Source: a virus
Reading direction: 5' to 3' (one strand)
Length of the DNA: 63,750 nt
IMG/VR virus record: IMGVR_UViG_3300045988_109082
The notes below the pieces were generated by a model, which was not told the origin of the DNA, did no database searches, and was given only the letters and a program-made list of their open reading frames with translations. Below are positions 1 through 63,750 of the stretch, in pieces. Positions within the stretch are counted from its first letter, which is position 1. Each line of letters opens with the position of its first letter. The translations under genes and the position numbers were made by a program.

Positions 1-119
1 ATACGGGAGTGTACGGCGTGGCCGTATGGTCGGGAATATTGGGCGTGCCGGTTTCCGTGATTTCTTCGAGTTGGGTGTCCGGCGTGTTGTCGGTCATGTT
101 TTGCTCCGATCAAAAAAAT
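1..119. repeat. Terminal direct repeat copy 1, identical to 63632..63750 (circular closure / assembly overlap)
   Basis: The first 119 nt (atacgggagtgtacggcg...ccgatcaaaaaaat) recur base-for-base as the last 119 nt. Bases 1..97 duplicate the 5' end of the holin-like gene 63456..63728. Confidence 0.95.
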
Positions 120-163
120 AGTGGTGATGCCGCCATCGGGAGTAATGGCGGCATCGGTTGGTT

Positions 164-1315
164 TTAGCGGCAGGTCACCACGTCACCGGGATAGTAGACG
201 TTGATGTTGCCGGAGGGGACGGTGCAGCGGTTGACGTTGTAGCCGTGGGAGGTGGCGAACTCCCATACCGTGTCACCGTACTGGATGGTCTTGGAGACCC
301 CGTCGGACGGTGCGGGGGCGGAGCCCCCGCCGTAGGTGACGACATCGCCCACGTAGTAGCGGTTGATGTCACCGCTTGGCGTGTGCCATGCGGACAGGGG
401 CCATGCGTTGTAGGCTACGGCGAGTCCCCAGATGGTCTCGCCCCACTGCATGACGTAGCTGATGCCTCCAGTGCTGGGAGTGGGCTGGGGAGTGTTCGGC
501 TGCACGGGCGCGGCCGGTGTGGCCGGTGGTGTGGAGTCGCCGGTCGGGTTGGCGTACAAATCCCACTGCCAGCCTTCGCCACGGAAGATGTTGAGGTCGA
601 TGGGACTCCACGTGTTGACCACGCCGGTGCCACTGTACTGTCGCATGGCCTCGCCGTACGCGCCCAGCATCCACGGGTTGGCCTGGTAGCCGGTCGGGCT
701 CATGTTCGCGTACTGCGCGATCCACAAACCGTAGTTGGCGCGGATGTCGCCGGGGATGGTGCCGGCCACGGGGCCGGTGTAGAGCAGCGGCTTGACGCCG
801 CCCGAGAGCCGTTCGCATTCCGCCATGAAGCGGCGCACCCAGTCCCAGTTGCCCCACGCCGGATTATCGTCCATCTCCCAGTCAAGGGCGACGATGCCGT
901 GACGCCAATAGTTGCTGGTGTTGCGGTAGAAGAATTGGGCTTCGGCTTCCGGGTTGCCTCCCATGGCGTAATGGTACAGGCCGAATTTCTTGCCGGATGC
1001 CTGCGCCTGGTAGATCATGCGGTTGGCGTCCGTGTTCACACCGGAGACCAAACAGTTGTTGTTGACCTGTCCGGTGCCCCATGTGGTGCCGACCACGATG
1101 AAATCGGCCTGCATGTTGTACACGTCCGCGCCGCACTGCCAGTTGCTCATGTCCACGCCCTGCATGTCCGCGTGCGCGGTCGCCGGAAGCAGCATCATAC
1201 AGACGGCGGCGACTAGGGCCGTGATCTTGGCGAGCAGACGCTTCCACCACGGCTTGTCCTTGTTTTTAACCAATTTTTCCCCTTTCTCTGAGGTGAATAT
1301 TGTTTTGTGGCCCAC
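164..1315 (-). CDS. Endolysin: GH25 muramidase with N-terminal signal/anchor and two C-terminal LysM-like repeats
   Basis: 383-aa ORF. N-terminus is KDKPWWKR plus a hydrophobic core ending ATAHA. GVDMSNWQ and GLYHYA motifs are typical of GH25. P/T-rich linker, then two LysM-like repeats (YVMQWGETIWGLAVAYN, IQYGDTVWEFATSHGYN). GTG start at 1315; alternative TTG start at 1273 behind AAAGGGG. Confidence 0.85.
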   Translation of the reverse strand: MGHKTIFTSEKGEKLVKNKDKPWWKRLLAKITALVAAVCMMLLPATAHADMQGVDMSNWQCGADVYNMQADFIVVGTTWGTGQVNNNCLVSGVNTDANRMIYQAQASGKKFGLYHYAMGGNPEAEAQFFYRNTSNYWRHGIVALDWEMDDNPAWGNWDWVRRFMAECERLSGGVKPLLYTGPVAGTIPGDIRANYGLWIAQYANMSPTGYQANPWMLGAYGEAMRQYSGTGVVNTWSPIDLNIFRGEGWQWDLYANPTGDSTPPATPAAPVQPNTPQPTPSTGGISYVMQWGETIWGLAVAYNAWPLSAWHTPSGDINRYYVGDVVTYGGGSAPAPSDGVSKTIQYGDTVWEFATSHGYNVNRCTVPSGNINVYYPGDVVTCR

Positions 1316-1359
1316 GGTCGTGGGTCAGGATTATCGGGGCCCACTCGGGGCCGTCAATG

Positions 1360-1389
1360 GAAAAGCCCCACACGGTATGGTGTGGGGCT
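1360..1389 (-). terminator. Intrinsic terminator hairpin after fibre module B
   Basis: AGCCCCACAC-cauacc-GUGUGGGGCU followed by UUUU on the minus strand. Near-identical copy at 4907..4936. Confidence 0.7.
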
Positions 1390-1393
1390 AGAA

Positions 1394-2308
1394 TCAGTCG
1401 ATTTTGTACAGGCGGGGAGTGAACGTCTTATCGACCTCGCCCGTGGTGTTGACGAAAATGTTGCATTGGAGAGTGCCGTCCTTCAAGGTTTTCGGCCCAT
1501 AGTTACGAGGTCCGAACACATTTGCTCCTTCGCTCCCGTCGTCGTGGGAGATATGGGCTTGTATGCCCATCAGCCATGAATTGTTGCCCAGCGGCCAGTC
1601 CGTGGCGTCCATCGTGTACGTTCCCGCATCCACATGCACCACACTGGTCAAGTTATTCCACGAGTCGGTCTCTGTCGTGGTGGAGCCTTTGAACCGGTAC
1701 GTGCCCGGCGATGGTTCCGTGACCATAACACCCGGGTCGGTGCCTAATGTCTTAGGCAGTCCGGTGACACGCGGATACAGGTTCGCTAGTTCATAGCCCC
1801 CCCCCCTAAGGCTCGTGTTGTCGGGTCGCATCCAATCGTGCGCGGTAGTACCGGATTCCAACTGGATTCGGAGGTCGCCGTCCTTCGCGGTGGGCGTGGC
1901 CTCGGTGGAGATGACGTTGAGGAACAGGCTGACGGTGCCGGCAGGGATTGCCATGACACTGTTACCCAAGTTCATTTGGTCTCCCAGTTGCTGCCCCTTG
2001 GCGTCGAGGCACTTGATGTTGAAGCTCAAACCGGCGATACTAGTGCCGCTGAGTTTCACGGTGCCCTGTACCGGGCATGGGAACGTCCACGACAGGCCAC
2101 GCCATTGACCGGTGGCGGTGCCGGTGACGTGCAATGACCCGTCACTGTTGACGGTGGCGGTCAAACCGTTGCCCTCGGCGGGACCATAGGCGAGCAGGTT
2201 ACGGGATTTCACCGTGACTGGAATCCGCTTGCTGATGTTCGGACTGGTTTTCGAGTTGATGGTGACCGTTGTGTTACCGGGTTTCACGCCGGTTACGGAA
2301 ATACCCAT
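1394..2308 (-). CDS. Tail-fibre distal module B (C-terminal half of a Big_2 domain plus putative receptor-binding region)
   Basis: 304 aa behind AAGGAGG. Starts MGISVTGVKPGNTTVTINSK..IPVTV, which matches only the C-half of a Big_2 Ig-like domain. The next ~60 aa are paralogous to 2358..2879. Contains a G10 tract. Confidence 0.75.
   Translation of the reverse strand: MGISVTGVKPGNTTVTINSKTSPNISKRIPVTVKSRNLLAYGPAEGNGLTATVNSDGSLHVTGTATGQWRGLSWTFPCPVQGTVKLSGTSIAGLSFNIKCLDAKGQQLGDQMNLGNSVMAIPAGTVSLFLNVISTEATPTAKDGDLRIQLESGTTAHDWMRPDNTSLRGGGYELANLYPRVTGLPKTLGTDPGVMVTEPSPGTYRFKGSTTTETDSWNNLTSVVHVDAGTYTMDATDWPLGNNSWLMGIQAHISHDDGSEGANVFGPRNYGPKTLKDGTLQCNIFVNTTGEVDKTFTPRLYKID
1797..1806 (-). repeat. 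Homopolymer G10 (C10 on the plus strand) inside fibre module B
   Basis: Codons AGG GGG GGG GGC (R-G-G-G, aa ~168-171). Motif TTAG(10). Confidence 0.95.
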
Positions 2309-2320
2309 GAGGGGCCTCCT

Positions 2321-2354
2321 TGAAATAATGGAAGCCCCTGTTCATGGGGCTTCC
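2321..2354 (-). terminator. Intrinsic terminator hairpin after fibre module A
   Basis: GGAAGCCCC-augaaca-GGGGCUUCC followed by AUUAUUU on the minus strand. Sits between the stop at 2358 and the RBS of the next gene. Confidence 0.6.
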
Positions 2355-2357
2355 GGT

Positions 2358-2879
2358 TTATGCGTATGGCTTGTACGCGTGTGCTTCGCTGCCGGTTTCC
2401 AGCATTGGATACACCGTCGCGTCAACGGGCCTGCCGTTGTTCACTCCGGCCTTGCACTGATAGGTGCTGTTTTCCGATACCGTGAACGTGACAGCCAAAT
2501 TGTGAACTTGATTGTCCAGCACCTTGTATTCGGTCTTGCCGCCTGTGGTAACGGCTACGAATAGGATGATTCCGTCGGGGAGGTTCGCGGCGGATAACGT
2601 GTATTGTCCCGCTGGCAACGGCGTATTATCCGTACTACCCTGATCGGCACGCCCGATTGACGAGGTGCTGGTGCCTTTCACGTGGATGCCACCGTCGGCG
2701 GCGACCGTAAACGTCACGCCATTCTGCGTACCGTTTGGTATCTTCAGCCACATGTTCTTGATCGGGGGTAACACGCGTACTGGAATGGTTTTCGAGACAG
2801 TGCCGGCTTGGATGGTTAGGCTGGTGTCACCCGGGGTCAGGCCGGATACGGCCACCCCCCCCCTAAAAGATTCGTTCAT
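2358..2879 (-). CDS. Tail-fibre distal module A (C-terminal half of a Big_2 domain plus putative receptor-binding region)
   Basis: 173 aa behind AAGGAG. MNESFRG then GVAVSGLTPGDTSLTIQAGTVSKTIPVRV, a Big_2 C-half. Paralogous to the N-terminal part of 1394..2308. G9 tract at codons 6-9. Confidence 0.75.
   Translation of the reverse strand: MNESFRGGVAVSGLTPGDTSLTIQAGTVSKTIPVRVLPPIKNMWLKIPNGTQNGVTFTVAADGGIHVKGTSTSSIGRADQGSTDNTPLPAGQYTLSAANLPDGIILFVAVTTGGKTEYKVLDNQVHNLAVTFTVSENSTYQCKAGVNNGRPVDATVYPMLETGSEAHAYKPYA
2855..2863 (-). repeat. Homopolymer G9 (C9 on the plus strand) at codons 6-9 of fibre module A
   Basis: ATG AAC GAA TCT TTT AGG GGG GGG GTG. Motif TTAG(9). Confidence 0.95.
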
Positions 2880-2884
2880 GATGG

Positions 2885-3595
2885 TTACTCCTTACTGTTG
2901 ATGGGTGCGATGGTCTTGTCGAGGATGTTCGCGGCGAATTCCTGCGGCGCGTAATCCGGCAGGATGTTGACGTTCAGGCTGGCTGTCTCGCCCACCCTCA
3001 ATGTCAACGATTCCGGGGTGACGGTGATGCCGGTCGGTTTCGCGTCGCCAACCACGGCGATATCCGGGCTGGCGGCGCTGGCCGTGAACTCCTGCGATGC
3101 CGCATCGGGCAGGATCGTCACCTTGAGGTTCTTGCTCTCGCCGACGCGCAGGGTGATGTTGTCGATGGGTTTGCCGGAATCGTCCGTGACCTTGATGGAC
3201 TCGGGCGCGTAGGCCGCGCTGATGGACACGGCGGCGGAAGTGAAACCGTTGACCGTGGCCGTCACCAATATGGTTCCGCCATGCCGCCACGTGAGCGTGT
3301 TGCCCGAAACCGTGGCGGTGGAAGTGTCCCGGCTTGTGAACGTCACGTCCTTGGTGGTCAGCAGATCGCCAACATGACCGTCCGCATACGTGGCCTTCGC
3401 CCCCAGTTTCAAAGTGCCGGACACGGCCAGCGACTTGGGCAGCGGCTTGCCCTTATCATCCGTGATCTCGATGGAGACCACCGTGTCCTTGTCCAGCGGC
3501 CATACGAGTTTGCCGTTGAATAGGGCGTTGTACGTGTGGCCGTTCAATAATGGTTTGCCGACACGTTTGCCGGAGTAAAAGGCTGGCATGATCAA
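2885..3595 (-). CDS. Tail-fibre stem protein: one full Big_2 domain plus two orphan Big_2 N-terminal half-domains
   Basis: 236 aa. Full Ig-like segment LAVSGTLKLGAKATYADG...GGTILVTATVNGFTSAAVSISA. It is followed by ITLRVGESKNLKVTILPDAASQEFTASAASPDIAVVGDAK and LTLRVGETASLNVNILPDYAPQEFAANILDKTIAPINSKE, and then a stop codon. Confidence 0.8.
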   Translation of the reverse strand: MIMPAFYSGKRVGKPLLNGHTYNALFNGKLVWPLDKDTVVSIEITDDKGKPLPKSLAVSGTLKLGAKATYADGHVGDLLTTKDVTFTSRDTSTATVSGNTLTWRHGGTILVTATVNGFTSAAVSISAAYAPESIKVTDDSGKPIDNITLRVGESKNLKVTILPDAASQEFTASAASPDIAVVGDAKPTGITVTPESLTLRVGETASLNVNILPDYAPQEFAANILDKTIAPINSKE

Positions 3596-4458
3596 GCCCC
3601 CTTCACAGTGGCCTTGGCTGCGGGCTCCTCCGACACGGTTCCGGCTGGCGTCTCCCCGGCGGAGTCCTTGCCGGTTCCCCCCGTGGTGCCTTCGGTGGTG
3701 CCGGCGGAAGGCAGTTCGGCGGAAGCGCTCTCGGCCTTGTCCTTGACCGCCCGCACCGTCGAATCGATGGCGGCGATGGCCGTCTCGCCCTTCGCCGCGA
3801 CCATGGAAGCGGTGTCGGCCACGGTCTGCGAATCATTGGCGACGGAAGCCGCCGCCATACTGGCGTTCGACGCGAGGACATCCAGATCGGACTGCACGGC
3901 GGTCGCGGAATCCGCGGAGGACCGGGCGCTCAGCATGGCGCTCTTCGCCAAAGCGGCGTTCGTCTGCGCTTCGGCCGTGATGGACTCCAGCGTGCTCAAG
4001 GCCGCAGCGGCCTTCGCGGTCGTGGCGGTTTCGTCGAAGAACACCAGCTCGTCCGGGTATTGTGCGGAAAGTGTCTCCGCCTCCGACTGGGTGGAAGCGT
4101 GGCGAACCTTCAGCAGTTGGGAGCCTGTCATGTCCTTCGGTACGAACGTGGCGGCGTCAACCTCCACAAGGTCAGCGTACTCGACCCTGGCCTGGGAGTC
4201 CGGCACCTCGACGTAACGCGTGTACGCCTGCGGCGAATCCGCCAGTTCCACAACCTGCCACACAAACGCAGGAGTCGTGGGCAGCAGGTCAACCGTCAGC
4301 TCGCCGCTTTCGGACAGGTCCGCGTCGAACGAGGCCGCGATAATAAGATTCTTCGCCGCGTCGAAATGGCGACGCACCGGGCGGAACCGCATCAGGCCGG
4401 TGACCGGGTCCAAGCCGCCGGTCTTCGGCTTCCTAATGGAAATATGGATTTGGGTCAT
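3592..4458 (-). CDS. Minor tail / fibre protein (Ala/Ser-rich, coiled-coil-like C-terminal half)
   Basis: 288 aa. ATGA overlaps with both neighbours. Position within the tail-tip module. Confidence 0.65.
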   Translation of the reverse strand: MTQIHISIRKPKTGGLDPVTGLMRFRPVRRHFDAAKNLIIAASFDADLSESGELTVDLLPTTPAFVWQVVELADSPQAYTRYVEVPDSQARVEYADLVEVDAATFVPKDMTGSQLLKVRHASTQSEAETLSAQYPDELVFFDETATTAKAAAALSTLESITAEAQTNAALAKSAMLSARSSADSATAVQSDLDVLASNASMAAASVANDSQTVADTASMVAAKGETAIAAIDSTVRAVKDKAESASAELPSAGTTEGTTGGTGKDSAGETPAGTVSEEPAAKATVKGA

Positions 4459-4886
4459 TACTGTTCCTCCTTATTGGATTCGATTGTTTCGGGGGCCACG
4501 TCCGGGCGAAGCTCGTCCGGCAGCGATGGCTTGGGATGACGTTTCAAAAACTCGGGTTCCGTCACTTCGCAGAACGATTGCAGCCAATGGAACAGGCCAC
4601 GCACATAGGCCACGATCTTGAAATACTTGCGTTGCACCTCCTCCAAATGCTGGATTTGGGTCTCCTGAAAAGCGACCTGCTCACGCAACGGGTCGATGAT
4701 GCTTTCCGTGAGAATCTTCACGGCCTTGTCGGCCGCGTCGGCGGTGATGCCGTCGATATCGGCCTCGGTTTTCCTGCTGTTCGACCACGCGCCGACCAGT
4801 CCGCCGATGCCGCCACCGCCGAGGAGCGCGAGAATCAACGCGCTCCAAAACTCGGCGCTTGAAAACAGGTCATGAAAAGGGGACAT
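4458..4886 (-). CDS. Membrane-anchored coiled-coil protein, function unknown
   Basis: 142 aa. N-terminal TM-like segment WSALILALLGGGGIGGLVGAW. First gene after the terminator at 4907..4936. Confidence 0.6.
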   Translation of the reverse strand: MSPFHDLFSSAEFWSALILALLGGGGIGGLVGAWSNSRKTEADIDGITADAADKAVKILTESIIDPLREQVAFQETQIQHLEEVQRKYFKIVAYVRGLFHWLQSFCEVTEPEFLKRHPKPSLPDELRPDVAPETIESNKEEQ

Positions 4887-4906
4887 TCAGTGTCCTTTCG
4901 AATATG

Positions 4907-4936
4907 GGAAAGCCCCACACGATATGGTGTGAGGCT
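4907..4936 (-). terminator. Intrinsic terminator hairpin, paralog of 1360..1389
   Basis: AGCCUCACAC-cauauc-GUGUGGGGCU followed by UUUCCC on the minus strand. Confidence 0.65.
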
Positions 4937-5006
4937 AAGTCAACTGACTATCGTCAGGCGTTACGTATTATGCTTACAACAAACGGCAAGGCGGGACACG
5001 TCCACT

Positions 5007-5702
5007 TCACGCCATACGCAACCGCGCATAACGCGAAACACCTTCAACCCCTAACGATGCGTCACGCCAACGCAGACTATTACCAGACGAATCATTGCCG
5101 ACAATGGAAACCGTGCCCCAATGAAACGTCGTGAGCTTCACCGTGTACGAGCCGTAAGGCAACCGCACAGAACCGGAAGCAACCCACCTCAACGTGCCGC
5201 CGTTCTTCTGCGGCGACGTGGAACACCAATACGCTTTACGCTCACCGTTCGCGTCCAAGAAGTCGAACGCCATACTGTATTCGCCGGTACCGCTGATCGC
5301 GGCCGCAACCTCGCACAGGATAAGCCCCCCGCAAGTAACAGTCGCAGTCTTCTCAAGATAACCACTCTCAGGCTCAGTCCCAGGGGTACCACTCCACGTG
5401 CTCGACCACTCAAACAAGGGGGAGCATCCGCACCCCGGACGCGCAAGGATGCCGGTGACGATGGCGACTTTCGCGTAGGTTTCCACCACGCACCTGTCAC
5501 CGGCTCGGGCTCCCACACAATCCGTGGTCATCTGCAATCCCATGAGCGTGCCGCCGCTCATATCCACGTCAGCGGTCCAATACCCTCCTGTGTCGTACAC
5601 CGTGTTGATGGTGCCGATGCGCGTGATGGTGGCTTCCGCCCCCACTTGGGAGGGCATGATTTCGGCCAGACGATTGCCGGCCCTTATCAGGTTCGACTGC
5701 AT
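5007..5702 (-). CDS. Tail-tip protein, function unknown
   Basis: 231-aa ORF directly abutting the upstream stop, within the tail-tip module. Confidence 0.65.
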   Translation of the reverse strand: MQSNLIRAGNRLAEIMPSQVGAEATITRIGTINTVYDTGGYWTADVDMSGGTLMGLQMTTDCVGARAGDRCVVETYAKVAIVTGILARPGCGCSPLFEWSSTWSGTPGTEPESGYLEKTATVTCGGLILCEVAAAISGTGEYSMAFDFLDANGERKAYWCSTSPQKNGGTLRWVASGSVRLPYGSYTVKLTTFHWGTVSIVGNDSSGNSLRWRDASLGVEGVSRYARLRMA

Positions 5703-6830
5703 TTATGCCTTCACTGTTGTTGGTTCGCTTGGACGCTGGAAGGTACGGGCCTCGCATTCGATGGGAATACCGGCCTCCAAAGTGATATTCTGCGCGCGTA
5801 TCGCAAACCTGCCGGAAACCGAGCCGGTCGGATACTCCAAGTCCACCACGTCGGTCAGATTCAAAGGAGCGTACACGTGCGTGAACGTGACCCTGTGAAT
5901 CACGGATTGTTCGGTGCGTAGCAGTTCCAACGCCTTGTCCGAGGCGAGTTTCCTGCCTTGCTCGTCGGTAGTCACCTCGTCGGGGATGCTGGAATACTCG
6001 TAGGCGTGAGCCACCCTGCGGCCACGGCTGACAGTGCTGAACTCCGAAGCCGGGTCATCGTCAATCGCGGTCGAAACGTATTCCTTGTCCGTGTTGTAGT
6101 AGGTGACCTTCACCACGTTCGCCACCTCACGCAGGTCGCGTTCGTCGGTCATGGTGGTGAGGAACGTGGCGTTCGCACCCTCCTGAAACGTCCATTTCGG
6201 CTGGCGTTTGCCCGGCTCCACATACTTCTCCAATATGACGCGCCCGTACTCGTCGGTTCTCGCACTGGAGTATCCGGCCAAATCCAAGAGATCGTTCACC
6301 GCGTCAAGCTTGGTGCTGCCCTTGTCCTTGTCCTTATCGGACCTCAAACCGAACGTCCAATTATCCTTCAGCGTGTAATTGCCGGGATTGTAGGCCGCGA
6401 CCTGAAGCCCGCATCCCTTGAGGATGTCGGCGGCGGCGGTCACGGCCTTCTTGCCCTTGCCTATCGTTATCGGCGACTCGAACATGTCGTCATCGACTTC
6501 TTGCAGCAGCCCGTACAAATCCAGTTGGCTGGAAGATTCCTTGCCGTTCACGCTGCGCTTGGGGATGTTGGGAAGGAACGTGCCCAACGGCACACTTGCC
6601 GTGGAACCGTCATGCCACGTGCAGTCGGCCCATATCCGTAGCCGGTCGGTGCCCAGGTCGGTCGCCCCCTCCACGGTCAGGGAACCGGATTCGCAGATAT
6701 TGGTGTCCTGGTTGCGTTCGATGCTGCCCCCGGATATCACCCAATCCAACCGTCCGGTCTCCAAACCCGTGTTCCTGTTGACTCGCATCACACGGTAGGC
6801 GACCTTGAAAGGCTTGCTCCAATCACTCAT
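5703..6830 (-). CDS. Tail-associated (Tal/baseplate-like) protein
   Basis: 375 aa counted from the ATG at 6830, which forms an ATGA overlap with the upstream stop. Position follows the Dit-like gene. Confidence 0.65.
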   Translation of the reverse strand: MSDWSKPFKVAYRVMRVNRNTGLETGRLDWVISGGSIERNQDTNICESGSLTVEGATDLGTDRLRIWADCTWHDGSTASVPLGTFLPNIPKRSVNGKESSSQLDLYGLLQEVDDDMFESPITIGKGKKAVTAAADILKGCGLQVAAYNPGNYTLKDNWTFGLRSDKDKDKGSTKLDAVNDLLDLAGYSSARTDEYGRVILEKYVEPGKRQPKWTFQEGANATFLTTMTDERDLREVANVVKVTYYNTDKEYVSTAIDDDPASEFSTVSRGRRVAHAYEYSSIPDEVTTDEQGRKLASDKALELLRTEQSVIHRVTFTHVYAPLNLTDVVDLEYPTGSVSGRFAIRAQNITLEAGIPIECEARTFQRPSEPTTVKA

Positions 6831-9097
6831 AGGACGGGCTCCTCCCATGTCAATTGGGTTAGGTCGGCGGAATAGCTGATGTTCTTCTTGTCCGCGATGT
6901 CAACGCTCACGGACTGTTCCGCCTTCACGTAGACACGCAGGCCGGAAGGCTCCCGATACCATGCGTAAGGGTATCCGTCAGCCAACGAGAGTATCCGCAG
7001 CCACAACGCTTGGTCCCACTCCCATACGCCGGTGACGCTCACCGTGGAATCCAACTGGTCCAATTCGTAGCTGGAAGGCAGAGCATTCGCCCCGTCGCCC
7101 CGCGCGAAATGAAACTCGCTGGTCGAATGGGAACGCTTATGAGACACCGTGTTGTTATAGCCGAGCAATAACGTCTGACCCGCATCCGTGCCGAAGTTCA
7201 ACACTCCGAACCCGGATTCGATGCGCGCGTCCACCATGCGTGCGATGGTCGTGCCCATAGCCGAATACGCGACCACCCTGTAATGGAAGTCGGTGTTCAA
7301 CGGGGGAATGGGGTCCACGGCCAACTGCTGGTCCAACAGGTTCGAGGCGATAAGCACCTCCGAACCGTCAGGCATGACACGGATGACGGATGCGCTGACC
7401 GTCTCCGACTGGCCTTCCTCCGGCACGCCGAACGACACGATGACCAACGCCGCGTAATCATTGTTCGACTCTATCGCGGCCATCGGCTCGGCCGGGTCCG
7501 GCCAGTCCCCGTCCCTCCCGACGCTCGTGCTGGATTCCAAGCCGGAACCGCCGCGCACCACGAGCGTGATGGTCAACGTCGAATTGTTGTTCGGCAGATA
7601 CTGGCTTGCGCCGATGCTCAGGCTTCGCGTGGAACCGTCCATCGTCTTCCGGTATTTCTCCACGCCGTCCGACTGGATGATGAGCGTCTGCGAGCTGACG
7701 CCCGTATCGTCCGCCACGGTCCACGCCACGGTGAACGGTGTCGCCGTAATGGTGCCGGAAGGCTTGTTGATGCTGATGTTCGGATATTTCGCGACCGTGA
7801 AGGTCACGTAGTTCGACCATGCGCCCCAGTCGGCGTGGATACCCTTGGTGCGCACGCGAATCCTATACGAGCCGCAGCTTTTGGGCGTGCGCTGATAACT
7901 GGTGTTCGTGGTCTGCTCTTCGATGACCGTAACGTCCGAGGGGTCGGTGACCTCCACCTGCGCGGCGGATTGGGCGGAACCGTCAGGATGATTCGGTTTC
8001 CAAGCGACCGTCATCGGCTGATTGACAACATACGCGCCGTTCTGCGTCGGGTTCAGAATCGTCGGCGCGGAAGGGGCCACGGCCGTCTGGATAGTGTTGC
8101 TGTACGTCCAGTCGGAGAAGAGCGTGGTCTTGGAGTTGTCATCGCCGTAGACAGGTCTTCCCACTAACGCCGCGTACTGGACTTGGCCCGCAGGAGCTGC
8201 GGTGTCGGTCCACGTGACGTTCTGGATTCCGTTTATGTCGGGAAGCCAGCCTTCGGCCGTCGCACCGGGGGTGCCTCCGGTTATGTCGGCCCATTCGCCG
8301 CCGTTCACCCTGCGCCGCAGTCTGATGCCATACACATACGATTTCGACGCATCCACGGTCACGCGCACGGACTGTTCGGACAGTTTCACCGCGTTCACCG
8401 CCACGGGGGCGGCCGGCGTCGTGTAGATGTAGCCCGAGTACACATGGTCGGACACTCCGCCAGGGTTCTGGGCCGCGACACGGAACTGGTATCGGGCGTT
8501 CGCCTTCAACCCCGTGTACGAATAGTTCAAGGCGTCCCAGTTCAACGCCTTGACCAGACCCCACGCGCCTTGTGTGCCGCCGTTCAAGCCGACGCACTGG
8601 TCTGCGTAGATCTGCTTCCAATATTTTCGCGCCGCATTATCATAGTTCGACTGCCATGCGGCCTTCACGCTTGAATCATTGACCCGCGTCCATGATACGT
8701 TCTTCGGCGGGTTCGGTTTCGCATACGTGATGCCGGGAACCGTGAGGTTCACATGCGCTTCCGACCGTCCCGGCAAACCATATGGGATGTTCAGGAACGC
8801 GCGGCAGGAGAACGTCTGCGCGGACTCCTGCTTCGTGACGGTCACTTGCTGGGTGTGTAAATCCACGTCGCCGTTGAAGGACCGGTAGCCGAAGTTCACC
8901 GTGTTCGTGCTCGTGCTCACGCCATTGACCCAAGCGCCACCGGACACGGCATCGGACGCCACCCAGCGCGACGGGTCGGTGCGACGGTAGATGATGTGCA
9001 CGCCTATGACGGCCTGTGTCGCGTTCTGCGAGACGATATCGGCTTGTACGCAGCAACGCCAGCCGCCGCCGATGATATTGCCGGCACCTTCAACCAT
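6827..9097 (-). CDS. Distal/minor tail protein with FN3-like repeats
   Basis: 756 aa. First gene after the tape measure. Repeated ~90-aa segments with a P..V.W...... pattern (PPKNVSWTRVNDSSVKAAW, APVAVNAVKLSEQSVRVTV). Confidence 0.7.
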   Translation of the reverse strand: MVEGAGNIIGGGWRCCVQADIVSQNATQAVIGVHIIYRRTDPSRWVASDAVSGGAWVNGVSTSTNTVNFGYRSFNGDVDLHTQQVTVTKQESAQTFSCRAFLNIPYGLPGRSEAHVNLTVPGITYAKPNPPKNVSWTRVNDSSVKAAWQSNYDNAARKYWKQIYADQCVGLNGGTQGAWGLVKALNWDALNYSYTGLKANARYQFRVAAQNPGGVSDHVYSGYIYTTPAAPVAVNAVKLSEQSVRVTVDASKSYVYGIRLRRRVNGGEWADITGGTPGATAEGWLPDINGIQNVTWTDTAAPAGQVQYAALVGRPVYGDDNSKTTLFSDWTYSNTIQTAVAPSAPTILNPTQNGAYVVNQPMTVAWKPNHPDGSAQSAAQVEVTDPSDVTVIEEQTTNTSYQRTPKSCGSYRIRVRTKGIHADWGAWSNYVTFTVAKYPNISINKPSGTITATPFTVAWTVADDTGVSSQTLIIQSDGVEKYRKTMDGSTRSLSIGASQYLPNNNSTLTITLVVRGGSGLESSTSVGRDGDWPDPAEPMAAIESNNDYAALVIVSFGVPEEGQSETVSASVIRVMPDGSEVLIASNLLDQQLAVDPIPPLNTDFHYRVVAYSAMGTTIARMVDARIESGFGVLNFGTDAGQTLLLGYNNTVSHKRSHSTSEFHFARGDGANALPSSYELDQLDSTVSVTGVWEWDQALWLRILSLADGYPYAWYREPSGLRVYVKAEQSVSVDIADKKNISYSADLTQLTWEEPVL

Positions 9098-9134
9098 GAC
9101 AAACCTTTCTTGACGATGTTAGGAAACAGGAGGA

Positions 9135-9172
9135 AACCGTTGCAAGCTGAAACAAACTGGCTTGCAACGGTT
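9135..9172 (-). terminator. 13-bp hairpin immediately after the tape-measure stop
   Basis: AACCGUUGCAAGC-12 nt-GCUUGCAACGGUU followed by UCCUCCUGUUUCC on the minus strand. Confidence 0.5.
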
Positions 9173-9181
9173 CTCTGACGG

Positions 9182-12100
9182 TCAGCGCGGACGCATGTTG
9201 CGTTTCCGGGTGGCGGAAGCGACAAGGGTTTCCACCGCGTCGGCTATCCTCCGGTCGGAGGACTCCACGCCGTTGATAGTCACCGTGTTGTTCGTCGTGT
9301 TCCCCGTATTCGCGGGAAGTTCGACCTTTATCACCGGGTTGACTTCGACATTCCACGAGCCGTTCGCCGTGGATACGCGGCCACCGGTCGCATACGCCTG
9401 AGACTTCCTGCGAGCGTTCAACGCGAACGCGGACGGTTGCATGGCTTTCTCCACACTGCCGACCGCGTTCAACGTGTTCAGGAAACTCCTGCCATACAAG
9501 GCGTCAATCTTCTTGACGGCTGCGGCACGAAGCACCATCTCACCATTGGACAGCATCGCCGGAATCGAATCGGAAGTGGAAGTACCGGGACCATAGATAC
9601 GACCACCGGTAGCATGACCGCCACCCCCGGATATCGTGTCGATGAAAGCCGTCCATGTGCGACCAGCGATTGACCGCAGAGTGGATAGCAGGTTCGACGC
9701 GACATCCAAAGCGTTGCCCATCGCATTCAACGTCGTGGAATGATAGGTGGGCACCTTGCCGATCATGCTTCGTGCCGTTCCGGCAAACGATGGCGTATTG
9801 CCGAGACCCGTAAACATGGACAACCACTGCTGAGGAATATTCCGAACCGCATTATTGGCGATGTTGGAAAACAGCGTCGTATTGCCGGAACCAGTCAATA
9901 TAGACTGCCACTGCTGAGGAATGCTCTCAACGGCGTTCTTCGCGATACCGGATGGGCCACTGGTGCCATCAAGTCCGAACAGCCACGACCACCATTCATG
10001 GGGAACACTGAACACGTTCGCCTTAGCGGACTCGGTGCCCTCGCTGGTGTTATCGACGGCGCTGACGAGAATATTATTCTCAGCGAGCTTTTCACCATCG
10101 GACTCCCTATAGGAGGCGAGTTTCACCTGAGCGTCATCATCGTCGGCGTCGATGTTGAAGCTGACGCCCTTGGCGGCGGGAACCTTATTCTTCTCCACGT
10201 CCTTTATCTTGCCGGAAGCGTGGTCGATACAGTCGAGAATCCACTGTATCTGCTCGTCGGTCAGGTTCAGATAGCCGAGCTCGTCCCTGACCTTCTGCAT
10301 GCGCTCCTCAGCGTTGCCCTCACCTGAGAACAGCCACTTGTAGGCTTTCTTGGACATGCCGAGAGCAAGAAGATTCTCCTTGACCTCGCCTGTCTCCCAG
10401 CGAGCATTGCCCTTCGCGTTCAACAGCAATGTGAGGTCCCTCTCGGACAAGTCGCCTTTCATCAGCTGCTCAACAAGACTGAGAACACCGTCCAACGTGG
10501 TGACCACTCCAGCTTCACGTAGCCGGATAACGATCTCTTTCTCACCATCGGTCAGACCGGATATGCCCTGCACGAGCTTATCCACCGCATCTTGGGCGAT
10601 TTCCGAATGAGCGGTGATCGTGGTACCCACATCAGAGGGAATCAGACCAAGCGAATCAGCGTACCTTTCAGCAGCTTCCTCACTCATGCCAGCGGCCTGA
10701 GCCTGCTGCACGATGGCCTCACGCGCCTCATAAATGGAGTTTGCGGCCTTCTGCGTGTACTCCTCCACCTGACCGTTCTTCTCACCATAGGAGAGAAGCT
10801 GATGGGCGGACAGCAACGCGGTAGCGGCCACATCCTTCATCGCCTTGTCGGTGCGCACATAGGCGGCGTTGTTGGCGTCAGCCAGTTCGCCGTTTTCCTT
10901 GAACGCCTGACCGTTCGCCTTGACCGTCGTGGCGAGCGAGCTGAGCTTGTCGGACAGCGCGGAGGAGGAATCGGAGATCTGTTCGAGGGAACGCAGATAT
11001 TTCATCTGCTCCTTGACGGATTTCTCCAAGCCTTCCTTGTGCTGCTTCTTCAACGCCTGCAACAGCGTGTCGGCGGCGATGGCGGCATCGGTCTGCTTCT
11101 CGACCATCATGCCGTACTGGTCGCTGGCCTTGTATGTCTCCTTGCTTTGCGCCTCCAACTGTTTGACGAGCTTCTTGTAGCCGGCCTCGTTGCCGCTGAC
11201 CGCATCGGTCAGCGTACTGGTATTGATGCCCAGACGTTTGGCCGCGTCGGCTGCGGACGTGTAGCCGCCGCTGACCTTGACGAGCCATTCAGTGACCGCG
11301 CCGCCACCGTCCTTTCCGAACAGGAGCGACGGGTCATCCCACTGTTTCGTGGTCTCCGACTTGAAATCGTTGAACGCGTCCGCCGCCTCCTTGGCGTTGG
11401 ACTTGATGCCCTTCATGCCGTCGAGGACCTTGTCCATCGCCTGCTTGGATGCTTCCGCCTTCGTCGTGTAGTCGGATATCGCATTGCCGATGACGGCGAT
11501 GCCCGCGCTGATTCCCAGACCGGCAACCGTCGTCCAGCCGCCGAACGCATCCCACAGGTTCTTCACGCCGGTCTTCAACGAACCGAACCTGCCGGACTGC
11601 TGTTCGGCCTGCTCCCCGGCCGAACGGATGGAGGCGATGGCCTGACCGTTCGCACCGACCAAGCCGCCCATGTCCTTGGAAGTCTCCTTGGCAGCGTTCC
11701 CCGGAAGGAGCAGCTTCTTCGAGTTAGCTTCCGCCGCCATGCCGAGGGAATTGACCTCGCTGATGGCACCGGACAGAATACCCGCATAATTGCCGGAACG
11801 CAACTGGTTCATCGCCTTAATCAGGGTGCCCATTTTCACGGACGCCTGTTCGGCGCTCAAACCCAGTTCGCTGAGCATCTTCTGGTATCGCATCGTGGAC
11901 TGGATGTTCTGCAACATGCCGGTCTTCAACGACTCGAACGCCGTCTTGCCCGCACGACCGAACGTGGCCCACAATGTGATGATGCTTTTCACCGGCCCCG
12001 GCAACGAGTCGAACGCTTGGGCCACGCCGGTGGCACCCTTGGCGATGGTGCTGATAAGCGGGCTCACGGTACGCAAAGCGGACGCGAACGTGCCGCCGAA

Positions 12101-15046
12101 CGTGCGCGACAACTGGCCCACCATGCTCGCCAAATCGGAGAACATGGGGCCCGCGTCACCCACCGCGTCAAACACCTGGCTGAACCCGTCGCGGACACCG
12201 GAACTGAAATCGCGGATTCCACCACCGGACTGCTGCAACACGCGACTCAACCCAGTGATGCCCTCGCCTACGATCTGGCCCGCGTCACCGAACACCGCGC
12301 GAGTGGTGTCCTTCAACGAGTACGCGGCGTCGCCAATATCCTTGAAAGCGTTGCGCATCTTGTCCTGCGCGTCCTGCGCACCAGCGCTCCAAGCCTCCAA
12401 AGTCTCTTGGAACTTGATGGTGTGAACGGCCTTGTTGGCTTTCTCCAAAGCCTCGGAAAAACCTTGGATACCGTTCTCGGTCTTCGCCAGAGTACCCAAC
12501 GTGCCCTCAAACACGCCTATCAGGTCGAACACGGACGATTTCAGATAGCCGCCCTGTTCGATGGCCTTTTCCATCGCCTTAGAGACTTGACCGGTACGTT
12601 CGGCGGTATCCACCCAGTTCGCCCACTTCTCGGCCACGTCGGAAATGTAGGAGGCCATGCGGGGCAGATACTGGCTGGACTGGTCGCCCAAGCCGAGGAA
12701 CGCGCGGGCCAGTGACTGCAAGCCCGGGTTCAGTTCGGACACCGCGAGACGAGTGTTCTCGAAGATACGCGGTAGTTGGTCGGCTTCGTTCGACTGGCGC
12801 ACCACGTCGATAAGCCCGTTGAGCACCTTGCCTTCCTCGACGGCGATACCGTTCAAACCCTTGGACAGTGAGGGGGCCACGTCGTTGGCGAGACGGTACA
12901 GGTTATCCCCGTACTCGTTCCAAGCGTTGTCGCCCAACTCCTTGTTCAGGTTCGCCAGCGAGGTCTTGGTGACATCGAACTTTTCCTTCAAATCACCGAA
13001 CACCCGGTAGCCCACGTAGCCTGCGGACGCCAGACCAGCCAACGCGGCGGGAGCGGCCAACGCGGCCTTGCTCATGGACACGAGGCTGACGCCGACACCG
13101 CCCGCAGTGCGTCCCAGGTTCAGGAGTCCGGCACCCAACGCGGTGACGCCGGCACCGAGAATCGACCACTTGGGAACCACCTTGTCGAGCTTGTCGAACA
13201 GGTTCACAAGACTGTCGAACTGGTTCTGCACGCCCTTCAAACCGGTCGCACCACTGGTCATGCCGGAGAAAATCTTGCCAAGGTCTGTGCCCTTGAAATT
13301 AGCGAAGATGTCGATGGTGCGGGGGCGGGTGAAGTAGGCGAGATGGGCTCGGGCCACCGCGGTCTCCAAGTCCAAATCCATCTTCAGCTCGTCGTTCTTG
13401 TCCTCGAATTTCTTCAGCTTCTCCTCGGCGCGATGCATTTGCAGGTCGAGGTCGGCTTCAAGCTCCCAACGACGTTCGGGATTGGCTTTGATCTTGGCGG
13501 CGGTCTCACGCATCGACGCGATGATTCGTTCCTGATCGACCTGCCAGTCCACGGGAATGTCGAGGCGCGTATGACGCAGCTTCTCCAACCGGGCTTCGAG
13601 CTTGTCGGCGTTGTCCTCCCACACCTTGACGCGGACGTTGACCTCATGCTCCCGGTCGAGTTTGGCGCGCAGCTTCTCCGCGTCATACATCAGTTCCGCG
13701 TATTTTTTGTCCCATTGGGTCTTATCCAATGTGGCTTTGGCGGTGATCGGCTTGCGGGATGCGAAGTCGCGCAGCTTCTTCAGCTGGTCGAAGGTATTGT
13801 TGAGCTCCTTGCCGAGGTTCTTGTCGATGCCCATGGGCTTGAACTTCTGGAACGCGGCGGAAAGCGCGTTGATCTGGGTCTCCTGCTCGTCGAACAGGCT
13901 GGTCAGTTCGCGGGCGGTCTTGCGCTGCTTGTCCATCGTGCGGCGCGAATCGTTCTGTACCGCGTTGAGGCGTTTGACGCTGGTTCCCGTGTCTTCGAAC
14001 ACCTCGGCCAACGCCTTCTGGCCGGCCGTGAGCTTCGACAGCTGCTGGAGCTGCCTGCGGTTCAGCTTCTCGGACTTCTCCTCAAGGTCGAGAATCTTGT
14101 TCAGGCCGGAGAACAGCCGGTCGTTCTCACGGTTGAAGTCTTTGAGCCGCGCCTTGCGCATGAGCTCGGCGTCCGAATACTTGGAGATGGCGTCGGTCGC
14201 CTTCTCCCACTTCTTGGTGTTGGAGTCGATAAGACGCTGCTGTGCCGCTACCTTGTTGTCGAAATCGGCGGAGAAGAGCTTGTTCTGCGCCTTCTTGTTC
14301 TCCGCTATCTCCTTGCCTACCGCCTTCAGGTCGGCTTTCAGGCCCTTGAGCTGTTCGCGCAGCTCGGGGATGCGACTGTTCTTGTACCAGTTCGCGGTGT
14401 CGATGTTCCCGGCCTCGCGCAGCTCCTTCATCTTCTTGATGGACCAGTCAAGGGTCTTACTGACATCGGCTTGGCTGCGGGTCAACTGCTCCTGACGTTT
14501 GCGCCCGTTCTCGATGGCCTCCGCGTACATGTCGTAGGCGGCGTGCTCGTCCTTGATGAGCATGGTCTGCCTGCGGGATGCGGCCGTGGCCTCCTTGTCG
14601 TAGAGGGCGCGTGCCGAACGCATGCGGGAGAGACTGTCCTGAAGACTGTCGGCCACGGATTTCTGCGACTTCTTGACGAACGCCTCCGTCTGGCCGGCGG
14701 TCCGCTTGATCTGGTTGGAAAGCCGGTGAATCTTCTCATTGAACGACGTATCGTCCAAGTCGAACCTGCTTGTGACCGGCTTCTTCTCCCACTGCTTCCG
14801 CTGGGCCTGCATGGCCTTGTCGATGGCACGCAAGCCGGACGGGTCGCCGTCGATCTTCACCACGTTGGTGAGGGTCTTGCCGTCAAGGTCGCGCATCTGC
14901 TCCTTGGCGCGTGCGACGCCCTTCGTGTTCACATCAACGGTGACCTCAGGGTGACGAGAATGCAGTTCCGCATTGAGAATCTTCCAGAAATTATCGGTGT
15001 CCGGGCGAATATCGACGCCGACCGCGCCAGCGGAATACAAGGCCAT
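9182..15046 (-). CDS. Tape measure protein
   Basis: 1954-aa ORF between the chaperone genes and the tail tip. Long coiled-coil N-terminal third, multiple hydrophobic stretches, C-terminal GGRIYGPGTSTSDSIPAMLSNGEMVL motif. Confidence 0.9.
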   Translation of the reverse strand: MALYSAGAVGVDIRPDTDNFWKILNAELHSRHPEVTVDVNTKGVARAKEQMRDLDGKTLTNVVKIDGDPSGLRAIDKAMQAQRKQWEKKPVTSRFDLDDTSFNEKIHRLSNQIKRTAGQTEAFVKKSQKSVADSLQDSLSRMRSARALYDKEATAASRRQTMLIKDEHAAYDMYAEAIENGRKRQEQLTRSQADVSKTLDWSIKKMKELREAGNIDTANWYKNSRIPELREQLKGLKADLKAVGKEIAENKKAQNKLFSADFDNKVAAQQRLIDSNTKKWEKATDAISKYSDAELMRKARLKDFNRENDRLFSGLNKILDLEEKSEKLNRRQLQQLSKLTAGQKALAEVFEDTGTSVKRLNAVQNDSRRTMDKQRKTARELTSLFDEQETQINALSAAFQKFKPMGIDKNLGKELNNTFDQLKKLRDFASRKPITAKATLDKTQWDKKYAELMYDAEKLRAKLDREHEVNVRVKVWEDNADKLEARLEKLRHTRLDIPVDWQVDQERIIASMRETAAKIKANPERRWELEADLDLQMHRAEEKLKKFEDKNDELKMDLDLETAVARAHLAYFTRPRTIDIFANFKGTDLGKIFSGMTSGATGLKGVQNQFDSLVNLFDKLDKVVPKWSILGAGVTALGAGLLNLGRTAGGVGVSLVSMSKAALAAPAALAGLASAGYVGYRVFGDLKEKFDVTKTSLANLNKELGDNAWNEYGDNLYRLANDVAPSLSKGLNGIAVEEGKVLNGLIDVVRQSNEADQLPRIFENTRLAVSELNPGLQSLARAFLGLGDQSSQYLPRMASYISDVAEKWANWVDTAERTGQVSKAMEKAIEQGGYLKSSVFDLIGVFEGTLGTLAKTENGIQGFSEALEKANKAVHTIKFQETLEAWSAGAQDAQDKMRNAFKDIGDAAYSLKDTTRAVFGDAGQIVGEGITGLSRVLQQSGGGIRDFSSGVRDGFSQVFDAVGDAGPMFSDLASMVGQLSRTFGGTFASALRTVSPLISTIAKGATGVAQAFDSLPGPVKSIITLWATFGRAGKTAFESLKTGMLQNIQSTMRYQKMLSELGLSAEQASVKMGTLIKAMNQLRSGNYAGILSGAISEVNSLGMAAEANSKKLLLPGNAAKETSKDMGGLVGANGQAIASIRSAGEQAEQQSGRFGSLKTGVKNLWDAFGGWTTVAGLGISAGIAVIGNAISDYTTKAEASKQAMDKVLDGMKGIKSNAKEAADAFNDFKSETTKQWDDPSLLFGKDGGGAVTEWLVKVSGGYTSAADAAKRLGINTSTLTDAVSGNEAGYKKLVKQLEAQSKETYKASDQYGMMVEKQTDAAIAADTLLQALKKQHKEGLEKSVKEQMKYLRSLEQISDSSSALSDKLSSLATTVKANGQAFKENGELADANNAAYVRTDKAMKDVAATALLSAHQLLSYGEKNGQVEEYTQKAANSIYEAREAIVQQAQAAGMSEEAAERYADSLGLIPSDVGTTITAHSEIAQDAVDKLVQGISGLTDGEKEIVIRLREAGVVTTLDGVLSLVEQLMKGDLSERDLTLLLNAKGNARWETGEVKENLLALGMSKKAYKWLFSGEGNAEERMQKVRDELGYLNLTDEQIQWILDCIDHASGKIKDVEKNKVPAAKGVSFNIDADDDDAQVKLASYRESDGEKLAENNILVSAVDNTSEGTESAKANVFSVPHEWWSWLFGLDGTSGPSGIAKNAVESIPQQWQSILTGSGNTTLFSNIANNAVRNIPQQWLSMFTGLGNTPSFAGTARSMIGKVPTYHSTTLNAMGNALDVASNLLSTLRSIAGRTWTAFIDTISGGGGHATGGRIYGPGTSTSDSIPAMLSNGEMVLRAAAVKKIDALYGRSFLNTLNAVGSVEKAMQPSAFALNARRKSQAYATGGRVSTANGSWNVEVNPVIKVELPANTGNTTNNTVTINGVESSDRRIADAVETLVASATRKRNMRPR

Positions 15047-15103
15047 GAGAAAACCTCCGGGAGGATAAACGAAAACCCCTCGTGGAATGCGAGGGGTTTT
15101 CTG

Positions 15104-15993
15104 CTAGAAACTGTTGCCGCCGAACACGGCACCCAACATGCCCGTGATCTGGGCGAACGACTTGCCCGCCGTGGAGAACGATTTCGGCCCGACCGAATCG
15201 GGCTTGACCACGGTGCCGGGCGGATAGACGGGCTGCGGCTTCGACTTCTTGTCGCCCATCATGCGGGCTATCATCACGCGAATCATCTCAAGCTGGTTCG
15301 TCATGCTGAGCATCAGCATCTGCGACTGCCCGTAGGTGAGGTAGGAAAGACGCGGCATGCTTTTCGCGTCTTCCCGTGGGAGCGGATGGTGTTCGGCCAT
15401 CCACGCGCGGTACAGGCTCCCGTCAACGCCCTCCAAACCGTCCAGCAGGTCGCACAGCCATGACGGCTCCATGCGGCCCATACTGGCGGGGAGGTTGATG
15501 TTGTAGAAGCGTTGGAAGTCGGCCGAGACCGCTACTCTGCATTCTCCAAGCGCGTCTTGGAGGCGCTTGATTTTCCCAGTGCCACCGAATAGAACGTGGT
15601 CAGGGACACCAGCAGCACGTACAGGTTCTCCAAGGTGCGGCCACGGGTGAACTCGTCCCACTGCTTCTCGTCGGCCGCGATTTCGCGGTAGAACATGTCC
15701 GCGTACTGCACGATCTCGGCCATGAGGATGACGGCTTCGGACTCGTCGTACTTCGGCTTCTTCTTCGGCTTGTCGGCCTCATCGTCGCCGAATAAGCCCA
15801 TGTCGCCCAGTTTCCCGTTGCGTTCGGAGATGCGCTGCCATGTCACCGAGAACTCGGCGGACTGGGCCACGTTCAGCTCCTGCGGCTTCGCCATGTCGGG
15901 CAGTCCCGCGAACAGCGGCTGCTCCTTGAGCTCGTCCCATGTCTCCGGCATCTTCGCGTTGTCGGTCGTGTTCTTAGTGTTCTCTGCCATCAT
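15104..15993 (-). CDS. Tail assembly chaperone, G-T type -1 frameshift product
   Basis: The frame of ORF 15104..15661 joins 15532..15993 after a -1 slip at GGGAAAA. Predicted junction ...VALGK|IKRLQDALGE... Confidence 0.75.
15532..15993 (-). CDS. Tail assembly chaperone (G-like, zero-frame product)
   Basis: 153 aa, acidic, between the major tail and tape measure genes. Confidence 0.8.
   Translation of the reverse strand: MMAENTKNTTDNAKMPETWDELKEQPLFAGLPDMAKPQELNVAQSAEFSVTWQRISERNGKLGDMGLFGDDEADKPKKKPKYDESEAVILMAEIVQYADMFYREIAADEKQWDEFTRGRTLENLYVLLVSLTTFYSVALGKSSASKTRLENAE
15571..15577 (-). promoter_or_regulatory. Slippery heptamer G_GGA_AAA for programmed -1 frameshift
   Basis: Zero frame reads CTG GGA AAA TCA; the -1 frame reads GGG AAA ATC AAG and stays open for a further 155 codons. 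Confidence 0.75.
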
Positions 15994-16053
15994 CGGCTCC
16001 TATCCGTGGAAAAGAATGATTCTGAAAAGCCCTATCCGTGGAAAGATGGGGTT

Positions 16054-16084
16054 CCTTGCCGCGCGGATAGGAGACGCGGCAAGG
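16054..16084 (-). terminator. 10-bp GC hairpin after the major tail gene
   Basis: CCUUGCCGCG-11 nt-CGCGGCAAGG on the minus strand. Followed by two copies of UUUCCACGGAUAGG (15999..16012, 16031..16044). Confidence 0.5.
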
Positions 16085-16094
16085 AAGAGACGGG

Positions 16095-16709
16095 TCAGAC
16101 CGTGAAGTCGGACGGCGCGAAGTAGGCGACGGACGTGAACTTGCCGTTCTTGTCATGCGGAAGCACGCTGGATGTCTTGATGTTCGCCTGAGCGGAGAAC
16201 TCCACGAACGAATCCGTGGAAAGAGCAGGCAGACTGGAGAACGCGATGTCCGAGTTCGGCAGCAGCAGGCCGGCACGGCCGGTCGTGTTCGTGTCGGACC
16301 ACAGGATGAACAGGGACTTGTTGATGGGGGTCTTCTCCAAGGAGAAGGCCACGCCGGCGCCGGTCATATCGACCGCGTTGTAGAAGGTCTTGAACGTGCC
16401 CTTGTCGCCCTGCACCGAATTGAACGTCACAGTGCCGGTGGTCTGGGCGTACTGGGTGCGGAACGCCGCCTTGAGCCAAGTGCTCAACGTGGTGGCGTCG
16501 CCGCCGTCCAACGCGAACTCGGGCAGGTTGTCGTTCGACATGTGGCCGAGGTTCGTCCACATGCCGTCGCCCACGCCCACGGTCGCCGCCTCGACGGTGA
16601 ACTGCTTGAGCAGTGCGGAGGTAATGATGGTCTCGGCCTTCGCCATGAAGATCGTTCCTCGGACGGCGGTCAACACGCCGTCGTCGTGGATGCCGATTTC
16701 GTCAGCCAT
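16095..16709 (-). CDS. Major tail protein
   Basis: 204 aa, immediately upstream of the chaperone pair, behind the RBS GAAAGGAAAAC. Confidence 0.75.
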   Translation of the reverse strand: MADEIGIHDDGVLTAVRGTIFMAKAETIITSALLKQFTVEAATVGVGDGMWTNLGHMSNDNLPEFALDGGDATTLSTWLKAAFRTQYAQTTGTVTFNSVQGDKGTFKTFYNAVDMTGAGVAFSLEKTPINKSLFILWSDTNTTGRAGLLLPNSDIAFSSLPALSTDSFVEFSAQANIKTSSVLPHDKNGKFTSVAYFAPSDFTV

Positions 16710-16794
16710 ATCGTTTTCCTTTCAAATATGGAAAACCCCGCAGCCGTGTAGGCGTGCGGGGTCTGATTGTGTGATTGATGGTTTTCAGATAAGG

Positions 16795-17265
16795 TCAGCC
16801 GCGTGGGGACGCGGCCTGTATGCGTTTCGTGGAAGTCCACGCGATGATGCTTTTGGAACTGGTCATGTCGCCGGAAGACCGGGACTCGAAACCGGGATTG
16901 TCCACTATCCGCCCGATCTTCCCATAGTCGGTGCCGGGCCGGTAGGGCCATGCGGATATGCAACGGTGCAGCCATCCGCAGATGCGGGCCACCCGTTCCG
17001 GGTCACGGCCCAGCACCGTCAAAGACAGCGTGTACTGCCATATCCAAGCCTTCAGATTCCAGTCGGGCTGCTCAGGAGCACCGCAATGGTAGAGAATCAC
17101 GTCATGGGACAACAGGAGCGAATCCGTGGCGGGCGTGACCTCCGGTTGGATGACCGGCCTGAAATCACGGTTCTTCCATTCGACGGCGTCCAGGTAGGCG
17201 CGTGTCATGGCGACCGCATCCAACTGTTCCCTTACGGAAAGGTCGAATATCGTGGGGTCAGACAT
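16795..17265 (-). CDS. Tail terminator / head-tail joining protein
   Basis: 156 aa from MSDPTIFDL. ATGTCTGA overlap with the upstream stop. Assigned by synteny. Confidence 0.6.
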   Translation of the reverse strand: MSDPTIFDLSVREQLDAVAMTRAYLDAVEWKNRDFRPVIQPEVTPATDSLLLSHDVILYHCGAPEQPDWNLKAWIWQYTLSLTVLGRDPERVARICGWLHRCISAWPYRPGTDYGKIGRIVDNPGFESRSSGDMTSSKSIIAWTSTKRIQAASPRG

Positions 17266-17608
17266 ATTTCGCTTTCGACATGATGAACAATCCCGGCATC
17301 CAAGCACTCGGGCTTTTGATGCCGTACTTGTGTTCCAGCCACCGGTTGAAGTAGCCGAACTCCAAGTGGGAGGCGATCTCGGAACCGTCACGGCCCTTGA
17401 CGCTCATGATCACGGCGGTATGCGTGCCATGCGCGTGAGTGCTGATGTCGATGCGGTCGGCGACGGACGAATGCTTCGCCTTCACGTCGGCCAGTCCCTT
17501 CGCCTTCGCCTCGACCTTCTCCGCCACGGGACGGGTCGCTTCGGCTCCGAACAGTATCGCCATGTCACGGTTCAACACCCTCGCGGGCTTCAGCTTCACG
17601 TACCCCAT
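17258..17608 (-). CDS. Head-tail connector (HK97 gp10-like position)
   Basis: 116 aa from MGYVKLKPARV. Overlaps the upstream stop. Assigned by synteny. Confidence 0.6.
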   Translation of the reverse strand: MGYVKLKPARVLNRDMAILFGAEATRPVAEKVEAKAKGLADVKAKHSSVADRIDISTHAHGTHTAVIMSVKGRDGSEIASHLEFGYFNRWLEHKYGIKSPSAWMPGLFIMSKAKYV

Positions 17609-18099
17609 GTGCGGCTCCCCTCGGGAGGGACAGGCGGTTTCAACCCGTTGTCCTCGGTCGCATGGCCGATGCATCTCGCGGTGATGTTCCAATGGTGGGC
17701 GGCATCCGAGGCGTGACGCATCTCCATAGGCGGGCCGTCAACCTCGTAACAGGCGTTATCGAACCAGAACTGCGTGTTGATGTCCCCATGCCATTCCGGC
17801 GCGAGAACGATTGCCAGAGCATCCTCACGCAGGCCACCTGTCGATTGCGGCGTGGTATCCTGCGCCCAGTTCTTCGAAAACGTGCTGTTCTTATTGATTC
17901 GAGGCTCGAACGAGCAGTAACAGTAGGAGGCGTCCCCATCCGGCACCGTGCCGGCACCGTAGGGTGTCTCATACGGTTTCATCGGCTGCACCACGATCAT
18001 GTCGCGGTGCAGAAGATCATCCGTGATGCGGGGTTCTGTCTCCACGTCATCGAACAGGTGGGTCTCCTCGGGCTGCTCCCCGTCATACAGGTGGCTCAT
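17596..18099 (-). CDS. Head closure / head-tail adaptor protein
   Basis: 167 aa. Assigned by synteny between the capsid and tail genes. Confidence 0.6.
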   Translation of the reverse strand: MSHLYDGEQPEETHLFDDVETEPRITDDLLHRDMIVVQPMKPYETPYGAGTVPDGDASYCYCSFEPRINKNSTFSKNWAQDTTPQSTGGLREDALAIVLAPEWHGDINTQFWFDNACYEVDGPPMEMRHASDAAHHWNITARCIGHATEDNGLKPPVPPEGSRTWGT

Positions 18100-18101
18100 G
18101 G

Positions 18102-18542
18102 TCAGCCCCCGAAGCCGGGGTCGAAGCCGAGGCTGATGTGCCCGCCGCCCTGCGAACTGGTGTAGCCGGTGAGTATGGCCTTTTCGTCCTTTGCGACGAA
18201 CAATCGGGGACTGGGATTGTAGCCCGGAGTCACCGGCTGGTCATCGCGCCGCGTGTACGAGTAGTTGCCGTTCGATTCGGCATTGTACTTGTATTGGCGG
18301 GCGAGACGGAGAACCATATCGCATACCACGCCGGCGAAGTCCGATTCGCTCAGACGCCGCCTGCGCAGCCGCGCGTACACGTTCGGGCATTCGGCCATGC
18401 ACAGCAATGCGGCCTTACGGCACTGCTGCTTCACCCACGAATCGGGGAAACCGGTGTCCTTGTCGAACAGTTCCGGCTCCCCGGTCGCGTTGAGCCGCAT
18501 GTACTTCAACCAGTCGATGTTGTCGATAAGCGTCGTGGACAT
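18102..18542 (-). CDS. Head-tail connector protein
   Basis: 146 aa. First gene after the major capsid gene. Confidence 0.6.
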   Translation of the reverse strand: MSTTLIDNIDWLKYMRLNATGEPELFDKDTGFPDSWVKQQCRKAALLCMAECPNVYARLRRRRLSESDFAGVVCDMVLRLARQYKYNAESNGNYSYTRRDDQPVTPGYNPSPRLFVAKDEKAILTGYTSSQGGGHISLGFDPGFGG

Positions 18543-18557
18543 GCTGGCTCCTTAAGC

Positions 18558-19646
18558 TCAGCCGTTGAGGACGGTAGCCTTGAACGTGCTGTTGGACTGG
18601 ACGAGAACCGGCAGCATCGTGCCGTTCACGTAAGCCTCGTAGCCCGGCGTGGCGGACGGGATGTCGAGAATGGCTCCAATCGGGCCGGCGTCGTACTGGC
18701 GGCTGATGCCGTACACGGTGGACTGCTTGGCTTCGGCGGTCGGGCCGAGAGCCGTGTAGCCGAGGCCGGTGTCGTTCAGACCGGGCAGCAGCAGAACGGT
18801 GTTCTCCGGGAAGAAGGAGGCCACGCCGCCCGGCAGAATGATCTTCTGCTGGCGGGCGAACTCCTCATACGTCTCATCAACGAGCAGAACGTCGCTGATA
18901 TTCGCATAGGAGGAAAGAACGCCACGCACCTGGGCTTCGCCGATGAAGGCGGGCAGCATGTCCGACTGGGCCTGACCCGCGTAGAAGTACTTCATCACGG
19001 CGGCGTTCTCCATGAGCGTGTTCATGACCTTGCGGGTCGTGACCATGACGCGCGGGCGGGTGCCCTCGGCCTTGTACACGAGGTCGCTCCATTTGCGCAG
19101 GTCCTTGATCGGGTCGCTTGCAGCGTTGGACCACAGGTTGTTGGCCTTGAGTTCGACGGCGAGCGAGGCGTCTCGCGCGTAATCCCAGTTGGCGGTCAGG
19201 TTCGACTCGCCGATGCCGAGCTTGGCGTCCACGGCGACGGCGACGTTGGCCTTCTCCGTACGGTAGGCCATTTCGGTGCCGAGGCGGGCAAGTGCCTCAC
19301 GCAGCTCGTCGGAAGCCTCGGTGGCGGTGGCGGCGACACGTCCGGCTGCGATGTCGTGCTCGCTGATGCGGTGGCGCTTGCGCAGCGGCAGCATCTCCGT
19401 ATAGGATTTCTTGCCGCCACCGGTGGTCTTGTCATACGGGGCTTCGCTATCCCATGTCGAATACTTCATTTCCTCGACCTCGAAGCGCGGCTGGTTCGGA
19501 ACCCAGCTCACGTTCAGACCGGTCGGGTTCATCACATCCGGCAGAATCTTGCCGAACGGCAGAATCTCGCGCGTGGACTGATATGCGCCGAGCACGATGG
19601 CCGACGCCTCGGCGGGCGTGATGATGTCCTTGTTGATAAGGGCCAT
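18558..19646 (-). CDS. Major capsid protein (capsid protein E-like)
   Basis: 362 aa from MALINKDIITPAEA behind AAAGGAAC. Length, position after the scaffold, and overall pattern resemble the phage capsid-E family. Confidence 0.8.
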   Translation of the reverse strand: MALINKDIITPAEASAIVLGAYQSTREILPFGKILPDVMNPTGLNVSWVPNQPRFEVEEMKYSTWDSEAPYDKTTGGGKKSYTEMLPLRKRHRISEHDIAAGRVAATATEASDELREALARLGTEMAYRTEKANVAVAVDAKLGIGESNLTANWDYARDASLAVELKANNLWSNAASDPIKDLRKWSDLVYKAEGTRPRVMVTTRKVMNTLMENAAVMKYFYAGQAQSDMLPAFIGEAQVRGVLSSYANISDVLLVDETYEEFARQQKIILPGGVASFFPENTVLLLPGLNDTGLGYTALGPTAEAKQSTVYGISRQYDAGPIGAILDIPSATPGYEAYVNGTMLPVLVQSNSTFKATVLNG

Positions 19647-19666
19647 GATGTTCCTTTCGGGTATAA

Positions 19667-19690
19667 AAACCCGCCACATGGGGCGGGTTT
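19667..19690 (-). terminator. Strong hairpin plus U-run 20 nt upstream of the capsid start codon
   Basis: AAACCCGCC-ccaugu-GGCGGGUUUUUAU on the minus strand. Confidence 0.6.
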
Positions 19691-19709
19691 CAGAAACGAA
19701 TGATTAAGG

Positions 19710-20375
19710 TCACTTAGCGGCCATGACGCCGGCAGTGCGCAGATTGGCGAACAGGGTGTTGACCGCAGTGACGATGGCGGCGGCGTCGGCACTGGTTGCG
19801 AGGTTGGCGACGTTCGCGGCCTGCTTGACGCCACCCAGTGCGCTTGCAGTGGCGTTGGTCAGTTTGTAGGCCGGAGCGGTGCCGGCAGCGGACGGGGACA
19901 GCACCGTCACATCGCCGCCAGCGTCCTTGTCGTAGTCGAGAATAAGGCCCTCGAAAACGGTGCTTTCCGCCAGTGTGACCGGCAGGTTGTTGCGGTCGAT
20001 GACGGCCATGTAGCGCACGCCAGCGGTCGGATACTGGTCCTCGAAGCCGGAGCGCGTGAACACCACGTGCAGCTGGCTTTCAAGGAAACCGGCGACCTTG
20101 AGCTGGCGGCCATCGGTGGCGGTCGGGTCATACGGGCCGAACAGGCCGGTGCTGGTGACCTTGGCGACCGGAATGCCGGACTTCAGCCAGGCGTTGAAAT
20201 CATCCGGGTCGATGGAGGCGAAGTACTTCTGTTCCTTCTCCTTGTCGCCGGTGAACAGGCTCAGGTCAAGCTGCGCCTCACGAATGCCATCGGTGATGCG
20301 GTTGATAAGCCAGGACTGGTCGTCCTGCGGCACCGTATAGCCGGTGGTGTGAACCATTTCCACGGGTTTAGCCAT
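19710..20375 (-). CDS. Capsid-associated protein (decoration/accessory)
   Basis: 221 aa from MAKPVEMVHTTG behind AAGGAG. Lies between the scaffold and major capsid genes. Ala-rich C-terminus. Confidence 0.6.
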   Translation of the reverse strand: MAKPVEMVHTTGYTVPQDDQSWLINRITDGIREAQLDLSLFTGDKEKEQKYFASIDPDDFNAWLKSGIPVAKVTSTGLFGPYDPTATDGRQLKVAGFLESQLHVVFTRSGFEDQYPTAGVRYMAVIDRNNLPVTLAESTVFEGLILDYDKDAGGDVTVLSPSAAGTAPAYKLTNATASALGGVKQAANVANLATSADAAAIVTAVNTLFANLRTAGVMAAK

Positions 20376-20386
20376 TGGGGTTCTCC

Positions 20387-20944
20387 TTACTTTTTGTCGT
20401 TGTTGATGGACGCGAACTTGCGCCCGTAATCGTATGCGGCAGTCAATCCGCCACTGGCCGTCGAACCTTGAGGATGAGGCGCCGTATGGCTGTATCCCTC
20501 CAATACGGAGGCGGGCAGGGGCTGCTGCTGTTCTTCTTTCTTCCCCTCGTCGGCAACCGTTTCGGTCTGCGCGGGAAGAATGAACTGGGATGCGTTCTTC
20601 GCCCACTCCTCGATGGCCTCGGCGTCCGCGTCCTTGGGTGCAAGGGCGGCGAACACCTCATCGGTGAGCTGCGGGTATGCGGCCTGCGCCTTGAGCTTGG
20701 CGATCTGGGTCTGAGCCTGCGCGTACTGGTACTCCACGTCGGCCAGCTTGCTTTCCGCATCGGTGGCGCGCTTCAGGTTCGCGTGGCTCTTCTTCTCGTT
20801 CTCGCGGCTCATGGCCTGCCACATGGACACCTTGTCGGCAAGGTCGTTGCTGTCGGCCTTAGGCGTGGTGTCGTTCTGTTCGCCCGTTCCGGGCTCACCG
20901 TCCACGGTCGTTTCGACGATGGGGGTGTTTTCGTTGTCAGCCAT
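20387..20944 (-). CDS. Scaffolding protein
   Basis: 185 aa, acidic, coiled-coil core (KLADVEYQYAQAQTQIAKLKAQ). Assigned by synteny. Confidence 0.7.
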   Translation of the reverse strand: MADNENTPIVETTVDGEPGTGEQNDTTPKADSNDLADKVSMWQAMSRENEKKSHANLKRATDAESKLADVEYQYAQAQTQIAKLKAQAAYPQLTDEVFAALAPKDADAEAIEEWAKNASQFILPAQTETVADEGKKEEQQQPLPASVLEGYSHTAPHPQGSTASGGLTAAYDYGRKFASINNDKK

Positions 20945-20974
20945 CAGGGATGGTTCCTTTCAACTTGGTTGCTG

Positions 20975-22045
20975 TTACGCGGCAAGGCGAAGCCTCGCCC
21001 TGAGTTGTTGCGCGAACGCAAGGTTTGACGCCAGCGCCTGTTTCAGGTGCGGCGAAGGTTCGAAATGGTAGGTGTGCTCCTCGTAGCGGAAGTGTTCGGC
21101 CTCTCCGGTCGATTCGACCTTCCGGTAGTATGCGGTGAACACGTTGGCTCTCTCCAACATTCGTTGAATCTGCTCCCGTGTCATATCCGCGTCGGGCTGA
21201 TGCCAGTCCACGTCCTTGCGGGGCTTGACATCCTTGGCGCTCAATACGGGGCCTATCTCGCTGTTGGTGAGGGTAAGCACGCGGGTCTGCCGGAGTTTCG
21301 CGGATGCGGTGCCGCCCGCCTCCTTGTAGATGCGTTTCAGGTCATCGTCGTTGAGTCTCAGACCGGGGTCGTTGTCTCCGACGATGGGGAGCACGGTGCA
21401 ATGGCAGTTGCCGTGCAAAGGCATGAGCGCGGCTATCGAATACACCCTGTCGGCTGCGACCACGCACAAGCCGCACGTGCCCGTCTTGGACAGTTCCGGG
21501 TGGATGATGCGCCGGTATCTCGTGACGCCGGACTTACGGTATCGTTCCAACGTGGCATGGGTTCCGGCGATCATGGAATCAGTGTCGATGATGTCGATAA
21601 GACGCTCGTTCGCCTCTTTCAGCCACCTGTCAACGGAACGCTGCGCGTCGGCCTCAAGGTTCTCCCACGCGGACGGGCGCAAGTGAGGCTCCTTACTGGA
21701 AGCGTCCCTGTAGGATTCCACGGGGCGGAGCATCATCTTCCACGGGTCCGTGTTGTCCCTGACCACCTCGAACTCCGGGAGCTGACCCTGCGCGGTGGCG
21801 CCGACAAGTCCGAGCGTGATGTCGGCATAGGCTATGCCAAGTCGGCGCATACGCTCCACGAACGCCATATACCGTGAGGTCAGGTTAGCCGACGCGCCCT
21901 GCGTGATGGCATCGTTCCACCAGTCGGCGGGGGACAGGCTCTGCCACATCTTCCATGCGGCGGTCACGTATTCCTCGACCAGTCGGGCGCGTTCGCGCTC
22001 GTACCGGCTCATGCGCTGGTTGAGAATCTGGGTGATGCCGGCCAT
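20975..22045 (-). CDS. Head morphogenesis protein (MuF / SPP1 gp7-like)
   Basis: 356 aa directly after the portal (ATGA overlap). Motif GTCGLC...LHGNCHCTVLP resembles the MuF family H.NCRC signature. Confidence 0.7.
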   Translation of the reverse strand: MAGITQILNQRMSRYERERARLVEEYVTAAWKMWQSLSPADWWNDAITQGASANLTSRYMAFVERMRRLGIAYADITLGLVGATAQGQLPEFEVVRDNTDPWKMMLRPVESYRDASSKEPHLRPSAWENLEADAQRSVDRWLKEANERLIDIIDTDSMIAGTHATLERYRKSGVTRYRRIIHPELSKTGTCGLCVVAADRVYSIAALMPLHGNCHCTVLPIVGDNDPGLRLNDDDLKRIYKEAGGTASAKLRQTRVLTLTNSEIGPVLSAKDVKPRKDVDWHQPDADMTREQIQRMLERANVFTAYYRKVESTGEAEHFRYEEHTYHFEPSPHLKQALASNLAFAQQLRARLRLAA

Positions 22046-23670
22046 CAGAACGTCTCCACGCCGTCGAGACTGGTGACGCTATCGGAAACGCCGTCGCCGT
22101 TCTCGTCGCCGTTCAAACCGTTAACGGCGGACTGGGTGGTTTCATCCCATCCGGTCGCCGGCTGCACGGCGCCCTGCAGTACGGGCTGACCGGCCGATTG
22201 GTCGGAGAATGTCAACTGGTCGGACATGCGATTCATGTCATCCTCGGCTATATCCTGAGCTGTGAAACCGAAGTCATGGGTGAGAACCGTGCGGCGGGCC
22301 ATCAGACCGGACTGGTATTTCAGCTGGCCGGATTGGGCGAGTTCCAGACTGCTCGTGGACACCATGGGCTTCCACATCAGCTCGAAATCGTCCTCGGCGG
22401 CGCTGCCCTCGCCGTTCAACGTCAACGCCATGCGAATCATGCGTCCGATGGCCTCGGACGCGAGGGCGTTCAGGTTCTCGACCTTGAACCGCAGCGTCTC
22501 GCGCTTCAACTCGGCACCGTTGGCGGAACCCTGCACGTCAGGGCTGAGAATATCCAACGGGATGCCGGCAGTGGCCGCAAGATGCTTGATGTCGGCGTTG
22601 ATGACGTTCTGCAAGCCATTCAGATCGGTGGTCTGAGACTCCCATATATCCACGCCGTCCGGCAGGTTCCATAGTGCTGCGGGACCCATGGCGAACCTTT
22701 CAGAAAGGTCGATTGGGTCACCCTCATCCTTCAAGCCCTGAATGACCTCGATATCCTCAGGGCCGTATTCAAGGTTGATGTCGCCTTTGATGGCGCGTTG
22801 GCGGAACGCCTGCATCATGGTTATGCACAGGCGGTCGAAAATCTGACGGTCGATACGGCGCAGAGTATCAAGAAAAGGCTCGAACATGCCCATGCCGTCC
22901 GGCGTTGGCAGTTTGACCACCGGAAGGCTTTCGCAGGCTAGAGCGTAATCGTAGGTCTCATCGCCCTGTGCCCACTCCCAAGTGTTGCCCGGCTCCCATG
23001 CCTTGCCTTCTATGGCGAGCTGTGCCACGGCCTCGTCATCGTCGGGGTCAGTCACCGTGCGTTCGCTCTCGCGCGTGGCGAGCTTGGAATACACACGTTT
23101 GATATTGCCGGCTTCGTCGCGTTCCATGCTGAACAAGCGAATGTTCTCGACCCCATCACGGGCGTCATAGCTGTAATGGATGGCCGAATCTTCATCATCC
23201 GACATGTAGCAGCACCAAGGGCTCCACGCCTGCACCAGCTTCTTCCCGCGCCCCTTGTTCACAAAGCCGTAGGAGGCGCCGTAATCCGCAGTGTCGGGGA
23301 ACAGGTGGCAGCGCAGCAGCGTGTCCATCATGCAATCCCTGTACATGGCGTCGGCGGCGGTGTCCTTCACCTTATCGTCGGATATCTTGCGGAAACCGTT
23401 CGGACGCTGACGGTCGGTCACGCTTTCGCTGATACGGCGAGCCAGATTCAACGTGCCTATCTCGCGCATGGTGCGGTACACGGGAGCCGCGTTCGGGCTT
23501 GTGCTGCCGGGCACGCTCGTGGAGTCCACAAGCTCCTTGCCGTCCTTGTACTGTTTCAGAACGGCGAGCATGGGAAGCCTGCGCCCCCAAGCCGTAGCAA
23601 GCTGGGTGAGGTTCCAGGCATCCGTATCCTCGACGGTCGCGTTCCTGATGGCAAGCTGCACGTCGGGCAT
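22045..23670 (-). CDS. Portal protein
   Basis: 541 aa between TerL and the MuF-like gene. Confidence 0.85.
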   Translation of the reverse strand: MPDVQLAIRNATVEDTDAWNLTQLATAWGRRLPMLAVLKQYKDGKELVDSTSVPGSTSPNAAPVYRTMREIGTLNLARRISESVTDRQRPNGFRKISDDKVKDTAADAMYRDCMMDTLLRCHLFPDTADYGASYGFVNKGRGKKLVQAWSPWCCYMSDDEDSAIHYSYDARDGVENIRLFSMERDEAGNIKRVYSKLATRESERTVTDPDDDEAVAQLAIEGKAWEPGNTWEWAQGDETYDYALACESLPVVKLPTPDGMGMFEPFLDTLRRIDRQIFDRLCITMMQAFRQRAIKGDINLEYGPEDIEVIQGLKDEGDPIDLSERFAMGPAALWNLPDGVDIWESQTTDLNGLQNVINADIKHLAATAGIPLDILSPDVQGSANGAELKRETLRFKVENLNALASEAIGRMIRMALTLNGEGSAAEDDFELMWKPMVSTSSLELAQSGQLKYQSGLMARRTVLTHDFGFTAQDIAEDDMNRMSDQLTFSDQSAGQPVLQGAVQPATGWDETTQSAVNGLNGDENGDGVSDSVTSLDGVETF

Positions 23671-23681
23671 GGGCTAACCTC

Positions 23682-25562
23682 CTAATAGATGCGAATGGGC
23701 GCGCGACGCCTCTTCTCCTCGGCTATCTCCAGATAGCGGGCGCGTGCGCGGTATGCGAGAATGCCCGCGACGCAGGCATCGATCTTGTTCGGGCTGGCCG
23801 GTGATTCCTTGAGAATCTTGTAGCCATACGATTTGTCCGCCCGGCGCGGATGCCGGAAATGGTTGACGAGCCTCGGGTCGGCAAGCAACGCGATGCTGTT
23901 CAACGCTGGCTTTCTGCCTTCCGGCTCCTCATACGGGTAGCGGAAACCTGTGGCCGCGTTCTCCGTGGCCTGATACATCTCGTTCTTCCAGTTGTTCGTA
24001 TAGAACTTGACGAGATCGCCGTTCTTGCGGGGGCCGACCTTCAGTTTCTTCCCGTAGTCCTTCTCCCAAGCGCCTATCATCGACTCGAAGAAGGCCGCGT
24101 CGGCAAAGAAGCCGACCACGTTGTACTTGTCGAGCATGTCTCTGGCGGCTTGGTCGAAAGCGTCACGGTCAACCCTCCACGTGGCCTTCTCCGGCCCGTC
24201 CGGGCATTGCTCCAGCTTGATAAGGAACAGCATGCCATCGGACACCCTGCAACCAACGAGGGCTGTGGAGTCCTTCGACACGGAACCGTCGAAGCCGAGC
24301 GTTATCGGCTCCTTCTTGGTGACGAATTTCTGCCAAGCGGTTTCGAGCTTGCGGGAACCCAGATAACCGGCCATCTCGTCCTTGTACAGGACATGGGATT
24401 GAATGTCGGACTCCCTGAGCCAAGCGTTCTGCACGCTGGAAAGATTGTTCAGGAAGTAGCGAATCGAATCTGCGGGATCGGTGTCCGGCTGATAGATCTG
24501 GTCAAGCTGACCATCCAACGTCAACCACCCGTCCTTGGACGGGCCAAGCTCGCCATCGGTCAGCGAATAACGGCCATCGGCGCTCAGACCGGTCTTGTTC
24601 TCAATCGGCACGTCGGTACCGTCCTTGAGAATGATATGGTCCTTCCCATCAGGGCTTTTCAAGGATTGACCGTAGGCAATCTCAAGAGCCTTGGTCATCT
24701 TCTTCTCGTCCGAGAAGTCCTCCACGTCCAACGTCGCGTACACATGGTCGAAGTAGATGCCGGCACGATGCTTGATTCGTCCTGCGGCCACATCCCACGC
24801 ATACTTGTACGACGCTTCAGCGATACTGCCCTCACCGGGACGGTACATCGTGGAGGTCTCCATCATGAACGTGCCAGCGGTACCGGCACGCTTGCCGAGG
24901 TTACGGGCCACGGTCTTGTACACGTTCCACAGCTTCGGCTGCACCATAAGATGCGTCTCGTCGGCAAGACCACAGGTGGTCAGCTTTCCATCCTGACTGG
25001 AAGCGCCAGAAGTGATGGGCATGATGATTCCGCCCTCGGGAAGCATGATACGGGTCGTGCCCACATCCATGCCCATGCCCTTCCAATCGGACAAGGGGCC
25101 GGAATCGCAGTTGTAGTAGATGGACTCGAACACGTTGCCGGCCTGCTGTTCGGAATTGGCCAAGCACACGACCTCGGGTTGGGTGACAGGCTTGCCCACA
25201 GGCTCACCCTCGCGATACTCGTATGTCTCACCCATGAACGTGTAGGTCTCGCCCTCACGCGCCCAATGGTCGAAACGACAAGGACCGAAACCCTCGAACA
25301 TGCCAACACCAGCGGCCTTGCCCGACTTGTCGCGACCCTTGGCTCGGGAAAGGAACAGACGATTGAACTTGCGTTTGCCATTCCTCTTCAACGCATAGGC
25401 GCCGACCATGAACTGGTACTCGTCCAAATCGAAATGCATAGGCAATCCGATGCCGTCGCCACGACCGATAAGCGTGAACGTCTCAATCCACCACACCGCC
25501 AGATGACCGAGGGAATGATCGTACTCCCACTGCGTCAGCTGGGGAATAATGTCATGCGCCAC
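23682..25562 (-). CDS. terL: Terminase large subunit
   Basis: 626 aa. FLSRAKGRDKSGKAAGVGM resembles a Walker A region. Assigned by synteny with TerS and the portal. Confidence 0.85.
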   Translation of the reverse strand: MAHDIIPQLTQWEYDHSLGHLAVWWIETFTLIGRGDGIGLPMHFDLDEYQFMVGAYALKRNGKRKFNRLFLSRAKGRDKSGKAAGVGMFEGFGPCRFDHWAREGETYTFMGETYEYREGEPVGKPVTQPEVVCLANSEQQAGNVFESIYYNCDSGPLSDWKGMGMDVGTTRIMLPEGGIIMPITSGASSQDGKLTTCGLADETHLMVQPKLWNVYKTVARNLGKRAGTAGTFMMETSTMYRPGEGSIAEASYKYAWDVAAGRIKHRAGIYFDHVYATLDVEDFSDEKKMTKALEIAYGQSLKSPDGKDHIILKDGTDVPIENKTGLSADGRYSLTDGELGPSKDGWLTLDGQLDQIYQPDTDPADSIRYFLNNLSSVQNAWLRESDIQSHVLYKDEMAGYLGSRKLETAWQKFVTKKEPITLGFDGSVSKDSTALVGCRVSDGMLFLIKLEQCPDGPEKATWRVDRDAFDQAARDMLDKYNVVGFFADAAFFESMIGAWEKDYGKKLKVGPRKNGDLVKFYTNNWKNEMYQATENAATGFRYPYEEPEGRKPALNSIALLADPRLVNHFRHPRRADKSYGYKILKESPASPNKIDACVAGILAYRARARYLEIAEEKRRRAPIRIY

Positions 25563-26007
25563 CGTTCACCACCCTCAACTGACGGCGGCGACGGTCAACA
25601 TCCTCCTTCACCGCCTCGCCACGGGTTTCCGGGCGACCGGTTCCGGTACTCATATCATCAGCCTCAATGGCCTCGATCTTCGCCTTGATGCGGGCGGCGG
25701 GCGTGATAAGAAACGAGTCCTCACGCTGACGAATCTCAGCGGCCATCACCGCAGAAGGCTTCGACATACGCCAGTAATCATCCTTCAGCTTCGCCAAATC
25801 CATCAGCGAAAACCAGTCGGCCTCCATGCCCATGCGCGGAGCCATAGGCCCCGTCTGCATCGACTTGTACCAGCGTTTCGTCAAGTCAAGCCACTCACGC
25901 CCATCAGGACGAGTCGCGGGCAAGTCCAGACCCATCACGGTATCAGGACTCTTCAAAACCATATTCCTACCGGCCTTGCTACGACCGGAATGACCATTGC
26001 CAGCCAT
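25552..26007 (-). CDS. terS: Terminase small subunit (P27-like)
   Basis: 151 aa. N-terminal MAGNGHSGRSKAG... and FLITPAARIKAKIE are typical of P27-family small terminases. Confidence 0.7.
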   Translation of the reverse strand: MAGNGHSGRSKAGRNMVLKSPDTVMGLDLPATRPDGREWLDLTKRWYKSMQTGPMAPRMGMEADWFSLMDLAKLKDDYWRMSKPSAVMAAEIRQREDSFLITPAARIKAKIEAIEADDMSTGTGRPETRGEAVKEDVDRRRRQLRVVNGGA

Positions 26008-26059
26008 GCTTCAACCCCATTCCGCCCGTTCCGGGCACGCCGAAGCCAAGGCATTCCGC

Positions 26060-26572
26060 CTACAGGCAACGGTTATGGACTAGAAGTCGGTTCGCCAAAG
26101 TCGCCTGACGCGACTTCTCCAAAGGAACCTTCCACTTAAACGCCGGACCATCAGGCCCGAAAGAATCAACATCGACCCTCTTGCCGCACACAGCGCACAC
26201 GCCATCGCATTCCGCGATGACATCCGCGTCGGTGAACGACTCCACCCGAATATCCGGCTCGATATCCTCGGCCTCGACCTGCTTGACGAACAAGGGGGTT
26301 TCCGGATTGGGGGGATACTTCACAGGGTCTTTATCCGACAGCCGCTTGTACTTGCTGCGATGCCTGCCGGAACAGAAAATCTGGTCAACACGAGACGGTT
26401 GAAAATAATGGCCTATAGGACACAAACGGGTACGAAACGGGATAATCGGACTCCCCGCATACCGGTCACGGTCATAATGATGACGGCACAAGCCGCGCGC
26501 ATACACCGTATTCCCGCAGCCGGCCACCATGCATACATAGCCGCTCACTGAAACGCCGGATGCGAATACCAT
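26060..26572 (-). CDS. Zn-binding HNH-like endonuclease
   Basis: 170 aa. GCGNTVYARGLCRHHYDR motif, plus C-terminal CAVCGK...HNRC. Start uncertain (26572 or the ATG at 26530). Confidence 0.6.
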   Translation of the reverse strand: MVFASGVSVSGYVCMVAGCGNTVYARGLCRHHYDRDRYAGSPIIPFRTRLCPIGHYFQPSRVDQIFCSGRHRSKYKRLSDKDPVKYPPNPETPLFVKQVEAEDIEPDIRVESFTDADVIAECDGVCAVCGKRVDVDSFGPDGPAFKWKVPLEKSRQATLANRLLVHNRCL

Positions 26573-26880
26573 TGCTCTTCCTTCCGGCGTTCACGATTCA
26601 TGCGCCGCTGCTCAGCGGACTCCTGCGCGGTTTTCTGCGAATGATGGTACGGGCACAAGGCCCACAGATTCGACGGGGAATCATCATCGGGCTCACCGTT
26701 CTTCGCGCGAACCTTATGATCGACCTCATTGGCCGAATAGCCGCAAATATGCTTTGCCCCCGTATGCCAATCAGTCACAATCCACTGGCATCGATAGCGG
26801 TCCCGCTCCAATATCTGCTTGCGGGTCCGCTCCCATCCGGGGTTGAACCGTGCATTACGGTTGGAAGATGACCAAGCCAC
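26545..26880 (-). CDS. HNH endonuclease (terminase-associated)
   Basis: 111 aa behind TAAGGAG. Motifs DRYRCQW...EVDHKV...NLWALCPYHH. Confidence 0.85.
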   Translation of the reverse strand: MAWSSSNRNARFNPGWERTRKQILERDRYRCQWIVTDWHTGAKHICGYSANEVDHKVRAKNGEPDDDSPSNLWALCPYHHSQKTAQESAEQRRMNRERRKEEQWYSHPAFQ

Positions 26881-26991
26881 GATGACTCCTTACACGTAGG
26901 GGGCGGAGCCGGTGGGAGCGTGGCGAGCGAGCATTCCAACGGGGTTAATCCAAATACAGGGGATGTTGGTCCACGAGCCACCGGCTCCTAG

Positions 26992-27062
26992 AGGCAATCC
27001 CGAGAATCGAACTCGAACCTGCGCTTTACGAGAGCGCCGCTCTTCCAATGAGCTAGAATGCC
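26992..27062 (-). tRNA. tRNA-Thr (anticodon CGT)
   Basis: Hand-folded 71-nt cloverleaf. Acceptor GGCATTC/GATTGCC with one U-U mismatch. Anticodon arm GCGCT-CTCGTAA-AGCGC. T-arm TCGAG-TTCGATT-CTCGG. No encoded CCA. Confidence 0.8.
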
Positions 27063-27188
27063 ATGCCTCCCACTAGGGGAGCGCTGTTCAGTTATCGCCG
27101 CACGGCATGGCATGAAGCCGCCGCCGACATCCGGCGATGACCCAAGAAGCCGTCACCGCCTGTAATCGCCTCTTCTTGAAGGCGTTGT

Positions 27189-27260
27189 GGTACCGGAGTG
27201 GACTCGAACCACCGACCCTATGACCGTAGCCATACGCTCTAGCCGCTGAGCTACCGGCAT
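27189..27260 (-). tRNA. tRNA-like gene with a one-nt-short anticodon loop (reads best as Arg-ACG)
   Basis: 72 nt. Good D-arm (GCTC-AGCGGCTA-GAGC) and T-arm (GGTGG-TTCGAGT-CCACT). Acceptor has an A1-C72 mismatch. The anticodon stem TATGG/TCATA encloses only 6 nt (CTACGG). Confidence 0.55.
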
Positions 27261-27262
27261 CG

Positions 27263-27333
27263 CATACCCGGTGAGAATCGAACTCACGTCACCGGTTTTG
27301 GAGACCGGTACTCTACCATTGAGCTACGGGCAT
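27263..27333 (-). tRNA. tRNA-Trp (anticodon CCA)
   Basis: 71-nt cloverleaf. Acceptor ATGCCCG/CGGGTAT. Anticodon arm CCGGT-CTCCAAA-ACCGG. T-arm GTGAG-TTCGATT-CTCAC. Confidence 0.85.
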
Positions 27334-27600
27334 ATAGGGATAGTCGAACCCCCACGACAGTCAGGGCCTTGACCAGCCTCACCGACCATCTCGCGGATGA
27401 TGCAAGATTTGCACTTGCGAACCTTTTACGGTTTACGGCCTAGCAAGCCGCCGCATTCGTCTACTCTGCCAATCATCCACGGCCACGCCCCCGGTCCAAG
27501 AAAACAACACCAATACAAAACGGAATCCCAGAGAACTCGACCTTACAAATCCTCGTAAAACTGTTTTGACGGTTCGGTTTTCAAAAAAGGCGTGGCCTAG

Positions 27601-27674
27601 TCGTGAGAGAGGGAATCGAACCCACAACACACCGGGTTTGAGCCGGCGTCCTCTACCAATTGGGATATCTCACG
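27601..27674 (-). tRNA. tRNA with anticodon CAA on a class-I (short variable loop) body
   Basis: 74 nt. Acceptor CGTGAGA/TCTCACG, A73. Anticodon arm GCCGG-CTCAAAC-CCGGT. 5-nt variable region. T-arm GTGGG-TTCGATT-CCCTC with one mismatch. Confidence 0.6.
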
Positions 27675-27899
27675 CAAATATGAGAAAACCCCGCGGCTGC
27701 GGGGCCTCGTCTTGTCAGGAACCTGAGCTTCGCTCCATTCCCCAACAATCCGTCTACACGACATTTTACTCACAACAAGCGTTGCGGCAAGCGTTGCAGT
27801 GAAGAAAATGTGAAAGAACAGCACTCACCACAGAAGCGAACGGTTTTTCCATAATAGCCCCAGATCGCATCCAGCGTCAGAGCTAGAGTCGCAGCGGCC

Positions 27900-28240
27900 C
27901 CGCGTCTTGCCCGTGGGTACCCTTCCCTTGGGGGTGGGGTGTATGTGTCGGCGTGTCGTAGTGTGGCGCGTGGTATGCGCGCGGTCGTATGCGGTTGTGA
28001 GTATGGCCGTGTCTGTGACGCGGCTATCCGCGTTGTCTGGGTGTGAGTGTGGCGTGGTCGTGGCCGTCTGTGCCGTTGCCTGTCTATCCGTCCGTGTGAG
28101 TCCGTCACGTGGTGGTTTGCCTCTATGTCATGCTTGTGTGTGGGCGGAGAATGACAGTCGTGCGGTGTGGTTTGTCAAACTTGGTGTGTCGTGACTCATG
28201 CTTGCGTTGTTGAGTGTGGTTGGCTCAGGTTTTGTTTTTG
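27900..28240. other. Non-coding GT-rich, A-poor tract (C/A-rich on the late-transcribed strand); candidate cos / late-leader region
   Basis: By my count about 15 A in the 240 nt from 27901 to 28140. Recurrent GTGTGAGT and CTATCCG motifs. No credible ORF. Confidence 0.5.
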
Positions 28241-28385
28241 ATATTTCTTATTGAGAATATTCTCGTTAAGCCTTTATTTGGTATATAAGGTATATACCCG
28301 CGATTTTACGTCGTGAATCGTAAGTTTCGACACGCCGAGGGATGCTAGTGTTTCCAATGGTTTTAAACTTTCCGGATTATCCGGC

Positions 28386-28415
28386 TTGACATTCCCAATT
28401 GGGAATACCTATGAT
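28386..28415 (+). promoter_or_regulatory. Sigma70-like promoter with an embedded palindromic operator
   Basis: TTGACA (28386-91), 18-nt spacer, TATGAT (28410-15). The spacer contains the perfect palindrome TTCCCAATTGGGAA (28392-28405). Confidence 0.65.
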
Positions 28416-28462
28416 GGAGCCAACAAAACAAACGAACACTAAACAGAAACGAGGTAAACGAG

Positions 28463-28702
28463 ATGAAGAAGCTAATCACGGTAGGCAAATGGACACTAAG
28501 CCAGACAGAAGATGGTCGCAAGGTGATTACGCACCAAGGCGTCTCGGCGGCCTTTATGGTCAGGCTCAACGGGACTGATTTAACAATCATCCCCCGAAAC
28601 GTCAAGGCCATTGCCGGTGAATGCATAAGCGAATATCTCAGTGAGACTCAGGAAGTTGCGAACTTTGCACACGCGGTACGCGGATACTTCGCGGCTAGCT
28701 GA
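28463..28702 (+). CDS. Hypothetical protein, first gene of the accessory island
   Basis: 79 aa behind ACGAGG. No recognisable motif. Confidence 0.65.
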   Translation: MKKLITVGKWTLSQTEDGRKVITHQGVSAAFMVRLNGTDLTIIPRNVKAIAGECISEYLSETQEVANFAHAVRGYFAAS

Positions 28703-28709
28703 GAACACA

Positions 28710-28754
28710 GCGCGGCCATAGTGGCTGAGCTGGGGTGCAAGTCCCCAGTCGCGC
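28710..28754 (+). other. Compact three-way-junction fold directly after the stop codon
   Basis: GCGCG [GCCA-tag-TGGC] tgag [CTGGGG-tgcaagt-CCCCAG] t CGCGC. Confidence 0.35.
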
Positions 28755-28909
28755 ACTTAGTTCCCACTGCCTAAACCTCATTGTGAGCAGAGGGTAATCA
28801 GGCGAACGTGATGATTGATAATTGAATAGTGTTGCCGAATGCCGGTTGCAGTCTGCATAGTGAGAGTGTGTCAAACAAGACTGCGTAAATGGGTTGCGCC
28901 TACCGACGT

Positions 28910-28925
28910 TTAGCCATGTGGCTAA
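28910..28925. promoter_or_regulatory. Perfect inverted repeat TTAGCCA-tg-TGGCTAA (operator-like)
   Basis: Read directly. Lies ~135 nt upstream of the XRE gene at 29062. A related GCCA-tag-TGGC occurs at 28715-28725. Confidence 0.45.
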
Positions 28926-29061
28926 TGAGGATAAGAGAAGCAAGGTGAAGGCCTTGCGAGTAGTGCGCGGACCCCTGAAAGAATGGGGAGCGATGGCATC
29001 AGAAACCGCGTCTGCGATAGGTATAATTGGGCCCACTGGACTAGAGATAGCGAGGTGGGCA

Positions 29062-29301
29062 ATGGTTGACAATTGTATTAGGGAGTACCGAGTCAAGCGT
29101 GGCTGGACTCAGCAACAGTTAGCCGACAAAGTAGACGGAGTTAATCAACCGCGTATTGCCGCGTGGGAAACAGGTATTAGAGATTTTGGTGATACCTCTC
29201 TCAACGTCGCAATCAAGGTGGCTAACGCGCTCCGCCTATCTAACCCACGTCGCTTACTGGAGGCTCCAAGCGAGTCGAAAGAAAACACTAGCGAAAGCTA
29301 G
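29062..29301 (+). CDS. XRE-family helix-turn-helix regulator
   Basis: 79 aa behind GAGGTGGG. RGWTQQQLADKVDGVNQPRIAAWETG is a typical HTH_XRE core. Longer starts upstream (28993, 28894) are possible. Confidence 0.75.
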   Translation: MVDNCIREYRVKRGWTQQQLADKVDGVNQPRIAAWETGIRDFGDTSLNVAIKVANALRLSNPRRLLEAPSESKENTSES

Positions 29302-29451
29302 GTGTGTGCCCTAATCAATTCTTCGCCTGACTGTGGGCCTTGTACACAGTCGGCCTAGCTCACTGGGTTTATCCCATAGTCTAGGCACTCATAGCGTGTC
29401 CCAAGGTGGACGGGATACGCTGGAACCTGTTATACCGAAAGGTGGTGAGCC

Positions 29452-29718
29452 GTGCCGGTTGGCGATATCGTCGTTGACCCGCGTATCCAGACTCGACATC
29501 CCGACGTGTCCGCTGATTCGGTGCGCGTGGCATGGTCGAACGTCGTGCGGTTTATGGCGCGTGAGGATACCGACCCGTTGCGTTATGTGGCGGTTGGATA
29601 CGACGAGTACGGGCGTTTGCTGGAAATGGTGGCGGTACTAGATGAGTCGGATCGTTGGCATGTGTTCCATGCCATGCGTGCGACGCCGAAGGTGCTGCGG
29701 GAACTGAAACTTTTGTAA
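29452..29718 (+). CDS. Small toxin-like protein (BrnT-like pattern, weak)
   Basis: 88 aa, GTG start. GYDEYGRLLEMVAVLDESDRWHVFHAMRATPKVLREL resembles the C-terminal pattern of BrnT/DUF497-type toxins. Followed by an RHH gene. Confidence 0.4.
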   Translation: MPVGDIVVDPRIQTRHPDVSADSVRVAWSNVVRFMAREDTDPLRYVAVGYDEYGRLLEMVAVLDESDRWHVFHAMRATPKVLRELKLL

Positions 29719-29731
29719 AGGAGGAAGTGTC

Positions 29732-30001
29732 ATGTCTTTTGTTGCGAAGGGTGGCCGTGTGGTCACTGATGACATGTTGGACAAGTGGGCCGACGATGCG
29801 GATAACGGCGAGTTCGGCGGAAGGCCGGGTGCGGTGTATTCCGGGCCTGTCGTTCCTGTCGCTCAGGCGGATGCTGTCAGTCGGACGTTTTCGTTAAGCG
29901 CTGACATGTCGGCCATGTTGGATGCCGTCGCTAAACGTCGTGGCGTGTCCGCTGATGACATCATGCGGCACGCGCTGGTGCGTGAGTTCGCGTCAGTGTG
30001 A
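29732..30001 (+). CDS. Ribbon-helix-helix (CopG-like) antitoxin-like protein
   Basis: 89 aa. C-terminal RTFSLSADMSAMLDAVAKRRGVSADDIMRHALVREF fits an RHH fold. Confidence 0.55.
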   Translation: MSFVAKGGRVVTDDMLDKWADDADNGEFGGRPGAVYSGPVVPVAQADAVSRTFSLSADMSAMLDAVAKRRGVSADDIMRHALVREFASV

Positions 30002-30007
30002 GCTGTT

Positions 30008-30040
30008 CGGCGTGCTGGTTTTCCGACACGCCGATTTGTT
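30008..30040 (+). terminator. Intrinsic terminator
   Basis: CGGCGTG-12 nt-CACGCCG followed by ATTTGTTT. Confidence 0.55.
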
Positions 30041-30047
30041 TAAACCA

Positions 30048-30068
30048 AAATGATACGTTATGCTATCA
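30048..30068. promoter_or_regulatory. Operator-like 21-mer, copy 1 (AAATGATACGTTATGCTATCA)
   Basis: Contains TGATA-N8-TATCA inverted arms. 18 of 21 positions match copy 2. Confidence 0.5.
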
Positions 30069-30133
30069 ATTATCAAGCCCAATCGGGCAAGACAAAAGCA
30101 AGTTTGAGAACTTAACAGTGTTTCCCTACATGC

Positions 30134-30154
30134 AAATGATACATTTTGCTGTCA
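30134..30154. promoter_or_regulatory. Operator-like 21-mer, copy 2 (AAATGATACATTTTGCTGTCA)
   Basis: Direct repeat of 30048..30068, 40 nt upstream of the XRE gene at 30194. Confidence 0.5.
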
Positions 30155-30193
30155 TAATTGGTTTACCTACTACTAGAGAAAGCGGGTAAGCCT

Positions 30194-30382
30194 ATGGGAC
30201 TTAAGGAACTGCGCAAACAAGCCGACTTAACACAAGTTGAGCTAGCCAAGCGCACTGGAATAGCGCGAACAATCATCAGCAGTTATGAGACCGGGCGGCG
30301 AGACGTTCGGAACATGACTCTTGAAAACGCTTTGAAGATATCCAGTGCACTCAACTGCCAACCGAGCGACCTGATGCGTTAA
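30194..30382 (+). CDS. XRE-family helix-turn-helix regulator
   Basis: 62 aa. LTQVELAKRTGIARTIISSYETGRR is an HTH_XRE core. Confidence 0.75.
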   Translation: MGLKELRKQADLTQVELAKRTGIARTIISSYETGRRDVRNMTLENALKISSALNCQPSDLMR

Positions 30383-30502
30383 AAGAATGCGGCTAAGTAG
30401 CGCCAACTACCTAGCCGCGTGCCTTAAGTTGAAAGTTCTCTAACCAATCAATCAAATCGAGGCTGTGCTATCTTAGCACGCCTCACATGGAAGTGAGGAA
30501 CC

Positions 30503-30715
30503 ATGCGTAAAATTCTGGCGGCTTCAGCCGCGTTAATCACACTTTTCACCCTGTCCGCTTGCGGTAGTGATACCGCGAACATCCCGCAATGTGAGAACGA
30601 AGACGGCTCGGGTCAAGCTGGACTCTGCTACTGGGATAGTGCTCGAATGGGCAACGGACGCGGTACCGGACTGTACATCTACCAAGACGGCATTCTAATC
30701 GACGAACGCTACTAA
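30503..30715 (+). CDS. Lipoprotein
   Basis: 70 aa. Signal peptide ending in the lipobox LSAC. Confidence 0.75.
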   Translation: MRKILAASAALITLFTLSACGSDTANIPQCENEDGSGQAGLCYWDSARMGNGRGTGLYIYQDGILIDERY

Positions 30716-30783
30716 GTCTTTCAATCAGATTCATTCAGTCGCGCGGCTGTCTCCGCGCTTCATCAATTCAAGGGAGATTCACA

Positions 30784-31215
30784 ATGTGTGTGGAACTTGT
30801 TTTTAGGATTAACGTTGACTGGCATAGGTCACGCATGTGGGGGAGTAACCCGCGTGCCGAAGTCTGGGCCAACCTCGCCGGCATTCGTGGCGACTACACT
30901 AACGGTACCGTGTCAGGCTGTGGATACGACAAGGAGAGTGCGGCAGTTGATTTAGCGTTGAAAGATAACCCGCTTATGCAGACACTCATGATGTGGCCGA
31001 AACTGAACGTGAACACCGGTTATAGTGGTCAGGTCACGCGCGTGGTCAACAAACTTGATTACGGGTATGAGCTGTGCTTTGGCGGCATGGGCATGAGTGA
31101 GTTCCTGGACTTCATGCGCGGCAATGGGTTCGCCGTTGAGGAGATGCACGGCGATATGTTCGACGGGTACACGTTCCGGCGTGACATGCCCGAATCTTTC
31201 GTTAAGACAGTTTGA
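30784..31215 (+). CDS. Hypothetical protein
   Basis: 143 aa behind AAGGGAGA. No motif recognised. Confidence 0.65.
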   Translation: MCVELVFRINVDWHRSRMWGSNPRAEVWANLAGIRGDYTNGTVSGCGYDKESAAVDLALKDNPLMQTLMMWPKLNVNTGYSGQVTRVVNKLDYGYELCFGGMGMSEFLDFMRGNGFAVEEMHGDMFDGYTFRRDMPESFVKTV

Positions 31216-31314
31216 CTGCGATAGCGCGGCGCATTAATCCGCGCTTCCCGCCCATTCGGGCAATTTCAATCAATCAAACCTATAGATCCTATATCACACT
31301 AATGGAGGTGTGCC

Positions 31315-31608
31315 ATGCCTGAAGAAATACTGAATCCAAGCGACTTCCACGTTGGCTGGTCGGCCCAATCGTTGGCCGGCGACATCTACGTTATCGTCAA
31401 AGCCACTGACAAGACGGTGACGTTCGATAAATACGATACCGTCTGGCTTACCGTTCGGCGTGTCCGGCGTAAGCGTTTCGAGTGGATTGAAGGAGGCTAC
31501 TTCAAGGACGGTGCATTCACGTTCTGGCCGAGTAATTTTTTCCCGCCTGAGAACGTCTGCAGCCGCAACGATTTCATCCAATCGCATGAGTTTAAGGCGG
31601 TGGCATGA
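31315..31608 (+). CDS. Hypothetical protein
   Basis: 97 aa behind GGAGGTG. Confidence 0.65.
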   Translation: MPEEILNPSDFHVGWSAQSLAGDIYVIVKATDKTVTFDKYDTVWLTVRRVRRKRFEWIEGGYFKDGAFTFWPSNFFPPENVCSRNDFIQSHEFKAVA

Positions 31609-31949
31609 TGGCACGCTACTTCTACGCTTTCCGCTGGACTTACGGTGTCGGCACGACATGGGATGACGGGTCATGGCCTGGGAATCTCAGGGTGTTTGAT
31701 TCGAGGGCTGAGCGTGACGCTTGGGTTGCCGACGACGTTTTTGATGGCAACTGGCATCGTGAGGCCATTACGGCAAAGGAGGCGCGTCATATCATGGCGG
31801 ACACGGTTATCGGTTTCGACAATGAGATGATCGCACGGTTCGACGGTAGCCGGTCGGCTGTCGAACGGTACGCGCCTACCGCCGAATTGGTCAGGGCATG
31901 GCGGCGTATCGACATGCAACTTAACCCAGTTGCGTATATGGGTGAGTGA
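31605..31949 (+). CDS. Hypothetical protein
   Basis: 114 aa. ATGA overlap with the upstream stop. Confidence 0.65.
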   Translation: MMARYFYAFRWTYGVGTTWDDGSWPGNLRVFDSRAERDAWVADDVFDGNWHREAITAKEARHIMADTVIGFDNEMIARFDGSRSAVERYAPTAELVRAWRRIDMQLNPVAYMGE

Positions 31950-31955
31950 TCGACC

Positions 31956-32084
31956 ATGATTGACCATTACCGTTGCAAGTCGTTTCCCGTGGCTGTTGCC
32001 ACTCAATCGCATTATGAGGCCAAAGGTTATCCCGTGGAGCTAGTCCCGTGGGGTAGGGGCTACATGGTGCGAGTCCATCGTTAA
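31956..32084 (+). CDS. Hypothetical micro-protein (42 aa)
   Basis: Hand-translated MIDHYRCKSFPVAVATQSHYEAKGYPVELVPWGRGYMVRVHR. Below the ORF-track cutoff. Followed by a terminator. Confidence 0.35.
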   Translation: MIDHYRCKSFPVAVATQSHYEAKGYPVELVPWGRGYMVRVHR

Positions 32085-32095
32085 TAAATCGTTGT

Positions 32096-32129
32096 GGGGC
32101 ATGGCGTTGTGGCCGTGCCCCTCTTGTTT
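32096..32129 (+). terminator. Intrinsic terminator inside the island
   Basis: GGGGCATGGC-6 nt-GCCGTGCCCC followed by TCTTGTTT. Confidence 0.6.
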
Positions 32130-32143
32130 AAGGGAGATTCAAA

Positions 32144-32491
32144 ATGTCCATTACCGTTAAAGATGTTGCCGACATGGTGGAACGTGTTGACGAAAAACTA
32201 TCGCCATTGACGCGCTATGACGGTTTCCAACCCTATGAGGGCATCTATCGCCTTGGCGACTGGGGATATGTGACGGAAACCGAATATAACAAGGCTTTCG
32301 AGCATGAAGATGGTTGGGCGCAAGACGCTTACATTTTGGACGGTAACGGTGTGAGCCATACCCGCATTAGTCAGCTAATTAACGAAGACGATACCGGTAA
32401 GGCAATTTCCGATTACATCAATGAGCGTTTCAACAATGACCAAATGGACGACGTTTTCTACACCGAAGCCACCGAAGAGGGTGAATGCTGA
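32144..32491 (+). CDS. Highly acidic protein (DNA-mimic / anti-restriction candidate)
   Basis: 115 aa behind AAGGGAGA. By my count 27 D/E against 9 K/R. Confidence 0.65.
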   Translation: MSITVKDVADMVERVDEKLSPLTRYDGFQPYEGIYRLGDWGYVTETEYNKAFEHEDGWAQDAYILDGNGVSHTRISQLINEDDTGKAISDYINERFNNDQMDDVFYTEATEEGEC

Positions 32492-32562
32492 GAGTCTTCT
32501 AGCCGCCTACTCATTCCAGAAAATCAATCAAAATCGAATCTTTACAAGTGAGGTAAACCAAA

Positions 32563-33309
32563 ATGAAGAAGCTGACCAATGACCCGTCGCGTAACGTGAA
32601 TGCCGTGAGCGGCATGTGGGTGCGGTTGCGCAAGGATGGCTCGAAATATGATGTTCGGTATGTGAACGCTCGGGTTAGACGAGTCTGGTCACTTTCCCAG
32701 ACTTCGCAGGGCACGGCGTGGAATGTTCAGGCCAAGGGAGTCCAGTATGAGGACTTTTTGAATGGCATGAGGTCAAGCTCCGTTGACCTTGAGCATGGTT
32801 GGATGCTCATACCCGATTCCGAGCGTATGAAGACAGTGCCGGTGCCGGTACCTACCGGAATGGACGCTAAAACGGTTGGCGGCATTGTCGCGCACCCATC
32901 GATCGATGCAAACTGGAAGTGTGAGGAGGAACGCTTCACGAGCAATGTTCAGTGGCCGGTGCCTATGCCCGAGGACGCGATATTGGAAGACGAGTTCATG
33001 GATGATGAACCCGCGCCGGATACACAGGAGATTCCCGAAGTGCCACCGAAGGTGAACAGTTTCGCCGTCTCCTATTGTACGATGCCTGACCTGATGATGG
33101 CTAAGGAATGCCCCGAATTGCAAGGTTTGGGCCCTATCCGTCACTTCCGTACCAGCAAGGGCCGCAAGGTGGCCTACGTTGCTTCGGCCAATGGCAGGTG
33201 CGTTGTCGCCTACCGTGCCCGTTATGAGCGTGGCAGTGACAGGCAGTTGGAAAAGGCGGTGGCCGATTACGTGGCTACCGTCCGCGACAAGTGGGTTAAG
33301 GCGGCGTGA
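32563..33309 (+). CDS. Hypothetical protein
   Basis: 248 aa behind GAGGTAAA. Confidence 0.65.
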   Translation: MKKLTNDPSRNVNAVSGMWVRLRKDGSKYDVRYVNARVRRVWSLSQTSQGTAWNVQAKGVQYEDFLNGMRSSSVDLEHGWMLIPDSERMKTVPVPVPTGMDAKTVGGIVAHPSIDANWKCEEERFTSNVQWPVPMPEDAILEDEFMDDEPAPDTQEIPEVPPKVNSFAVSYCTMPDLMMAKECPELQGLGPIRHFRTSKGRKVAYVASANGRCVVAYRARYERGSDRQLEKAVADYVATVRDKWVKAA

Positions 33310-33310
33310 C

Positions 33311-33640
33311 ATGAGCGAGATTCGGGAGAAAGCCGTACGCCTGTTGTTGCAGGCGGCTTACGAGATGGCCGCCGATAACGCGGATAGCGTGGCGGATATC
33401 TTCGACTGCCAGCATGGTTTTATCGATGATTTACGCCGTCGTGCCATGCTGAAGCTGGACAAGCCATACACCGCGCCGGACTTCGATACTGCGGAACAGC
33501 AGATAGCCGAAACCGGTTTGTCGTTGGACATGCTCGACAAGAGGGCGCGTGAGGCGTTCTCACAGAAGTATTCCACCACGTATGACCGGTATGAGTGCGC
33601 TATCGGCTGGTGCATCGACGACATGCTGGGGTGGGAATGA
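33311..33640 (+). CDS. Hypothetical protein
   Basis: 109 aa from MSEIREK, starting 2 nt after the upstream stop. Confidence 0.6.
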   Translation: MSEIREKAVRLLLQAAYEMAADNADSVADIFDCQHGFIDDLRRRAMLKLDKPYTAPDFDTAEQQIAETGLSLDMLDKRAREAFSQKYSTTYDRYECAIGWCIDDMLGWE

Positions 33641-33822
33641 TGGAAGTCAAGATACCCACTAGCAAGATTCGTGAGGTTCTGGAGTCCTCTGGCTATGCGT
33701 ATACGCCGGATAATATCGCGGCGGTACGCGCAAACATTCCACTCCACACGTCTGACCTGATTTTGGCGGCGTTGAACGCCACCGATTTACCCGACAAGCG
33801 GTTTGCTTTGCCGCTGTTCTAA
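33637..33822 (+). CDS. Hypothetical protein
   Basis: 61 aa. ATGA overlap. Confidence 0.55.
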   Translation: MMEVKIPTSKIREVLESSGYAYTPDNIAAVRANIPLHTSDLILAALNATDLPDKRFALPLF

Positions 33823-33889
33823 GTTCTTGCCGCCTGGCGTTTTCCTCACTTCCGCTGGACGGCAACCCATTTTTTCAAGGAGACCAAAC

Positions 33890-34192
33890 ATGTTGAAAAA
33901 ACTTGAACTCGCCCAACTACTGCAACAGCGTATCGCACCTGACGATGATATCTCGTACATGACGAATAATCTCGGCATGGCCGTTGATGTAGCCCATCGC
34001 GGCGGGACTTTGCTGGACATGGATACGATGGTGGAATTGGCGCGTGTTCTACGATTCCAGGTCAGTTATGAACTGTACTCGTATCTAAATGGCCGTTACG
34101 AGTCGGATCTGATGGGGCTGTGCGAGGACTATAAGGAGGCTCGCAAAATATTAGGCCCTATGATAATGGACTATTTGAACGGCGTGAAATAG
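33890..34192 (+). CDS. Hypothetical protein
   Basis: 100 aa behind AAGGAG. Confidence 0.65.
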   Translation: MLKKLELAQLLQQRIAPDDDISYMTNNLGMAVDVAHRGGTLLDMDTMVELARVLRFQVSYELYSYLNGRYESDLMGLCEDYKEARKILGPMIMDYLNGVK

Positions 34193-34221
34193 TTCGCTTA
34201 ACCATAGTTTCTATCATTTAG

Positions 34222-34254
34222 AACCGCACTATGGGCTTTCTATGGTGCGGTTTT
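34222..34254 (+). terminator. Intrinsic terminator inside the island
   Basis: AACCGCAC-15 nt-GTGCGGTT followed by TTC. Confidence 0.5.
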
Positions 34255-34341
34255 CACATAAATCATCATTTAGGCGGGGCTTTAGAGCGTTCTATTGTTC
34301 CGTCAATCGTTTTACCGAACAATACAAAGGAAGGTTTTGTC

Positions 34342-34887
34342 ATGGAAGACAAGTTGGAGAATTTGCAGGCGTTGATTGAGGGCTCGGGGCTAGGGGATGT
34401 ACGCCAAAAGGTGCGGGGCATGTCCGAGGCGCGGGTCCTGTGGGTATTGGATGGATATAAGATTGATGGGTTGCCGTCCGGCCGTGAGTTTTTCATCGAA
34501 TGGGATTCGCTGGAGCACGTACAAAACCAGTTGAGGGAGCTTGCGGACGGCGGCTATGACGCCGACGATGACGTGGCCCAGATGATGAATGACCTTGTGC
34601 CTGTCGATACGGCGTACAGTCGTATGCGCAAGGTCCGCGCCAGCTTGAAGTTTTTCGCCGCGATGGCGGAAGGCGACGGTATGGAGACCTACCGTATCTC
34701 CCAGCATGTCACGACAATCGAATACCGGCAGGTCAAGGCTCCCAAGGGATTGACCTTCGCTGAACTGTGCGATTGGGTGGAGGAGAACGGTGACGGCGAT
34801 CTATACGACGTTGACGATATCGGCAGTGACGTGTTCGCCGCCAGTCGCCAGGATGGTACGGAACTTAGTTCCAAGGAGTCGAAATGA
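34342..34887 (+). CDS. Hypothetical acidic protein
   Basis: 181 aa behind AAAGGAAGG. Confidence 0.65.
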   Translation: MEDKLENLQALIEGSGLGDVRQKVRGMSEARVLWVLDGYKIDGLPSGREFFIEWDSLEHVQNQLRELADGGYDADDDVAQMMNDLVPVDTAYSRMRKVRASLKFFAAMAEGDGMETYRISQHVTTIEYRQVKAPKGLTFAELCDWVEENGDGDLYDVDDIGSDVFAASRQDGTELSSKESK

Positions 34888-35111
34888 TTACCGCGATCTA
34901 CCGTTTCGAGCGTTTCGACCCCGCCACCAACACCGAGTTGTGGCGGCGTATACCACGCTGGAAGCTGCGTCTCATGTGGCTTCAAGCGTGGCTTAAACGC
35001 GATAAGGCGGCTCGAATCGGCTACCGGGCGTGGTTGTACGCGCGTGTTTCAGGTGGCGGCGAATGGCTGACCGGCGACATGCTGGACTGGAATCAGGAGG
35101 TGTCCAAGTGA
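34884..35111 (+). CDS. Hypothetical protein
   Basis: 75 aa. ATGA overlap. Confidence 0.6.
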   Translation: MITAIYRFERFDPATNTELWRRIPRWKLRLMWLQAWLKRDKAARIGYRAWLYARVSGGGEWLTGDMLDWNQEVSK

Positions 35112-35254
35112 ACGTCGAACGTATGGAGAAAGCCTTGCACGAGGTGTGGAAATACTATGACGAAGCAGGGGAGACTGGGCAAAACTATGTGCTTGACCCG
35201 GATAATCTCACCAAGTTCGCCGCCGATCTGTGCAAGGAATACGAGAAATCTTGA
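35108..35254 (+). CDS. Hypothetical protein
   Basis: 48 aa from a GTG start (GTGA overlap). An ATG at 35123 is an alternative. Confidence 0.45.
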   Translation: MNVERMEKALHEVWKYYDEAGETGQNYVLDPDNLTKFAADLCKEYEKS

Positions 35255-35362
35255 TACACTGAAGGCCACGGGACTATCTTGTGGCCTTCTGGGAATTAGC
35301 GAACCAAGTACAAGAGGCATGATGTTTCGTCATGCCCGAATATTCTTTCAGGAGGAACTATC

Positions 35363-35611
35363 ATGTCCATCAAAACCACCATCGTCCACATGCCCAGCGG
35401 AAAATGGCGTTTGGAAACCCGTCAAGGCGCATGGCCGATAAACCGCAATTGGAATGGGTTCAACACGTGGCCGGAATACGATCACAAGCCTACGAAAGAG
35501 GAAGTGGATGTGTTCGCACGTGAACTGTTCAAGGCCATGTTCGGTGTGGAGCCGATATTCATTGGTATGGAAGATGACGAATACGAATACGATTCACGTG
35601 CCGGTCTTTGA
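35363..35611 (+). CDS. Hypothetical protein
   Basis: 82 aa behind AGGAGGAA. Confidence 0.65.
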   Translation: MSIKTTIVHMPSGKWRLETRQGAWPINRNWNGFNTWPEYDHKPTKEEVDVFARELFKAMFGVEPIFIGMEDDEYEYDSRAGL

Positions 35612-35664
35612 CGGATAAGTGGAAAACGTGGGCCCGATTATACGAAAACATGCTTTTCATTCAC

Positions 35665-35709
35665 TGAAACCCGTGAAGATCAATAAAAAATAGATTTTCA
35701 CGGGTTTCA
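35665..35709. terminator. Bidirectional terminator between the convergent island and early operon
   Basis: TGAAACCCGTGAA-19 nt A-rich loop-TTCACGGGTTTCA. Confidence 0.7.
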
Positions 35710-35786
35710 AGCTATGATAGGCGTGTTATAAGACGCCGCTGCCTCTCGTGGAAGCACACTAGGGCGGCATTCTCATGCTTGACCGA

Positions 35787-36182
35787 CTACTTCAACGGAA
35801 AGTCGAATACCAGCTTATATCCGCTTGTAACCGGGCCTTCCACAGGTGTGAATGTGAGACTACCGTTGTCGTTTTCCGCGATCAGGTAATGATTCGTGCA
35901 TTCCTCGTTCCATTGGACTTCCCATACCGCGTCGGTCGGAACCTTTTGGAGAAAATCATGCAGCTCGTCAATGGAGATTCTAACCGGCATGATTCTGGCG
36001 AGCGTGGTCTTATCCACCTTGACTGTGGCGATGGACTCCACGCTGTCATACGTTTTGATAGGCGTATCCTCTCTGGGGGTATCCGGTTCATCAATGATCG
36101 TTCCCACTGGTATGAAGTCGGGTGGAACGTCGGATAGGACACCCGTGAAAATATTGCGTGCCAAGTCCATGTAACGCTTCAC
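35787..36182 (-). CDS. Hypothetical protein, last gene of the early operon
   Basis: 131 aa. GTGA overlap with the upstream stop. Confidence 0.65.
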   Translation of the reverse strand: MKRYMDLARNIFTGVLSDVPPDFIPVGTIIDEPDTPREDTPIKTYDSVESIATVKVDKTTLARIMPVRISIDELHDFLQKVPTDAVWEVQWNEECTNHYLIAENDNGSLTFTPVEGPVTSGYKLVFDFPLK

Positions 36183-36721
36183 AGTTCCCCCTTGGCTTTT
36201 CTCGTGTAGTATTCCTCAGCAGACAACAGTTCCAGAATCGGAGTCTGCTTATTGACCTCCAACAATTCCTCCCATGTCATCCACGGATGAAGACCCGCCA
36301 GGGTCCCGCACCAAGATGTTTGATACGGTGCCTTGTCATCGTGTCCGAACAGCCAATTATCACTGCGGGGAGCATACCGTTTGATGATCCGTCCCCAACC
36401 GGTTTGTGACCCAAAGCGGATGCGCGCCCAGTATTCGCCCGGCAGTATCGGTTCCACGATACTCGGACGCGGCTTCTTCTTAGGTGCGGGACGGGTGGCG
36501 TAGGCGAAATCCTCCTCATAGACAACGAGAAACATGGAAGCCGGTTCCTTTTCGACTCCCAGCTTCCATGTGGCTGAGACACCAACTCCGTCTCCCTCGA
36601 CCTTAATCATGGAATGCCAATCAGTGCGGGACTTGAACCTGTATGTGTTCGTGCTGCCTTTGACGTGAATCAAATCGCCGGGCTTCAGGTCATCCCAGCC
36701 GACGCGAATCTTCTTGCTCAC
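36179..36721 (-). CDS. Hypothetical protein
   Basis: 180 aa. GTGA overlap with the radical-SAM stop. Confidence 0.65.
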   Translation of the reverse strand: MSKKIRVGWDDLKPGDLIHVKGSTNTYRFKSRTDWHSMIKVEGDGVGVSATWKLGVEKEPASMFLVVYEEDFAYATRPAPKKKPRPSIVEPILPGEYWARIRFGSQTGWGRIIKRYAPRSDNWLFGHDDKAPYQTSWCGTLAGLHPWMTWEELLEVNKQTPILELLSAEEYYTRKAKGEL

Positions 36722-37416
36722 CTGTGGTCCTCCTTGCCGATATCGCTGAATCGTGTGTAAAGCCGGTCGTTCACGACATACGTGTTGTAATCATCCTGTT
36801 GGATGTACCACCAGCGGTTTTGATGGCCAGCCTTCAGATACTTCTCGCACGTGTGGTCGATGGTGTTGTCAGGGTTGACCTTCTGCCTGAACGACAGTTC
36901 ATCAACCACGTTGTTGCCGGCCACGAGATCGGCTATCCGGTCGATACGCTCCGGCGTGAAATCGGGGGTGACCACGTACACGACACGCACCTTCTGACCG
37001 TCGAACCATTTGCGGGGCAATGCCAACGCCACGTCATCGGACAAGCTCGTGGGCCGCATGTGATACACCACGCGGCTGAACCTGACCTGCTGCATGACTT
37101 GAGCCACGTTGCGTCCGCATTGGAAGTAGCTGGTGTGCATCTCGGTTTCCGTAAGACAGTCTCCGGCCCTGCGTATCGCCTCCCGGTAGAAGGCGACACG
37201 TTTCGACGCTTCCGGCTCGCGCATGGGGAACAGGGGGTCTCCGCCGCCGCTGAAGCTCAGGAACCTCATGGGGTGGTGTTCGCTTTCACGGCTGATGGTC
37301 CGCAGCGTGGCCTGCATGTCCGTCACCGGCACGTTCAATCCGGTTTTCCTTACGATGCAGTAGGGGCATGTCCAATGACAGCCGAAATTCGTGATAACCG
37401 AATAATGTCCGTTCAT
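36718..37416 (-). CDS. Radical SAM enzyme, substrate unknown
   Basis: 232 aa from MNGHYSV (ATGA overlap). CX3CX2C cluster motif GCHWTCPYC and an FSGGGDPLF SAM-binding-like motif. Confidence 0.75.
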   Translation of the reverse strand: MNGHYSVITNFGCHWTCPYCIVRKTGLNVPVTDMQATLRTISRESEHHPMRFLSFSGGGDPLFPMREPEASKRVAFYREAIRRAGDCLTETEMHTSYFQCGRNVAQVMQQVRFSRVVYHMRPTSLSDDVALALPRKWFDGQKVRVVYVVTPDFTPERIDRIADLVAGNNVVDELSFRQKVNPDNTIDHTCEKYLKAGHQNRWWYIQQDDYNTYVVNDRLYTRFSDIGKEDHR

Positions 37417-37925
37417 TGTGTTTCTCCGATAAGCTGTTCCATGTCTTTCACGTTGTCCTGCTTGCGTTTCAACGCATTGCAGCGACGTATCCACTCGCGT
37501 TTGCGCTTATAGACGTTTGTTATCTCCACATTGCTCAACAGTTCGTTGCATGAGCAGACAAGCTGGGGGATGTCCGACTCCGAGTCCGTTTGCACGACGG
37601 GTTTCTCCCCGCAGGCGGGGCATTCGGGAACCGGCTCGTCAACCACTGCCTTCAACCGTCTGCAACCGGTATTCCACTTCTGAGCACTCTTGTCTTCAAA
37701 AACCGAGGAGAACGAAAGGATGCTTTCGACGTGATCGCACCATTCCAAGAGCTGCCACGAGTCTTTTTCCAGACAGTAGTAGCGGTAGTTGCGGGTGACG
37801 CACACATGCTTCAGTTTGGGTACGAGTCCGCAGATGGGGCATGGTTCCACTACCGGTGGCTTAGGTTCCGGTTTTTCGACCGGTTCCGGCTCCTCCAAGT
37901 GCAGCAGTCGTTTCAGCCAGTTCAT
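37413..37925 (-). CDS. Tandem Lar-like zinc-ribbon protein
   Basis: 170 aa. Two repeats: CPICG...AQKWN and CPACG...REWIRRCN. Confidence 0.55.
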   Translation of the reverse strand: MNWLKRLLHLEEPEPVEKPEPKPPVVEPCPICGLVPKLKHVCVTRNYRYYCLEKDSWQLLEWCDHVESILSFSSVFEDKSAQKWNTGCRRLKAVVDEPVPECPACGEKPVVQTDSESDIPQLVCSCNELLSNVEITNVYKRKREWIRRCNALKRKQDNVKDMEQLIGETQ

Positions 37926-38179
37926 ACGTTCCTCGATTCCATCGACTCGTTGAACGCCTTCTGGAACGCATAAACCCCGGCTTTAACGGCCTTTTCGACG
38001 GAACCGTCGGGCGGCAGCGTCACTGTCACGTGCGCGCGTGGCTGCATGTCGTCGCCTATGCACACGCTGTCCGGTTCCAGTTCGCACACCACCGGGACTT
38101 CCACGGTGAACGTGGCTAGTTGAAGCGCCTTGGAGTACAAGCTCAATTCCACTTCCGTGGTACCAAGATTGATGCTCAT
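37922..38179 (-). CDS. Hypothetical protein
   Basis: 85 aa from MSINLGT. ATGA overlap. Confidence 0.6.
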   Translation of the reverse strand: MSINLGTTEVELSLYSKALQLATFTVEVPVVCELEPDSVCIGDDMQPRAHVTVTLPPDGSVEKAVKAGVYAFQKAFNESMESRNV

Positions 38180-38955
38180 TGAGTAATCTCCCTGTGTCCG
38201 AGGAACTTGTTGACGAAGAACGTCTGACCTTTGCCCGTGACTTTCGGCGTCTTGTTGATGGTCGTGTGACCGTCCGAGTGAACCACGGTGGTTTCCTTGA
38301 TCTCGAACAATCCCAATTCCATAGATTTCTGCGTGGGCATGTTGCGAGAGCTGCCGGTTTTCATCAGCCATCCGTTGTCCCTCAGCCACGCGAACAAGCG
38401 CGTGCCGCCAATATCCACGCCATTGCCTTTCAGGACTTTCGCCAAGTCGCCCACAAGGATGCTGGTCTTCGAGGTTTCCACAGCGTCAGCGAACAATGCC
38501 TTGGGACGCATCCGTTCGACCTGTGCTTGGGCCTTCTCCTTTTCCGCCCGCTCCTGTTTGATTTGTGTGGCAAGTCGGATAAGGAAGTCGGGTTCGGTGA
38601 CTGCCTTTTCCAAAGTCGATTCGGTCATGTACGCGCCATGTTTGCGAATCGATGGCAGCACCTCATGCGTCACCCAGCGTTTGAACTCGCGAGCCTCGGG
38701 CTTGCGGCTGCGTAACACGAGGGAGTACAAGCCGGACTCGGACACGAAAACGGGTGCCTTGCCGCCGTTCTGAGCAATATCCGTACTACGGATATTGGTG
38801 ATTTCATCGGCATCGAGGTATTCCCGAATATGGTTGGTGGCCGTACCGAGAATGGCGCATACGTCCGCTCCAAGGAACCACGGGTTGCCGTGTTCATCGG
38901 TTAGGACACGCACCTGAATGCCGTTGAAGTCGAATGGTTGAATCTGGTTGCTCAC
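38176..38955 (-). CDS. Antirepressor (Bro-N plus KilAC/ANT-like C-terminal domain)
   Basis: 259 aa from GTG (GTGA overlap). FDFNGIQVRVLTDEHGNPWFLGADVCAILG...EFKRWVTHEVLPSIRKHGAY is Bro-N. C-terminal LFAWLRDNGWL resembles the KilAC pattern. Confidence 0.75.
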   Translation of the reverse strand: MSNQIQPFDFNGIQVRVLTDEHGNPWFLGADVCAILGTATNHIREYLDADEITNIRSTDIAQNGGKAPVFVSESGLYSLVLRSRKPEAREFKRWVTHEVLPSIRKHGAYMTESTLEKAVTEPDFLIRLATQIKQERAEKEKAQAQVERMRPKALFADAVETSKTSILVGDLAKVLKGNGVDIGGTRLFAWLRDNGWLMKTGSSRNMPTQKSMELGLFEIKETTVVHSDGHTTINKTPKVTGKGQTFFVNKFLGHREITQ

Positions 38956-39863
38956 TTGGTGTCTCCTTCCTTGGACTGGTTTTGCGAAACCTGCATGATC
39001 TCCCACACGTCCGCATCCTCCGACAAGCCGGACGCGAGACGGTAGAAGTCACTGAACCTGTAAAGCGGATTGCTGTACGCATCCTCGCCCTGCTGAGGCA
39101 ACTGGCCTCGATGTATCCAACTGCGCAAAGTGCTGCGGTTCACGCGCATCCCGCACGCCTTGATGATGTCCAACAGTTCGCCACGGGTTCTCACCGCCTC
39201 CGATTGGAGGAGACGTTTCACCCGTTCCGCCCTGATAAGGGCTACCGGCATACTGAAACCGCATTTCGGGCATTTCGCCGTCTCCGCGTCCGCATAGCAG
39301 GAAAGCTGACCCAAGCACTTGTCGGCCGGGCATGGCCCGTACAATACGGTTTCCCCGTCATCGTCCGTGAGGAAACGACGCAGCTTGCGTGTCAGACTGT
39401 GAACCAGTTCCGCATACACGGGCGTGCTGGAATGCTCCACGAGTTTCGGATGATCGGCGATACGGTAAACCATGTCCGACAGTGGCGTGGACTCGGGCAG
39501 ATTGATTTTCAGACTGCGCACCCACTCGTACAACGTGCCCTGCAAACCCGGATAACCGTGGTCATCGTCCGCGTACAGCAGATCATGCAGGGCCTCGCGT
39601 AACGGTGCGGGAGCGGTGCCGGATTGACCGCCGCCACCGTTCTTGTGCCCGTAGGCGCGGTTGATGCGATACTCGCACAGGTCAGGCAGACTGCGTTCCA
39701 ACCATCGCAGGTCGCCGGTCAACTGGCTGGCGTGCTTGTCGCACAGGAGATTCAGATTCGGTTCGACGCCATGTCCGATAAGCGGCGACGGCGCGTCGGT
39801 GACGATATCCCGCCAGCAACCGTGGTAGCGGCAGAGCCTCGTAGTTTCAGTGGAAAAAGACAA
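38952..39863 (-). CDS. Putative DNA-binding protein (Zn ribbon plus C-terminal HTH-like region)
   Basis: 303 aa. Motif CPADKC...CPKCG, then ELLDIIKACGMRVNRSTLRSWIHRGQL. Confidence 0.55.
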   Translation of the reverse strand: MSFSTETTRLCRYHGCWRDIVTDAPSPLIGHGVEPNLNLLCDKHASQLTGDLRWLERSLPDLCEYRINRAYGHKNGGGGQSGTAPAPLREALHDLLYADDDHGYPGLQGTLYEWVRSLKINLPESTPLSDMVYRIADHPKLVEHSSTPVYAELVHSLTRKLRRFLTDDDGETVLYGPCPADKCLGQLSCYADAETAKCPKCGFSMPVALIRAERVKRLLQSEAVRTRGELLDIIKACGMRVNRSTLRSWIHRGQLPQQGEDAYSNPLYRFSDFYRLASGLSEDADVWEIMQVSQNQSKEGDTK

Positions 39864-39936
39864 TAGTGACCTTGACCTTCGGTTTTTTTGAAGGTCTCGG
39901 ACGTGTCAGCAACTCCCAATTATGCCATCAAACCGG

Positions 39937-40422
39937 TCATGATTCAGCCGGACGGCGTGTCGCCAGAACCTCGTCCAACGCCACGCCCAAACCCGGATTG
40001 AAACCACCACCCTCACGCCGGCGCTTGGGTTTCGCGGGCGGCAAGCGCAGCGGGTCACGCGCGGCCAACGCCACCTGTCGAGACTCGTCCGGGGAACGGC
40101 CCATCATGCGCTGCCGGCGATACAACCACGCCTGATCTTCCACTAGTCCCAGACGTTCGCACTCCAGGCCTATCTGCGCTTCGGACGGTTTCGCACCGTT
40201 GCGCAGCTTGCGGACGATGCCGTTGATGTCGCCGGAACCACACCAGCGACCCGTGCTGTTGTCCGCGTAGAAGCGTCGAACGGCCTCACGCGCCTCTACC
40301 GCCGTGATATCCGAACGCAGTTCCGAATAAAAAGCGTCAAGCTGAACATCATCCCACTGCGCGTTGCCGTGATGCGCGTTAATCAGCGACAACAACGCCG
40401 CCGCCTCACCCTTGCTGAGCAT
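39937..40422 (-). CDS. Hypothetical replication-module protein
   Basis: 161 aa from MLSKGEAAALL. Follows the replisome organiser. Confidence 0.55.
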   Translation of the reverse strand: MLSKGEAAALLSLINAHHGNAQWDDVQLDAFYSELRSDITAVEAREAVRRFYADNSTGRWCGSGDINGIVRKLRNGAKPSEAQIGLECERLGLVEDQAWLYRRQRMMGRSPDESRQVALAARDPLRLPPAKPKRRREGGGFNPGLGVALDEVLATRRPAES

Positions 40423-41290
40423 TGAGACCTCCCTGCGAGTATCGGGCACGCTCCTCCTCGGTCATGTACTGCCAAGTTTTCGCCATGTTCGCTTCGAGAT
40501 TCTGCTGGCTGCGTGACTTGACCGGCTGTTGCCGTGGACTCGGTGTCTCCGGTTTGGGTTTCTCCCAGTTGCGTGCGTACAGTTCCCCGCCGATGAACCG
40601 GCTGAACGTCTTCACGAACCGTTCCTCGGTGGCCCCGACATACGCTCGGGTTTTGGCTTCAAGAAACTCACGCGGGTCAGCCTCGCCAGCGGCTTTCACG
40701 ATCTTGGGCCATTCGATTTCCAACTGCATTCGAGCCTGAGATGTCTTCCCGTCGAACCTGTTCGTCGGGTAAAGACGCTCAAGACTGTCGAGCAGTCCAG
40801 CGAAGTCAGGCTTTGAGGGGGTAGGGGGAGTTGAATTATCTTTAGATAATTCATTCTGGTGTTCTGGTGTTCTGGTGTTCTGGTGTTTGTCCCGATTCAG
40901 ACGTGATTCAGCCGTCTGAAAGTCATCTGAATCGGAGGTTTTTACCTCGTTTTTATTTTTACGGTAATTTTCAGCATTGCTTTCACGCTTCTTTTGTACC
41001 TGTTCGCGACTGCGATTGTGTATAAGATAATCGTGAATATAGTACCCGTTGTTCCCGTCCGGTTCGATCATGCCGACATTGCACAGTGCCTCAAGTTCTG
41101 AATCGGTGATATCCAGCACGTAAAGCGCATCATCTTCACTGATATGACCGTCTGAAAGATTATCTCCGCAGAAGGTAAGCATCATCGTGAACGCACCTAT
41201 CGCGCTCGGGCATGTGTGCCTGAGTTTTCGCACCTTGCGATTCATGTAGAAGCCGTTGACCAACTGCACGTAGCCTCGTCTGGCCATCAC
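40406..41290 (-). CDS. Replisome organiser / replication initiator-like protein
   Basis: 294 aa. N-terminal winged-helix-like region (GYVQLVNGFYMNRKVRKL...). A low-complexity centre encoded by iteron DNA. Confidence 0.55.
   Translation of the reverse strand: MMARRGYVQLVNGFYMNRKVRKLRHTCPSAIGAFTMMLTFCGDNLSDGHISEDDALYVLDITDSELEALCNVGMIEPDGNNGYYIHDYLIHNRSREQVQKKRESNAENYRKNKNEVKTSDSDDFQTAESRLNRDKHQNTRTPEHQNELSKDNSTPPTPSKPDFAGLLDSLERLYPTNRFDGKTSQARMQLEIEWPKIVKAAGEADPREFLEAKTRAYVGATEERFVKTFSRFIGGELYARNWEKPKPETPSPRQQPVKSRSQQNLEANMAKTWQYMTEEERARYSQGGLNAQQG
40854..40885. repeat. 4 x 8-bp tandem iteron TTCTGGTG (candidate origin core)
   Basis: Read directly. Flanked by GATTCAG x2 and inverted CTGAATC (40894-40932), and an AT-rich stretch at 40937-40975. 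Confidence 0.6.
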
Positions 41291-41457
41291 ATGCTCCCGA
41301 ATCGCTTGTAGAATTCGTCATCGGTCATGCCATACAGCGGGTCCATGCCAGTTGTCGGCTTGCGCGCGGCCAGCTTGTACCAGCAGTACGGGCATGTGAC
41401 GTAGTAGGTTCCGACGGTCTCGCCGCAGTGGGCGCATTCGACGTATCCGATGCTCAT
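41287..41457 (-). CDS. Small Zn-ribbon protein
   Basis: 56 aa. CAHCG...CPYC. ATGA overlaps on both sides. Confidence 0.55.
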   Translation of the reverse strand: MSIGYVECAHCGETVGTYYVTCPYCWYKLAARKPTTGMDPLYGMTDDEFYKRFGSM

Positions 41458-41663
41458 GATTTCTCCTTGACCGGTTTGCAGTTGTGTGGCGCTTGTGAGA
41501 TTCTGCTGGTCTGGCATGCGTATGATCGGCTGCCGTCGCGGAGGATGATGGTGTCCGCCGTTGCTTCAGCCCAGCCGAGACAGGCGACGAGGGCGAAGAA
41601 CAGTACGGAGAACAGTACGGCGGCGGCGATGGCGAGTGTTTCGGCCTTGCCATTGCGACTCAT
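41454..41663 (-). CDS. Small membrane protein
   Basis: 69 aa. One TM segment (LAIAAAVLFSVLFFALVACLGW). Confidence 0.55.
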   Translation of the reverse strand: MSRNGKAETLAIAAAVLFSVLFFALVACLGWAEATADTIILRDGSRSYACQTSRISQAPHNCKPVKEKS

Positions 41664-41989
41664 TCGTTTACCGCCTTCCGTGCGATTTCGAGCATTTCCT
41701 TGGCCTGTCTGATATATCCCTCATGGAAGCCGGGAATCTCACCGGCATAATTCCATGCGTCTTCCTCGTCTTTCGCCGCGTGGCTATCGACGCCATCCCA
41801 TTTGCAGCTGTCCCAGCAGAGCCGTCTCGCCACGGCCTCAATCTCGGCGTCAGCCGGTGGCTCATTGCGGCCGCGCAGGTACGCTTCCTGTAGATCGTCC
41901 GTGTCGCAGTAAAACTGTTCTTTGACATGCGTTCCATTCCAGTAGCGGGTCGGATACGCCTTCTCGGCTTCATCATCAGCGATGCTCAT
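41660..41989 (-). CDS. Hypothetical protein
   Basis: 109 aa from MSIADDEAEK. ATGA overlap. Confidence 0.6.
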   Translation of the reverse strand: MSIADDEAEKAYPTRYWNGTHVKEQFYCDTDDLQEAYLRGRNEPPADAEIEAVARRLCWDSCKWDGVDSHAAKDEEDAWNYAGEIPGFHEGYIRQAKEMLEIARKAVNE

Positions 41990-42231
41990 TCCCACATCTC
42001 CTTTTCGTTGTTCCTGTAGTTCTTGCTTCTGCTTCTGTTTATCCCGCCCCATATGCCTTGCAGCGGGTAGCCGTTTATCAGGGCATGTTCCGCCGCGTAC
42101 CGTGCGCATTCGCATATCGCCGGGCATGTGGAGCAGGCTTTGAGCGCCAATCGTTCCTCCTTCCGCGTGGCGGGGAAGAACAAGTCAGGGTCCATGTCCC
42201 GGCAAGCGGCCTTGTCACGCCAGTTGCCCAT
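41986..42231 (-). CDS. whiB: WhiB-family transcription factor (copy 1)
   Basis: 81 aa from MGNWRDKAACRDMDPDLFFP. Four Cys (C..C..C..C) and a GIWGG turn. Confidence 0.85.
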   Translation of the reverse strand: MGNWRDKAACRDMDPDLFFPATRKEERLALKACSTCPAICECARYAAEHALINGYPLQGIWGGINRSRSKNYRNNEKEMWE

Positions 42232-42275
42232 CTCCCTTTGCCCTTCGCATACAGTGCTTGCGGATACGTTCCACA

Positions 42276-42731
42276 TCAGGACTCATAGCCCGCCTCCCTC
42301 ACATCGGGGCTTATCGCGTCGTCCCTGTATGGGGTAGCCACGCCCGCGCAGCCGGGACAATAGCGGAAATCCGGTTTGATTCGGTTGCCCTCGATGGTGA
42401 ACCAGTCACGGCTCATGGACTGGCCGCATCGGGAACAGTCGAAGCTGCTGTCCGGGTCGATGAGGCTCGGCCCGTTCACGTCATCCGGGTTCTCGTTGGT
42501 CATGTCCGGGCGGAAGACGACTCGCTGATGAATCACAAGCGTGGACATGTCGGTCAACGGCGCGGTCTGCTCATGGTTCTTGAGTTTCGTCCGGTACTCG
42601 TAGACCTGTTGGCGTGACACTCCGGCGCGCTCCGCGATCTGCTTCGGCGTCAACTCATCCTCAGAGATAAGCCTCAGCAGCGTGCCCAACGTCTCGGCGG
42701 AGAGCTTACGATATCGGCGGGTCCCGCTCAT
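42276..42731 (-). CDS. HTH DNA-binding protein with C-terminal Zn ribbon
   Basis: 151 aa. LTPKQIAERAGVSRQQVYEY is HTH-like. CSRCG...CPGC. Confidence 0.6.
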   Translation of the reverse strand: MSGTRRYRKLSAETLGTLLRLISEDELTPKQIAERAGVSRQQVYEYRTKLKNHEQTAPLTDMSTLVIHQRVVFRPDMTNENPDDVNGPSLIDPDSSFDCSRCGQSMSRDWFTIEGNRIKPDFRYCPGCAGVATPYRDDAISPDVREAGYES

Positions 42732-42783
42732 CGTCTACCTCTCTCCACCAGTTGTGACAGCATGGCGGTGGTATCAGTCCTGC

Positions 42784-42981
42784 TCATTTCGTGTCCTTCC
42801 AATGTTTTTCACGCCAGTCGGCTACAGCCTTGCGGTCTTCGTCTGTTAATCCCTCATGGCACTTGAACATGACAAGGCTGAGCGCGAACTCGTAGCCTTC
42901 GCTCCACTTGTCAGGCACGCCATGCACATGGTTCTCGTCGAAGAGGTAACGGCAGTAATCATGCAGTTCGTCAATCGTCAT
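42784..42981 (-). CDS. Hypothetical protein
   Basis: 65-aa operon-frame ORF. Confidence 0.55.
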   Translation of the reverse strand: MTIDELHDYCRYLFDENHVHGVPDKWSEGYEFALSLVMFKCHEGLTDEDRKAVADWREKHWKDTK

Positions 42982-43211
42982 TTCGCGTCCTCGCTTTGCT
43001 TGGTGGTTTCGGTTTCATGTTCATCGAATGGGACTGCCAGGCGGGCCCATGTCACGTCGCCGGTCCTGACCGTCTCCGTGCCGTAATCATGATGCGTGCC
43101 CGCATACCAGTACGAATAGATGCTGAATCCCGCCAGAAAGAGCGTTGCAACGACTGATACCACCAGTGCGACAATCAAACTTTTCTCGACCTTATCCAAT
43201 CCGCCCATCAC
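42978..43211 (-). CDS. Small membrane protein
   Basis: 77 aa. One TM segment (LIVALVVSVVATLFLAGFSIYSYW). Confidence 0.55.
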   Translation of the reverse strand: MMGGLDKVEKSLIVALVVSVVATLFLAGFSIYSYWYAGTHHDYGTETVRTGDVTWARLAVPFDEHETETTKQSEDAK

Positions 43212-43567
43212 TCACCGTCCTTTCCGATTTTGTTGGTCTCCTTGTATGGGTTTCCGCTTGTATATGGCGGGAAGTCGCATTCATGGTCTTTCCAACCGGC
43301 GGCATAGCCTTCTCGCCATGCTTTGCGGCGTTCGTGGTCCAACTGTTCTGAGCTGTGTATGGTTTCTGGTTCGTCGTCGCTTTTCTCAAGAATGTACATG
43401 AGTGTGGTGTCGCTGGTGCCAGACTTGGTATCGGTTGGGAGGCAGTCCACGCGCGTAACCCGCCAGCCCTCGTCCAGCCGCCTTCTGAGCGTCTCCAGAT
43501 TGGCCAAGTAACGCCTTTGGGGGCGACCATCCCAAAATATCGGGCAAGCCTTGTATCGTCTGCTCAT
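43208..43567 (-). CDS. Hypothetical protein
   Basis: 119 aa from MSRRYKACPIF (ATGA overlap). The longer ORF-track version runs into the tandem repeat. Confidence 0.55.
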   Translation of the reverse strand: MSRRYKACPIFWDGRPQRRYLANLETLRRRLDEGWRVTRVDCLPTDTKSGTSDTTLMYILEKSDDEPETIHSSEQLDHERRKAWREGYAAGWKDHECDFPPYTSGNPYKETNKIGKDGE

Positions 43568-43977
43568 TTCGTGTCCTCGCTTGTGAGAATCGCTAGTATG
43601 GTGTCCTCGCTTGTGAGAATCGCTAGTATGGTGTCCTCGCATTCCAGTTTTGGCAGTGGTTGCGGTGTGCTCATATCCTCGTAGTACTTGTTTAGAGCGT
43701 GCAAGCTTGTTTGCGTGTCTGGGTTGTCGGAATCGTAAAATACGGTCAGCCAGTCATACTGTGAGTTTTGCACGTATCGCAAGTGCAGTGGACAGAAGAA
43801 TCGCGGCTCATTATCATTTGTGAACAGGCACAACCAGTCTTCGTCGTCGGTAATGTCCATGATTGCGTTTTCCTCGCTCGTTGCCCAGAAGTCGTACTGC
43901 ATGCAACAGCCCGGGTAGTCACATTTTGCCAAGTAGGTTGTTCTCACTCTCATGCTCATTTCCTGTCCCTTTCCCAA
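43564..43977 (-). CDS. Hypothetical protein with a C-terminal 10-aa tandem repeat
   Basis: 137 aa. Ends ...EDTILAILTSEDTILAILTSEDTK. Confidence 0.6.
   Translation of the reverse strand: MGKGQEMSMRVRTTYLAKCDYPGCCMQYDFWATSEENAIMDITDDEDWLCLFTNDNEPRFFCPLHLRYVQNSQYDWLTVFYDSDNPDTQTSLHALNKYYEDMSTPQPLPKLECEDTILAILTSEDTILAILTSEDTK
43571..43641. repeat. Perfect 30-bp tandem repeat, 2.4 copies
   Basis: gtgtcctcgcttgtgagaatcgctagtatg at 43571-43600 and 43601-43630, plus an 11-nt partial copy. Confidence 0.95.
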
Positions 43978-44147
43978 ATATTCTCAACCATCCCGCACCA
44001 CTTATCCCATGCTTCCTCTCTCGTATCGGCATAAGGGGCTTCCAAGTGGGTGCAGAAAAACATGTAGCGGCCTCTCCATTCGAATATGAGCGGGACACAT
44101 CCGTAGAGGGGGCAGCAGTGCCGAATCTTCGATGCTAGATTGAACAT
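43956..44147 (-). CDS. Degenerate Lar-like small protein
   Basis: 63 aa. CCPLYG...EEAWDKW pattern. Confidence 0.4.
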   Translation of the reverse strand: MFNLASKIRHCCPLYGCVPLIFEWRGRYMFFCTHLEAPYADTREEAWDKWCGMVENIWERDRK

Positions 44148-44332
44148 GTTCGTCTCCTTAAATCTCGTATGAAGTTGTGGCGGCTTCGCCAGTCCGAGGG
44201 CGTGCCGCTCGTCGCCGTGAGCAGCACGCCGTCATCGAATATCTTCCAGTGGCCGCTGCCGGCGCGTACCACCGTGTAGCCGTGCGAGGCTATCCAATGC
44301 ATGAGTTTGCGGTCATCTCCACGCGCGGTCAT
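44135..44332 (-). CDS. HicA-like small protein (weak)
   Basis: 65 aa. LMHWIASHGYTVVRAGSGHWKI resembles the HicA/YcfA core. No obvious HicB partner. Confidence 0.4.
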   Translation of the reverse strand: MTARGDDRKLMHWIASHGYTVVRAGSGHWKIFDDGVLLTATSGTPSDWRSRHNFIRDLRRRTCSI

Positions 44333-44607
44333 GCTTTGAGCCTCATCTTCAACGCGAGACCGTTTTCATGCACGCTGCCCTTATCGAAGCCCATGAAACC
44401 GTTGAATAGTTCGTATTCGAGCAATACGGTGTCCACGCGGAACTCGTCGTACTGATGGTTTTTGATGCGTTCCATGACAAGCCTCATCGATGCGGCCGTA
44501 TCCCTGCGGTCGGCCTGTATCGGAATGAGATACGGCCAAAGATTCCATTCGCCCGGATGATCGTTCAGCCAATGGGCGAAATCAACGAGTTTCCTATCTT
44601 CCATCAT
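44329..44607 (-). CDS. Hypothetical protein
   Basis: 92 aa. ATGA overlap. Confidence 0.6.
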   Translation of the reverse strand: MMEDRKLVDFAHWLNDHPGEWNLWPYLIPIQADRRDTAASMRLVMERIKNHQYDEFRVDTVLLEYELFNGFMGFDKGSVHENGLALKMRLKA

Positions 44608-44735
44608 GTTCGCCTTGCCTTTTCGATGAATTCGCGCAGATACGGGTCATCGATGTCGATGGGGTGGCCGGCGAAAACCATGCCGCCCTCTTGGATGGGC
44701 AATGGGGGAGTGCGTTTGGTTTTATGCTCCCTTGC

Positions 44736-44891
44736 CTATTTCGCGCTTCCGGCTCTATGCTTCGCCAACCGTATGGGGTCGGCCTTGATATGGCAGTTGC
44801 GGCAACGGGGCCCGCTGCACATCTGGTTACGTGGCCGGATACGCCCGCAGTCGATGCATTCGGTGGATGTCGTGTTGTGACTGTTTTCCAT
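44736..44891 (-). CDS. Small Zn-ribbon protein
   Basis: 51 aa from MENSHNTT. CIDCG...CRNC. TGATG junction with the upstream gene. Confidence 0.5.
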   Translation of the reverse strand: MENSHNTTSTECIDCGRIRPRNQMCSGPRCRNCHIKADPIRLAKHRAGSAK

Positions 44892-45265
44892 CAGGAGCGT
44901 TCCCTGACCACGTAATCCGGGTGTTCCCGGCAATAGTCTTGGACACGTTCCAACCATTTGATTGCGCCGTCCACACTGCCCCAATCAACCAACTCGCCGT
45001 TCTCGTCGCGCGGATTGTATTCGGAACGCAGCTCATGCAACGGCTGAAGGTAGATGCGCATGAGGGCGTGCCCTATGATTTCGGCGCATTCCCTACCGGT
45101 CTTGCCGTCCAAGTCGGTTGACGGGCGAACATGATAGGCGGCGAAGAACGGGCCGAGATTGTACGTGTAGTTGAAGTAGCAGCCATAGTCATAGTCAGGG
45201 TCGTACCCGTAATCCCAGAAGTTCTCGGGAATATCCCGGCGTACCACATACAGGTCGTAGCTCAT
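44891..45265 (-). CDS. Hypothetical protein
   Basis: 124-aa operon-frame ORF. Confidence 0.6.
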   Translation of the reverse strand: MSYDLYVVRRDIPENFWDYGYDPDYDYGCYFNYTYNLGPFFAAYHVRPSTDLDGKTGRECAEIIGHALMRIYLQPLHELRSEYNPRDENGELVDWGSVDGAIKWLERVQDYCREHPDYVVRERS

Positions 45266-45654
45266 TCTTCGTCTCCTTCGATGATTCCATGTCCTGCTAT
45301 CAATGCGAGGGTCTTTAAGTCGGTGAGCACGGGCTGGTTGTCCATGCTTGACAACGTGTTCAAGCCGAGACCCTTCTGTTTGAACACGACGAACCAGTAA
45401 GGTGCGTCAGCGTTACCCGCCTCGGTACGGCCCTCCTGCATCCACTCCTTGAGTCTCCCCGTATAGGTGCTGTAGTTTTTACACTCCAATACGACCGGCT
45501 GGCCGTGGATACGCAGACCGGTGATATCGCCCTGGTCTTTCGTCCCATGCAACACTTCACGGTGTATCGTCTGCTCGCTGTCACCCAACCGGGCGCGCAA
45601 ATAGTTGACCACCTTGGATTCAAGCAGTGTGCCTTTGGCTTTCTGTCGGCTCAT
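45262..45654 (-). CDS. PD-(D/E)XK nuclease, putative Holliday-junction resolvase
   Basis: 130 aa from MSRQKAKG. Motif DQGDITGL...VVLECK, an Hjc/RecU-like D...ExK. Confidence 0.6.
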   Translation of the reverse strand: MSRQKAKGTLLESKVVNYLRARLGDSEQTIHREVLHGTKDQGDITGLRIHGQPVVLECKNYSTYTGRLKEWMQEGRTEAGNADAPYWFVVFKQKGLGLNTLSSMDNQPVLTDLKTLALIAGHGIIEGDEE

Positions 45655-45779
45655 TCGTCCATCCACCATTCAGTCGGGTCATCGTGAAACTGGCAGTCCA
45701 CGCAGTCCCCGAATACGTTCAAGATTCCTCCGCAGTACGGGCAATGCTCATACTGGACGGGCAGATAACTCGGTCTCAT
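45651..45779 (-). CDS. Zn-ribbon micro-protein (42 aa)
   Basis: Hand-translated MRPSYLPVQYEHCPYCGGILNVFGDCVDCQFHDDPTEWWMDE. ATGA overlap downstream. Confidence 0.4.
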   Translation of the reverse strand: MRPSYLPVQYEHCPYCGGILNVFGDCVDCQFHDDPTEWWMDE

Positions 45780-45781
45780 AA

Positions 45782-45940
45782 TCAGAACTCCGGGTTGTCT
45801 CGTAATCGTTTTTGCACGTCCCCGCGCATCTGCTCGATCACACCAACCCGAAGTCCGGTAGCCAAGCGAATCTCCTCTGCCGGACGGTTCGAGTCTTCAA
45901 TGAGCAGTTGCCATGCTTTACTTTTCGCTTTGCTCAACAT
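45782..45940 (-). CDS. Small HTH-like protein (52 aa)
   Basis: Hand-translated MLSKAKSKAWQLLIEDSNRPAEEIRLATGLRVGVIEQMRGDVQKRLRDNPEF behind GGAGAAGGGGG. Confidence 0.45.
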   Translation of the reverse strand: MLSKAKSKAWQLLIEDSNRPAEEIRLATGLRVGVIEQMRGDVQKRLRDNPEF

Positions 45941-46208
45941 GAGCCCCCTTCTCCAAATTAGAGCTGATACGCACCCGATAGTCGGTGATGCTCCAAGTCA
46001 GATGGTTCAACTGCCAGACGGTGAGTCCAAGAAAAACCAGCAGACAAAACGCTTGAACAATGGCCATCATCGTATTCTTTGACGTGATGCCCACCGCGAG
46101 GGAGAACGAGAAAAACACGTCCCACCCCAAATACCAGTACACGGACCATAATCCGGGTTTGCTGCCGTCACGTCGTTCGTAAACCGTGACCATATCCTTG
46201 TCACTCAT
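45918..46208 (-). CDS. Membrane protein
   Basis: 96 aa. Two to three hydrophobic segments. Confidence 0.6.
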   Translation of the reverse strand: MSDKDMVTVYERRDGSKPGLWSVYWYLGWDVFFSFSLAVGITSKNTMMAIVQAFCLLVFLGLTVWQLNHLTWSITDYRVRISSNLEKGAHVEQSEK

Positions 46209-46425
46209 TTCGATTCCTTCTTCTGCTCCTGTTCACGCCACCCCATACGCCTTGCAATGGGTAGCCGCTGATTCTGTCGTGTTGCGCCGCGTACCGTGCG
46301 CATTCGCATATCGCCGGACATTGGGCGCAGGCCTTGAGCGCCAATCGTTCCTCGCTGGACGTGGTTGGGAAGAACAGGTCAGGGTCCATGTCACGGCACG
46401 CGGCCTTGTCACGCCAGCCGCTCAA
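46201..46425 (-). CDS. whiB: WhiB-family transcription factor (copy 2)
   Basis: 74 aa. MSGWRDKAACRDMDPDLFFP...CAQCPAICEC...GVWGG. Confidence 0.85.
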   Translation of the reverse strand: MSGWRDKAACRDMDPDLFFPTTSSEERLALKACAQCPAICECARYAAQHDRISGYPLQGVWGGVNRSRRRNRNE

Positions 46426-46461
46426 TTCAATTCCTTCTTCGCGTTTTGAGACTGCTTACGC

Positions 46462-46674
46462 TCATGATTCCTCCTTGAGCGTGGCGACATATGCGATGGC
46501 CTTGCGTTCACGCTTCGCGTACCTCTCGCATTTGCGTTTGAGACGTTTGAGGCTCATGGCGTACAGGAAGTCTCTGAAGTTGCCGTCTTCGTAGATTTTG
46601 GCTTGATAACGGCCGCAGGTGCCTTCCGCGCTGATATGCGCGACCAAATGGTCTGTAAGCTGAATCTCGTTCAT
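46462..46674 (-). CDS. Hypothetical protein
   Basis: 70 aa from MNEIQLTD. ATGA overlap. Confidence 0.55.
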   Translation of the reverse strand: MNEIQLTDHLVAHISAEGTCGRYQAKIYEDGNFRDFLYAMSLKRLKRKCERYAKRERKAIAYVATLKEES

Positions 46675-46949
46675 GCGTTTTCCTTTCGATATGGGTTTGG
46701 CGTGTATTCGGGCGGTTCCTCGCCGGGCATGGGGTTCATGTTCTTGAGGGCTTGGATATATCCGTTCTCCCATGCCTGTTCGGCTATCTGCCGGTCGTGT
46801 TCGTCTATGGCGGGTTTGAAAGCCGCCAGCAACAGGTCTTCGCTGTACAACTCGCCTTGTTCCCAGACGGAATCGCAAGCCATGCGCAGCAGTTCCCTGA
46901 AATCCTCGGGAATATAGTCTGGATGAATTGTTTCGTCGTGTCCGCTCAT
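46671..46949 (-). CDS. Hypothetical protein
   Basis: 92 aa from MSGHDETIHP. ATGA overlap. Confidence 0.55.
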   Translation of the reverse strand: MSGHDETIHPDYIPEDFRELLRMACDSVWEQGELYSEDLLLAAFKPAIDEHDRQIAEQAWENGYIQALKNMNPMPGEEPPEYTPNPYRKENA

Positions 46950-47227
46950 TGTCCGCCTCCCATTTCCTTCTCTCGCGCCATGATCTCCACGTCGTCGGCG
47001 AGCATCCTCAGCACGACGGCGAGCGTGCCATACGATTCGGCGGTCGGATACACCGTCTTGCTGACATACACGTCCCACCTGTCGGAACCTTGATGATTGT
47101 CGGCCTTGAGGATAATGAGCGGGTCGGCGTCGATGAAACGACCGTCCTTCATGCCCCGCACTTTGAGCATCAGACGTATCGAATCCGCCTGCTCGCTCGT
47201 GTTACCCAAAATATCCAGAGTGCTCAT
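46946..47227 (-). CDS. Hypothetical protein
   Basis: 93 aa. ATGA overlap. Confidence 0.55.
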   Translation of the reverse strand: MSTLDILGNTSEQADSIRLMLKVRGMKDGRFIDADPLIILKADNHQGSDRWDVYVSKTVYPTAESYGTLAVVLRMLADDVEIMAREKEMGGGQ

Positions 47228-47466
47228 CGTCCACCTCGCAGTTCCTTCTCCTCGTTCGCGATTGATTGGAGGATGTCCTCCAGGTCGCCGAGCTCGTTCC
47301 GGCTCAACCGGATGCGGCGGATGCTGTCGCCATCATGAGTGGCCAGCACCCATGAGCGGGTGCCGTTTCGGCCGTCTCCGGGAATCCAGCTCAGGGTCAC
47401 ATGCCCGCAGGAGGCACCTGTGACCATGCCGCACCGTCGTTCGATCTCCACGTCCGTCGCCTTCAT
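47224..47466 (-). CDS. Hypothetical protein
   Basis: 80-aa operon-frame ORF. Confidence 0.55.
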   Translation of the reverse strand: MKATDVEIERRCGMVTGASCGHVTLSWIPGDGRNGTRSWVLATHDGDSIRRIRLSRNELGDLEDILQSIANEEKELRGGR

Positions 47467-47502
47467 CGTCTGCCTCCCAGACTCTCGCGAATCCGCTCCA
47501 CA

Positions 47503-47694
47503 TCAGCATTCATCGTCTGCCTCCGTGACTTCCTCGCCGACTGGTAGGGTGCGATAGATTTTTGTGATTCGCCACGTGCCCGGCGTCTCGTGGATATGCT
47601 TCACAGCGGCCTCATAGGAATTGAAAGTGACGGTCGGATACAGCATCTCGATAGCCGAATCGACCAGATATTCTTCCTTGGTCTCCAACTTCAT
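47503..47694 (-). CDS. Hypothetical protein
   Basis: 63 aa from MKLETKEEY. ATGA overlap. Confidence 0.5.
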   Translation of the reverse strand: MKLETKEEYLVDSAIEMLYPTVTFNSYEAAVKHIHETPGTWRITKIYRTLPVGEEVTEADDEC

Positions 47695-47975
47695 CGTCCG
47701 TCTTCCTGACTCATGTAGGTCAACGTGAAGCATTTATCACCGTTGCATATGCGGTTCCAAGCGGCGATATTGTATTGCAACTGATACGGGGCGGGCTTCC
47801 GTGAACAACCTCCCTCGAAGCCGAGCCCGCAGACAGTGCAGCGGAACATCACGATAAAGAACGTGTATTCAGGCAACCACTGCACGCCGTCCCGCTCCCA
47901 TTTCGCCTTGACCTTGCCCCCACAACGAGGACACGGGCTAATCCTGTGAAACCTCACCAGACTCACCTCCCTCAA
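47691..47975 (-). CDS. Lar-like zinc-ribbon protein
   Basis: 94 aa. CPRCGG...CTVCG...NIAAWNRI. Confidence 0.55.
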   Translation of the reverse strand: MREVSLVRFHRISPCPRCGGKVKAKWERDGVQWLPEYTFFIVMFRCTVCGLGFEGGCSRKPAPYQLQYNIAAWNRICNGDKCFTLTYMSQEDGR

Positions 47976-48195
47976 GAGGCGCGTTCAAATCCACCTGTTC
48001 GATACGCGCACGCTCCTGTAAGATGTTCGCGTATGTCCCCATCGCGTACAATTGGCTTTCAAGGAGCTGGAAGGAGCACGCGGGCGTGAAGTCCAACGTG
48101 CCCTCCGCGTAGCCCTCAAGCATGTGCGCCAGCTTGCTGATACGCTCCTGCAATTCTCGATGTTCGCGGATCATCCGCTGCTTGTAATCACTCAT
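47938..48195 (-). CDS. Hypothetical helical protein
   Basis: 85-aa operon-frame ORF. Confidence 0.55.
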   Translation of the reverse strand: MSDYKQRMIREHRELQERISKLAHMLEGYAEGTLDFTPACSFQLLESQLYAMGTYANILQERARIEQVDLNAPLEGGESGEVSQD

Positions 48196-48244
48196 TGGTT
48201 GTCTCCTTCGGTTTGGTTTTGTAGTCTCGGACGATGCACACGCA

Positions 48245-48490
48245 TCAGTCCATCCTTTCGTCCAACCATTCGATGTCCTCCCAGATCGAGAGCATGACCT
48301 GATCGAGAGCGCCCCTACTGCTCAATGCCCATACAGCGCCGTAGTTGGTGCGCTCCCGCACCGCCGTGACATAACCTTTGTCCGGGTAGACGTGGGATTC
48401 CGCAATCCAGTGGAACGGGAGCATCCCCTTGCGCAAAATCAAAGTAAAACGACTGTGCTCAACCTTGATGAAGCTCCTCATGTCGCTCAT
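48245..48490 (-). CDS. Hypothetical protein
   Basis: 81 aa. Confidence 0.55.
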   Translation of the reverse strand: MSDMRSFIKVEHSRFTLILRKGMLPFHWIAESHVYPDKGYVTAVRERTNYGAVWALSSRGALDQVMLSIWEDIEWLDERMD

Positions 48491-48849
48491 TCCTCCGTTG
48501 CCTCCATCGGGTAATTGATGTCCACAAGCAACCGTGTGGAATAGCTGAGCATCTTCACGAGTTTGAACGGCTTCTGCGTCTCCGTGACTCTGAACGGTGG
48601 CTCATATTCCCACCATTCGCTGCCGTCGTATTCTTCGCGGCGCAGAAAACCGCCATCCGTGAACACCACGACCAGATCGACGGCTATCTCCTGACCGCCG
48701 TATCCGTCGTCGTAATCGATGTCAAGCACCGGTTCGGCCTGACTCCACGGAATTCCCAGCTCCCCGTCGCGGGAGCCGACGAATCGAACGTCATCGGTCG
48801 AATGCTCGCTTCGTGATATCGCACTCTTGGTTTCACCTAAAAGATTCAT
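48487..48849 (-). CDS. Hypothetical protein
   Basis: 120 aa. ATGA overlap. Confidence 0.6.
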   Translation of the reverse strand: MNLLGETKSAISRSEHSTDDVRFVGSRDGELGIPWSQAEPVLDIDYDDGYGGQEIAVDLVVVFTDGGFLRREEYDGSEWWEYEPPFRVTETQKPFKLVKMLSYSTRLLVDINYPMEATEE

Positions 48850-49139
48850 TCTTCCGCTGCCTTTCCTTGCATTGCCTTGACTGCGAGTCGCATGGCGTCG
48901 TAGTATTCGGCCCTCAACGCGCAGTCAGAATCCCATTGAGGGTAAGAGTCGGGCTTCAACGCCTCGTAGAACGCTTTCGCTCCGGCTACGATTTCCTCGT
49001 TCGTGGGCCGGCGCGTGGCTCCGGCGATAAAACCGGCCTCGTATTCCTTGCCCTTGGTCGTGCCACGTATTTCCTCGGGGGATAGACGGACAACTCGTTG
49101 GAGGACAGCCCACTTCGCCTCACTGCTGATGATGCTCAC
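48846..49139 (-). CDS. Hypothetical protein
   Basis: 97 aa from GTG (GTGA overlap with the MazG-like stop). Confidence 0.5.
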   Translation of the reverse strand: MSIISSEAKWAVLQRVVRLSPEEIRGTTKGKEYEAGFIAGATRRPTNEEIVAGAKAFYEALKPDSYPQWDSDCALRAEYYDAMRLAVKAMQGKAAEE

Positions 49140-49558
49140 AGTCGACCTCGTTCCTGATTGCGAACAAGGCAATCATCCATAGACTGAGCAAGTTCCTCGT
49201 CGGTGATGTCGAACGCGGTGATCAGGTTGCCGACCGTCTGCAACACGTCGGCGAGCTCGCCGAGCATGGCTTGGCGGCGCTGGTCGTGCACGTAACCTAT
49301 CCATCCGGCTTTCGCCTTGTCCCGGTCATCGCCGAGCTCGCCGTCCACGTTCACCCCGAAGCAGGCGAGGCAGTTCGCATGGTCATCGAACTCCAGGCCA
49401 ATGCCGCTCGGGTCTGTCGGGTCGTTGGCTTTCAGGTATTGTTTCCCGGCCTCCACCATCTCCGCCGCCTCCTCAAGCGTCTTCAACAACAGCCACTTGT
49501 CGGGCGTGAGACGGCCGAATGATTCGACCGAGGGCAATTTCACGATACGGTTGCTCAT
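49136..49558 (-). CDS. MazG-like nucleotide pyrophosphohydrolase
   Basis: 140 aa from MSNRIVKL (ATGA overlap). LEEAAEMVEA...LGELADVLQTVGNL is an all-alpha NTP-PPase pattern. Confidence 0.6.
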   Translation of the reverse strand: MSNRIVKLPSVESFGRLTPDKWLLLKTLEEAAEMVEAGKQYLKANDPTDPSGIGLEFDDHANCLACFGVNVDGELGDDRDKAKAGWIGYVHDQRRQAMLGELADVLQTVGNLITAFDITDEELAQSMDDCLVRNQERGRL

Positions 49559-50184
49559 GCTTCCACCACCTTGGCCGGACGGAACGGAGCTTGAGTGGTC
49601 ACTTGCTTGCTGTTGAGGCCCGACCACACAGAACCGGTGACGGGGGATTCCGGGTCACCGATAAGCAAAGCGACCAACTTCGAATTGTCCAGGCCGGAGA
49701 TGGCGACGCTCCACAAGGCATTGTCCTTATCCCACCACAACCCGTCATGGTCGGGCAGCTTCGGCTTCCGACGCAAAGCGTAGGCGAAATCATCGGAGTC
49801 GATGCAGTACTCACCGTCTATCTCGCTGATGCGGATACGCAGGAGCATGTCGCCTAGAGGGTCAGGCTTGAGATCGATGACGCGGAAATGGTTTCCCTCC
49901 GTCGTGCAGGCAATATCGCCCACCTGCACGTTTTCGATGTTGTCGATGCGCTCATACTCGGGGTCATCCAACAGTTCGATGGATTGGATATTGTCTATTG
50001 GCTCAAAATCACAGGAAGAGTCATAGCTACGTGACGTGTACAAAGAACGGTTATCGCCTAAATCAATATCTCCTGTGTCATCTAACACTCCAGTAACAAT
50101 GGTGCCGTTCTTCCATGTGGCCTTGACGTGCAGTCCGGCCATCTCCTCGCAGGTCTTGCCTTCCCAGAAGGGTTTCTCGCTCAT
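49555..50184 (-). CDS. Hypothetical protein, paralog of the C-terminal two-thirds of 51598..52521
   Basis: 209 aa from MSEKPFWEGKTCEEMAGLHVKATWKNG behind AGGAGGAG. Compare KPFWKGKTCGELEGLRVKITWNNG in the paralog. Confidence 0.65.
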   Translation of the reverse strand: MSEKPFWEGKTCEEMAGLHVKATWKNGTIVTGVLDDTGDIDLGDNRSLYTSRSYDSSCDFEPIDNIQSIELLDDPEYERIDNIENVQVGDIACTTEGNHFRVIDLKPDPLGDMLLRIRISEIDGEYCIDSDDFAYALRRKPKLPDHDGLWWDKDNALWSVAISGLDNSKLVALLIGDPESPVTGSVWSGLNSKQVTTQAPFRPAKVVEA

Positions 50185-50386
50185 TGTCATTCTCCTCCTT
50201 TTCGTTGTTTTCGATTGCGTCCTGCAGATCGCGTTCGGCGAGCATGAGATGCGCCTGGGCGCGGGTCATTGATTTCAATGTCTGCGGGCCGTTGGCGGCC
50301 ATCCAGCCGAGAGCATCCACTTTCTTCTCGAGCAGATGGGTCTGCGTCGCGAGTTCGCGCAATCGTCCAACAAGCAGTGCGGTCAT
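50078..50386 (-). CDS. Hypothetical coiled-coil protein
   Basis: 102 aa behind GGAAAGGAGAG. Its 3' 107 nt overlap the next gene, so the C-terminus is uncertain. Confidence 0.5.
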   Translation of the reverse strand: MTALLVGRLRELATQTHLLEKKVDALGWMAANGPQTLKSMTRAQAHLMLAERDLQDAIENNEKEENDNERETLLGRQDLRGDGRTARQGHMEERHHCYWSVR

Positions 50387-50569
50387 CGGCTCTCCTTTCC
50401 CTATGCCGGCGAGCGCCGGCGTTGTTTCTTTTTTGGTTGTTGGTGTTTTATTGGTTTTCGTTGTGTGTGGGGCAGTAGAGGTGGCTTCGTTGGATGCCTT
50501 TGTTGCCTTCTTGCCAGCCGTGTTGGAGTGCGGTTTGGATGGCGGTGTTGGTGTCGATGAACAACAGGC

Positions 50570-50932
50570 TTACTGCTTCGGCGGTTCGCATCGCGTCCAA
50601 CCTCCCTTATCGTCCAGAAGCACCCAACCATGTTGGGCGGTGAGAATCGGCACCAGTTCGGGGTGATCGTTGAAACCGCTCACGATGTACCCCAAGCTCA
50701 TGGCCTCACGCGGATGGGCGTGAATCCACCCATGACATCCCGTATCGCCACTCCCACACGCCAAGATGAGGTTCGACGCCTCATGCAGTCCCGGCCACTT
50801 GTGTGACCGGAGTCTGCGATGATGCCGGCTGAAACCGCTCCAATGGAATGGTTTGCCGCAGCGGACGCACCGGTATTGGTCGCGTGCGTCCACCAAATCC
50901 TTGACGTGTTGGGACGGGTTAGATCTGCCCAT
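50570..50932 (-). CDS. HNH endonuclease
   Basis: 120 aa. YRCVRCGK...SRHHRR...NLILAC...GCHGWIH. Confidence 0.75.
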   Translation of the reverse strand: MGRSNPSQHVKDLVDARDQYRCVRCGKPFHWSGFSRHHRRLRSHKWPGLHEASNLILACGSGDTGCHGWIHAHPREAMSLGYIVSGFNDHPELVPILTAQHGWVLLDDKGGWTRCEPPKQ

Positions 50933-51413
50933 TTCCGTATTCGTCCTGGGGTTGGCTCCACGGGTCCGTAGGCTGCTGATACTGCTGTTGCGGTTGCTGG
51001 AATCCCTGTTGCGGCTGCTGGAATCCTTGCTGATACTGCTGCTGCGACTGTTGGAAACCAGACTGCTGGGCCTTGGGTTTCGCGCTCAACACCGCAATGG
51101 TGCGGGCCGCGACATCCCAATTCTCATACCGTTTCCCATCCTTTTCCGACACTCTTTTGGACAAGCTGCCGTTCACAAGAACCTTCACGCTCATGTTCGG
51201 CTGGGACTTCAACTGGCGAACCTGATTCAAAGCATCCTTCGCCTGATTCGACAAGGGACGCACACCATAGAACTGAGGCTCCTTGTCAACCCACTGGTTC
51301 GTGTTCTTATCCGTGTAACCCGGATGGACGCTGACGTTGAGAATACTGGAATCCTGAAAATCCTTGATCTCTCCCGCATATCCGGTAAACTCGATGCTTG
51401 GTTCTCCGGCCAT
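50919..51413 (-). CDS. ssb: Single-stranded DNA-binding protein-like
   Basis: 164 aa from MAGEPSIEFTGYAG. OB-like N-terminal domain, Q/G-rich linker, acidic tip DEYGNGQI. Adjacent to ERF. Confidence 0.55.
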   Translation of the reverse strand: MAGEPSIEFTGYAGEIKDFQDSSILNVSVHPGYTDKNTNQWVDKEPQFYGVRPLSNQAKDALNQVRQLKSQPNMSVKVLVNGSLSKRVSEKDGKRYENWDVAARTIAVLSAKPKAQQSGFQQSQQQYQQGFQQPQQGFQQPQQQYQQPTDPWSQPQDEYGNGQI

Positions 51414-51601
51414 TACGCATTCCTCCTGTGATTGTTCGTCTTGTGTTTCTCCATGGCCCGCCTGTTGCAGACCAGCATGTGTGATTGGGCTCCGGCGCAA
51501 TCAACGGCACCGCATGTGGGGCATTGGGGGAGCGTGATCTTGTCCCCGTGAGCCCACAGGCATCTGGCGCACTTGCAGCCCGGCCTCGGGGTGAAAGTCA
51601 C
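51413..51601 (-). CDS. Small Cys-rich Zn-binding protein
   Basis: 62 aa. CKCARC...CPTCG. Confidence 0.5.
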   Translation of the reverse strand: MTFTPRPGCKCARCLWAHGDKITLPQCPTCGAVDCAGAQSHMLVCNRRAMEKHKTNNHRRNA

Positions 51602-52521
51602 TCGAAGCTCGCCTCCACCTTCGTGAACGGGAAACGATCATCCCGGACACTGGTCTTGAAGAACTGGCTGCGGGATTGGGACTGGCATGGGAAGGCGGGG
51701 GCGATGGTGCCATCATGGGAGAGCACCGGCATCCAACGTTTGCCGTCATGCTTCCACACCGATTCGGTGCGAGCCTTGTAGAAGCCCGGCTCCTTCGGAA
51801 GGTCATCCATCGTGTACGGTCCGCGGTACGCATATTGGAAAAAGAAGTCATCCACCCACCACCCGTCCGGAAAGCCGAGCTCCCCGATACTCAGGCACAG
51901 GGTCTGTCCGCCTATACGGTCAGAATCCGTCTTCTTCACCGTGTACTCGTTGCCGTTCTTCACCACCACTTTGTCGCCGGGGCGAACCTTCGTGATATCG
52001 GTGATACGCTCACGGAAAGCATCATCCACCAGTTCGATGGACTTGATACCGGAGTAAGGGACGAAAGTCGAGGATGAACGAATGGCGGGAGAAAGAGAGA
52101 CGCAATGAGCAACGTTTCCCACCATGTCGAGCGTACTGGTCATCGTGTCGCCGTTATTCCACGTTATCTTGACACGCAGCCCTTCCAGCTCCCCGCAGGT
52201 CTTGCCTTTCCAGAACGGTTTCTTGTCATCATCTTCAGCCTGCTTGACGGATTCCGTCTCGGGCTTCGACTCGTACACATGCACGTTCCGAGCGGAACCG
52301 GTACTGTACCCATCGCCAAAATCCAAGAAAACCACGAGATTGCCTTCATCCTCGGTCTCGATGTACAGTGGCGGCTTATGGCCCATACTCATGATGAGAA
52401 CGTCCACCATGCTTTCCGGGTTCTTCATCTCATGCAGTTCGCCCGCATAATGCCCGTCCGCATCATCAAACTCAACCCACATGCCCGGTTTCACGTCGTT
52501 CAAACCAATCTCACTGCTCAC
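51598..52521 (-). CDS. Hypothetical protein, paralog of 49555..50184
   Basis: 307 aa. Shares the KPFW.GKTC and I.SIEL.DD blocks. Confidence 0.65.
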   Translation of the reverse strand: MSSEIGLNDVKPGMWVEFDDADGHYAGELHEMKNPESMVDVLIMSMGHKPPLYIETEDEGNLVVFLDFGDGYSTGSARNVHVYESKPETESVKQAEDDDKKPFWKGKTCGELEGLRVKITWNNGDTMTSTLDMVGNVAHCVSLSPAIRSSSTFVPYSGIKSIELVDDAFRERITDITKVRPGDKVVVKNGNEYTVKKTDSDRIGGQTLCLSIGELGFPDGWWVDDFFFQYAYRGPYTMDDLPKEPGFYKARTESVWKHDGKRWMPVLSHDGTIAPAFPCQSQSRSQFFKTSVRDDRFPFTKVEASFE

Positions 52522-53062
52522 TAGGAGCCTCCTTAACCTTGTCGTTGTGCTGTCGGTAAGCGTCGATGAACCGTTGCGCCTGATATTCGGTCAACGTGCC
52601 ATAAGCGACCCGCGTTTGCAGGACGTTGCCGATGAAACCGTTCTCCTGACCCACCGGAATCTTGCAGTCTTCAAGAATCCGGTCGATCTGTGTTTTCTGC
52701 TCGTCGGTCATACCCTTGACAGAACGCTTTTTGTAGCCGCTCGTCTCACCGTCATCATCCGTGGTCGCCAGTCCGAACGCGCCGCAAGTGCTGTAGCGTC
52801 GCGCATACGTCAATGCGGAACCGAGGGCCTGCATGACGCTCATGCCACGCGAATCACCCACCTCGACCGGGATAAGACAATTACTGGCAATCCACTTGTC
52901 CGTGCCCTTCTTCCTGACGGCCGTATCCACATACAGGCGTCCGTCAACCAACTGGGTCGGCCATTGCAGGTCGAACCCCTGCTCGTCCACATAGTTCACG
53001 ACCTGAGCCAGGGTCGCATACGTGCCACGACCGCCCCGAGCGTCCTTCTTAATTACCGCCAT
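52511..53062 (-). CDS. ERF-family single-strand annealing protein
   Basis: 183 aa. MQALGSALTYARRYS is the ERF hallmark. Confidence 0.8.
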   Translation of the reverse strand: MAVIKKDARGGRGTYATLAQVVNYVDEQGFDLQWPTQLVDGRLYVDTAVRKKGTDKWIASNCLIPVEVGDSRGMSVMQALGSALTYARRYSTCGAFGLATTDDDGETSGYKKRSVKGMTDEQKTQIDRILEDCKIPVGQENGFIGNVLQTRVAYGTLTEYQAQRFIDAYRQHNDKVKEAPSEQ

Positions 53063-53904
53063 GATTCAATCTCCTCCTCTTCCTCCAACAGCTTCCAGTC
53101 GGGGAACACGACATCCTTCGGGTATTTAGGCAACCCGTAGGCCCTCATGGCCTCCAACGGGTCCTCCGTGTTGTCACGGAACCATCTGATGCCCTGCAAG
53201 GCGTGGTTTATCTTCGGTTCCGCCAGTTCGGTGATGATGGGCGAATCCTCCTGAATCTCGTAGCGCATCCAGTCGAACGGCGGGTTCTTCTCCTGCACGA
53301 CGAACTCGAAACCCAACGGCCCCTTATATTCGGGCATCGTCAACCGGTAGAGACGCATGTAGAACGCGGCCTGAATGTGATACCCGTACTGCCAGCAGGA
53401 ACGCTCGAACTCGTCCGGCGACTTCACCGTGGTCTTGTAATCACGGATACGCAGCACACCATCCGGGTCGGGAGTGGACGGCAACCAGTCCGCCTTGCCC
53501 TTAATCAACAATCCGGTATCAGGGTCGGCGGCGATCATCGCCACCTCCGGCTGACCATCCAGCTTCGTGAAGAAATCTCCAACCATGTCCCGCATGGCCT
53601 CGACCTTCTCCACATCATCGGGGGAAAGCCATACGATATCCTCGCCCTCATGCAGTTTCAATGTCTCCGCATACCTAGCTTTGCCTTCCTTGGTGCGTAG
53701 GTTCGGTTTCACCAGCACCTCGGGGCCACTGCCCAATATGAGACTGTGAGCCGCCTTCCCGAACTCGAACTGGGGGGAGGACGAATGCTCGCCGGTCAGA
53801 TACTGCGAATACGCCAACGGGCTGACCAGATACTTCTTCAACGCGGTCTGGTCCACCGCGTCAAACGCGAAGTAATCGTCATCGGCCATCTGCTCGACGG
53901 TCAT
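53053..53904 (-). CDS. PD-(D/E)XK exonuclease (RecE/Cas4-like)
   Basis: 283 aa from the ATG at 53904 behind AAGGAG. GKADWL...LRIRDYKTT...YGYHIQAAFY matches the D..D/ExK..Q...Y pattern. Confidence 0.75.
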   Translation of the reverse strand: MTVEQMADDDYFAFDAVDQTALKKYLVSPLAYSQYLTGEHSSSPQFEFGKAAHSLILGSGPEVLVKPNLRTKEGKARYAETLKLHEGEDIVWLSPDDVEKVEAMRDMVGDFFTKLDGQPEVAMIAADPDTGLLIKGKADWLPSTPDPDGVLRIRDYKTTVKSPDEFERSCWQYGYHIQAAFYMRLYRLTMPEYKGPLGFEFVVQEKNPPFDWMRYEIQEDSPIITELAEPKINHALQGIRWFRDNTEDPLEAMRAYGLPKYPKDVVFPDWKLLEEEEEIESWR

Positions 53905-54068
53905 TGCCACTCCTTTCTTGCTTTGAGTACTTCCTTGCCTAAAACCTTGATGGTGTCGGCCACCGAGTCGAGAAAATCGTCAACGTCCTCCGCGTCGTAG
54001 ACCTCTCCGTAAAGCAGGGAACGATACGTGCGGAACTTTCTATGCCGGACATCATTCGGGGTCAACAT
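53901..54068 (-). CDS. DivIVA-domain micro-protein (55 aa)
   Basis: Hand-translated MLTPNDVRHRKFRTYRSLLYGEVYDAEDVDDFLDSVADTIKVLGKEVLKARKEWQ, which matches the DivIVA N-terminal pattern. ATGA overlap downstream. Confidence 0.55.
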   Translation of the reverse strand: MLTPNDVRHRKFRTYRSLLYGEVYDAEDVDDFLDSVADTIKVLGKEVLKARKEWQ

Positions 54069-54330
54069 GAGAACCCCTCGACTGCATGGACAATTGTTCC
54101 TCGCGTTCCATCAGGTGACTGTGACGCCAAGTACGCGACTTACCCTGCTTGTGAGAGGCCTCCGCATAATCGGCCACATGGTCACGGCCAACGTCTCCCA
54201 CGACCTTCGAGGCCTCGTTCCAATCCGAGTACACGCGATCGTTCACGGCCACATACTTGTCCGCGAGATAACGGACGCAATCACCGAGATAACGGATGGC
54301 TTTGGCGATGGAGTTGAAATCAGATGCCAT
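54052..54330 (-). CDS. Hypothetical protein
   Basis: 92 aa from MASDFNSIAK behind ACGGAGGAC. The longer ORF-track version would run through the tRNA-like RNA. Confidence 0.55.
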   Translation of the reverse strand: MASDFNSIAKAIRYLGDCVRYLADKYVAVNDRVYSDWNEASKVVGDVGRDHVADYAEASHKQGKSRTWRHSHLMEREEQLSMQSRGSHVDPE

Positions 54331-54504
54331 CAGTCGGCGTCCTCCGTGTTGAGTAGTCTCATACGGTCGAATGGGGTGAGTTCCATGATTGTTTCCCTTC
54401 ACTGGGCTTGATTGTTTGGTTGTCCTTCTGCGCCGGTGCTGACACGTCCGAAAACCCTTGTATTGGTTTTCCGACGCAGGACGCGAAGGGGTTAAATTTT
54501 CTGA

Positions 54505-54592
54505 GCGCCAAGCCGGGAGTCGAACCCGGTGCACCTTGGAGAAGTCCATGACCATTGGAAGGCTTCGTAGGTGCGGCACCATGCGCTTGGCT
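54505..54592 (-). ncRNA. tRNA-like element TL1 (acceptor plus T-arm, non-cloverleaf core)
   Basis: 88 nt. Acceptor AGCCAAG/CTTGGCG (6 of 7 pairs). Perfect T-arm CCGGG-TTCGACT-CCCGG. Core is a GCA-tgg-TGC mini-hairpin plus a long interrupted arm capped by ATGGTCA. Confidence 0.5.
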
Positions 54593-54639
54593 GCCACCGG
54601 ACGAGGAAGTAAAAGAATAAAGAACCCCGCCCGGAAGAA

Positions 54640-55539
54640 TCATCTGGGTTGGATGAGGGTGTTGGAGCCCTCGGGTGTGACAATCAGCTGGTCGGCGTTC
54701 TTCAAAGCGTCGATGTAATGCTGCCGGAGCACGTTGTCGGTCAGGGAATCGTTCAGCACCTTGTTCGCGTCGGCCTCGCCCTGCGCCTTGATGCGCTTCG
54801 TCTCGGCCTCGACCTTCGCGGTCTCCTGCTCGTTCTTCGCCTTCTGCTTGGCGACCTCGGCGGCTTGGGCCTGCGCGTAGCTGTCGGTGATGGACTTCGG
54901 GTAGCGGATGTCTTGCACGGACACCTGTTCGACGGTCAGGCCGATGCTCTTCCATTTCGAGGTGAGCGCGTCCTGCACGGCCTTCGTGTACTTGCCACGG
55001 TCGGTGAGCATCGTGATCGTGTCGAACTTGCCGGAGGTTTCACGGGCCACGCTGCGCAGGTCGTTGCCGATGTAGTTCTGCGTGAACGTGGTCTGCTTGC
55101 CGTATTCCGAGTAGAGCATTTCGGCGGCGGACGGTTCGAGCGAATAGTTGACCTGAATGTCGATGTTCGCGCTGGCACCGCTACGGTCGTTGACCGTGAT
55201 CTCCTTGCCTTCCGCGCTGCCGCCGTCGTACTTGTAGTCGGTGTCCTTGAAGAAGTTGATGAGGTTGTTGCGCGTATCGTATTTGATGACCGACTGCCAC
55301 GGCGCCTTCGCATGGAAGCCCGCGTTCTCCGCATGACCGGCGACGGAGCCGCCCATGTTGCGGATGACGGCCACCTCGCCTACGTCCAGCGAGTATAGGC
55401 ATGCCGGAATCATCAACAGTGCGGCGACGATGATGGGAATGAAGCCGAAACCGGCTCCGTCGCCACCGTTGGCGAGTGCGACGGCTATCATGCCGACTCC
55501 GATGAGCAGGAGTATTACGGCGAGTATGAACCAGATCAT
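54640..55539 (-). CDS. SPFH / band-7 (prohibitin-homology) membrane protein
   Basis: 299 aa from MIWFILAVILLLIG behind GAAAGGAAC. Two N-terminal TM segments, then VGEVAVIRNMGG...FHAKAPWQSV...DIRYP and a coiled-coil AQAQAAEVAKQKAKNEQE. Confidence 0.8.
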   Translation of the reverse strand: MIWFILAVILLLIGVGMIAVALANGGDGAGFGFIPIIVAALLMIPACLYSLDVGEVAVIRNMGGSVAGHAENAGFHAKAPWQSVIKYDTRNNLINFFKDTDYKYDGGSAEGKEITVNDRSGASANIDIQVNYSLEPSAAEMLYSEYGKQTTFTQNYIGNDLRSVARETSGKFDTITMLTDRGKYTKAVQDALTSKWKSIGLTVEQVSVQDIRYPKSITDSYAQAQAAEVAKQKAKNEQETAKVEAETKRIKAQGEADANKVLNDSLTDNVLRQHYIDALKNADQLIVTPEGSNTLIQPR

Positions 55540-55766
55540 TTTTGTGTTCCTTTCGACAATGCGAACGAGAGCATGACGGGCGAACAGCACATGAAGCCTG
55601 CGAGAATGCTCCACGGGCCCGCATAGGGTTGCAGTGAGAGAATCAGGAACCCGGTCGCCGCCAACGTCAGACAAGTGATTGTCTTCGTGTTCTCATGCCG
55701 GTGCCGGCGTTCATCAGGTGAATGCTGCCAGCCGGAGCAGTGAGCCCCATACGTTTTCCTGTTCAT
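55536..55766 (-). CDS. Small two-TM membrane protein, translationally coupled to the SPFH gene
   Basis: 76 aa from MNRKTYG behind GGAAAGGA. ATGA overlap with the SPFH start. Confidence 0.55.
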   Translation of the reverse strand: MNRKTYGAHCSGWQHSPDERRHRHENTKTITCLTLAATGFLILSLQPYAGPWSILAGFMCCSPVMLSFALSKGTQK

Positions 55767-55783
55767 GACATGTCCTTTCCGCG

Positions 55784-55912
55784 TGGCCGGACTCGGATTC
55801 GAACCGAGAACGTCCTTGCCGCCACCGTGTTTCTGGTTTCTGAGAGATGGATGACGAGTCCTATGGTGTGGCGGCGATGGTGCGTGTCCAGACACCCCGA
55901 AGGGTTCCGGCC
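55784..55912 (-). ncRNA. tRNA-like element TL2 (perfect acceptor plus T-arm with ~95-nt expanded core)
   Basis: 129 nt. Acceptor GGCCGGA/TCCGGCC (7 of 7 pairs), A73. T-arm CTCGG-TTCGAAT-CCGAG. ACCC-UUCG-GGGU hairpin. 8-bp stem GCCGCCAC/GUGGCGGC with a ~42-nt loop. Confidence 0.5.
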
Positions 55913-55999
55913 GATGGTTGCCGCAGCAGATCGCAGTATGGTATTTATTTGCCTGTAGTCGATAGGTGGATAAAAAACGACCCACTGCGGCAAGACTTG

Positions 56000-56500
56000 T
56001 TAATTTCTTGACAGCACATCCGTGCAGGAGCGAAGCCTTCTCAGGTAGTCCGCTCTGCGGGCGGCTTCTCTCAGCCAGTCTTTCTTGACTTCTATCGGGT
56101 TGAGGGAGGGGCTTGAAATACTCACGTAATCGCATCCGCAGTCGTAGACCATTCCTTTGCCGACGATCTCTACAAGCGTCGGACGCTTATTGCAGATGGG
56201 GCATTCGGGAAGAGGTGCGTCCAGTGTTTTCTTAGACCGGTCCGCCAACTCATTCCAATGGTCGGCAACGTCGGCCTTATTACAGTAATTGACGCTCAAT
56301 CCGGAAGGACGCTTGGGATAATCGCAGTCGATGCACCGGCAATTCCAGAACCTGGTGCTGGCACCGCTTCCGAGCATTGAGCATCCGGCGCAGTAGACCG
56401 ATGGGGTCTTGCCGCAGATGGGGCATGGCTTGATCTCCGGTACGGGTGGCTCTTCATACAGGTTTTCCGGCTCTTCGGAACGTTTGTTGAAACCAAACAT
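56000..56500 (-). CDS. Tandem Lar-like zinc-ribbon protein
   Basis: 166 aa. CPICGK...ADHWNE and CPICNK...KKDWLREA repeats. Confidence 0.55.
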   Translation of the reverse strand: MFGFNKRSEEPENLYEEPPVPEIKPCPICGKTPSVYCAGCSMLGSGASTRFWNCRCIDCDYPKRPSGLSVNYCNKADVADHWNELADRSKKTLDAPLPECPICNKRPTLVEIVGKGMVYDCGCDYVSISSPSLNPIEVKKDWLREAARRADYLRRLRSCTDVLSRN

Positions 56501-56578
56501 GGGTTACTCGGTTTCCGTGATGGTCAGACTACGATTCGAAGTGTTCATAATGTCTCGATTCATTGAGAGGAGGTGAAT

Positions 56579-56776
56579 ATGGCTTTCGTCAAGTTCAATA
56601 AGGACTTCGATGACCGGTTGAAACAGATGGCCGTTCGTGCTGTGAAGGAGCAGAACGGCAATCGCTGCTATTACTGTGGTGCCGAAGTCGAGGACATGTC
56701 CGGTGTAGGCGAATCACAGTTGCCGGTCTGCCTGGATTGCGTGGCCAAGGGACTACCTGTTTCCTCCGGCCAGTAA
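56579..56776 (+). CDS. Small Zn-ribbon protein, antisense to the early operon
   Basis: 65 aa from MAFVKFNK behind GAGAGGAGGTGA. CYYCG...CLDC. Confidence 0.55.
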   Translation: MAFVKFNKDFDDRLKQMAVRAVKEQNGNRCYYCGAEVEDMSGVGESQLPVCLDCVAKGLPVSSGQ

Positions 56777-56895
56777 CTGTCCACGAGGGCGATGAAGTCC
56801 TTGGCGAAGCTCCTGAGCTTGCGCATATCCGGTACGATCTCCACTCCTACCTTTCCGCTGTAAATCTCAGGGGCTTCCATGTTTTCTGTACTCAT
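56671..56895 (-). CDS. Hypothetical protein, second gene of the early operon
   Basis: 74 aa. ATGA overlap with the Cro-like stop. Its 3' 106 nt overlap the convergent gene 56579..56776. Confidence 0.5.
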   Translation of the reverse strand: MSTENMEAPEIYSGKVGVEIVPDMRKLRSFAKDFIALVDSYWPEETGSPLATQSRQTGNCDSPTPDMSSTSAPQ

Positions 56896-57161
56896 GCTGT
56901 TACCTCCAAGTCAGGCGTCCCAGTGCCGAAGAACTTCTCATGCATGTCCACTGGAATGGTGAGCAGTTCCTCGAAACTGACTCCGAGCGCTTCGCAGATC
57001 ATGTCCAGTTCATCGACTTTGAAGGCCGGTTGGCCGGCGAGTCGGCGGGAGAGTTTGCTTACATCCCATCCGAGATTCGCCGCAAGCCATCGAAGGCTTT
57101 TCTGTGCGATGAAGAGACGGTATCGAATACCGGCTGCTGTTAGTTTCTGTGTGCTGCTCAT
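56892..57161 (-). CDS. Cro-like HTH regulator, first gene of the early operon
   Basis: 89 aa from MSSTQKLT. KSLRWLAANLGWDVSKLSRRLAG is HTH-like. Divergent from the CI-like gene. Confidence 0.7.
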   Translation of the reverse strand: MSSTQKLTAAGIRYRLFIAQKSLRWLAANLGWDVSKLSRRLAGQPAFKVDELDMICEALGVSFEELLTIPVDMHEKFFGTGTPDLEVTA

Positions 57162-57170
57162 GTCTATTAA

Positions 57171-57226
57171 CTTAGCATATGCCAAGTTTCTGTCAAGACT
57201 AGACACGCCGTATCGCATATGCTAAG
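57171..57226. promoter_or_regulatory. Genetic-switch operators: inverted 12-mers CTTAGCATATGC and GCATATGCTAAG
   Basis: Copies at 57171-57182 and 57215-57226 within the 73-bp divergent intergenic region. Each contains the palindrome GCATATGC. Confidence 0.65.
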
Positions 57227-57234
57227 ATTTAAGT

Positions 57235-57633
57235 ATGGCTAATCCAAATGATTTCCGCGAAATGTCTGCGTTCGCCTTGGCATTTGCGACGGAGTATAAA
57301 AAGTACATGAAGGCGCACAAGGTAAGGCAGCGTCAGATTGCTGAATACCTCGGTTTCACCGAAGCGTATGTCAGCGAAAGGGTCAATGGCAAAAGGGCCA
57401 TCGACACCAACGACGTAGATGCTCTTGCCACATTGTCGGGCACCACTGGCCGTTCGCTGATGATCGAACTGGCTCGCCTCACCAAGGAAACCTTGCGCCA
57501 GCCGGTATCCGAGACAGCCTCGGTGGCGTCCCAGCTTGAAAAGGTCATGGGCAAGAAAATCGAGATCGAGAGAGCGGCCTATAAGGATAAGAACAAGCAA
57601 GCGGAGTCTGGTCGCGGTGAAGACTTGGACTGA
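57235..57633 (+). CDS. CI-like repressor (XRE HTH)
   Basis: 132 aa. RQRQIAEYLGFTEAYVSERVNGKR is HTH-like. Followed by an ImmA-like peptidase gene. Confidence 0.75.
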   Translation: MANPNDFREMSAFALAFATEYKKYMKAHKVRQRQIAEYLGFTEAYVSERVNGKRAIDTNDVDALATLSGTTGRSLMIELARLTKETLRQPVSETASVASQLEKVMGKKIEIERAAYKDKNKQAESGRGEDLD

Positions 57634-58021
57634 CCTCACCCTTGAGGCACGTCACGTGGGAGTCCTCATAGAGGATAAGACATTCGATGGTTCGCAGTGC
57701 GGGGAATACGACCCAGTATCGCGTACCGCGTTCATAGACCCCACCATGAGCATGGAGCAGCTGGTATGCACGTTGCAGCATGAGCTTATCCATGCCAAGC
57801 ACTTCGATGACGGACTCAGACTATTGAGCCGCGAGAAGGAAGAGCGCCTGACGCGCAAGGAAACCGCATTGGCGTTGATAAACCCCGTGGACTACATGCA
57901 CGCCGAAGACCTGTACGGGGGAGAACCCTACGCGATGGCACAGGAACTCGGCATCACCGTCAGCGTCCTGCAGGATTACCGGCATTGGTTGCATGACAAT
58001 TTATCCACCAGAGCCGCCTGA
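57617..58021 (+). CDS. ImmA/IrrE-family metallopeptidase (anti-repressor protease)
   Basis: 134 aa from GTG. HEXXH motif present (LQHELIHAKH). Start uncertain. Confidence 0.7.
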   Translation: MKTWTDLTLEARHVGVLIEDKTFDGSQCGEYDPVSRTAFIDPTMSMEQLVCTLQHELIHAKHFDDGLRLLSREKEERLTRKETALALINPVDYMHAEDLYGGEPYAMAQELGITVSVLQDYRHWLHDNLSTRAA

Positions 58022-58071
58022 AGGGGGATACAATTAGGGCACATCCGCAATAAGGAGAATGGAGAGGAAAG

Positions 58072-58431
58072 ATGAAAAAGCTGTCCGCTGTAGGAGCCGT
58101 GCTAATATCCTTGGCCTTATTGACTGCTTGTGGCCAAACCTCGGAAGTCGAGAAAAAAGAGGACGTTCCGTCGTTGGCCACCATCGCCCGTGAATGCGAC
58201 GTGCATTTCTTCTACAAGCAGGACGATAGCGAAAAATGGTCACTTAACGCAGTCACGCAGGACGAATTCGATTGTGTGGTGGAAAAAGGAACCCCGACGA
58301 ATATTGCCGACGAAATCACCAAAGCTCAGAGTAGCGGAGAGAAGAAAAGCGGGAAAATCGAGGAGAACGGGTATTCCTACCAATGGTCGCTAAGTGGAGT
58401 CACGCCCCACATGACAATCAACGAACTTTGA
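58072..58431 (+). CDS. Lipoprotein (prophage moron)
   Basis: 119 aa. Lipobox LLTAC. Confidence 0.75.
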   Translation: MKKLSAVGAVLISLALLTACGQTSEVEKKEDVPSLATIARECDVHFFYKQDDSEKWSLNAVTQDEFDCVVEKGTPTNIADEITKAQSSGEKKSGKIEENGYSYQWSLSGVTPHMTINEL

Positions 58432-58462
58432 CACCAAGTTAGTCCGAGAGAAGTGAGCAGTA

Positions 58463-58834
58463 ATGAGCGACAACAATCCGCAGAAGCCGATTCCAGGCAG
58501 TCAACCGGCGACGGTCAAACCGGCGCAGCCGCAACAACAGGTTTCCGACGTGGACAAAACCACCGAACAACTGCAACGTGAGGTACTGCTGTTGCAGAAG
58601 AAGCAGTTGGAGAAGGAGGCGCAGGCCAAACCGGTCACGTTCGGCACCATCGTCGGCGCAACGCTGGTCGCATGGGTTATCATCGGAGTCGTCGGAGGTA
58701 TCGTCGCCGCGATAGGCTTCGGCTTCATGATGCATAATATTCAGGAGCAGCGGGATCAGGAGCAGCTAGAGCAATCCCTGTACTCATATTACGATTCAAA
58801 ATACAGTGACGATTCCGGTTCCTACGATTACTGA
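58463..58834 (+). CDS. Membrane protein (prophage moron)
   Basis: 123 aa. Central TM region FGTIVGATLVAWVIIGVVGGIVAAIGFGFMM. Confidence 0.7.
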   Translation: MSDNNPQKPIPGSQPATVKPAQPQQQVSDVDKTTEQLQREVLLLQKKQLEKEAQAKPVTFGTIVGATLVAWVIIGVVGGIVAAIGFGFMMHNIQEQRDQEQLEQSLYSYYDSKYSDDSGSYDY

Positions 58835-58851
58835 CGTATCGGAATGAAGAT

Positions 58852-58889
58852 TGGTCTCGTTCTCCTGTATTGGAGGACGAGACCATTTT
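58852..58889 (+). terminator. Intrinsic terminator
   Basis: TGGTCTCGTTCTCC-6 nt-GGAGGACGAGACCA followed by TTTT. Confidence 0.75.
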
Positions 58890-58911
58890 GTATACCACTA
58901 CAATATGATGG

Positions 58912-59415
58912 TCAGGTGTGTTTCCTAGTGGAGGGCCATACCTCATGGTTCGGGTCCCACCAGAGAATGTGAAACTCATTGCCTACAAGGAAACCGTACA
59001 GGCGTTCGGTTCCGCCCAAGCGGAACCGGGCCAACGCATCGCCTTCGCGTTCATAGTATTTCGCCAGCCGGTCCTGTGGCGTCTGGTTGGGGCATTGGGT
59101 GAAATCAGGGTAGCAGGTGAACGCCTGATATGAGGGGCTAATGATCTCGCCCACCGTCGCCTTTTCGAAGTCACGCATCTTCAACAGCAGCAGTCGATGC
59201 TCCTCGTCGCTCATGTGCGCGAGCGACCATGGACAGTCGGCCTCAAGGTCAACGCAGTCGAAACGGAATACGATGCGACGGTTCACGGAATCCTTGGGAA
59301 TCTCCGTGGCGGATTCGGGGACATGATAGCTTTTCGCCACGTGATGCGCGGGCACACGTTTTGAAGAGCTCGGGGCTTTGGCCTTGATGCTCTTGGTTTT
59401 GCTGCGGTGGCCCAC
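58912..59415 (-). CDS. Unknown protein coupled to the Panacea antitoxin (candidate toxin)
   Basis: 167 aa, GTG start sharing one nt with the upstream TAG. Basic N-terminus. No motif recognised. Confidence 0.6.
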   Translation of the reverse strand: MGHRSKTKSIKAKAPSSSKRVPAHHVAKSYHVPESATEIPKDSVNRRIVFRFDCVDLEADCPWSLAHMSDEEHRLLLLKMRDFEKATVGEIISPSYQAFTCYPDFTQCPNQTPQDRLAKYYEREGDALARFRLGGTERLYGFLVGNEFHILWWDPNHEVWPSTRKHT

Positions 59416-59852
59416 TAGTCGGTAAGGCTCCCATAGTATTCGGCCATGGCCGCTTCAGTTATCTCGGTGTTGCAGATGGCTCCCTGCGGGAGATCGCCTC
59501 GCGCATCCCTCCACGGGCGTTCGCTGTGGGTAAGCTCGCTGAGCTGGTAGGCTCCCATTTTCCCGTAGGCATTCAACACCGCGTCTATGGTGCTGGTGCC
59601 GTCTTCGTCTATGTTCGACGGGTCGCCGTGAATATCGCCGCGCGTGATCTTGAACATGCCCTTGTGCGCATGGTATAGGTCGGGGCACACCGGGCCGTTG
59701 GCCCATGCCTCGAATCGCTCGGGGAACAGACGCCGTTCATCCCATACGAGGGACCATGCCTGTGAATAGTAGCAGAGCTTTTCCAGCTTCATGGTGGTCA
59801 TGACGCCGAGCTTGTCCAGCACGTAAGCGGCCACGTCGAATATGCTTGTCAT
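59415..59852 (-). CDS. Panacea-domain (DUF4065, SocA/GepA-like) antitoxin
   Basis: 145 aa. TTMKLEKLCYYSQAWSLVWDERRLFPERFEAWANGPVCPDLY matches the DUF4065 core pattern. Confidence 0.75.
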   Translation of the reverse strand: MTSIFDVAAYVLDKLGVMTTMKLEKLCYYSQAWSLVWDERRLFPERFEAWANGPVCPDLYHAHKGMFKITRGDIHGDPSNIDEDGTSTIDAVLNAYGKMGAYQLSELTHSERPWRDARGDLPQGAICNTEITEAAMAEYYGSLTD

Positions 59853-59942
59853 GGTGCGCCTCCGTAACGTTCCTTCCGCTGGACATTCAAGGTGATTAAC
59901 TTACTCTTCCATTGTATGGCCGGCAAGTTTCGGCGCGCCAGT

Positions 59943-61334
59943 TCACGCCTTCCATTCGATCTGCTTCAGGCCAAGCCCGTCGCTTATCGTCTCCATGCCT
60001 CGCATCAAATCCTCCACCGGCACAGTGCGGTAATGCTCGCTCATGGCTATGCTCGAATGGCCGACGATGCGTTGGATGATGCCGGGATCAACCTTCATGT
60101 GGAACAGGAGCGATACGACGGAATTGCGGCATTCATGCCCGTACCGGTTCTCGTAGTCGGGTATGCCCGCCCTGCGCATGAGGTCGCGGAAACCGGCCCT
60201 GTCATCCAACGCGGCCAACGGCATACCCTCGCGCGTCCTGAATATCAGGTTATACGGGTTCGGGATGATATTCTCCGTGGCCTCCAGATACCGGTGCACG
60301 ACGGTGCCCAACTGGGGGATTATCGGCACAACCTTGCCTCTCGCGGACTTCGGCGGCGTCAAAGCGTACCCCTTGCACAGGTGTATCATGTCGTATCCGT
60401 CCGGCACCCTCCACCGGTATCGGGGACAGCTCGAAGGCCGTTTGAAGCCGCACGGGTATCTTCCGTCCCTGCCGGGCTCCCCACACCCATGCTCCTTGTC
60501 GAGGCTTTCCAGTTTCCAGTTCACCGTGTAGGTGCCTATCCATATCTCGCCGCTGTCCGGGGTTTCCAACGTCTTGTCCCGCCACAGGTCGAGATCGTCC
60601 AACGTGGCTCCCAGTATCTCCCCCTGCCTCATGCCGGTGAGCAGACGCCACCATTGGCGTGCCCCCAGAAACAGGTCGTCGGAGGACGCTTCGAGCATGT
60701 CCTGCATCTGCTCCACGGTGAACGCCTTGCGGTCCTGCGTGCCGCTGCGCCTGTCCGCCGACACGGCCACGGGCCCGTTGATGGTGCGCCGGTCCCCGGC
60801 CAATCCCATGTCCCTGCGTTTCGGCCTTGCCGCGCTGGTGACCGGACTGGTGGGTATCAGCCGGTCGGCCACCGCCGCCTTGAATATCTGGTTAAGGATG
60901 TTGTAGAAGCCAAGCTGCCGGTTGTACGAGCATGGGGTGCCGTCGAGGTTGCGCATGTTGGCTATCATGCGCTGCACCGCCGAGGCGGTCACTTCGCCCA
61001 GCTTCTCGTTCGCGTACTTGCACAGGTGCACGCTTATGAGGCTCGCGTAGTTGTTGATGGACTTGGGTTTCAGGTCGCGTCGTTTCAGCTCGAACCAGCG
61101 TTCCGCGTACTCGCCGAGCCGGGTGGCGCGGTCTACGCCCATGCCCCATTCGGTTTTCTCCTTGAGGGCTTCGGCTATTTTCCTGTCGCATTCCTTGTAG
61201 GTCTTGGCGGACACCCATCGGCCGTCCACCTTGGCCTGCCAGTTCACGTATGTCTTTACCGTGCCGTCCTTGAGTGTTTTCCGCTGCTCGTGGCGGATGG
61301 GGTAGACCGCTCCGGTTTTCCTTATCCTAGGCAT
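59943..61334 (-). CDS. int: Tyrosine integrase
   Basis: 463 aa. LTGMRQGEILG, HECRNS, IVGHSSIAMSEHY give the R...HxxR...H...Y pattern. Confidence 0.9.
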   Translation of the reverse strand: MPRIRKTGAVYPIRHEQRKTLKDGTVKTYVNWQAKVDGRWVSAKTYKECDRKIAEALKEKTEWGMGVDRATRLGEYAERWFELKRRDLKPKSINNYASLISVHLCKYANEKLGEVTASAVQRMIANMRNLDGTPCSYNRQLGFYNILNQIFKAAVADRLIPTSPVTSAARPKRRDMGLAGDRRTINGPVAVSADRRSGTQDRKAFTVEQMQDMLEASSDDLFLGARQWWRLLTGMRQGEILGATLDDLDLWRDKTLETPDSGEIWIGTYTVNWKLESLDKEHGCGEPGRDGRYPCGFKRPSSCPRYRWRVPDGYDMIHLCKGYALTPPKSARGKVVPIIPQLGTVVHRYLEATENIIPNPYNLIFRTREGMPLAALDDRAGFRDLMRRAGIPDYENRYGHECRNSVVSLLFHMKVDPGIIQRIVGHSSIAMSEHYRTVPVEDLMRGMETISDGLGLKQIEWKA

Positions 61335-61344
61335 TCAGCATCCT

Positions 61345-61369
61345 TCATTCTCCAACATTCTCCAACAAA
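61345..61369. repeat. 25-bp direct repeat copy 1 (TCATTCTCCAACATTCTCCAACAAA), itself a tandem CATTCTCCAA x2
   Basis: Identical to 61589..61613. Lies 11 nt upstream of the int start codon. Confidence 0.9.
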
Positions 61370-61588
61370 CAATCCGTGGCGAATGGTATTCCAATGGTAT
61401 ACCAATCGTATCAAATCGTTGGAATTCCGCCGTTCTTTCCGTGGGAGCCGTTGATTTCATTATACGTTACTGGATGTGGAAGGTGTGCTGAAACGCCCGC
61501 TGATTAGACATTGAGACCCCTTGCGAACGCCAATGTTTGCAAGGGGTCTCGTCGTATCTCGGGGTAAGATTTCCGGCGTCTAGGAATG

Positions 61589-61613
61589 TCATTCTCCAAC
61601 ATTCTCCAACAAA
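61589..61613. repeat. 25-bp direct repeat copy 2
   Basis: Identical to 61345..61369. Confidence 0.9.
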
Positions 61614-61924
61614 TCTTCGGATTGAGTTGCGGAACGGTTTCGGCGTGGCGAAAATCGACGGTGATTGCCGATGGGAAAAAATCCGCGAAGCGCTCTAGTT
61701 ATATATCTCTATCAATAACTTGTTTATTACCTATATAAGGTTAGTGCTGCTGAAATACCATCAGATAGGCTGTAGCAATAATGCAAAGTATTGCTGCTGA
61801 GATATTGTGTGCTATGGTAGTAGACATAAAAGAAAACGCCTCCCGGTGCTGGAACACCGAGAGGCACAAAGGAAAACGATGCAACATTTTCCGCGTCCAG
61901 ATTACCGCTAGGCGTGGAGGAAAG

Positions 61925-62410
61925 ATGGAGACCTTGGGATACCGTAACGCACAAAAAGTCATGCGCCTATCAGCCGAAGGAAAATTCCTCACCATGTTTC
62001 GAGGTAACCCCACGCCCAACATGACGGCATACGCCATGATGCTCACTATGGCCGAGATCACCTATGATTGGCCGCCCACCGAGGAAAACCAACGCAAAGG
62101 TCTGCCGAGCCGTGTCTACGAACGCGGGTGGGGGCATCTTGCAGAACAGTTCAGCATGGGAATCCTCAGCCATGAGGCCCTACAGCGCGAAGATAACGGA
62201 CGACTGATTGTCTCAAGGCGACAGTCGGCGATACAGCGTATAAGCCAGACTGGCATGTTCTTACAGTCACAAGGGCTTATCAAAAAAATACGCAAGGAGG
62301 ACGTGCGTAGGGAGATTCCCGCAGCATGGCTGCTGCTTATCGGTGACGATGAAGAGAACCGTGAGGTTGAAGCCTATGCGAGGGAATGCCTGGGCCTGAG
62401 CTCCTGTTAA
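61925..62410 (+). CDS. Hypothetical winged-helix-like protein
   Basis: 161 aa from METLGYRN behind GGAGGAAAG. Confidence 0.6.
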   Translation: METLGYRNAQKVMRLSAEGKFLTMFRGNPTPNMTAYAMMLTMAEITYDWPPTEENQRKGLPSRVYERGWGHLAEQFSMGILSHEALQREDNGRLIVSRRQSAIQRISQTGMFLQSQGLIKKIRKEDVRREIPAAWLLLIGDDEENREVEAYARECLGLSSC

Positions 62411-62455
62411 CGTTGAACATATAGGATATCAGGTCAATACCGGGAAGGAGAAGTC

Positions 62456-62950
62456 ATGACCCTACTGTGGCAGGATGCGCGCCGCAAAGCGCAAGAAACC
62501 CTTGACAATTACTGGGACCACTCCTATCCGGTCAAGATCGTGAGCATATGCAAGGCCATGGGTGTCACGCCCTACACCGGTGAGCTTCCCGAAGGTGTCA
62601 GCGGCATGATAGTCAAGGAACACAGCAGCGAGCCCCGAGCCTACACGGAACGCACCGAACCACAGACAAGACGCAGGTTCACGCTCGCACACGAACTGGG
62701 GCATTTCGTGGAACGAGTCACCATAGCGCAGGACAACGATTTCGCTTTCATGGACAAACGTTCCGACGATTACGACATCCACGAATTCTACGCGGACGAG
62801 TTCGCCGGTGCGCTGCTCATGCCCGAACACGATTTCATCCAGAAAGTCAAGAACGATGGGATGATCGCGGCCGCAGCATATTTCGGCGTCTCGCTGGCCG
62901 CGGTTCGAAAACGCATGGAACGGTTGCGCAAGCACGGGGCCGACATCTGA
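62456..62950 (+). CDS. ImmA/IrrE-family metallopeptidase (second copy)
   Basis: 164 aa. Motifs FTLAHELGHFV and EFYADEFAGALLMP. Confidence 0.75.
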   Translation: MTLLWQDARRKAQETLDNYWDHSYPVKIVSICKAMGVTPYTGELPEGVSGMIVKEHSSEPRAYTERTEPQTRRRFTLAHELGHFVERVTIAQDNDFAFMDKRSDDYDIHEFYADEFAGALLMPEHDFIQKVKNDGMIAAAAYFGVSLAAVRKRMERLRKHGADI

Positions 62951-62951
62951 C

Positions 62952-63377
62952 ATGGCGGATTATGACGACACCGGTTTCGACGCTGTGGAATCGCCGGACG
63001 CGGACCTAGACGCGGTATCCGGCATATCCTCCACGGATGCGAGCAAGACCGTGGCTGCGGCGAAAGTGGTTGAGGAAAACGATCCGTTGGATTCGCCTCA
63101 AGCCAAGCAATCGAATGATGTCGCTGATGCGGACCAGTTCGTGCGTATGGCGCGATGGCGTCCGTTCATGCACCTGTTCCACGACTGTGCGACCTCGACG
63201 CATCTGGATAAGAATAGGGGTGAAAGAATGCGGGTGTTCGCGCGGGAGCATCCATTGTTCCTTAGAGCATGTCTGCTAGGAGACTACGTTTTCGTCGCGG
63301 TCTGCGCTCTGATAGTCGCGCTTGCATTGGCGTATGCCTTGGCCCGTGTGGTCGGTGTTCCTTTGCCATGGGCTTGA
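62952..63377 (+). CDS. Acidic protein with a C-terminal TM anchor
   Basis: 141 aa. C-terminal YVFVAVCALIVALALAYALARVV. Confidence 0.65.
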   Translation: MADYDDTGFDAVESPDADLDAVSGISSTDASKTVAAAKVVEENDPLDSPQAKQSNDVADADQFVRMARWRPFMHLFHDCATSTHLDKNRGERMRVFAREHPLFLRACLLGDYVFVAVCALIVALALAYALARVVGVPLPWA

Positions 63378-63396
63378 ACTTGGTTTTGAATACGCG

Positions 63397-63447
63397 AAAA
63401 CCGCCCCTCCGTCCAGCGTTATGCCGGATGGAGGGGCGGTGTTTATT
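63397..63447. terminator. Bidirectional terminator between the lysogeny and lysis modules
   Basis: AAAA-CCGCCCCTCCGTCC-11 nt-GGATGGAGGGGCGG-TGTTTATT. Confidence 0.75.
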
Positions 63448-63455
63448 CGCTGCGG

Positions 63456-63728
63456 CTACTTGCCGGCCATGCGTACGGGGTTGTATGCGACTCCGAATCC
63501 TGCGGCGATGATGCCTGCGGCGGTACTGATGAAACCGCCGATTTCGGGGGAGCCGAAGCTCATGAACCCGAGTCCGATGACCGAGGCGACGAGCGTGACC
63601 ACGTAGATGACGGTGCGCACCGTGTCATTGAATACGGGAGTGTACGGCGTGGCCGTATGGTCGGGAATATTGGGCGTGCCGGTTTCCGTGATTTCTTCGA
63701 GTTGGGTGTCCGGCGTGTTGTCGGTCAT
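63456..63728 (-). CDS. Holin-like protein (two TM segments)
   Basis: 90 aa. TM1 VIYVVTLVASVIGLGFMSF, TM2 IGGFISTAAGIIAAGFGVAY. Immediately downstream of the endolysin on the circular map. Confidence 0.65.
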   Translation of the reverse strand: MTDNTPDTQLEEITETGTPNIPDHTATPYTPVFNDTVRTVIYVVTLVASVIGLGFMSFGSPEIGGFISTAAGIIAAGFGVAYNPVRMAGK

Positions 63729-63750
63729 GTTTTGCTCCGATCAAAAAAAT
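63632..63750. repeat. Terminal direct repeat copy 2, identical to 1..119
   Basis: See 1..119. Confidence 0.95.

What the first reader, a model, noticed from the sequence alone, without database searches (positions are those of the whole stretch)
55784..55912. Expanded tRNA-like RNA (TL2) immediately upstream of the small-TM/SPFH operon
SEEN on the minus strand: a perfect 7-bp acceptor stem (GGCCGGA...TCCGGCC) with A at the discriminator position. A canonical T-arm (CTCGG-TTCGAAT-CCGAG). A D-position hairpin with a UUCG tetraloop (ACCC-UUCG-GGGU). The anticodon and variable region is replaced by ~75 nt containing an 8-bp stem (GCCGCCAC/GUGGCGGC) with a ~42-nt loop. Within that loop is a 3-bp hairpin with a 7-nt loop CUCGUCA. 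The total is 129 nt, in an intergenic gap, ending 18 nt before the start codon of the small TM gene. It is too long for a tRNA, too short for tmRNA or a group I intron, and I could not fold it as a cloverleaf. INFERENCE: options include an RNase P/Z processing signal that punctuates the mRNA, a tRNA mimic or decoy, or a Y-RNA/tmRNA-like module.
Basis: partly seen in the sequence, partly recalled or inferred. Interest (0 to 1): 0.65.

Follow-up and report, generated by a model that had tools for sequence, protein, structure and literature searches.

The report
Phage tRNA-like RNA punctuating an operon
A Bifidobacterium longum prophage carries a conserved RNA that copies only the top half of a tRNA (acceptor stem plus T-arm), always just upstream of a small membrane-protein gene and usually paired with a second tRNA-like RNA downstream; it most likely lets the host's tRNA-processing enzymes cut that gene's message out of a longer transcript.

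Summary
At window 55912..55784 (minus strand) a perfect 7-bp acceptor stem abuts a 5-bp T-stem with a UUCGAAU loop. This combination is expected about 0.1 times per shuffled window.

ARAGORN and Rfam 15 call nothing there, so it is neither a tRNA nor a tmRNA. Four diverged subtypes exist in B. longum-group prophages. They keep the acceptor stem (98% paired) and the T-stem (100% paired, 4 of 5 pairs changed on both sides, G53-C61 invariant). They also keep a hairpin after the acceptor strand, a GGA.ACG junction motif and a long stem closing a variable loop.

All 75 viral and 55 metagenome loci with the small membrane-protein gene carry the element 3-8 nt before its Shine-Dalgarno. SPFH is optional cargo. 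A covariation-supported hairpin (P0) sits 5 nt upstream. A second hairpin plus tRNA-like element (TL1) closes the cassette.

Best reading (about 0.45): RNase P/RNase Z processing signals, like plant-mitochondrial t-elements or MALAT1-mascRNA, that excise the cassette mRNA and leave hairpin-protected 3' ends. No transcript data were available. I class it as a new RNA family and a new variant of a known kind.

The parts
55918..55993 (-). P0: long hairpin just 5' of TL2. The arms are 55993-55978 and 55933-55918 (16 bp with G.U pairs), enclosing a conserved loop of about 44 nt. It starts 6 nt after the stop codon of the upstream gene.
   Evidence: Seen. Alignment A6: 95% paired, 6 pairs changed on both sides, slid controls 20-57%. 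The G.U pairs (columns 11-79 and 13-77) would be C.A on the other strand, so this is a helix of the gene-sense RNA.
55913..55917 (-). 5-nt linker CCAUC between P0 and G1 of TL2. The inferred RNase P cut lies between 55913 and 55912.
   Evidence: The linker is conserved as CCAUC, CCAUU or CCAAU in all subtypes. The cleavage site is inferred, not shown.
55784..55912 (-). TL2: the 129-nt tRNA-like element of the finding.
   Evidence: The covariance model R1 scores it 137.9 bits, and no other copy exists in the window.
55906..55912 (-). Acceptor stem, 5' strand (GGCCGGA).
   Evidence: Pairs with 55791-55785. Pairs 5 and 7 change on both sides between subtypes (G-C/C-G/U-A and A-U/U-A/G-C).
55894..55905 (-). 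Hairpin P2 (ACCC-UUCG-GGGU), directly after the acceptor 5' strand.
   Evidence: Every subtype has a hairpin here with a different sequence: CCCU-UGGCGAUU-AGGG (b), CCCCAC-GCCGACUA-GUGGGG (c), CCC-GUAA-GGG (d), and a CUCG loop in L147. The tools' column alignments do not capture the register, so this was judged by eye.
55883..55889 (-). Junction motif GGACACG (GGA.ACG). It is a candidate stand-in for the D-loop G18-G19 that would dock on the T-loop to form the tRNA elbow.
   Evidence: The motif is invariant across subtypes: a UCUGGACACG, d CCUGGACACG, c UCUGGAAACG, b AUCGGAGACG. The elbow role is an inference.
55868..55877 (-). Long stem P3, 5' strand.
Evidence: Pairs with 55826-55818. It is 85-87% paired in A3/A4, with two pairs changed on both sides.
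55827..55867 (-). Variable loop of P3.
   Evidence: Whole segments are replaced, and indels of 5, 8 and 15 nt occur among close relatives whose SPFH and TL1 are identical. No conserved antisense target was found.
55818..55826 (-). Long stem P3, 3' strand.
   Evidence: See the 5' strand entry.
55792..55808 (-). T-arm CUCGG-UUCGAAU-CCGAG.
   Evidence: 100% paired. 4 of 5 pairs change on both sides (GGAAG/CUUCC, GAGAG/CUCUC, GGGAG/CUUCC). G53-C61 is invariant, and the loop is always U[UC]CRAAU.
55784..55791 (-). Acceptor stem 3' strand (UCCGGCC) plus discriminator A55784. No CCA is encoded. The inferred RNase Z-type cut follows 55784.
   Evidence: The discriminator is A in subtypes a-c and U in d, and is always followed by C and never by CCA. 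Cleavage is inferred.
55536..55780 (-). Shine-Dalgarno GGAAAGGA (55780-55773) and the 76-aa small two-helix membrane-protein gene (ATG 55766 to stop 55536).
   Evidence: The protein family is narrow, about 20 clusters, with the named members from B. longum. TL2 is present upstream in 75 of 75 viral loci and 55 of 55 metagenome loci.
54640..55539 (-). SPFH/Band 7 gene, optional cargo inside the cassette.
   Evidence: Pfam Band_7, E = 7e-29. It is absent from many loci that keep TL2, the small-TM gene and TL1.
54597..54634 (-). P0': 10-bp hairpin (CCGGGCGGGG/CCUCGUCCGG, with 2 G.U pairs) with a U-rich loop and no U-tract. It lies 5 nt before TL1.
   Evidence: The stem is kept with other sequences in other loci (CCGGGCGG/CCGCCCGG, CCGGCCGGGG/CCCCGGCCGG).
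54505..54592 (-). TL1: the second non-canonical tRNA-like element, closing the cassette.
   Evidence: Alignment A5: acceptor 100% paired with 3 pairs changed on both sides; T-stem 97% paired with 2 such pairs. It resembles TL2 only as much as real tRNAs do (16.8 bits against 14-15 bits).

Best explanation
TL2 is a cis-acting tRNA-like processing signal inside the early (cro-side) transcript of a Bifidobacterium longum temperate phage.

What it keeps from a tRNA is what the tRNA end-processing enzymes read:
- a 7-bp acceptor stem stacked on a 5-bp T-stem;
- a canonical T-loop;
- probably an elbow contact, made by the invariant GGA.ACG junction.
The D and anticodon half is replaced by a hairpin and a long stem with a variable loop.

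Proposed mechanism (inferred, not shown):
- Host RNase P cuts 5' of G55912. The upstream mRNA then ends in the P0 hairpin plus CCAUC, a protected 3' end.
- An RNase Z-type cut after the discriminator (A55784, with no encoded CCA) releases the small membrane-protein mRNA, with or without SPFH. Its leader is only 17 nt and starts 3 nt before the Shine-Dalgarno.
- The same pair of cuts at P0'-TL1 gives that mRNA a hairpin-protected 3' end and frees the downstream recombination-gene message.

The net effect is a cassette mRNA whose abundance and lifetime are uncoupled from the rest of the operon.
For: Shown:
- The tRNA top half is present and rare by chance.
- It is maintained by compensatory change across four subtypes, while the rest of the element varies.
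- G53-C61, the T-loop and the GGA.ACG junction are invariant.
- No CCA is encoded in TL2, in TL1 or in the phage's own tRNAs.
- TL2 always ends 3-8 nt before the Shine-Dalgarno of the small-TM gene, in 130 of 130 loci.
- A long hairpin without a U-tract ends 5 nt before TL2 and another ends 5 nt before TL1. Compensatory changes keep P0. Loci with different stem sequences keep P0'.
- P0 has strand-specific G.U pairs, so the RNA starts upstream of it. This implies read-through from the preceding gene.
- No sigma-70-like promoter or intrinsic terminator is found on this strand around the cassette.
- Cargo changes inside the TL2...TL1 frame while the frame stays.

From the literature:
- Non-canonical tRNA-like 't-elements' with the GGTTCRANYCC motif direct RNase P and RNase Z cuts that form mRNA ends in plant mitochondria (PMC1920247).
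- Bacterial RNase P also cleaves phage C4 RNA, phi80 M3 RNA and operon mRNAs (PMC11143913).
Against: - There are no transcript ends, Northern blots or in vitro cleavage data. Every cleavage step is inferred.
- The conserved P3 stem, the semi-conserved loop core and the conserved P0 loop are more than a bare processing signal needs, so the element may do something further.
- The discriminator and the -1 nucleotide give no positive evidence for RNase P.
- A weak promoter inside the P0 loop (TCGACT-16-CATACT, 8 of 12 matches) cannot be fully excluded in subtype a.
- The family is confined to one phage group, so the evolutionary depth is modest. The shuffle control can overstate significance for related sequences.
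Confidence: 0.45

Rival explanations
1. Trans-acting tRNA mimic. TL2 (and TL1) are the products that matter. Once excised and CCA-tailed, these anticodon-less tRNA look-alikes would bind or titrate a factor that reads the tRNA top half. Candidates are an acceptor-end-directed toxin or defence enzyme, EF-Tu, a modification enzyme, or a phage regulator.
For: - The P3 stem, the GGA.ACG junction and a semi-conserved loop core are kept beyond what a cleavage signal needs.
- The central loop is unusually variable among otherwise identical loci. This could reflect an arms race.
- Phage RNAs excised by RNase P that act in trans are known, for example P1/P7 C4 RNA (PMC11143913).
Against: - No conserved complementarity to any nearby target was found.
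- The discriminator is not conserved (A or U), which argues against a fixed aminoacylation identity.
- The strict position 3-8 nt before one gene's Shine-Dalgarno is not explained by a purely trans role.
- The loop variation tracks mosaic joints with different upstream genes.
Confidence: 0.2
2. Cis-regulatory leader. P0 plus TL2 form a structured 5' leader of about 215 nt that controls translation or stability of the small membrane protein. That protein may be toxic or an exclusion factor. Control would work by protein or ligand binding, or by an activation-by-processing step as in type I toxin mRNAs, without being a general punctuation device.
For: - Linkage to the small-TM gene is absolute, at a fixed short distance from its Shine-Dalgarno.
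- The P0 loop sequence is conserved.
- The small hairpin loop ACUCCU in subtypes b and c resembles an anti-Shine-Dalgarno.
Against: - The anti-Shine-Dalgarno-like loop is absent from subtypes a and d.
- No conserved pairing with the ribosome-binding region was found.
- This reading does not explain why a second hairpin plus tRNA-like unit follows the cassette.
- No Rfam riboswitch or leader family matches.
Confidence: 0.12
3. A working but non-canonical tRNA, tmRNA or intron-containing tRNA that takes part in translation.
For: - The acceptor stem and T-arm are perfect.
- The UCUGGA...GGAC flanks loosely recall the tmRNA tRNA-like domain.
- The phage carries other tRNAs.
Against: - ARAGORN and Rfam tRNA/tmRNA models give nothing on TL2.
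- With introns allowed and thresholds lowered, ARAGORN assigns a different anticodon to each subtype.
- Pair 3-70 is C-G, and there is no conserved tag reading frame.
- The putative anticodon-like hairpin is not conserved.
Confidence: 0.04
4. A decaying tRNA gene or a recombination scar at a module junction, with no function of its own.
For: - It sits at a mosaic joint. Two different upstream genes and several cargo sets are found around it.
Against: - Compensatory changes keep four helices across subtypes with about 55% identity.
- It is present in 130 of 130 loci.
Confidence: 0.04
5. A DNA-level element, such as a promoter-operator for lysogenic expression of the cassette or an attachment site.
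For: - The P0 loop holds a conserved -10-like CATACT and a -35-like TCGACT.
- Bifidobacterial prophages use tRNA and tmRNA genes as integration sites (PMC6109161).
Against: - The G.U pairs and compensatory changes are features of RNA, not of protein-binding DNA palindromes.
- The hexamer spacing changes from 16 to 20 nt in subtypes b-d.
- The promoter scan finds nothing on this strand.
- The element is far from the ends of the prophage.
Confidence: 0.05

Closest known systems
Plant-mitochondrial t-elements (Hanic-Joyce 1990; Forner et al. 2007, PMC1920247)
   Same: Both are non-canonical tRNA-like structures that keep the acceptor stem and the T-arm motif GGTTCRANYCC. Both are embedded in mRNA precursors next to coding regions. 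The t-elements act as cis signals for RNase P and RNase Z that create mRNA 5' and 3' ends.
   Different: Those are organellar and this is a bacteriophage. Here the elements come as a pair bracketing one cassette, each is preceded by a long hairpin, and TL2 carries an extra 75-nt stem-loop domain. Cleavage has not been shown here.
MALAT1 / MEN-beta mascRNA-type 3'-end formation (PMC8457004)
   Same: In both, a tRNA-like structure lies directly downstream of a protective RNA structure. RNase P cleavage 5' of the tRNA-like element leaves the upstream RNA with a stable, non-terminated 3' end. RNase Z releases the small tRNA-like RNA.
   Different: That system is eukaryotic and nuclear, with a triple helix rather than a hairpin. 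There is no sequence relationship. The function here is inferred only from the arrangement.
Phage RNAs cut out of operon leaders by RNase P: P1/P7 C4 RNA, P4 CI RNA, phi80 M3 RNA (cited in PMC11143913)
   Same: All are phage-encoded and lie in the leader of an operon near the immunity region. All have an acceptor/T-like coaxial stack that RNase P recognises.
   Different: C4 and CI are about 77-nt antisense RNAs with loops complementary to targets downstream. No such conserved complementarity was found for TL2.
tmRNA tRNA-like domain (Rfam RF00023)
   Same: Both have a top-half-only tRNA mimic, a 'UCUGGA' segment after the 5' strand, 'GGAC' before the T-stem, and a long helix leading to a large non-tRNA domain. 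TL1 subtype T4 matches the tmRNA T-arm consensus at 25 bits.
   Different: TL2 has no G3.U70, no tag reading frame, no pseudoknots and a length of 129 nt against about 360 nt. The Rfam and ARAGORN tmRNA models do not report TL2.
Bacterial Y RNAs (YrlA) with a tRNA-like domain
   Same: Both are non-coding RNAs of similar size that mimic the tRNA T-arm and elbow. Both are sometimes phage-borne.
   Different: In YrlA the 5' and 3' ends form the Ro-binding stem, and the tRNA-like part is internal. In TL2 the ends form the acceptor stem. There is no Rfam match.
tRNA genes co-transcribed with mRNAs (mitochondrial tRNA punctuation; E. coli tyrU-tufB)
   Same: In both, tRNA-shaped units inside polycistronic transcripts are excised by RNase P and 3' nucleases and so separate the neighbouring messages.
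   Different: Those units are real, decoding tRNAs. TL2 and TL1 have no usable anticodon arm.

Membership tests
Canonical tRNA (Rfam RF00005 / ARAGORN) | 7-bp acceptor stem abutting a 5-bp T-stem with a T-loop U54-U55-C56-R57-A58 and G53-C61 | tested here: met
Canonical tRNA (Rfam RF00005 / ARAGORN) | Cloverleaf with a D-arm and a 5-bp anticodon stem with a 7-nt loop, detectable by tRNA models | tested here: not met
   ARAGORN finds nothing. Rfam finds nothing at the gathering threshold or at E <= 10. The 3-bp/7-nt hairpin is not conserved.
Intron-containing tRNA | Removing an insert restores a cloverleaf with the same anticodon in all relatives | tested here: not met
   ARAGORN -i finds nothing for TL2 at the default threshold. 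At a lowered threshold it calls Leu, Met, Thr, Val or Ala in different subtypes.
tmRNA (RF00023) | G3.U70 alanine identity pair | tested here: not met
   Pair 3-70 is C-G in all four subtypes.
tmRNA (RF00023) | Internal tag reading frame ending in a stop codon, and pseudoknots | tested here: not met
   There is no conserved frame or stop codon. Indels of 5, 8 and 15 nt occur in the loop.
tmRNA (RF00023) | Match to the family covariance model or to the ARAGORN tmRNA search | tested here: not met
   No hit on TL2. Only the TL1 T-arm of subtype T4 scores, at 25 bits against a gathering score of 47.
YrlA / bacterial Y RNA | The termini form the Ro-binding helix, the tRNA-like domain is internal, and the Rfam model matches | tested here: not met
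   The termini form the acceptor stem. There is no Rfam match.
t-element-type processing signal (functional class) | Non-canonical tRNA-like fold with an acceptor stem and a GGTTCRANYCC T-arm, embedded in an mRNA precursor | tested here: met
   GGTTCGAATCC is present. The fold is supported by covariation. The element lies between genes of one strand with no promoter or terminator call. The P0 helix shows that the RNA begins upstream.
t-element-type processing signal (functional class) | The ends of the element coincide with mapped mRNA termini, and RNase P/Z cleave it | not testable with these tools
   No transcript data or enzymology were available.
C4/CI-type phage antisense RNA | Loops complementary to a target in the same operon, conserved among relatives | tested here: not met
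   RNAduplex of the big loop against upstream and downstream RNA in the four subtypes gives no shared target.
Protein-coding sequence (ORF 55536-56135 runs through TL2 in frame with the small-TM gene) | Indels among relatives keep the reading frame | tested here: not met
   Element lengths are 127, 129, 134, 137 and 144 nt.

The most novel reading that the evidence does not exclude
The two anticodon-less tRNA look-alikes are effectors, not only cut marks. After excision and CCA addition, they would act as phage-made decoys or regulators that engage host or rival-phage factors reading the tRNA acceptor/T-arm end. Examples are acceptor-end-modifying toxins of defence systems. Their hypervariable central loop would then record an arms race.
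Probability: 0.15. Interest if true: 0.8.

Novelty: new variant of a known kind. Interest (0 to 1): 0.6.

Why it matters
If TL2 and TL1 are cut by RNase P and RNase Z, this would be a clear bacterial-virus case of tRNA punctuation by non-decoding tRNA mimics. That device is so far documented in organelles and in eukaryotic long non-coding RNAs.

It would show how a temperate phage gives an inserted cassette its own mRNA ends and stability without a promoter or terminator.

It would give annotators a rule: hairpin, then tRNA top half, between genes.

It also defines a new structured RNA family, absent from Rfam 15, in prophages of a dominant infant-gut bacterium. The prediction is easily tested by end mapping.

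Tried and rejected
- Standard detectors. ARAGORN and Rfam (gathering threshold and E <= 10) give nothing on TL2. Rfam on subtypes b-d gives only a sub-threshold tmRNA T-arm match on TL1.
- INPHARED phage collection. A blastn search in 'distant' mode finds no match.
- Genome collection scan. The pattern TCTGGACAC-N70-100-GGTYCGAATCC was too loose. The single scan was thereby spent, so distribution in isolate genomes is known only from the protein names.
- Relatives of the SPFH protein at 75% identity sit in another context, with no tRNA-like elements.
- Looking for an 'empty site' through the upstream Zn-ribbon gene failed, because every such locus carries TL2.
- Intron-containing tRNA is rejected because the anticodons are inconsistent.
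- tmRNA is rejected.
- Antisense regulator is rejected for lack of a shared target. A TL2-TL1 kissing interaction was considered by eye and dropped, because TL2 and TL1 subtypes assort freely.
- TL1 as a paralogue of TL2 is rejected. The model built on TL2 scores TL1 no better than real tRNAs.
- Promoter inside the P0 loop: sub-threshold, and the spacing is not conserved.
- PADLOC gives nothing for the cassette proteins.
- Literature searches found no description of these elements in bifidobacterial prophages.
Full report
**1. What is in the sequence**

- The acceptor 3' strand directly abuts the T-stem. This gives the 12-bp coaxial stack of a tRNA top half.
- No CCA is encoded.
- The element lies between a 166-aa Zn-ribbon ORF (56500-56000) and a 76-aa gene for a small membrane protein (small-TM gene). 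The true start of that gene is ATG 55766, because the upstream ATG at 55771 is lost in some relatives.
- The Shine-Dalgarno GGAAAGGA begins 3 nt after the discriminator.

**2. Is it more than chance?**

- A descriptor for a perfect 7-bp acceptor, an abutting 5-bp T-stem with G53-C61 and a TTCRANN loop finds only this element and the phage's real tRNAs in the 63.7-kb window. It finds 0.1 hits per shuffled window.
- With a terminal mismatch allowed, it also finds a second element, TL1, just after the SPFH gene.
- Folding energy alone is unremarkable (z = -1.5). The minimum-energy fold even mispairs the T-arm.
- The case therefore rests on comparative evidence.

**3. It is not a known RNA**

- ARAGORN finds five tRNA genes at 26991-27674 and nothing here.
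- Rfam 15 finds nothing here at gathering thresholds or at E <= 10.
- With introns allowed and thresholds lowered, ARAGORN gives each subtype a different anticodon.
- Pair 3-70 is C-G, and no conserved tag frame exists.
- An ORF that runs through the element in frame with the small-TM gene is spurious. Relatives differ by indels of 2, 5, 8 and 15 nt.

**4. Host and context**

- The neighbouring proteins are exact matches to Bifidobacterium longum prophage proteins.
- The cassette lies in the early operon on the Cro side of an immunity region. That region holds a cI-like HTH gene and an ImmA-like peptidase gene on the plus strand at 57235-58021, and a Cro-like HTH gene at 57218-56892.
- Recombination genes follow: a PD-(D/E)XK-type exonuclease (family assignment from its homologues in related loci) and an ERF-family protein.
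- A simple scan finds no sigma-70-like promoter and no intrinsic terminator on this strand around the cassette.

**5. Relatives**

- Searching viral contigs with the SPFH protein, with DNA patterns, with the downstream 92-aa gene and with the small-TM protein gave about 140 loci. A metagenome scan gave 55 more.
- Every locus with a small-TM homologue has a tRNA top-half element ending 3-8 nt before its Shine-Dalgarno. The counts are 75 of 75 viral loci and 55 of 55 metagenome loci.
- The small-TM protein family is narrow: 20 clusters, all at least 43% identical in the aligned part.
- SPFH is optional. Many loci read TL2 - small-TM gene - hairpin - TL1 with no SPFH, and one type carries other cargo.
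- SPFH relatives at 75% identity sit elsewhere, without any tRNA-like element.

**6. Four subtypes and covariation**

Besides about 30 close variants of the window type (subtype a, 127-144 nt), there are three diverged forms. These are subtype b (L433), subtype c (L432) and subtype d (L443).
- The acceptor changes from GGCCGGA/UCCGGCC to GGCCCGU/ACGGGCC, GGCCUGU/ACAGGCC and GGCCGGG/CCCGGCC.
- The T-stem changes from CUCGG/CCGAG to GGAAG/CUUCC, GAGAG/CUCUC and GGGAG/CUUCC.

Pair counts on the MAFFT alignment A3:
- The acceptor is 98% paired, with 2 pairs changed on both sides.
- The T-stem is 100% paired, with 4 of 5 pairs changed on both sides and G53-C61 invariant.
- The long stem P3 is 87% paired.
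- 0 of 500 shuffles reach the observed covariation score. Partner-slid controls are 24-47% paired.
- A covariance model (R1) and its fitted alignment of 36 sequences give the same picture.

Other conserved features:
- All subtypes have a hairpin right after the acceptor 5' strand, with different stems and loops: UUCG, CUCG, GUAA or 8 nt.
- All have an invariant junction motif GGA.ACG. I propose that it replaces the D-loop G18-G19 in forming the elbow (inference).

Features that are not conserved:
- The centre of the loop is swapped wholesale even among loci whose SPFH and TL1 are identical.
- P3 keeps pairing, but its register slips.

**7. The element is part of a larger design**

- P0. A 16-bp helix starts six nucleotides after the upstream stop codon (55993-55978 with 55933-55918). 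It encloses a conserved loop and ends 5 nt (CCAUC) before G1.
- P0 is 95% paired, with 6 pairs changed on both sides. It has G.U pairs that would be C.A on the other strand. It is therefore an RNA helix of the gene-sense transcript, and that transcript must begin upstream of it.
- P0 and TL2 travel together behind two different upstream genes.
- After the cassette the same layout recurs. A 10-bp hairpin without a U-tract (P0', 54634-54597) is followed 5 nt later by TL1 (54592-54505). TL1 is an 88-nt non-canonical tRNA-like RNA.
- TL1's acceptor and T-stems also covary.
- TL1 resembles TL2 no more than real tRNAs do (16.8 bits against 14-15 bits).

**8. Mechanism**

The conserved parts are the ones read by RNase P, RNase Z and the CCA-adding enzyme: the acceptor/T stack, the T-loop and the likely elbow. 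The half of a tRNA used for decoding is gone. The discriminator varies (A or U), and CCA is not encoded.

Each tRNA-like unit is preceded by a stable hairpin with no U-tract. Such a hairpin does not terminate transcription, but it would protect a 3' end created by a cut just downstream.

The most economical reading is tRNA punctuation.
- RNase P cuts 5' of G1, and an RNase Z-type enzyme cuts after the discriminator, at both TL2 and TL1.
- These cuts excise a small-TM mRNA, with or without SPFH. It has a 17-nt leader and a hairpin-protected 3' end.
- The upstream message also ends up hairpin-capped.

This matches plant-mitochondrial t-elements, which were found with the same GGTTCRANYCC motif (PMC1920247). 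It also matches the MALAT1-mascRNA arrangement (PMC8457004). It is consistent with the known range of bacterial RNase P substrates, including phage RNAs and operon mRNAs (PMC11143913).

None of the cleavage steps is shown here. I put this reading at about 0.45.

**9. Rivals**

- A trans-acting tRNA mimic (0.2). This would explain the extra conserved parts and the variable loop, but it has no specific support.
- A cis-regulatory leader for a possibly toxic membrane protein (0.12).
- A working tRNA or tmRNA, a decaying tRNA gene, or a DNA-level site (0.04-0.05 each). These are contradicted by the tests above.
- The first two rivals are compatible with the element also being processed.

**10. Novelty and limits**

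- I found no description of these RNAs in Rfam 15 or in papers on bifidobacterial prophages.
- The kind, a tRNA-like processing signal, is known elsewhere. A paired, hairpin-coupled version that frames a cassette in a temperate phage appears to be new.
- The family is narrow, confined to B. longum-group prophages, so covariation depth is limited to four subtypes.
- The one genome-collection scan was wasted on too loose a pattern.
- No expression data could be consulted.

Noticed in passing
window 54505-54592 (-), with hairpin 54597-54634 (-): A second non-canonical tRNA-like element (TL1, 88 nt) lies right after the SPFH stop codon and is preceded by a long hairpin. It has a 6-bp acceptor (GCCAAG/CUUGGC) with an unpaired A.G at its end, and a T-arm CCGGG-UUCGACU-CCCGG. 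Its acceptor and T-stems covary in relatives (A5).
   Followed up: partly
L443 1811-1845 and L363 637-671 (TL1 subtype T4): In this TL1 subtype the T-arm and the preceding GGAC are identical to the tmRNA consensus. Rfam tmRNA scores them 25 and 21 bits against a gathering score of 47. Some bifidobacterial prophages integrate at the tmRNA gene (PMC6109161). Whether TL1 derives from tmRNA is open.
   Followed up: no
window 55918-55993 (-): The loop of hairpin P0 is itself conserved across subtypes (UUAUYCACC..GAYUACARG..CAUACU). This is more than a simple 3'-end stabiliser would need. It holds a sub-threshold promoter-like TCGACT-16-CATACT whose spacing is not conserved.
   Followed up: partly
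window 54640-55539 (-) and loci L321, L302, L320, L349, L363: The SPFH/Band 7 gene is optional cargo inserted between the small-TM stop codon (overlapping ATGA) and hairpin P0'. Many related prophages have the frame without it, and one type carries about 1.5 kb of other genes after TL1. PADLOC has no match for any cassette protein.
   Followed up: partly
window 27187-27261 (-): One of the five phage tRNA genes is odd. ARAGORN calls it 'tRNA-???', it has a 6-nt anticodon loop (CUACGG) and an A1.C72 mismatch, yet it scores 42 bits with the Rfam tRNA model. The tRNAs are packed head to tail, and none has an encoded CCA.
   Followed up: no
window 54319-54375 (-): An 18-codon ORF (MELTPFDRMRLLNTEDAD) is the remnant of a 117-aa gene that is intact in many related loci. 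The window lacks about 297 nt here: the distance from TL1 to the next gene is 201 nt against 498 nt.
   Followed up: partly
window 55827-55867 (-) compared with L001-L042: Among loci whose SPFH protein and TL1 are 100% identical, the centre of TL2 differs by block replacements and indels (80-100% identity). The variants track which gene lies upstream, so a recombination joint falls inside or next to TL2.
   Followed up: partly
window 18159-18289 (+): The relaxed top-half descriptor also hits a G.U-rich candidate inside coding DNA, on the strand opposite the genes. It is probably chance, at 0.17 expected per shuffle.
   Followed up: no

Follow-up and report, generated by a model that had tools for sequence, protein, structure and literature searches.

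The window analysed here, a stretch of viral DNA of 63,750 nucleotides, carried on its minus strand the genes int, panA and panT, in that order (Table 1). The int product matched PF00589 (E 5.9e-11), with weaker matches to SAM-like N-terminal domains. An initial annotation of the same DNA had described a 145-aa Panacea protein 3' of int, containing KLEKLCYYSQAWSLVWDERRLFPERFEAWANGPVCPDLY, and a 167-aa open reading frame after it, containing KTKSIKAKAPSSSKR, FRFDCVDLEADCPWS and HILWWDPNHEVW. Both were recovered, and the location by the integrase was confirmed, the pair being phage-borne and on the same strand as int. The plus strand reads cacta at positions 59413-59417, which is TAGTG on the minus strand; because of this junction, the GTG start of panT and the TAG stop of panA have one G in common, again as annotated. 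A consensus scan of the int-panA spacer found no sigma-70 promoter or terminator, and it is therefore possible that panAT is transcribed together with int. The neighbours of the pair were int and genes for a TM protein, a lipoprotein, a peptidase and an HTH protein.

Table 1. Features of the int-panA-panT region, with positions in the window
Feature	Position	Strand	Basis or remark
int, tyrosine integrase, 463 aa	59943-61334	-	ORF and PF00589
int-panA spacer, 90 nt, holding the panA ribosome-binding site	59853-59942	-	sequence
panA ribosome-binding site GGAGG	59859-59863	-	6 nt 5' of the panA ATG
panA, stand-alone Panacea antitoxin, 145 aa, without N-terminal HTH	59415-59852	-	PF13274
panT ORF, 167 aa, GTG start	58912-59415	-	ORF
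panT basic disordered N-terminal tail, residues 1-46	59278-59415	-	pLDDT, pI
panT core, residues 47-167, predicted RelE/BECR-fold domain, predicted endoribonuclease	58912-59277	-	AF2, Foldseek, PADLOC
R116 codon of panT	59068-59070	-	conserved residue
R138 codon of panT	59002-59004	-	conserved residue
D154 codon of panT	58954-58956	-	conserved residue
H157 codon of panT	58945-58947	-	conserved residue
Hairpin terminator, 14-bp stem, between panT and convergent plus-strand genes	58852-58885	.	terminator scan
Probable attP region, 5' of int	61335-61620	.	direct repeats, hairpin, homology ends

Positions 1-119 of the window were identical to positions 63632-63750, i.e. the window is a circularly closed genome of 63.6 kb, and genes for terminase, portal, head, tape measure and endolysin were present on it. 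It is the genome of a temperate Bifidobacterium longum siphovirus, and in its lysogeny module the pair is located next to the probable attP region. Upstream of int there was a direct repeat of 25 nt (61345-61369 and 61589-61613; family D6), together with a hairpin in the probable attP region (61515-61551), and the homology to integrated copies stopped at 61492 or 61557 on this side. At the opposite end, homology to other prophages stopped at 58862, inside the terminator, where the conserved int-panAT cassette ends. The int-panA-panT block showed 98-99% identity in the integrated prophages L001-L007, and the cassette was 99% conserved while the adjoining cargo differed among prophages, a lipoprotein and a membrane protein being variable. 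Many human-gut B. longum prophages carry the pair in near-identical form; if it is a defence or addiction module, it could influence phage dynamics in the gut of infants and adults. GenBank phages gave no match to the locus by megablast, and a tblastn search of these phages with the toxin gave one weak match, in an unannotated faecal phage. When loci with toxin homologues were searched for an adjacent integrase by single-sequence phmmer with the integrase of this phage, a test of limited sensitivity, it was found at 0 of 62 genome loci and 1 of 32 viral loci. Adjacency to the integrase was therefore rejected as a trait of the whole family, and the linkage to int is particular to this phage lineage.

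The pairing of antitoxin and partner that had been annotated was also observed elsewhere. With the narrower alignment (A3), 63 independent loci in other genomes were obtained, 61 of which had a qualifying upstream ORF; a Panacea ORF (PF13274) was located directly 5' of the toxin homologue in 52 of these 61. The paired loci came from Actinomycetota, Thiomargarita, Acidobacteriota and Chloroflexi. A conserved same-strand partner within 100 nt, as expected of PanA genes, is supported by the 1-nt overlap here and by the 52 loci elsewhere. Thus panA and panT form a conserved, translationally coupled pair (TAGTG) that co-occurs across phyla.

PanA matched PF13274 (SocA_Panacea) over residues 23-114 (E 8.9e-18; 65.7 bits against a cut-off of 25.7) and phrog_1281 (E 6.4e-36). 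No DNA-binding domain was found in PanA, a Panacea protein of the stand-alone type. Its sequence includes the GPV motif, at ANGPVCP (ANGPVCPDLY in the translation), the importance of which was described by Kurata 2022 (PMC8832971). Neutralisation by direct binding has been shown for other stand-alone PanAs (Kurata 2022, PMC8832971; Ernits 2023), and by analogy PanA would neutralise PanT in the same way (type II). It is very improbable that PanA is instead a SocA-like proteolytic adaptor (type VI) that hands the toxin to ClpXP. SocA is the founding Panacea protein, and PanA matched the NCBIfam model SocA_antitoxin (NF047745; E 3.1e-13), but with a score of 49.8 bits, far under the equivalog cut-off of 190. 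In addition, PanT is unrelated to SocB, and ClpXP and Lon were dispensable for neutralisation by PanA in Kurata 2022 (PMC8832971), where PanA-PanT complexes were found to form.

For the 167-aa protein, 34 word-indexed homologues were found, and a profile search retrieved 1705 cluster representatives at E <= 1e-3, of which 428 also passed E <= 1e-10. Because homologues are so numerous, panT is, judged from its sequence relatives, a genuine gene and no chance ORF. The N-terminus had been described as basic, and the tail indeed had a pI of 10.5 with 10 K/R, residues 1-27 being modelled with pLDDT <50; among 56 relatives the median tail was 43 aa long with a pI of 10.45. Three residues, R138, D154 and H157, were invariant in 135 relatives, and E84 and R116 were near-invariant. 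No Pfam family was matched by PanT, and the names given to it in databases were all 'hypothetical protein'. Against the NCBIfam model NF046006 (MAG6450), PanT scored 21.9 bits (cut-off 40; E 2e-4) over only its C-terminal 37 residues, and 49 of the 56 relatives matched this model weakly, with a best E of 6.1e-8. These matches indicate that PanT is akin to the MAG6450 family, but outside its membership. Homology at the HMM level was also found to phrog_8366. Literature searches on MAG6450 and on DUF4065 in Bifidobacterium prophages yielded nothing relevant besides the Panacea papers.

The PanT core was modelled by AF2 with high confidence (pLDDT 94.2, pTM 0.87). The initial annotation had proposed a potentially novel toxin fold and a Foldseek search as a check; when this search was run on the model, nearly all top PDB matches were RelE-superfamily toxins, 46 of the top 50 being RelE, HigB, YoeB, YafQ, HP0892/4, ParE2 or Cami1. 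The best match was RelE (1wmi_A; prob 0.84, TM 0.51 by target length), itself weak at E 0.07, and the PDB matches overall were alike in kind and statistically weak (E 0.07-3, TM about 0.5). The top list for an earlier PanT model of lower confidence was likewise dominated by the RelE superfamily, while the Foldseek search of BFVD viral structures was uninformative. The core fold is thus predicted, from the model, to match the RelE/ParE (BECR) toxin fold remotely. Like RelE, HigB, YoeB and YafQ, which are type II TA toxins, the PanT core is predicted to comprise a strand at the N-terminus, two or three helices and an antiparallel sheet of three strands, and its C-terminal end carries conserved basic and His residues. 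Unlike these toxins, it is about 120 aa long rather than 85-95 aa, with an extra strand and helix, it is preceded by a basic N-terminal tail of 45 aa, and its partner is a Panacea protein instead of RelB, HigA, YefM or DinJ. Its conserved set, R/R/D/H(+E), is non-canonical in comparison with theirs, and sequence similarity was undetectable: the Pfam and NCBIfam RelE, ParE, YafQ, HigB and YoeB models were not matched by PanT or the 56 relatives, searches of PDB sequences with PanT alone and with the 56-sequence profile gave only chance matches to ribosomal proteins, and hhalign of the 135-sequence PanT profile with E. coli YafQ (its sequence checked against PDB) gave nothing, with a probability of 0.3.

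A sequence link was found with a different RNase domain. PanT residues 64-159 aligned to positions 192-280 of the 284 positions of the PADLOC model for Menshen NsnC (PDLC03891), i.e. to its C-terminal domain (E 7.1e-5), leaving the N-terminal part of the model uncovered, and the same domain was matched by 45 of the 56 relatives, with a best E of 4.6e-8. This domain, PB-BECR1, is predicted to be an RNase; it is YafQ-like and has been assigned to the BECR superfamily (PMC12065111). The PanT core is, at the level of profile comparison, homologous to PB-BECR1 over nearly its whole length. PanT differs from NsnC in being free-standing, with a disordered tail of 46 aa in place of the inPIN N-terminal domain; genes for NsnA (ParB-DUF262) and NsnB (ABC ATPase) are absent near the pair, and control would be exerted by an antitoxin for PanT versus an ATPase complex for NsnC.

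The proposal of a novel fold in an unrecognised toxin was accordingly not upheld, and we regard it as extremely improbable. The lack of Pfam and PDB sequence matches and the uninformative database names would be in its favour, but the AF2 model matched RelE-superfamily toxins almost exclusively, the family has HMM-level homologues in NsnC PB-BECR1, the MAG6450 family and phrog_8366, and it had already been catalogued (see below). It is also improbable, if less so, that PanT has a RelE/ParE fold without RNase activity and is a ParE-like gyrase poison or a non-catalytic binder of the ribosome or RNA. ParE toxins, which are not nucleases, have this fold too; the Foldseek matches included ParE2 and a 'YoeB/ParE' protein, and the canonical sequence motif of RelE, YafQ and HigB was not detected in PanT. 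Against this, the ParE matches ranked far under those of RelE and HigB, the strongest sequence link was to a predicted RNase, and the invariant Arg/Asp/His set is placed at the end of the beta-sheet, which is typical of BECR RNases; the label given to T1 members by Kurata (HHpred-based) was mRNase.

The partner had been called unrecognised, and this part of the annotation did not hold. Homologue P0021 was 55% identical to PanT over 98% coverage, and the B. italicum protein WP_133064606.1 (P0208) fell in the 90% identity cluster of P0021. In Dataset S1 of Kurata et al. 2022 (PNAS, PMC8832971), WP_133064606.1 is listed as a predicted pT1/T1 toxin, with order A-T and gap -1, and the same dataset also has a B. 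longum subsp. infantis pair. By this sequence relationship PanT is a member of the catalogued pT1/T1 family, and neither this family nor this type of system is new. The T1 pairs of PMC8832971 share with this locus the toxin family, a Panacea-only 'noNTD' antitoxin, the A-T order and the gap of -1; the present copy is different in that a B. longum phage carries it, immediately 3' of the integrase gene and next to attP. A validated PanA-PanT pair of B. ruminantium (Kurata 2022) is from the same genus and also has a stand-alone PanA, the A-T order and a toxin inhibiting translation. However, this toxin is a PemK/MazF-family protein (cluster pT27/T25) with an unrelated fold, and it was therefore rejected as a member of the same family.

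The pT1 cluster had 217 occurrences in the table of 1268 predicted pairs in PMC8832971. Among the predicted PanT clusters it ranks in the top two by size, and yet it is without a Pfam model or a validated toxin-neutralisation pair. The three T1 members tested were labelled 'mRNase' on the basis of HHpred; one of the three, from C. cadaveris, was toxic in E. coli, and the two phage-borne members were non-toxic. The toxic member was not rescued by its own PanA in E. coli, and no T1 pair reached complete TA validation in that study (PMC8832971). The T1 member orf161 of Salmonella phage Emek (YP_006560566.1), reported as non-toxic, was aligned with PanT profile A5 by hhalign (prob 97.8, E 1.1e-12) and is a true homologue. 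In Emek orf161, Ala stands in place of R138 and Phe in place of H157, whereas the present PanT keeps all of the conserved residues missing in Emek. Since Emek orf161 is without R138 and H157, its lack of toxicity would most simply reflect a dead active site, and it is no argument against the enzyme predicted here.

Taken together, panA and panT probably form a T1-cluster toxin-antitoxin pair of the PanA-PanT type, located in the lysogeny module of a temperate B. longum siphovirus. PanT would be an endoribonuclease that blocks translation, with R138, D154 and H157 (invariant) and E84 and R116 (near-invariant) as its putative active site, an arrangement that may parallel the Glu/Arg/His sets in YoeB and YafQ. 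The basic tail might aid binding to RNA or the ribosome, or might be the docking site for PanA. The pair could plausibly serve in prophage maintenance or abortive infection. More speculatively, the pair in a lysogen could kill cells infected by another phage, with loss or displacement of PanA as the trigger for abortive infection, or it could penalise loss of the prophage. For the T1 cluster, the present analysis contributes a model-based assignment to the RelE/BECR class, R138/D154/H157 and E84/R116 as targets for mutation, a possible explanation for Emek and the link to Menshen.

A tentative alternative, which we consider possible though rather unlikely, keeps the RNase effector and differs only in regulation and purpose. 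Here the pair would be a sensor-effector module and not an addiction TA system: PanT would stay inactive in a stable complex with PanA until a superinfecting phage provides the trigger, Panacea being the sensor, and the toxin might be little toxic without this trigger. A sensory role for Panacea was proposed by Ernits et al. 2023, and in Menshen NsnC, part of a validated antiphage system, the effector domain is a homologue of the toxin core. Defence or exclusion cargo is typically placed as the pair is, within a lysogeny module and next to genes that vary among prophages, here those for a lipoprotein and a membrane protein. The lack of toxicity of the two phage-borne T1 members in E. coli would also be concordant with such a module, but for Emek a dead active site would be the simpler reason.

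By the link to Menshen, T1 PanT and PB-BECR1 would belong to one RNase family. It also allows a wider reading, to which we attach a low probability: that the pair functions partly in counter-defence or ties toxin release to prophage excision or loss. In the first form, PanA could neutralise host NsnC-type RNase effectors, as T4 Dmd does RnlA; in the second, the position in the int transcription unit could couple release of the toxin to excision or loss of the prophage. The connection between T1 PanT and PB-BECR1 appears not to have been drawn in the Panacea and Menshen papers, and the word Panacea has 0 occurrences in the Menshen paper (PMC12065111).

Natural variation was also observed in panT. 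The variant P0004 has a 97-bp insert; an exact copy of it occurred once in viral contigs and not at all in the window, which gave no indication of a repeated mobile element. A natural PanA-PanT fusion (P0006) exists as well, and in natural insertion and deletion variants of panT the junctions were located just 5' of codon 38.

The genes int, panA and panT form three consecutive ORFs on the minus strand from position 58912 to 61334 (see the table). The ORFs, their positions, the quoted peptides, the one-base TAG/GTG overlap and the Panacea core described in the initial annotation were all confirmed. PanA scored 65.7 bits against PF13274 (cut-off 25.7), the matched residues including the GPV motif. 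The plus strand reads c-a-c-t-a at 59413-59417 (coding strand TAGTG), and the TAG stop of panA and the GTG start of panT therefore have one G in common; a GGAGG lies 6 nt 5' of the panA ATG. Translational coupling thereby links the Panacea gene to panT, whose product is a predicted RelE/BECR-like protein with a basic, disordered tail. The proposal of an "integrase operon" was borne out as regards the consecutive order of the three genes on one strand, but a single transcript is no more than possible, as a consensus scan found no promoter or terminator between int and panA.

Coordinates of the features discussed (positions in the window, except for the loci named)
Feature	Position	Strand	Basis or remark
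int, tyrosine integrase, 463 aa	59943-61334	-	PF00589, E 5.9e-11
panA, stand-alone Panacea protein, 145 aa	59415-59852	-	PF13274, residues 23-114
panT, 167 aa	58912-59415	-	ORF reading
Hairpin terminator	58852-58885		terminator scan
attP region (probable)	61335-61620		homology to integrated prophages stops at 61492 or 61557
25-nt direct repeat TCATTCTCCAACATTCTCCAACAAA	61345-61369 and 61589-61613		flanks junction / putative core
Hairpin GAGACCCCTTGC...GCAAGGGGTCTC	61515-61551		in attP region
119-aa lipoprotein-like ORF and 123-aa single-pass membrane ORF	58072-58834	+	between repressor/peptidase genes and terminator
DUF6782/M78-like peptidase	57536-58021	+	overlaps end of HTH_3 repressor-like gene
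Second metallopeptidase-like gene, 164 aa	62456-62950	+	phrog_87 metallo-protease, phrog_2439; far side of attP
panT variant locus L142	3856-4190
panT variant locus L146	4380-4520
Emek orf149/orf161, PanA/T1 pair	L151 (JQ806763) 14764-15637		62-nt overlap, agrees with the Kurata table

The pairing of the Panacea antitoxin with the 167-aa partner, as initially annotated, was upheld in a survey in which one genome per species was scanned for the signature WWDPxHx[VI]W. This yielded 63 loci, the majority in Actinomycetota and others in Thiomargarita, Acidobacteriota, Chloroflexi and Sphaerochaeta. A same-strand ORF ending beside the toxin homologue was present at 61 of the 63 loci, and carried PF13274 at 52 of these 61. 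As the antitoxins were about 50% identical to PanA and the toxins about 35% identical to PanT, the two genes travel together, and their co-occurrence is kept across genomes. In the window the pair sits in the phage lysogeny module. Integrase adjacency is not a trait of the family: phmmer with the window integrase found an integrase beside panT homologues at none of 62 genome loci and at 1 of 32 viral loci.

A word-indexed search returned 34 PanT homologues, every one unnamed or annotated as "hypothetical protein", from Bifidobacterium longum, B. animalis, B. mongoliense and B. italicum; judged from these sources, the host of the phage is therefore B. longum. A profile built from 17 homologues and searched against 1.84 billion cluster representatives matched 1705 proteins at E <= 1e-3, of which 428 reached E <= 1e-10; almost all were 110-175 aa in length. 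On this sequence evidence, the 167-aa panT ORF is a real, widespread gene. The PanT core carries an Arg/Asp/His set, R138, D154 and H157 (numbered as in the window protein), that was invariant in a 135-sequence alignment, in which D56, E84, R116, G141, W152, W153 and P161 were at least 90% conserved; the family is marked by the signature R-L-x-G ... L-W-W-D-P-x-H-x-V-W-P-S. Over the first ~45 residues sequence conservation is low, but the tail is consistently basic (median tail 43 aa, pI 10.45; core pI about 6.9).

No Pfam family was matched by PanT or 56 of its relatives. Positions 192-280 of the 284 in the PADLOC NsnC model aligned with PanT residues 64-159 (E 7.1e-5), and the same region was matched by 45 of the 56 relatives (best E 4.6e-8). 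The NCBIfam MAG6450 family gave 21.9 bits with PanT, under its 40-bit cut-off, and was matched by 49 of the 56 relatives; phrog_8366 was likewise matched by 49 (best E 9e-16). In the Menshen antiphage system NsnC acts as the effector; its C-terminal domain, "PB-BECR1", is placed in the BECR (barnase-EndoU-colicin E5/D-RelE) superfamily, YafQ being the nearest structure (PMC12065111). That paper makes no mention of Panacea.

Two AlphaFold2 models were made, one of full-length PanT with 17 sequences (pLDDT 75, residues 1-27 disordered) and one of residues 45-167 with 135 sequences (pLDDT 94.2, pTM 0.87; topology beta-alpha-alpha-beta-alpha-beta-beta-beta). A sequence-only comparison with solved structures gave no match. 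Foldseek, which the initial annotation had proposed for this protein, ranked RelE-superfamily toxins highest in the PDB for both models. They made up 46 of the best 50 matches of the second model, with weak scores, and comprised RelE, HigB, YoeB, YafQ, HP0892/HP0894, HigB2, ParE2 and the CARF-RelE protein Cami1. The best match, Pyrococcus horikoshii RelE (1wmi_A), was itself weak (E 0.07, probability 0.84; TM 0.51 by target length). Because the matches agree in kind and the NsnC homology points the same way, the models are best read as a divergent RelE/BECR fold, and not as the potentially novel toxin fold suggested at first.

Nor was the partner "unrecognised". Panacea and PanA were defined by Kurata et al. 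2022, who predicted 1268 PanAT pairs (PMC8832971). In their Dataset S1, B. italicum WP_095613121.1, a PanA with no N-terminal domain, is paired with WP_133064606.1 of toxin cluster pT1/T1 (order A|T, gap -1), and a B. longum subsp. infantis pair is placed in the same cluster (PMC8832971). WP_133064606.1 falls in the same 90%-identity cluster as a homologue (P0021; WP_133064606.1 itself is P0208) that is 55% identical to the window PanT over 98% of its length. The window pair is a PanAT, whose toxin belongs to an already published predicted cluster and has, by prediction, a known fold. With 217 entries in the Kurata table, against 218 for the MqsR-like pT2, pT1 is among the two largest clusters. 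The validated Bifidobacterium toxin, B. ruminantium PanT, was rejected as a relative, being an unrelated PemK/MazF protein.

Three T1 members, each labelled "mRNase", have been tested: the Clostridium cadaveris toxin was toxic, E. coli not being rescued by its PanA, and those of the E. coli MOD1 prophage and Salmonella phage Emek were non-toxic (PMC8832971). Emek orf161 is by profile comparison a true homologue of the PanT family (hhalign against the 135-sequence profile, probability 97.8, E 1.1e-12, 112 columns), and it also matched NsnC (E 6.6e-6). It aligned Ala at the R138 position and Phe at the H157 position, lacking two of the three invariant residues, and is probably a catalytically dead copy. 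This loss would simply explain its non-toxicity, which is then no argument against an active enzyme in the window.

By analogy with its family, PanT would cleave RNA and so arrest translation, and PanA would block it by direct binding. Other stand-alone PanAs inhibit by direct binding, ClpXP and Lon being dispensable (PMC8832971; PMC10440598). A role of panAT in abortive-infection defence or prophage addiction is a matter of speculation. The value of the result lies in a predicted fold and active-site assignment for the T1 cluster, its link to the Menshen PB-BECR1 domain, an explanation of the non-toxic Emek homologue, and a panAT cassette abundant in human-gut B. longum prophages.

Rare natural variants are altered in the 5' portion of panT at a single site, at about 59304 in the window, just before codon 38. 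One (P0004) has a 97-bp insertion in place of the basic tail, shared with just one other viral contig; the other (P0006) has a 116-bp deletion that joins PanA in frame to residue 38 of the toxin, plus R51C. These are two independent rearrangements with a common junction. The intact form, with 377 member sequences in its cluster, is far commoner than either variant (1 and 16).

The first 119 nt of the window (positions 1-119) recur with 100% identity at 63632-63750, which indicates a circularly closed (or terminally redundant) contig of 63,631 bp. It encodes terminase, portal, major head protein, tape measure and endolysin, and represents the whole genome of a temperate siphovirus-type phage rather than a piece of chromosome. 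Integrated copies in gut metagenomes carry int-panA-panT at the end of the prophage, adjoining host mazG, rpsT and lepA. Homology to these copies (98-99% identity) runs from 58862 to 61492 or 61557, limits that place attP just upstream of int and the cassette end inside the terminator. The TCATTCTCCAACATTCTCCAACAAA repeats, which include a degenerate copy at 61335-61359, may be arm sites for the integrase. About 40 near-identical panA-panT copies were found in IMG/VR viral contigs, mostly at the contig end.

Past the terminator lie convergent plus-strand genes for HTH repressor-like, metallopeptidase-like, lipoprotein and membrane proteins. The last two are replaced by different genes in related prophages, and this stretch fits variable lysogenic-conversion or superinfection-exclusion cargo. 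The phage carries two ImmA/IrrE-type metallopeptidase-like genes (plus strand, in the 57235-58021 region and at 62456-62950), which may represent two repressor-cleavage switches. Elsewhere, a five-tRNA cluster (26991-27674, minus strand) comprises Thr, Trp, Ser and Leu tRNAs and one unassigned tRNA (27187-27261) that ARAGORN calls with an odd two-base anticodon, and the early region contains a 229-nt direct repeat of 81% identity (42020-42248 and 46214-46442, 4.2 kb apart).
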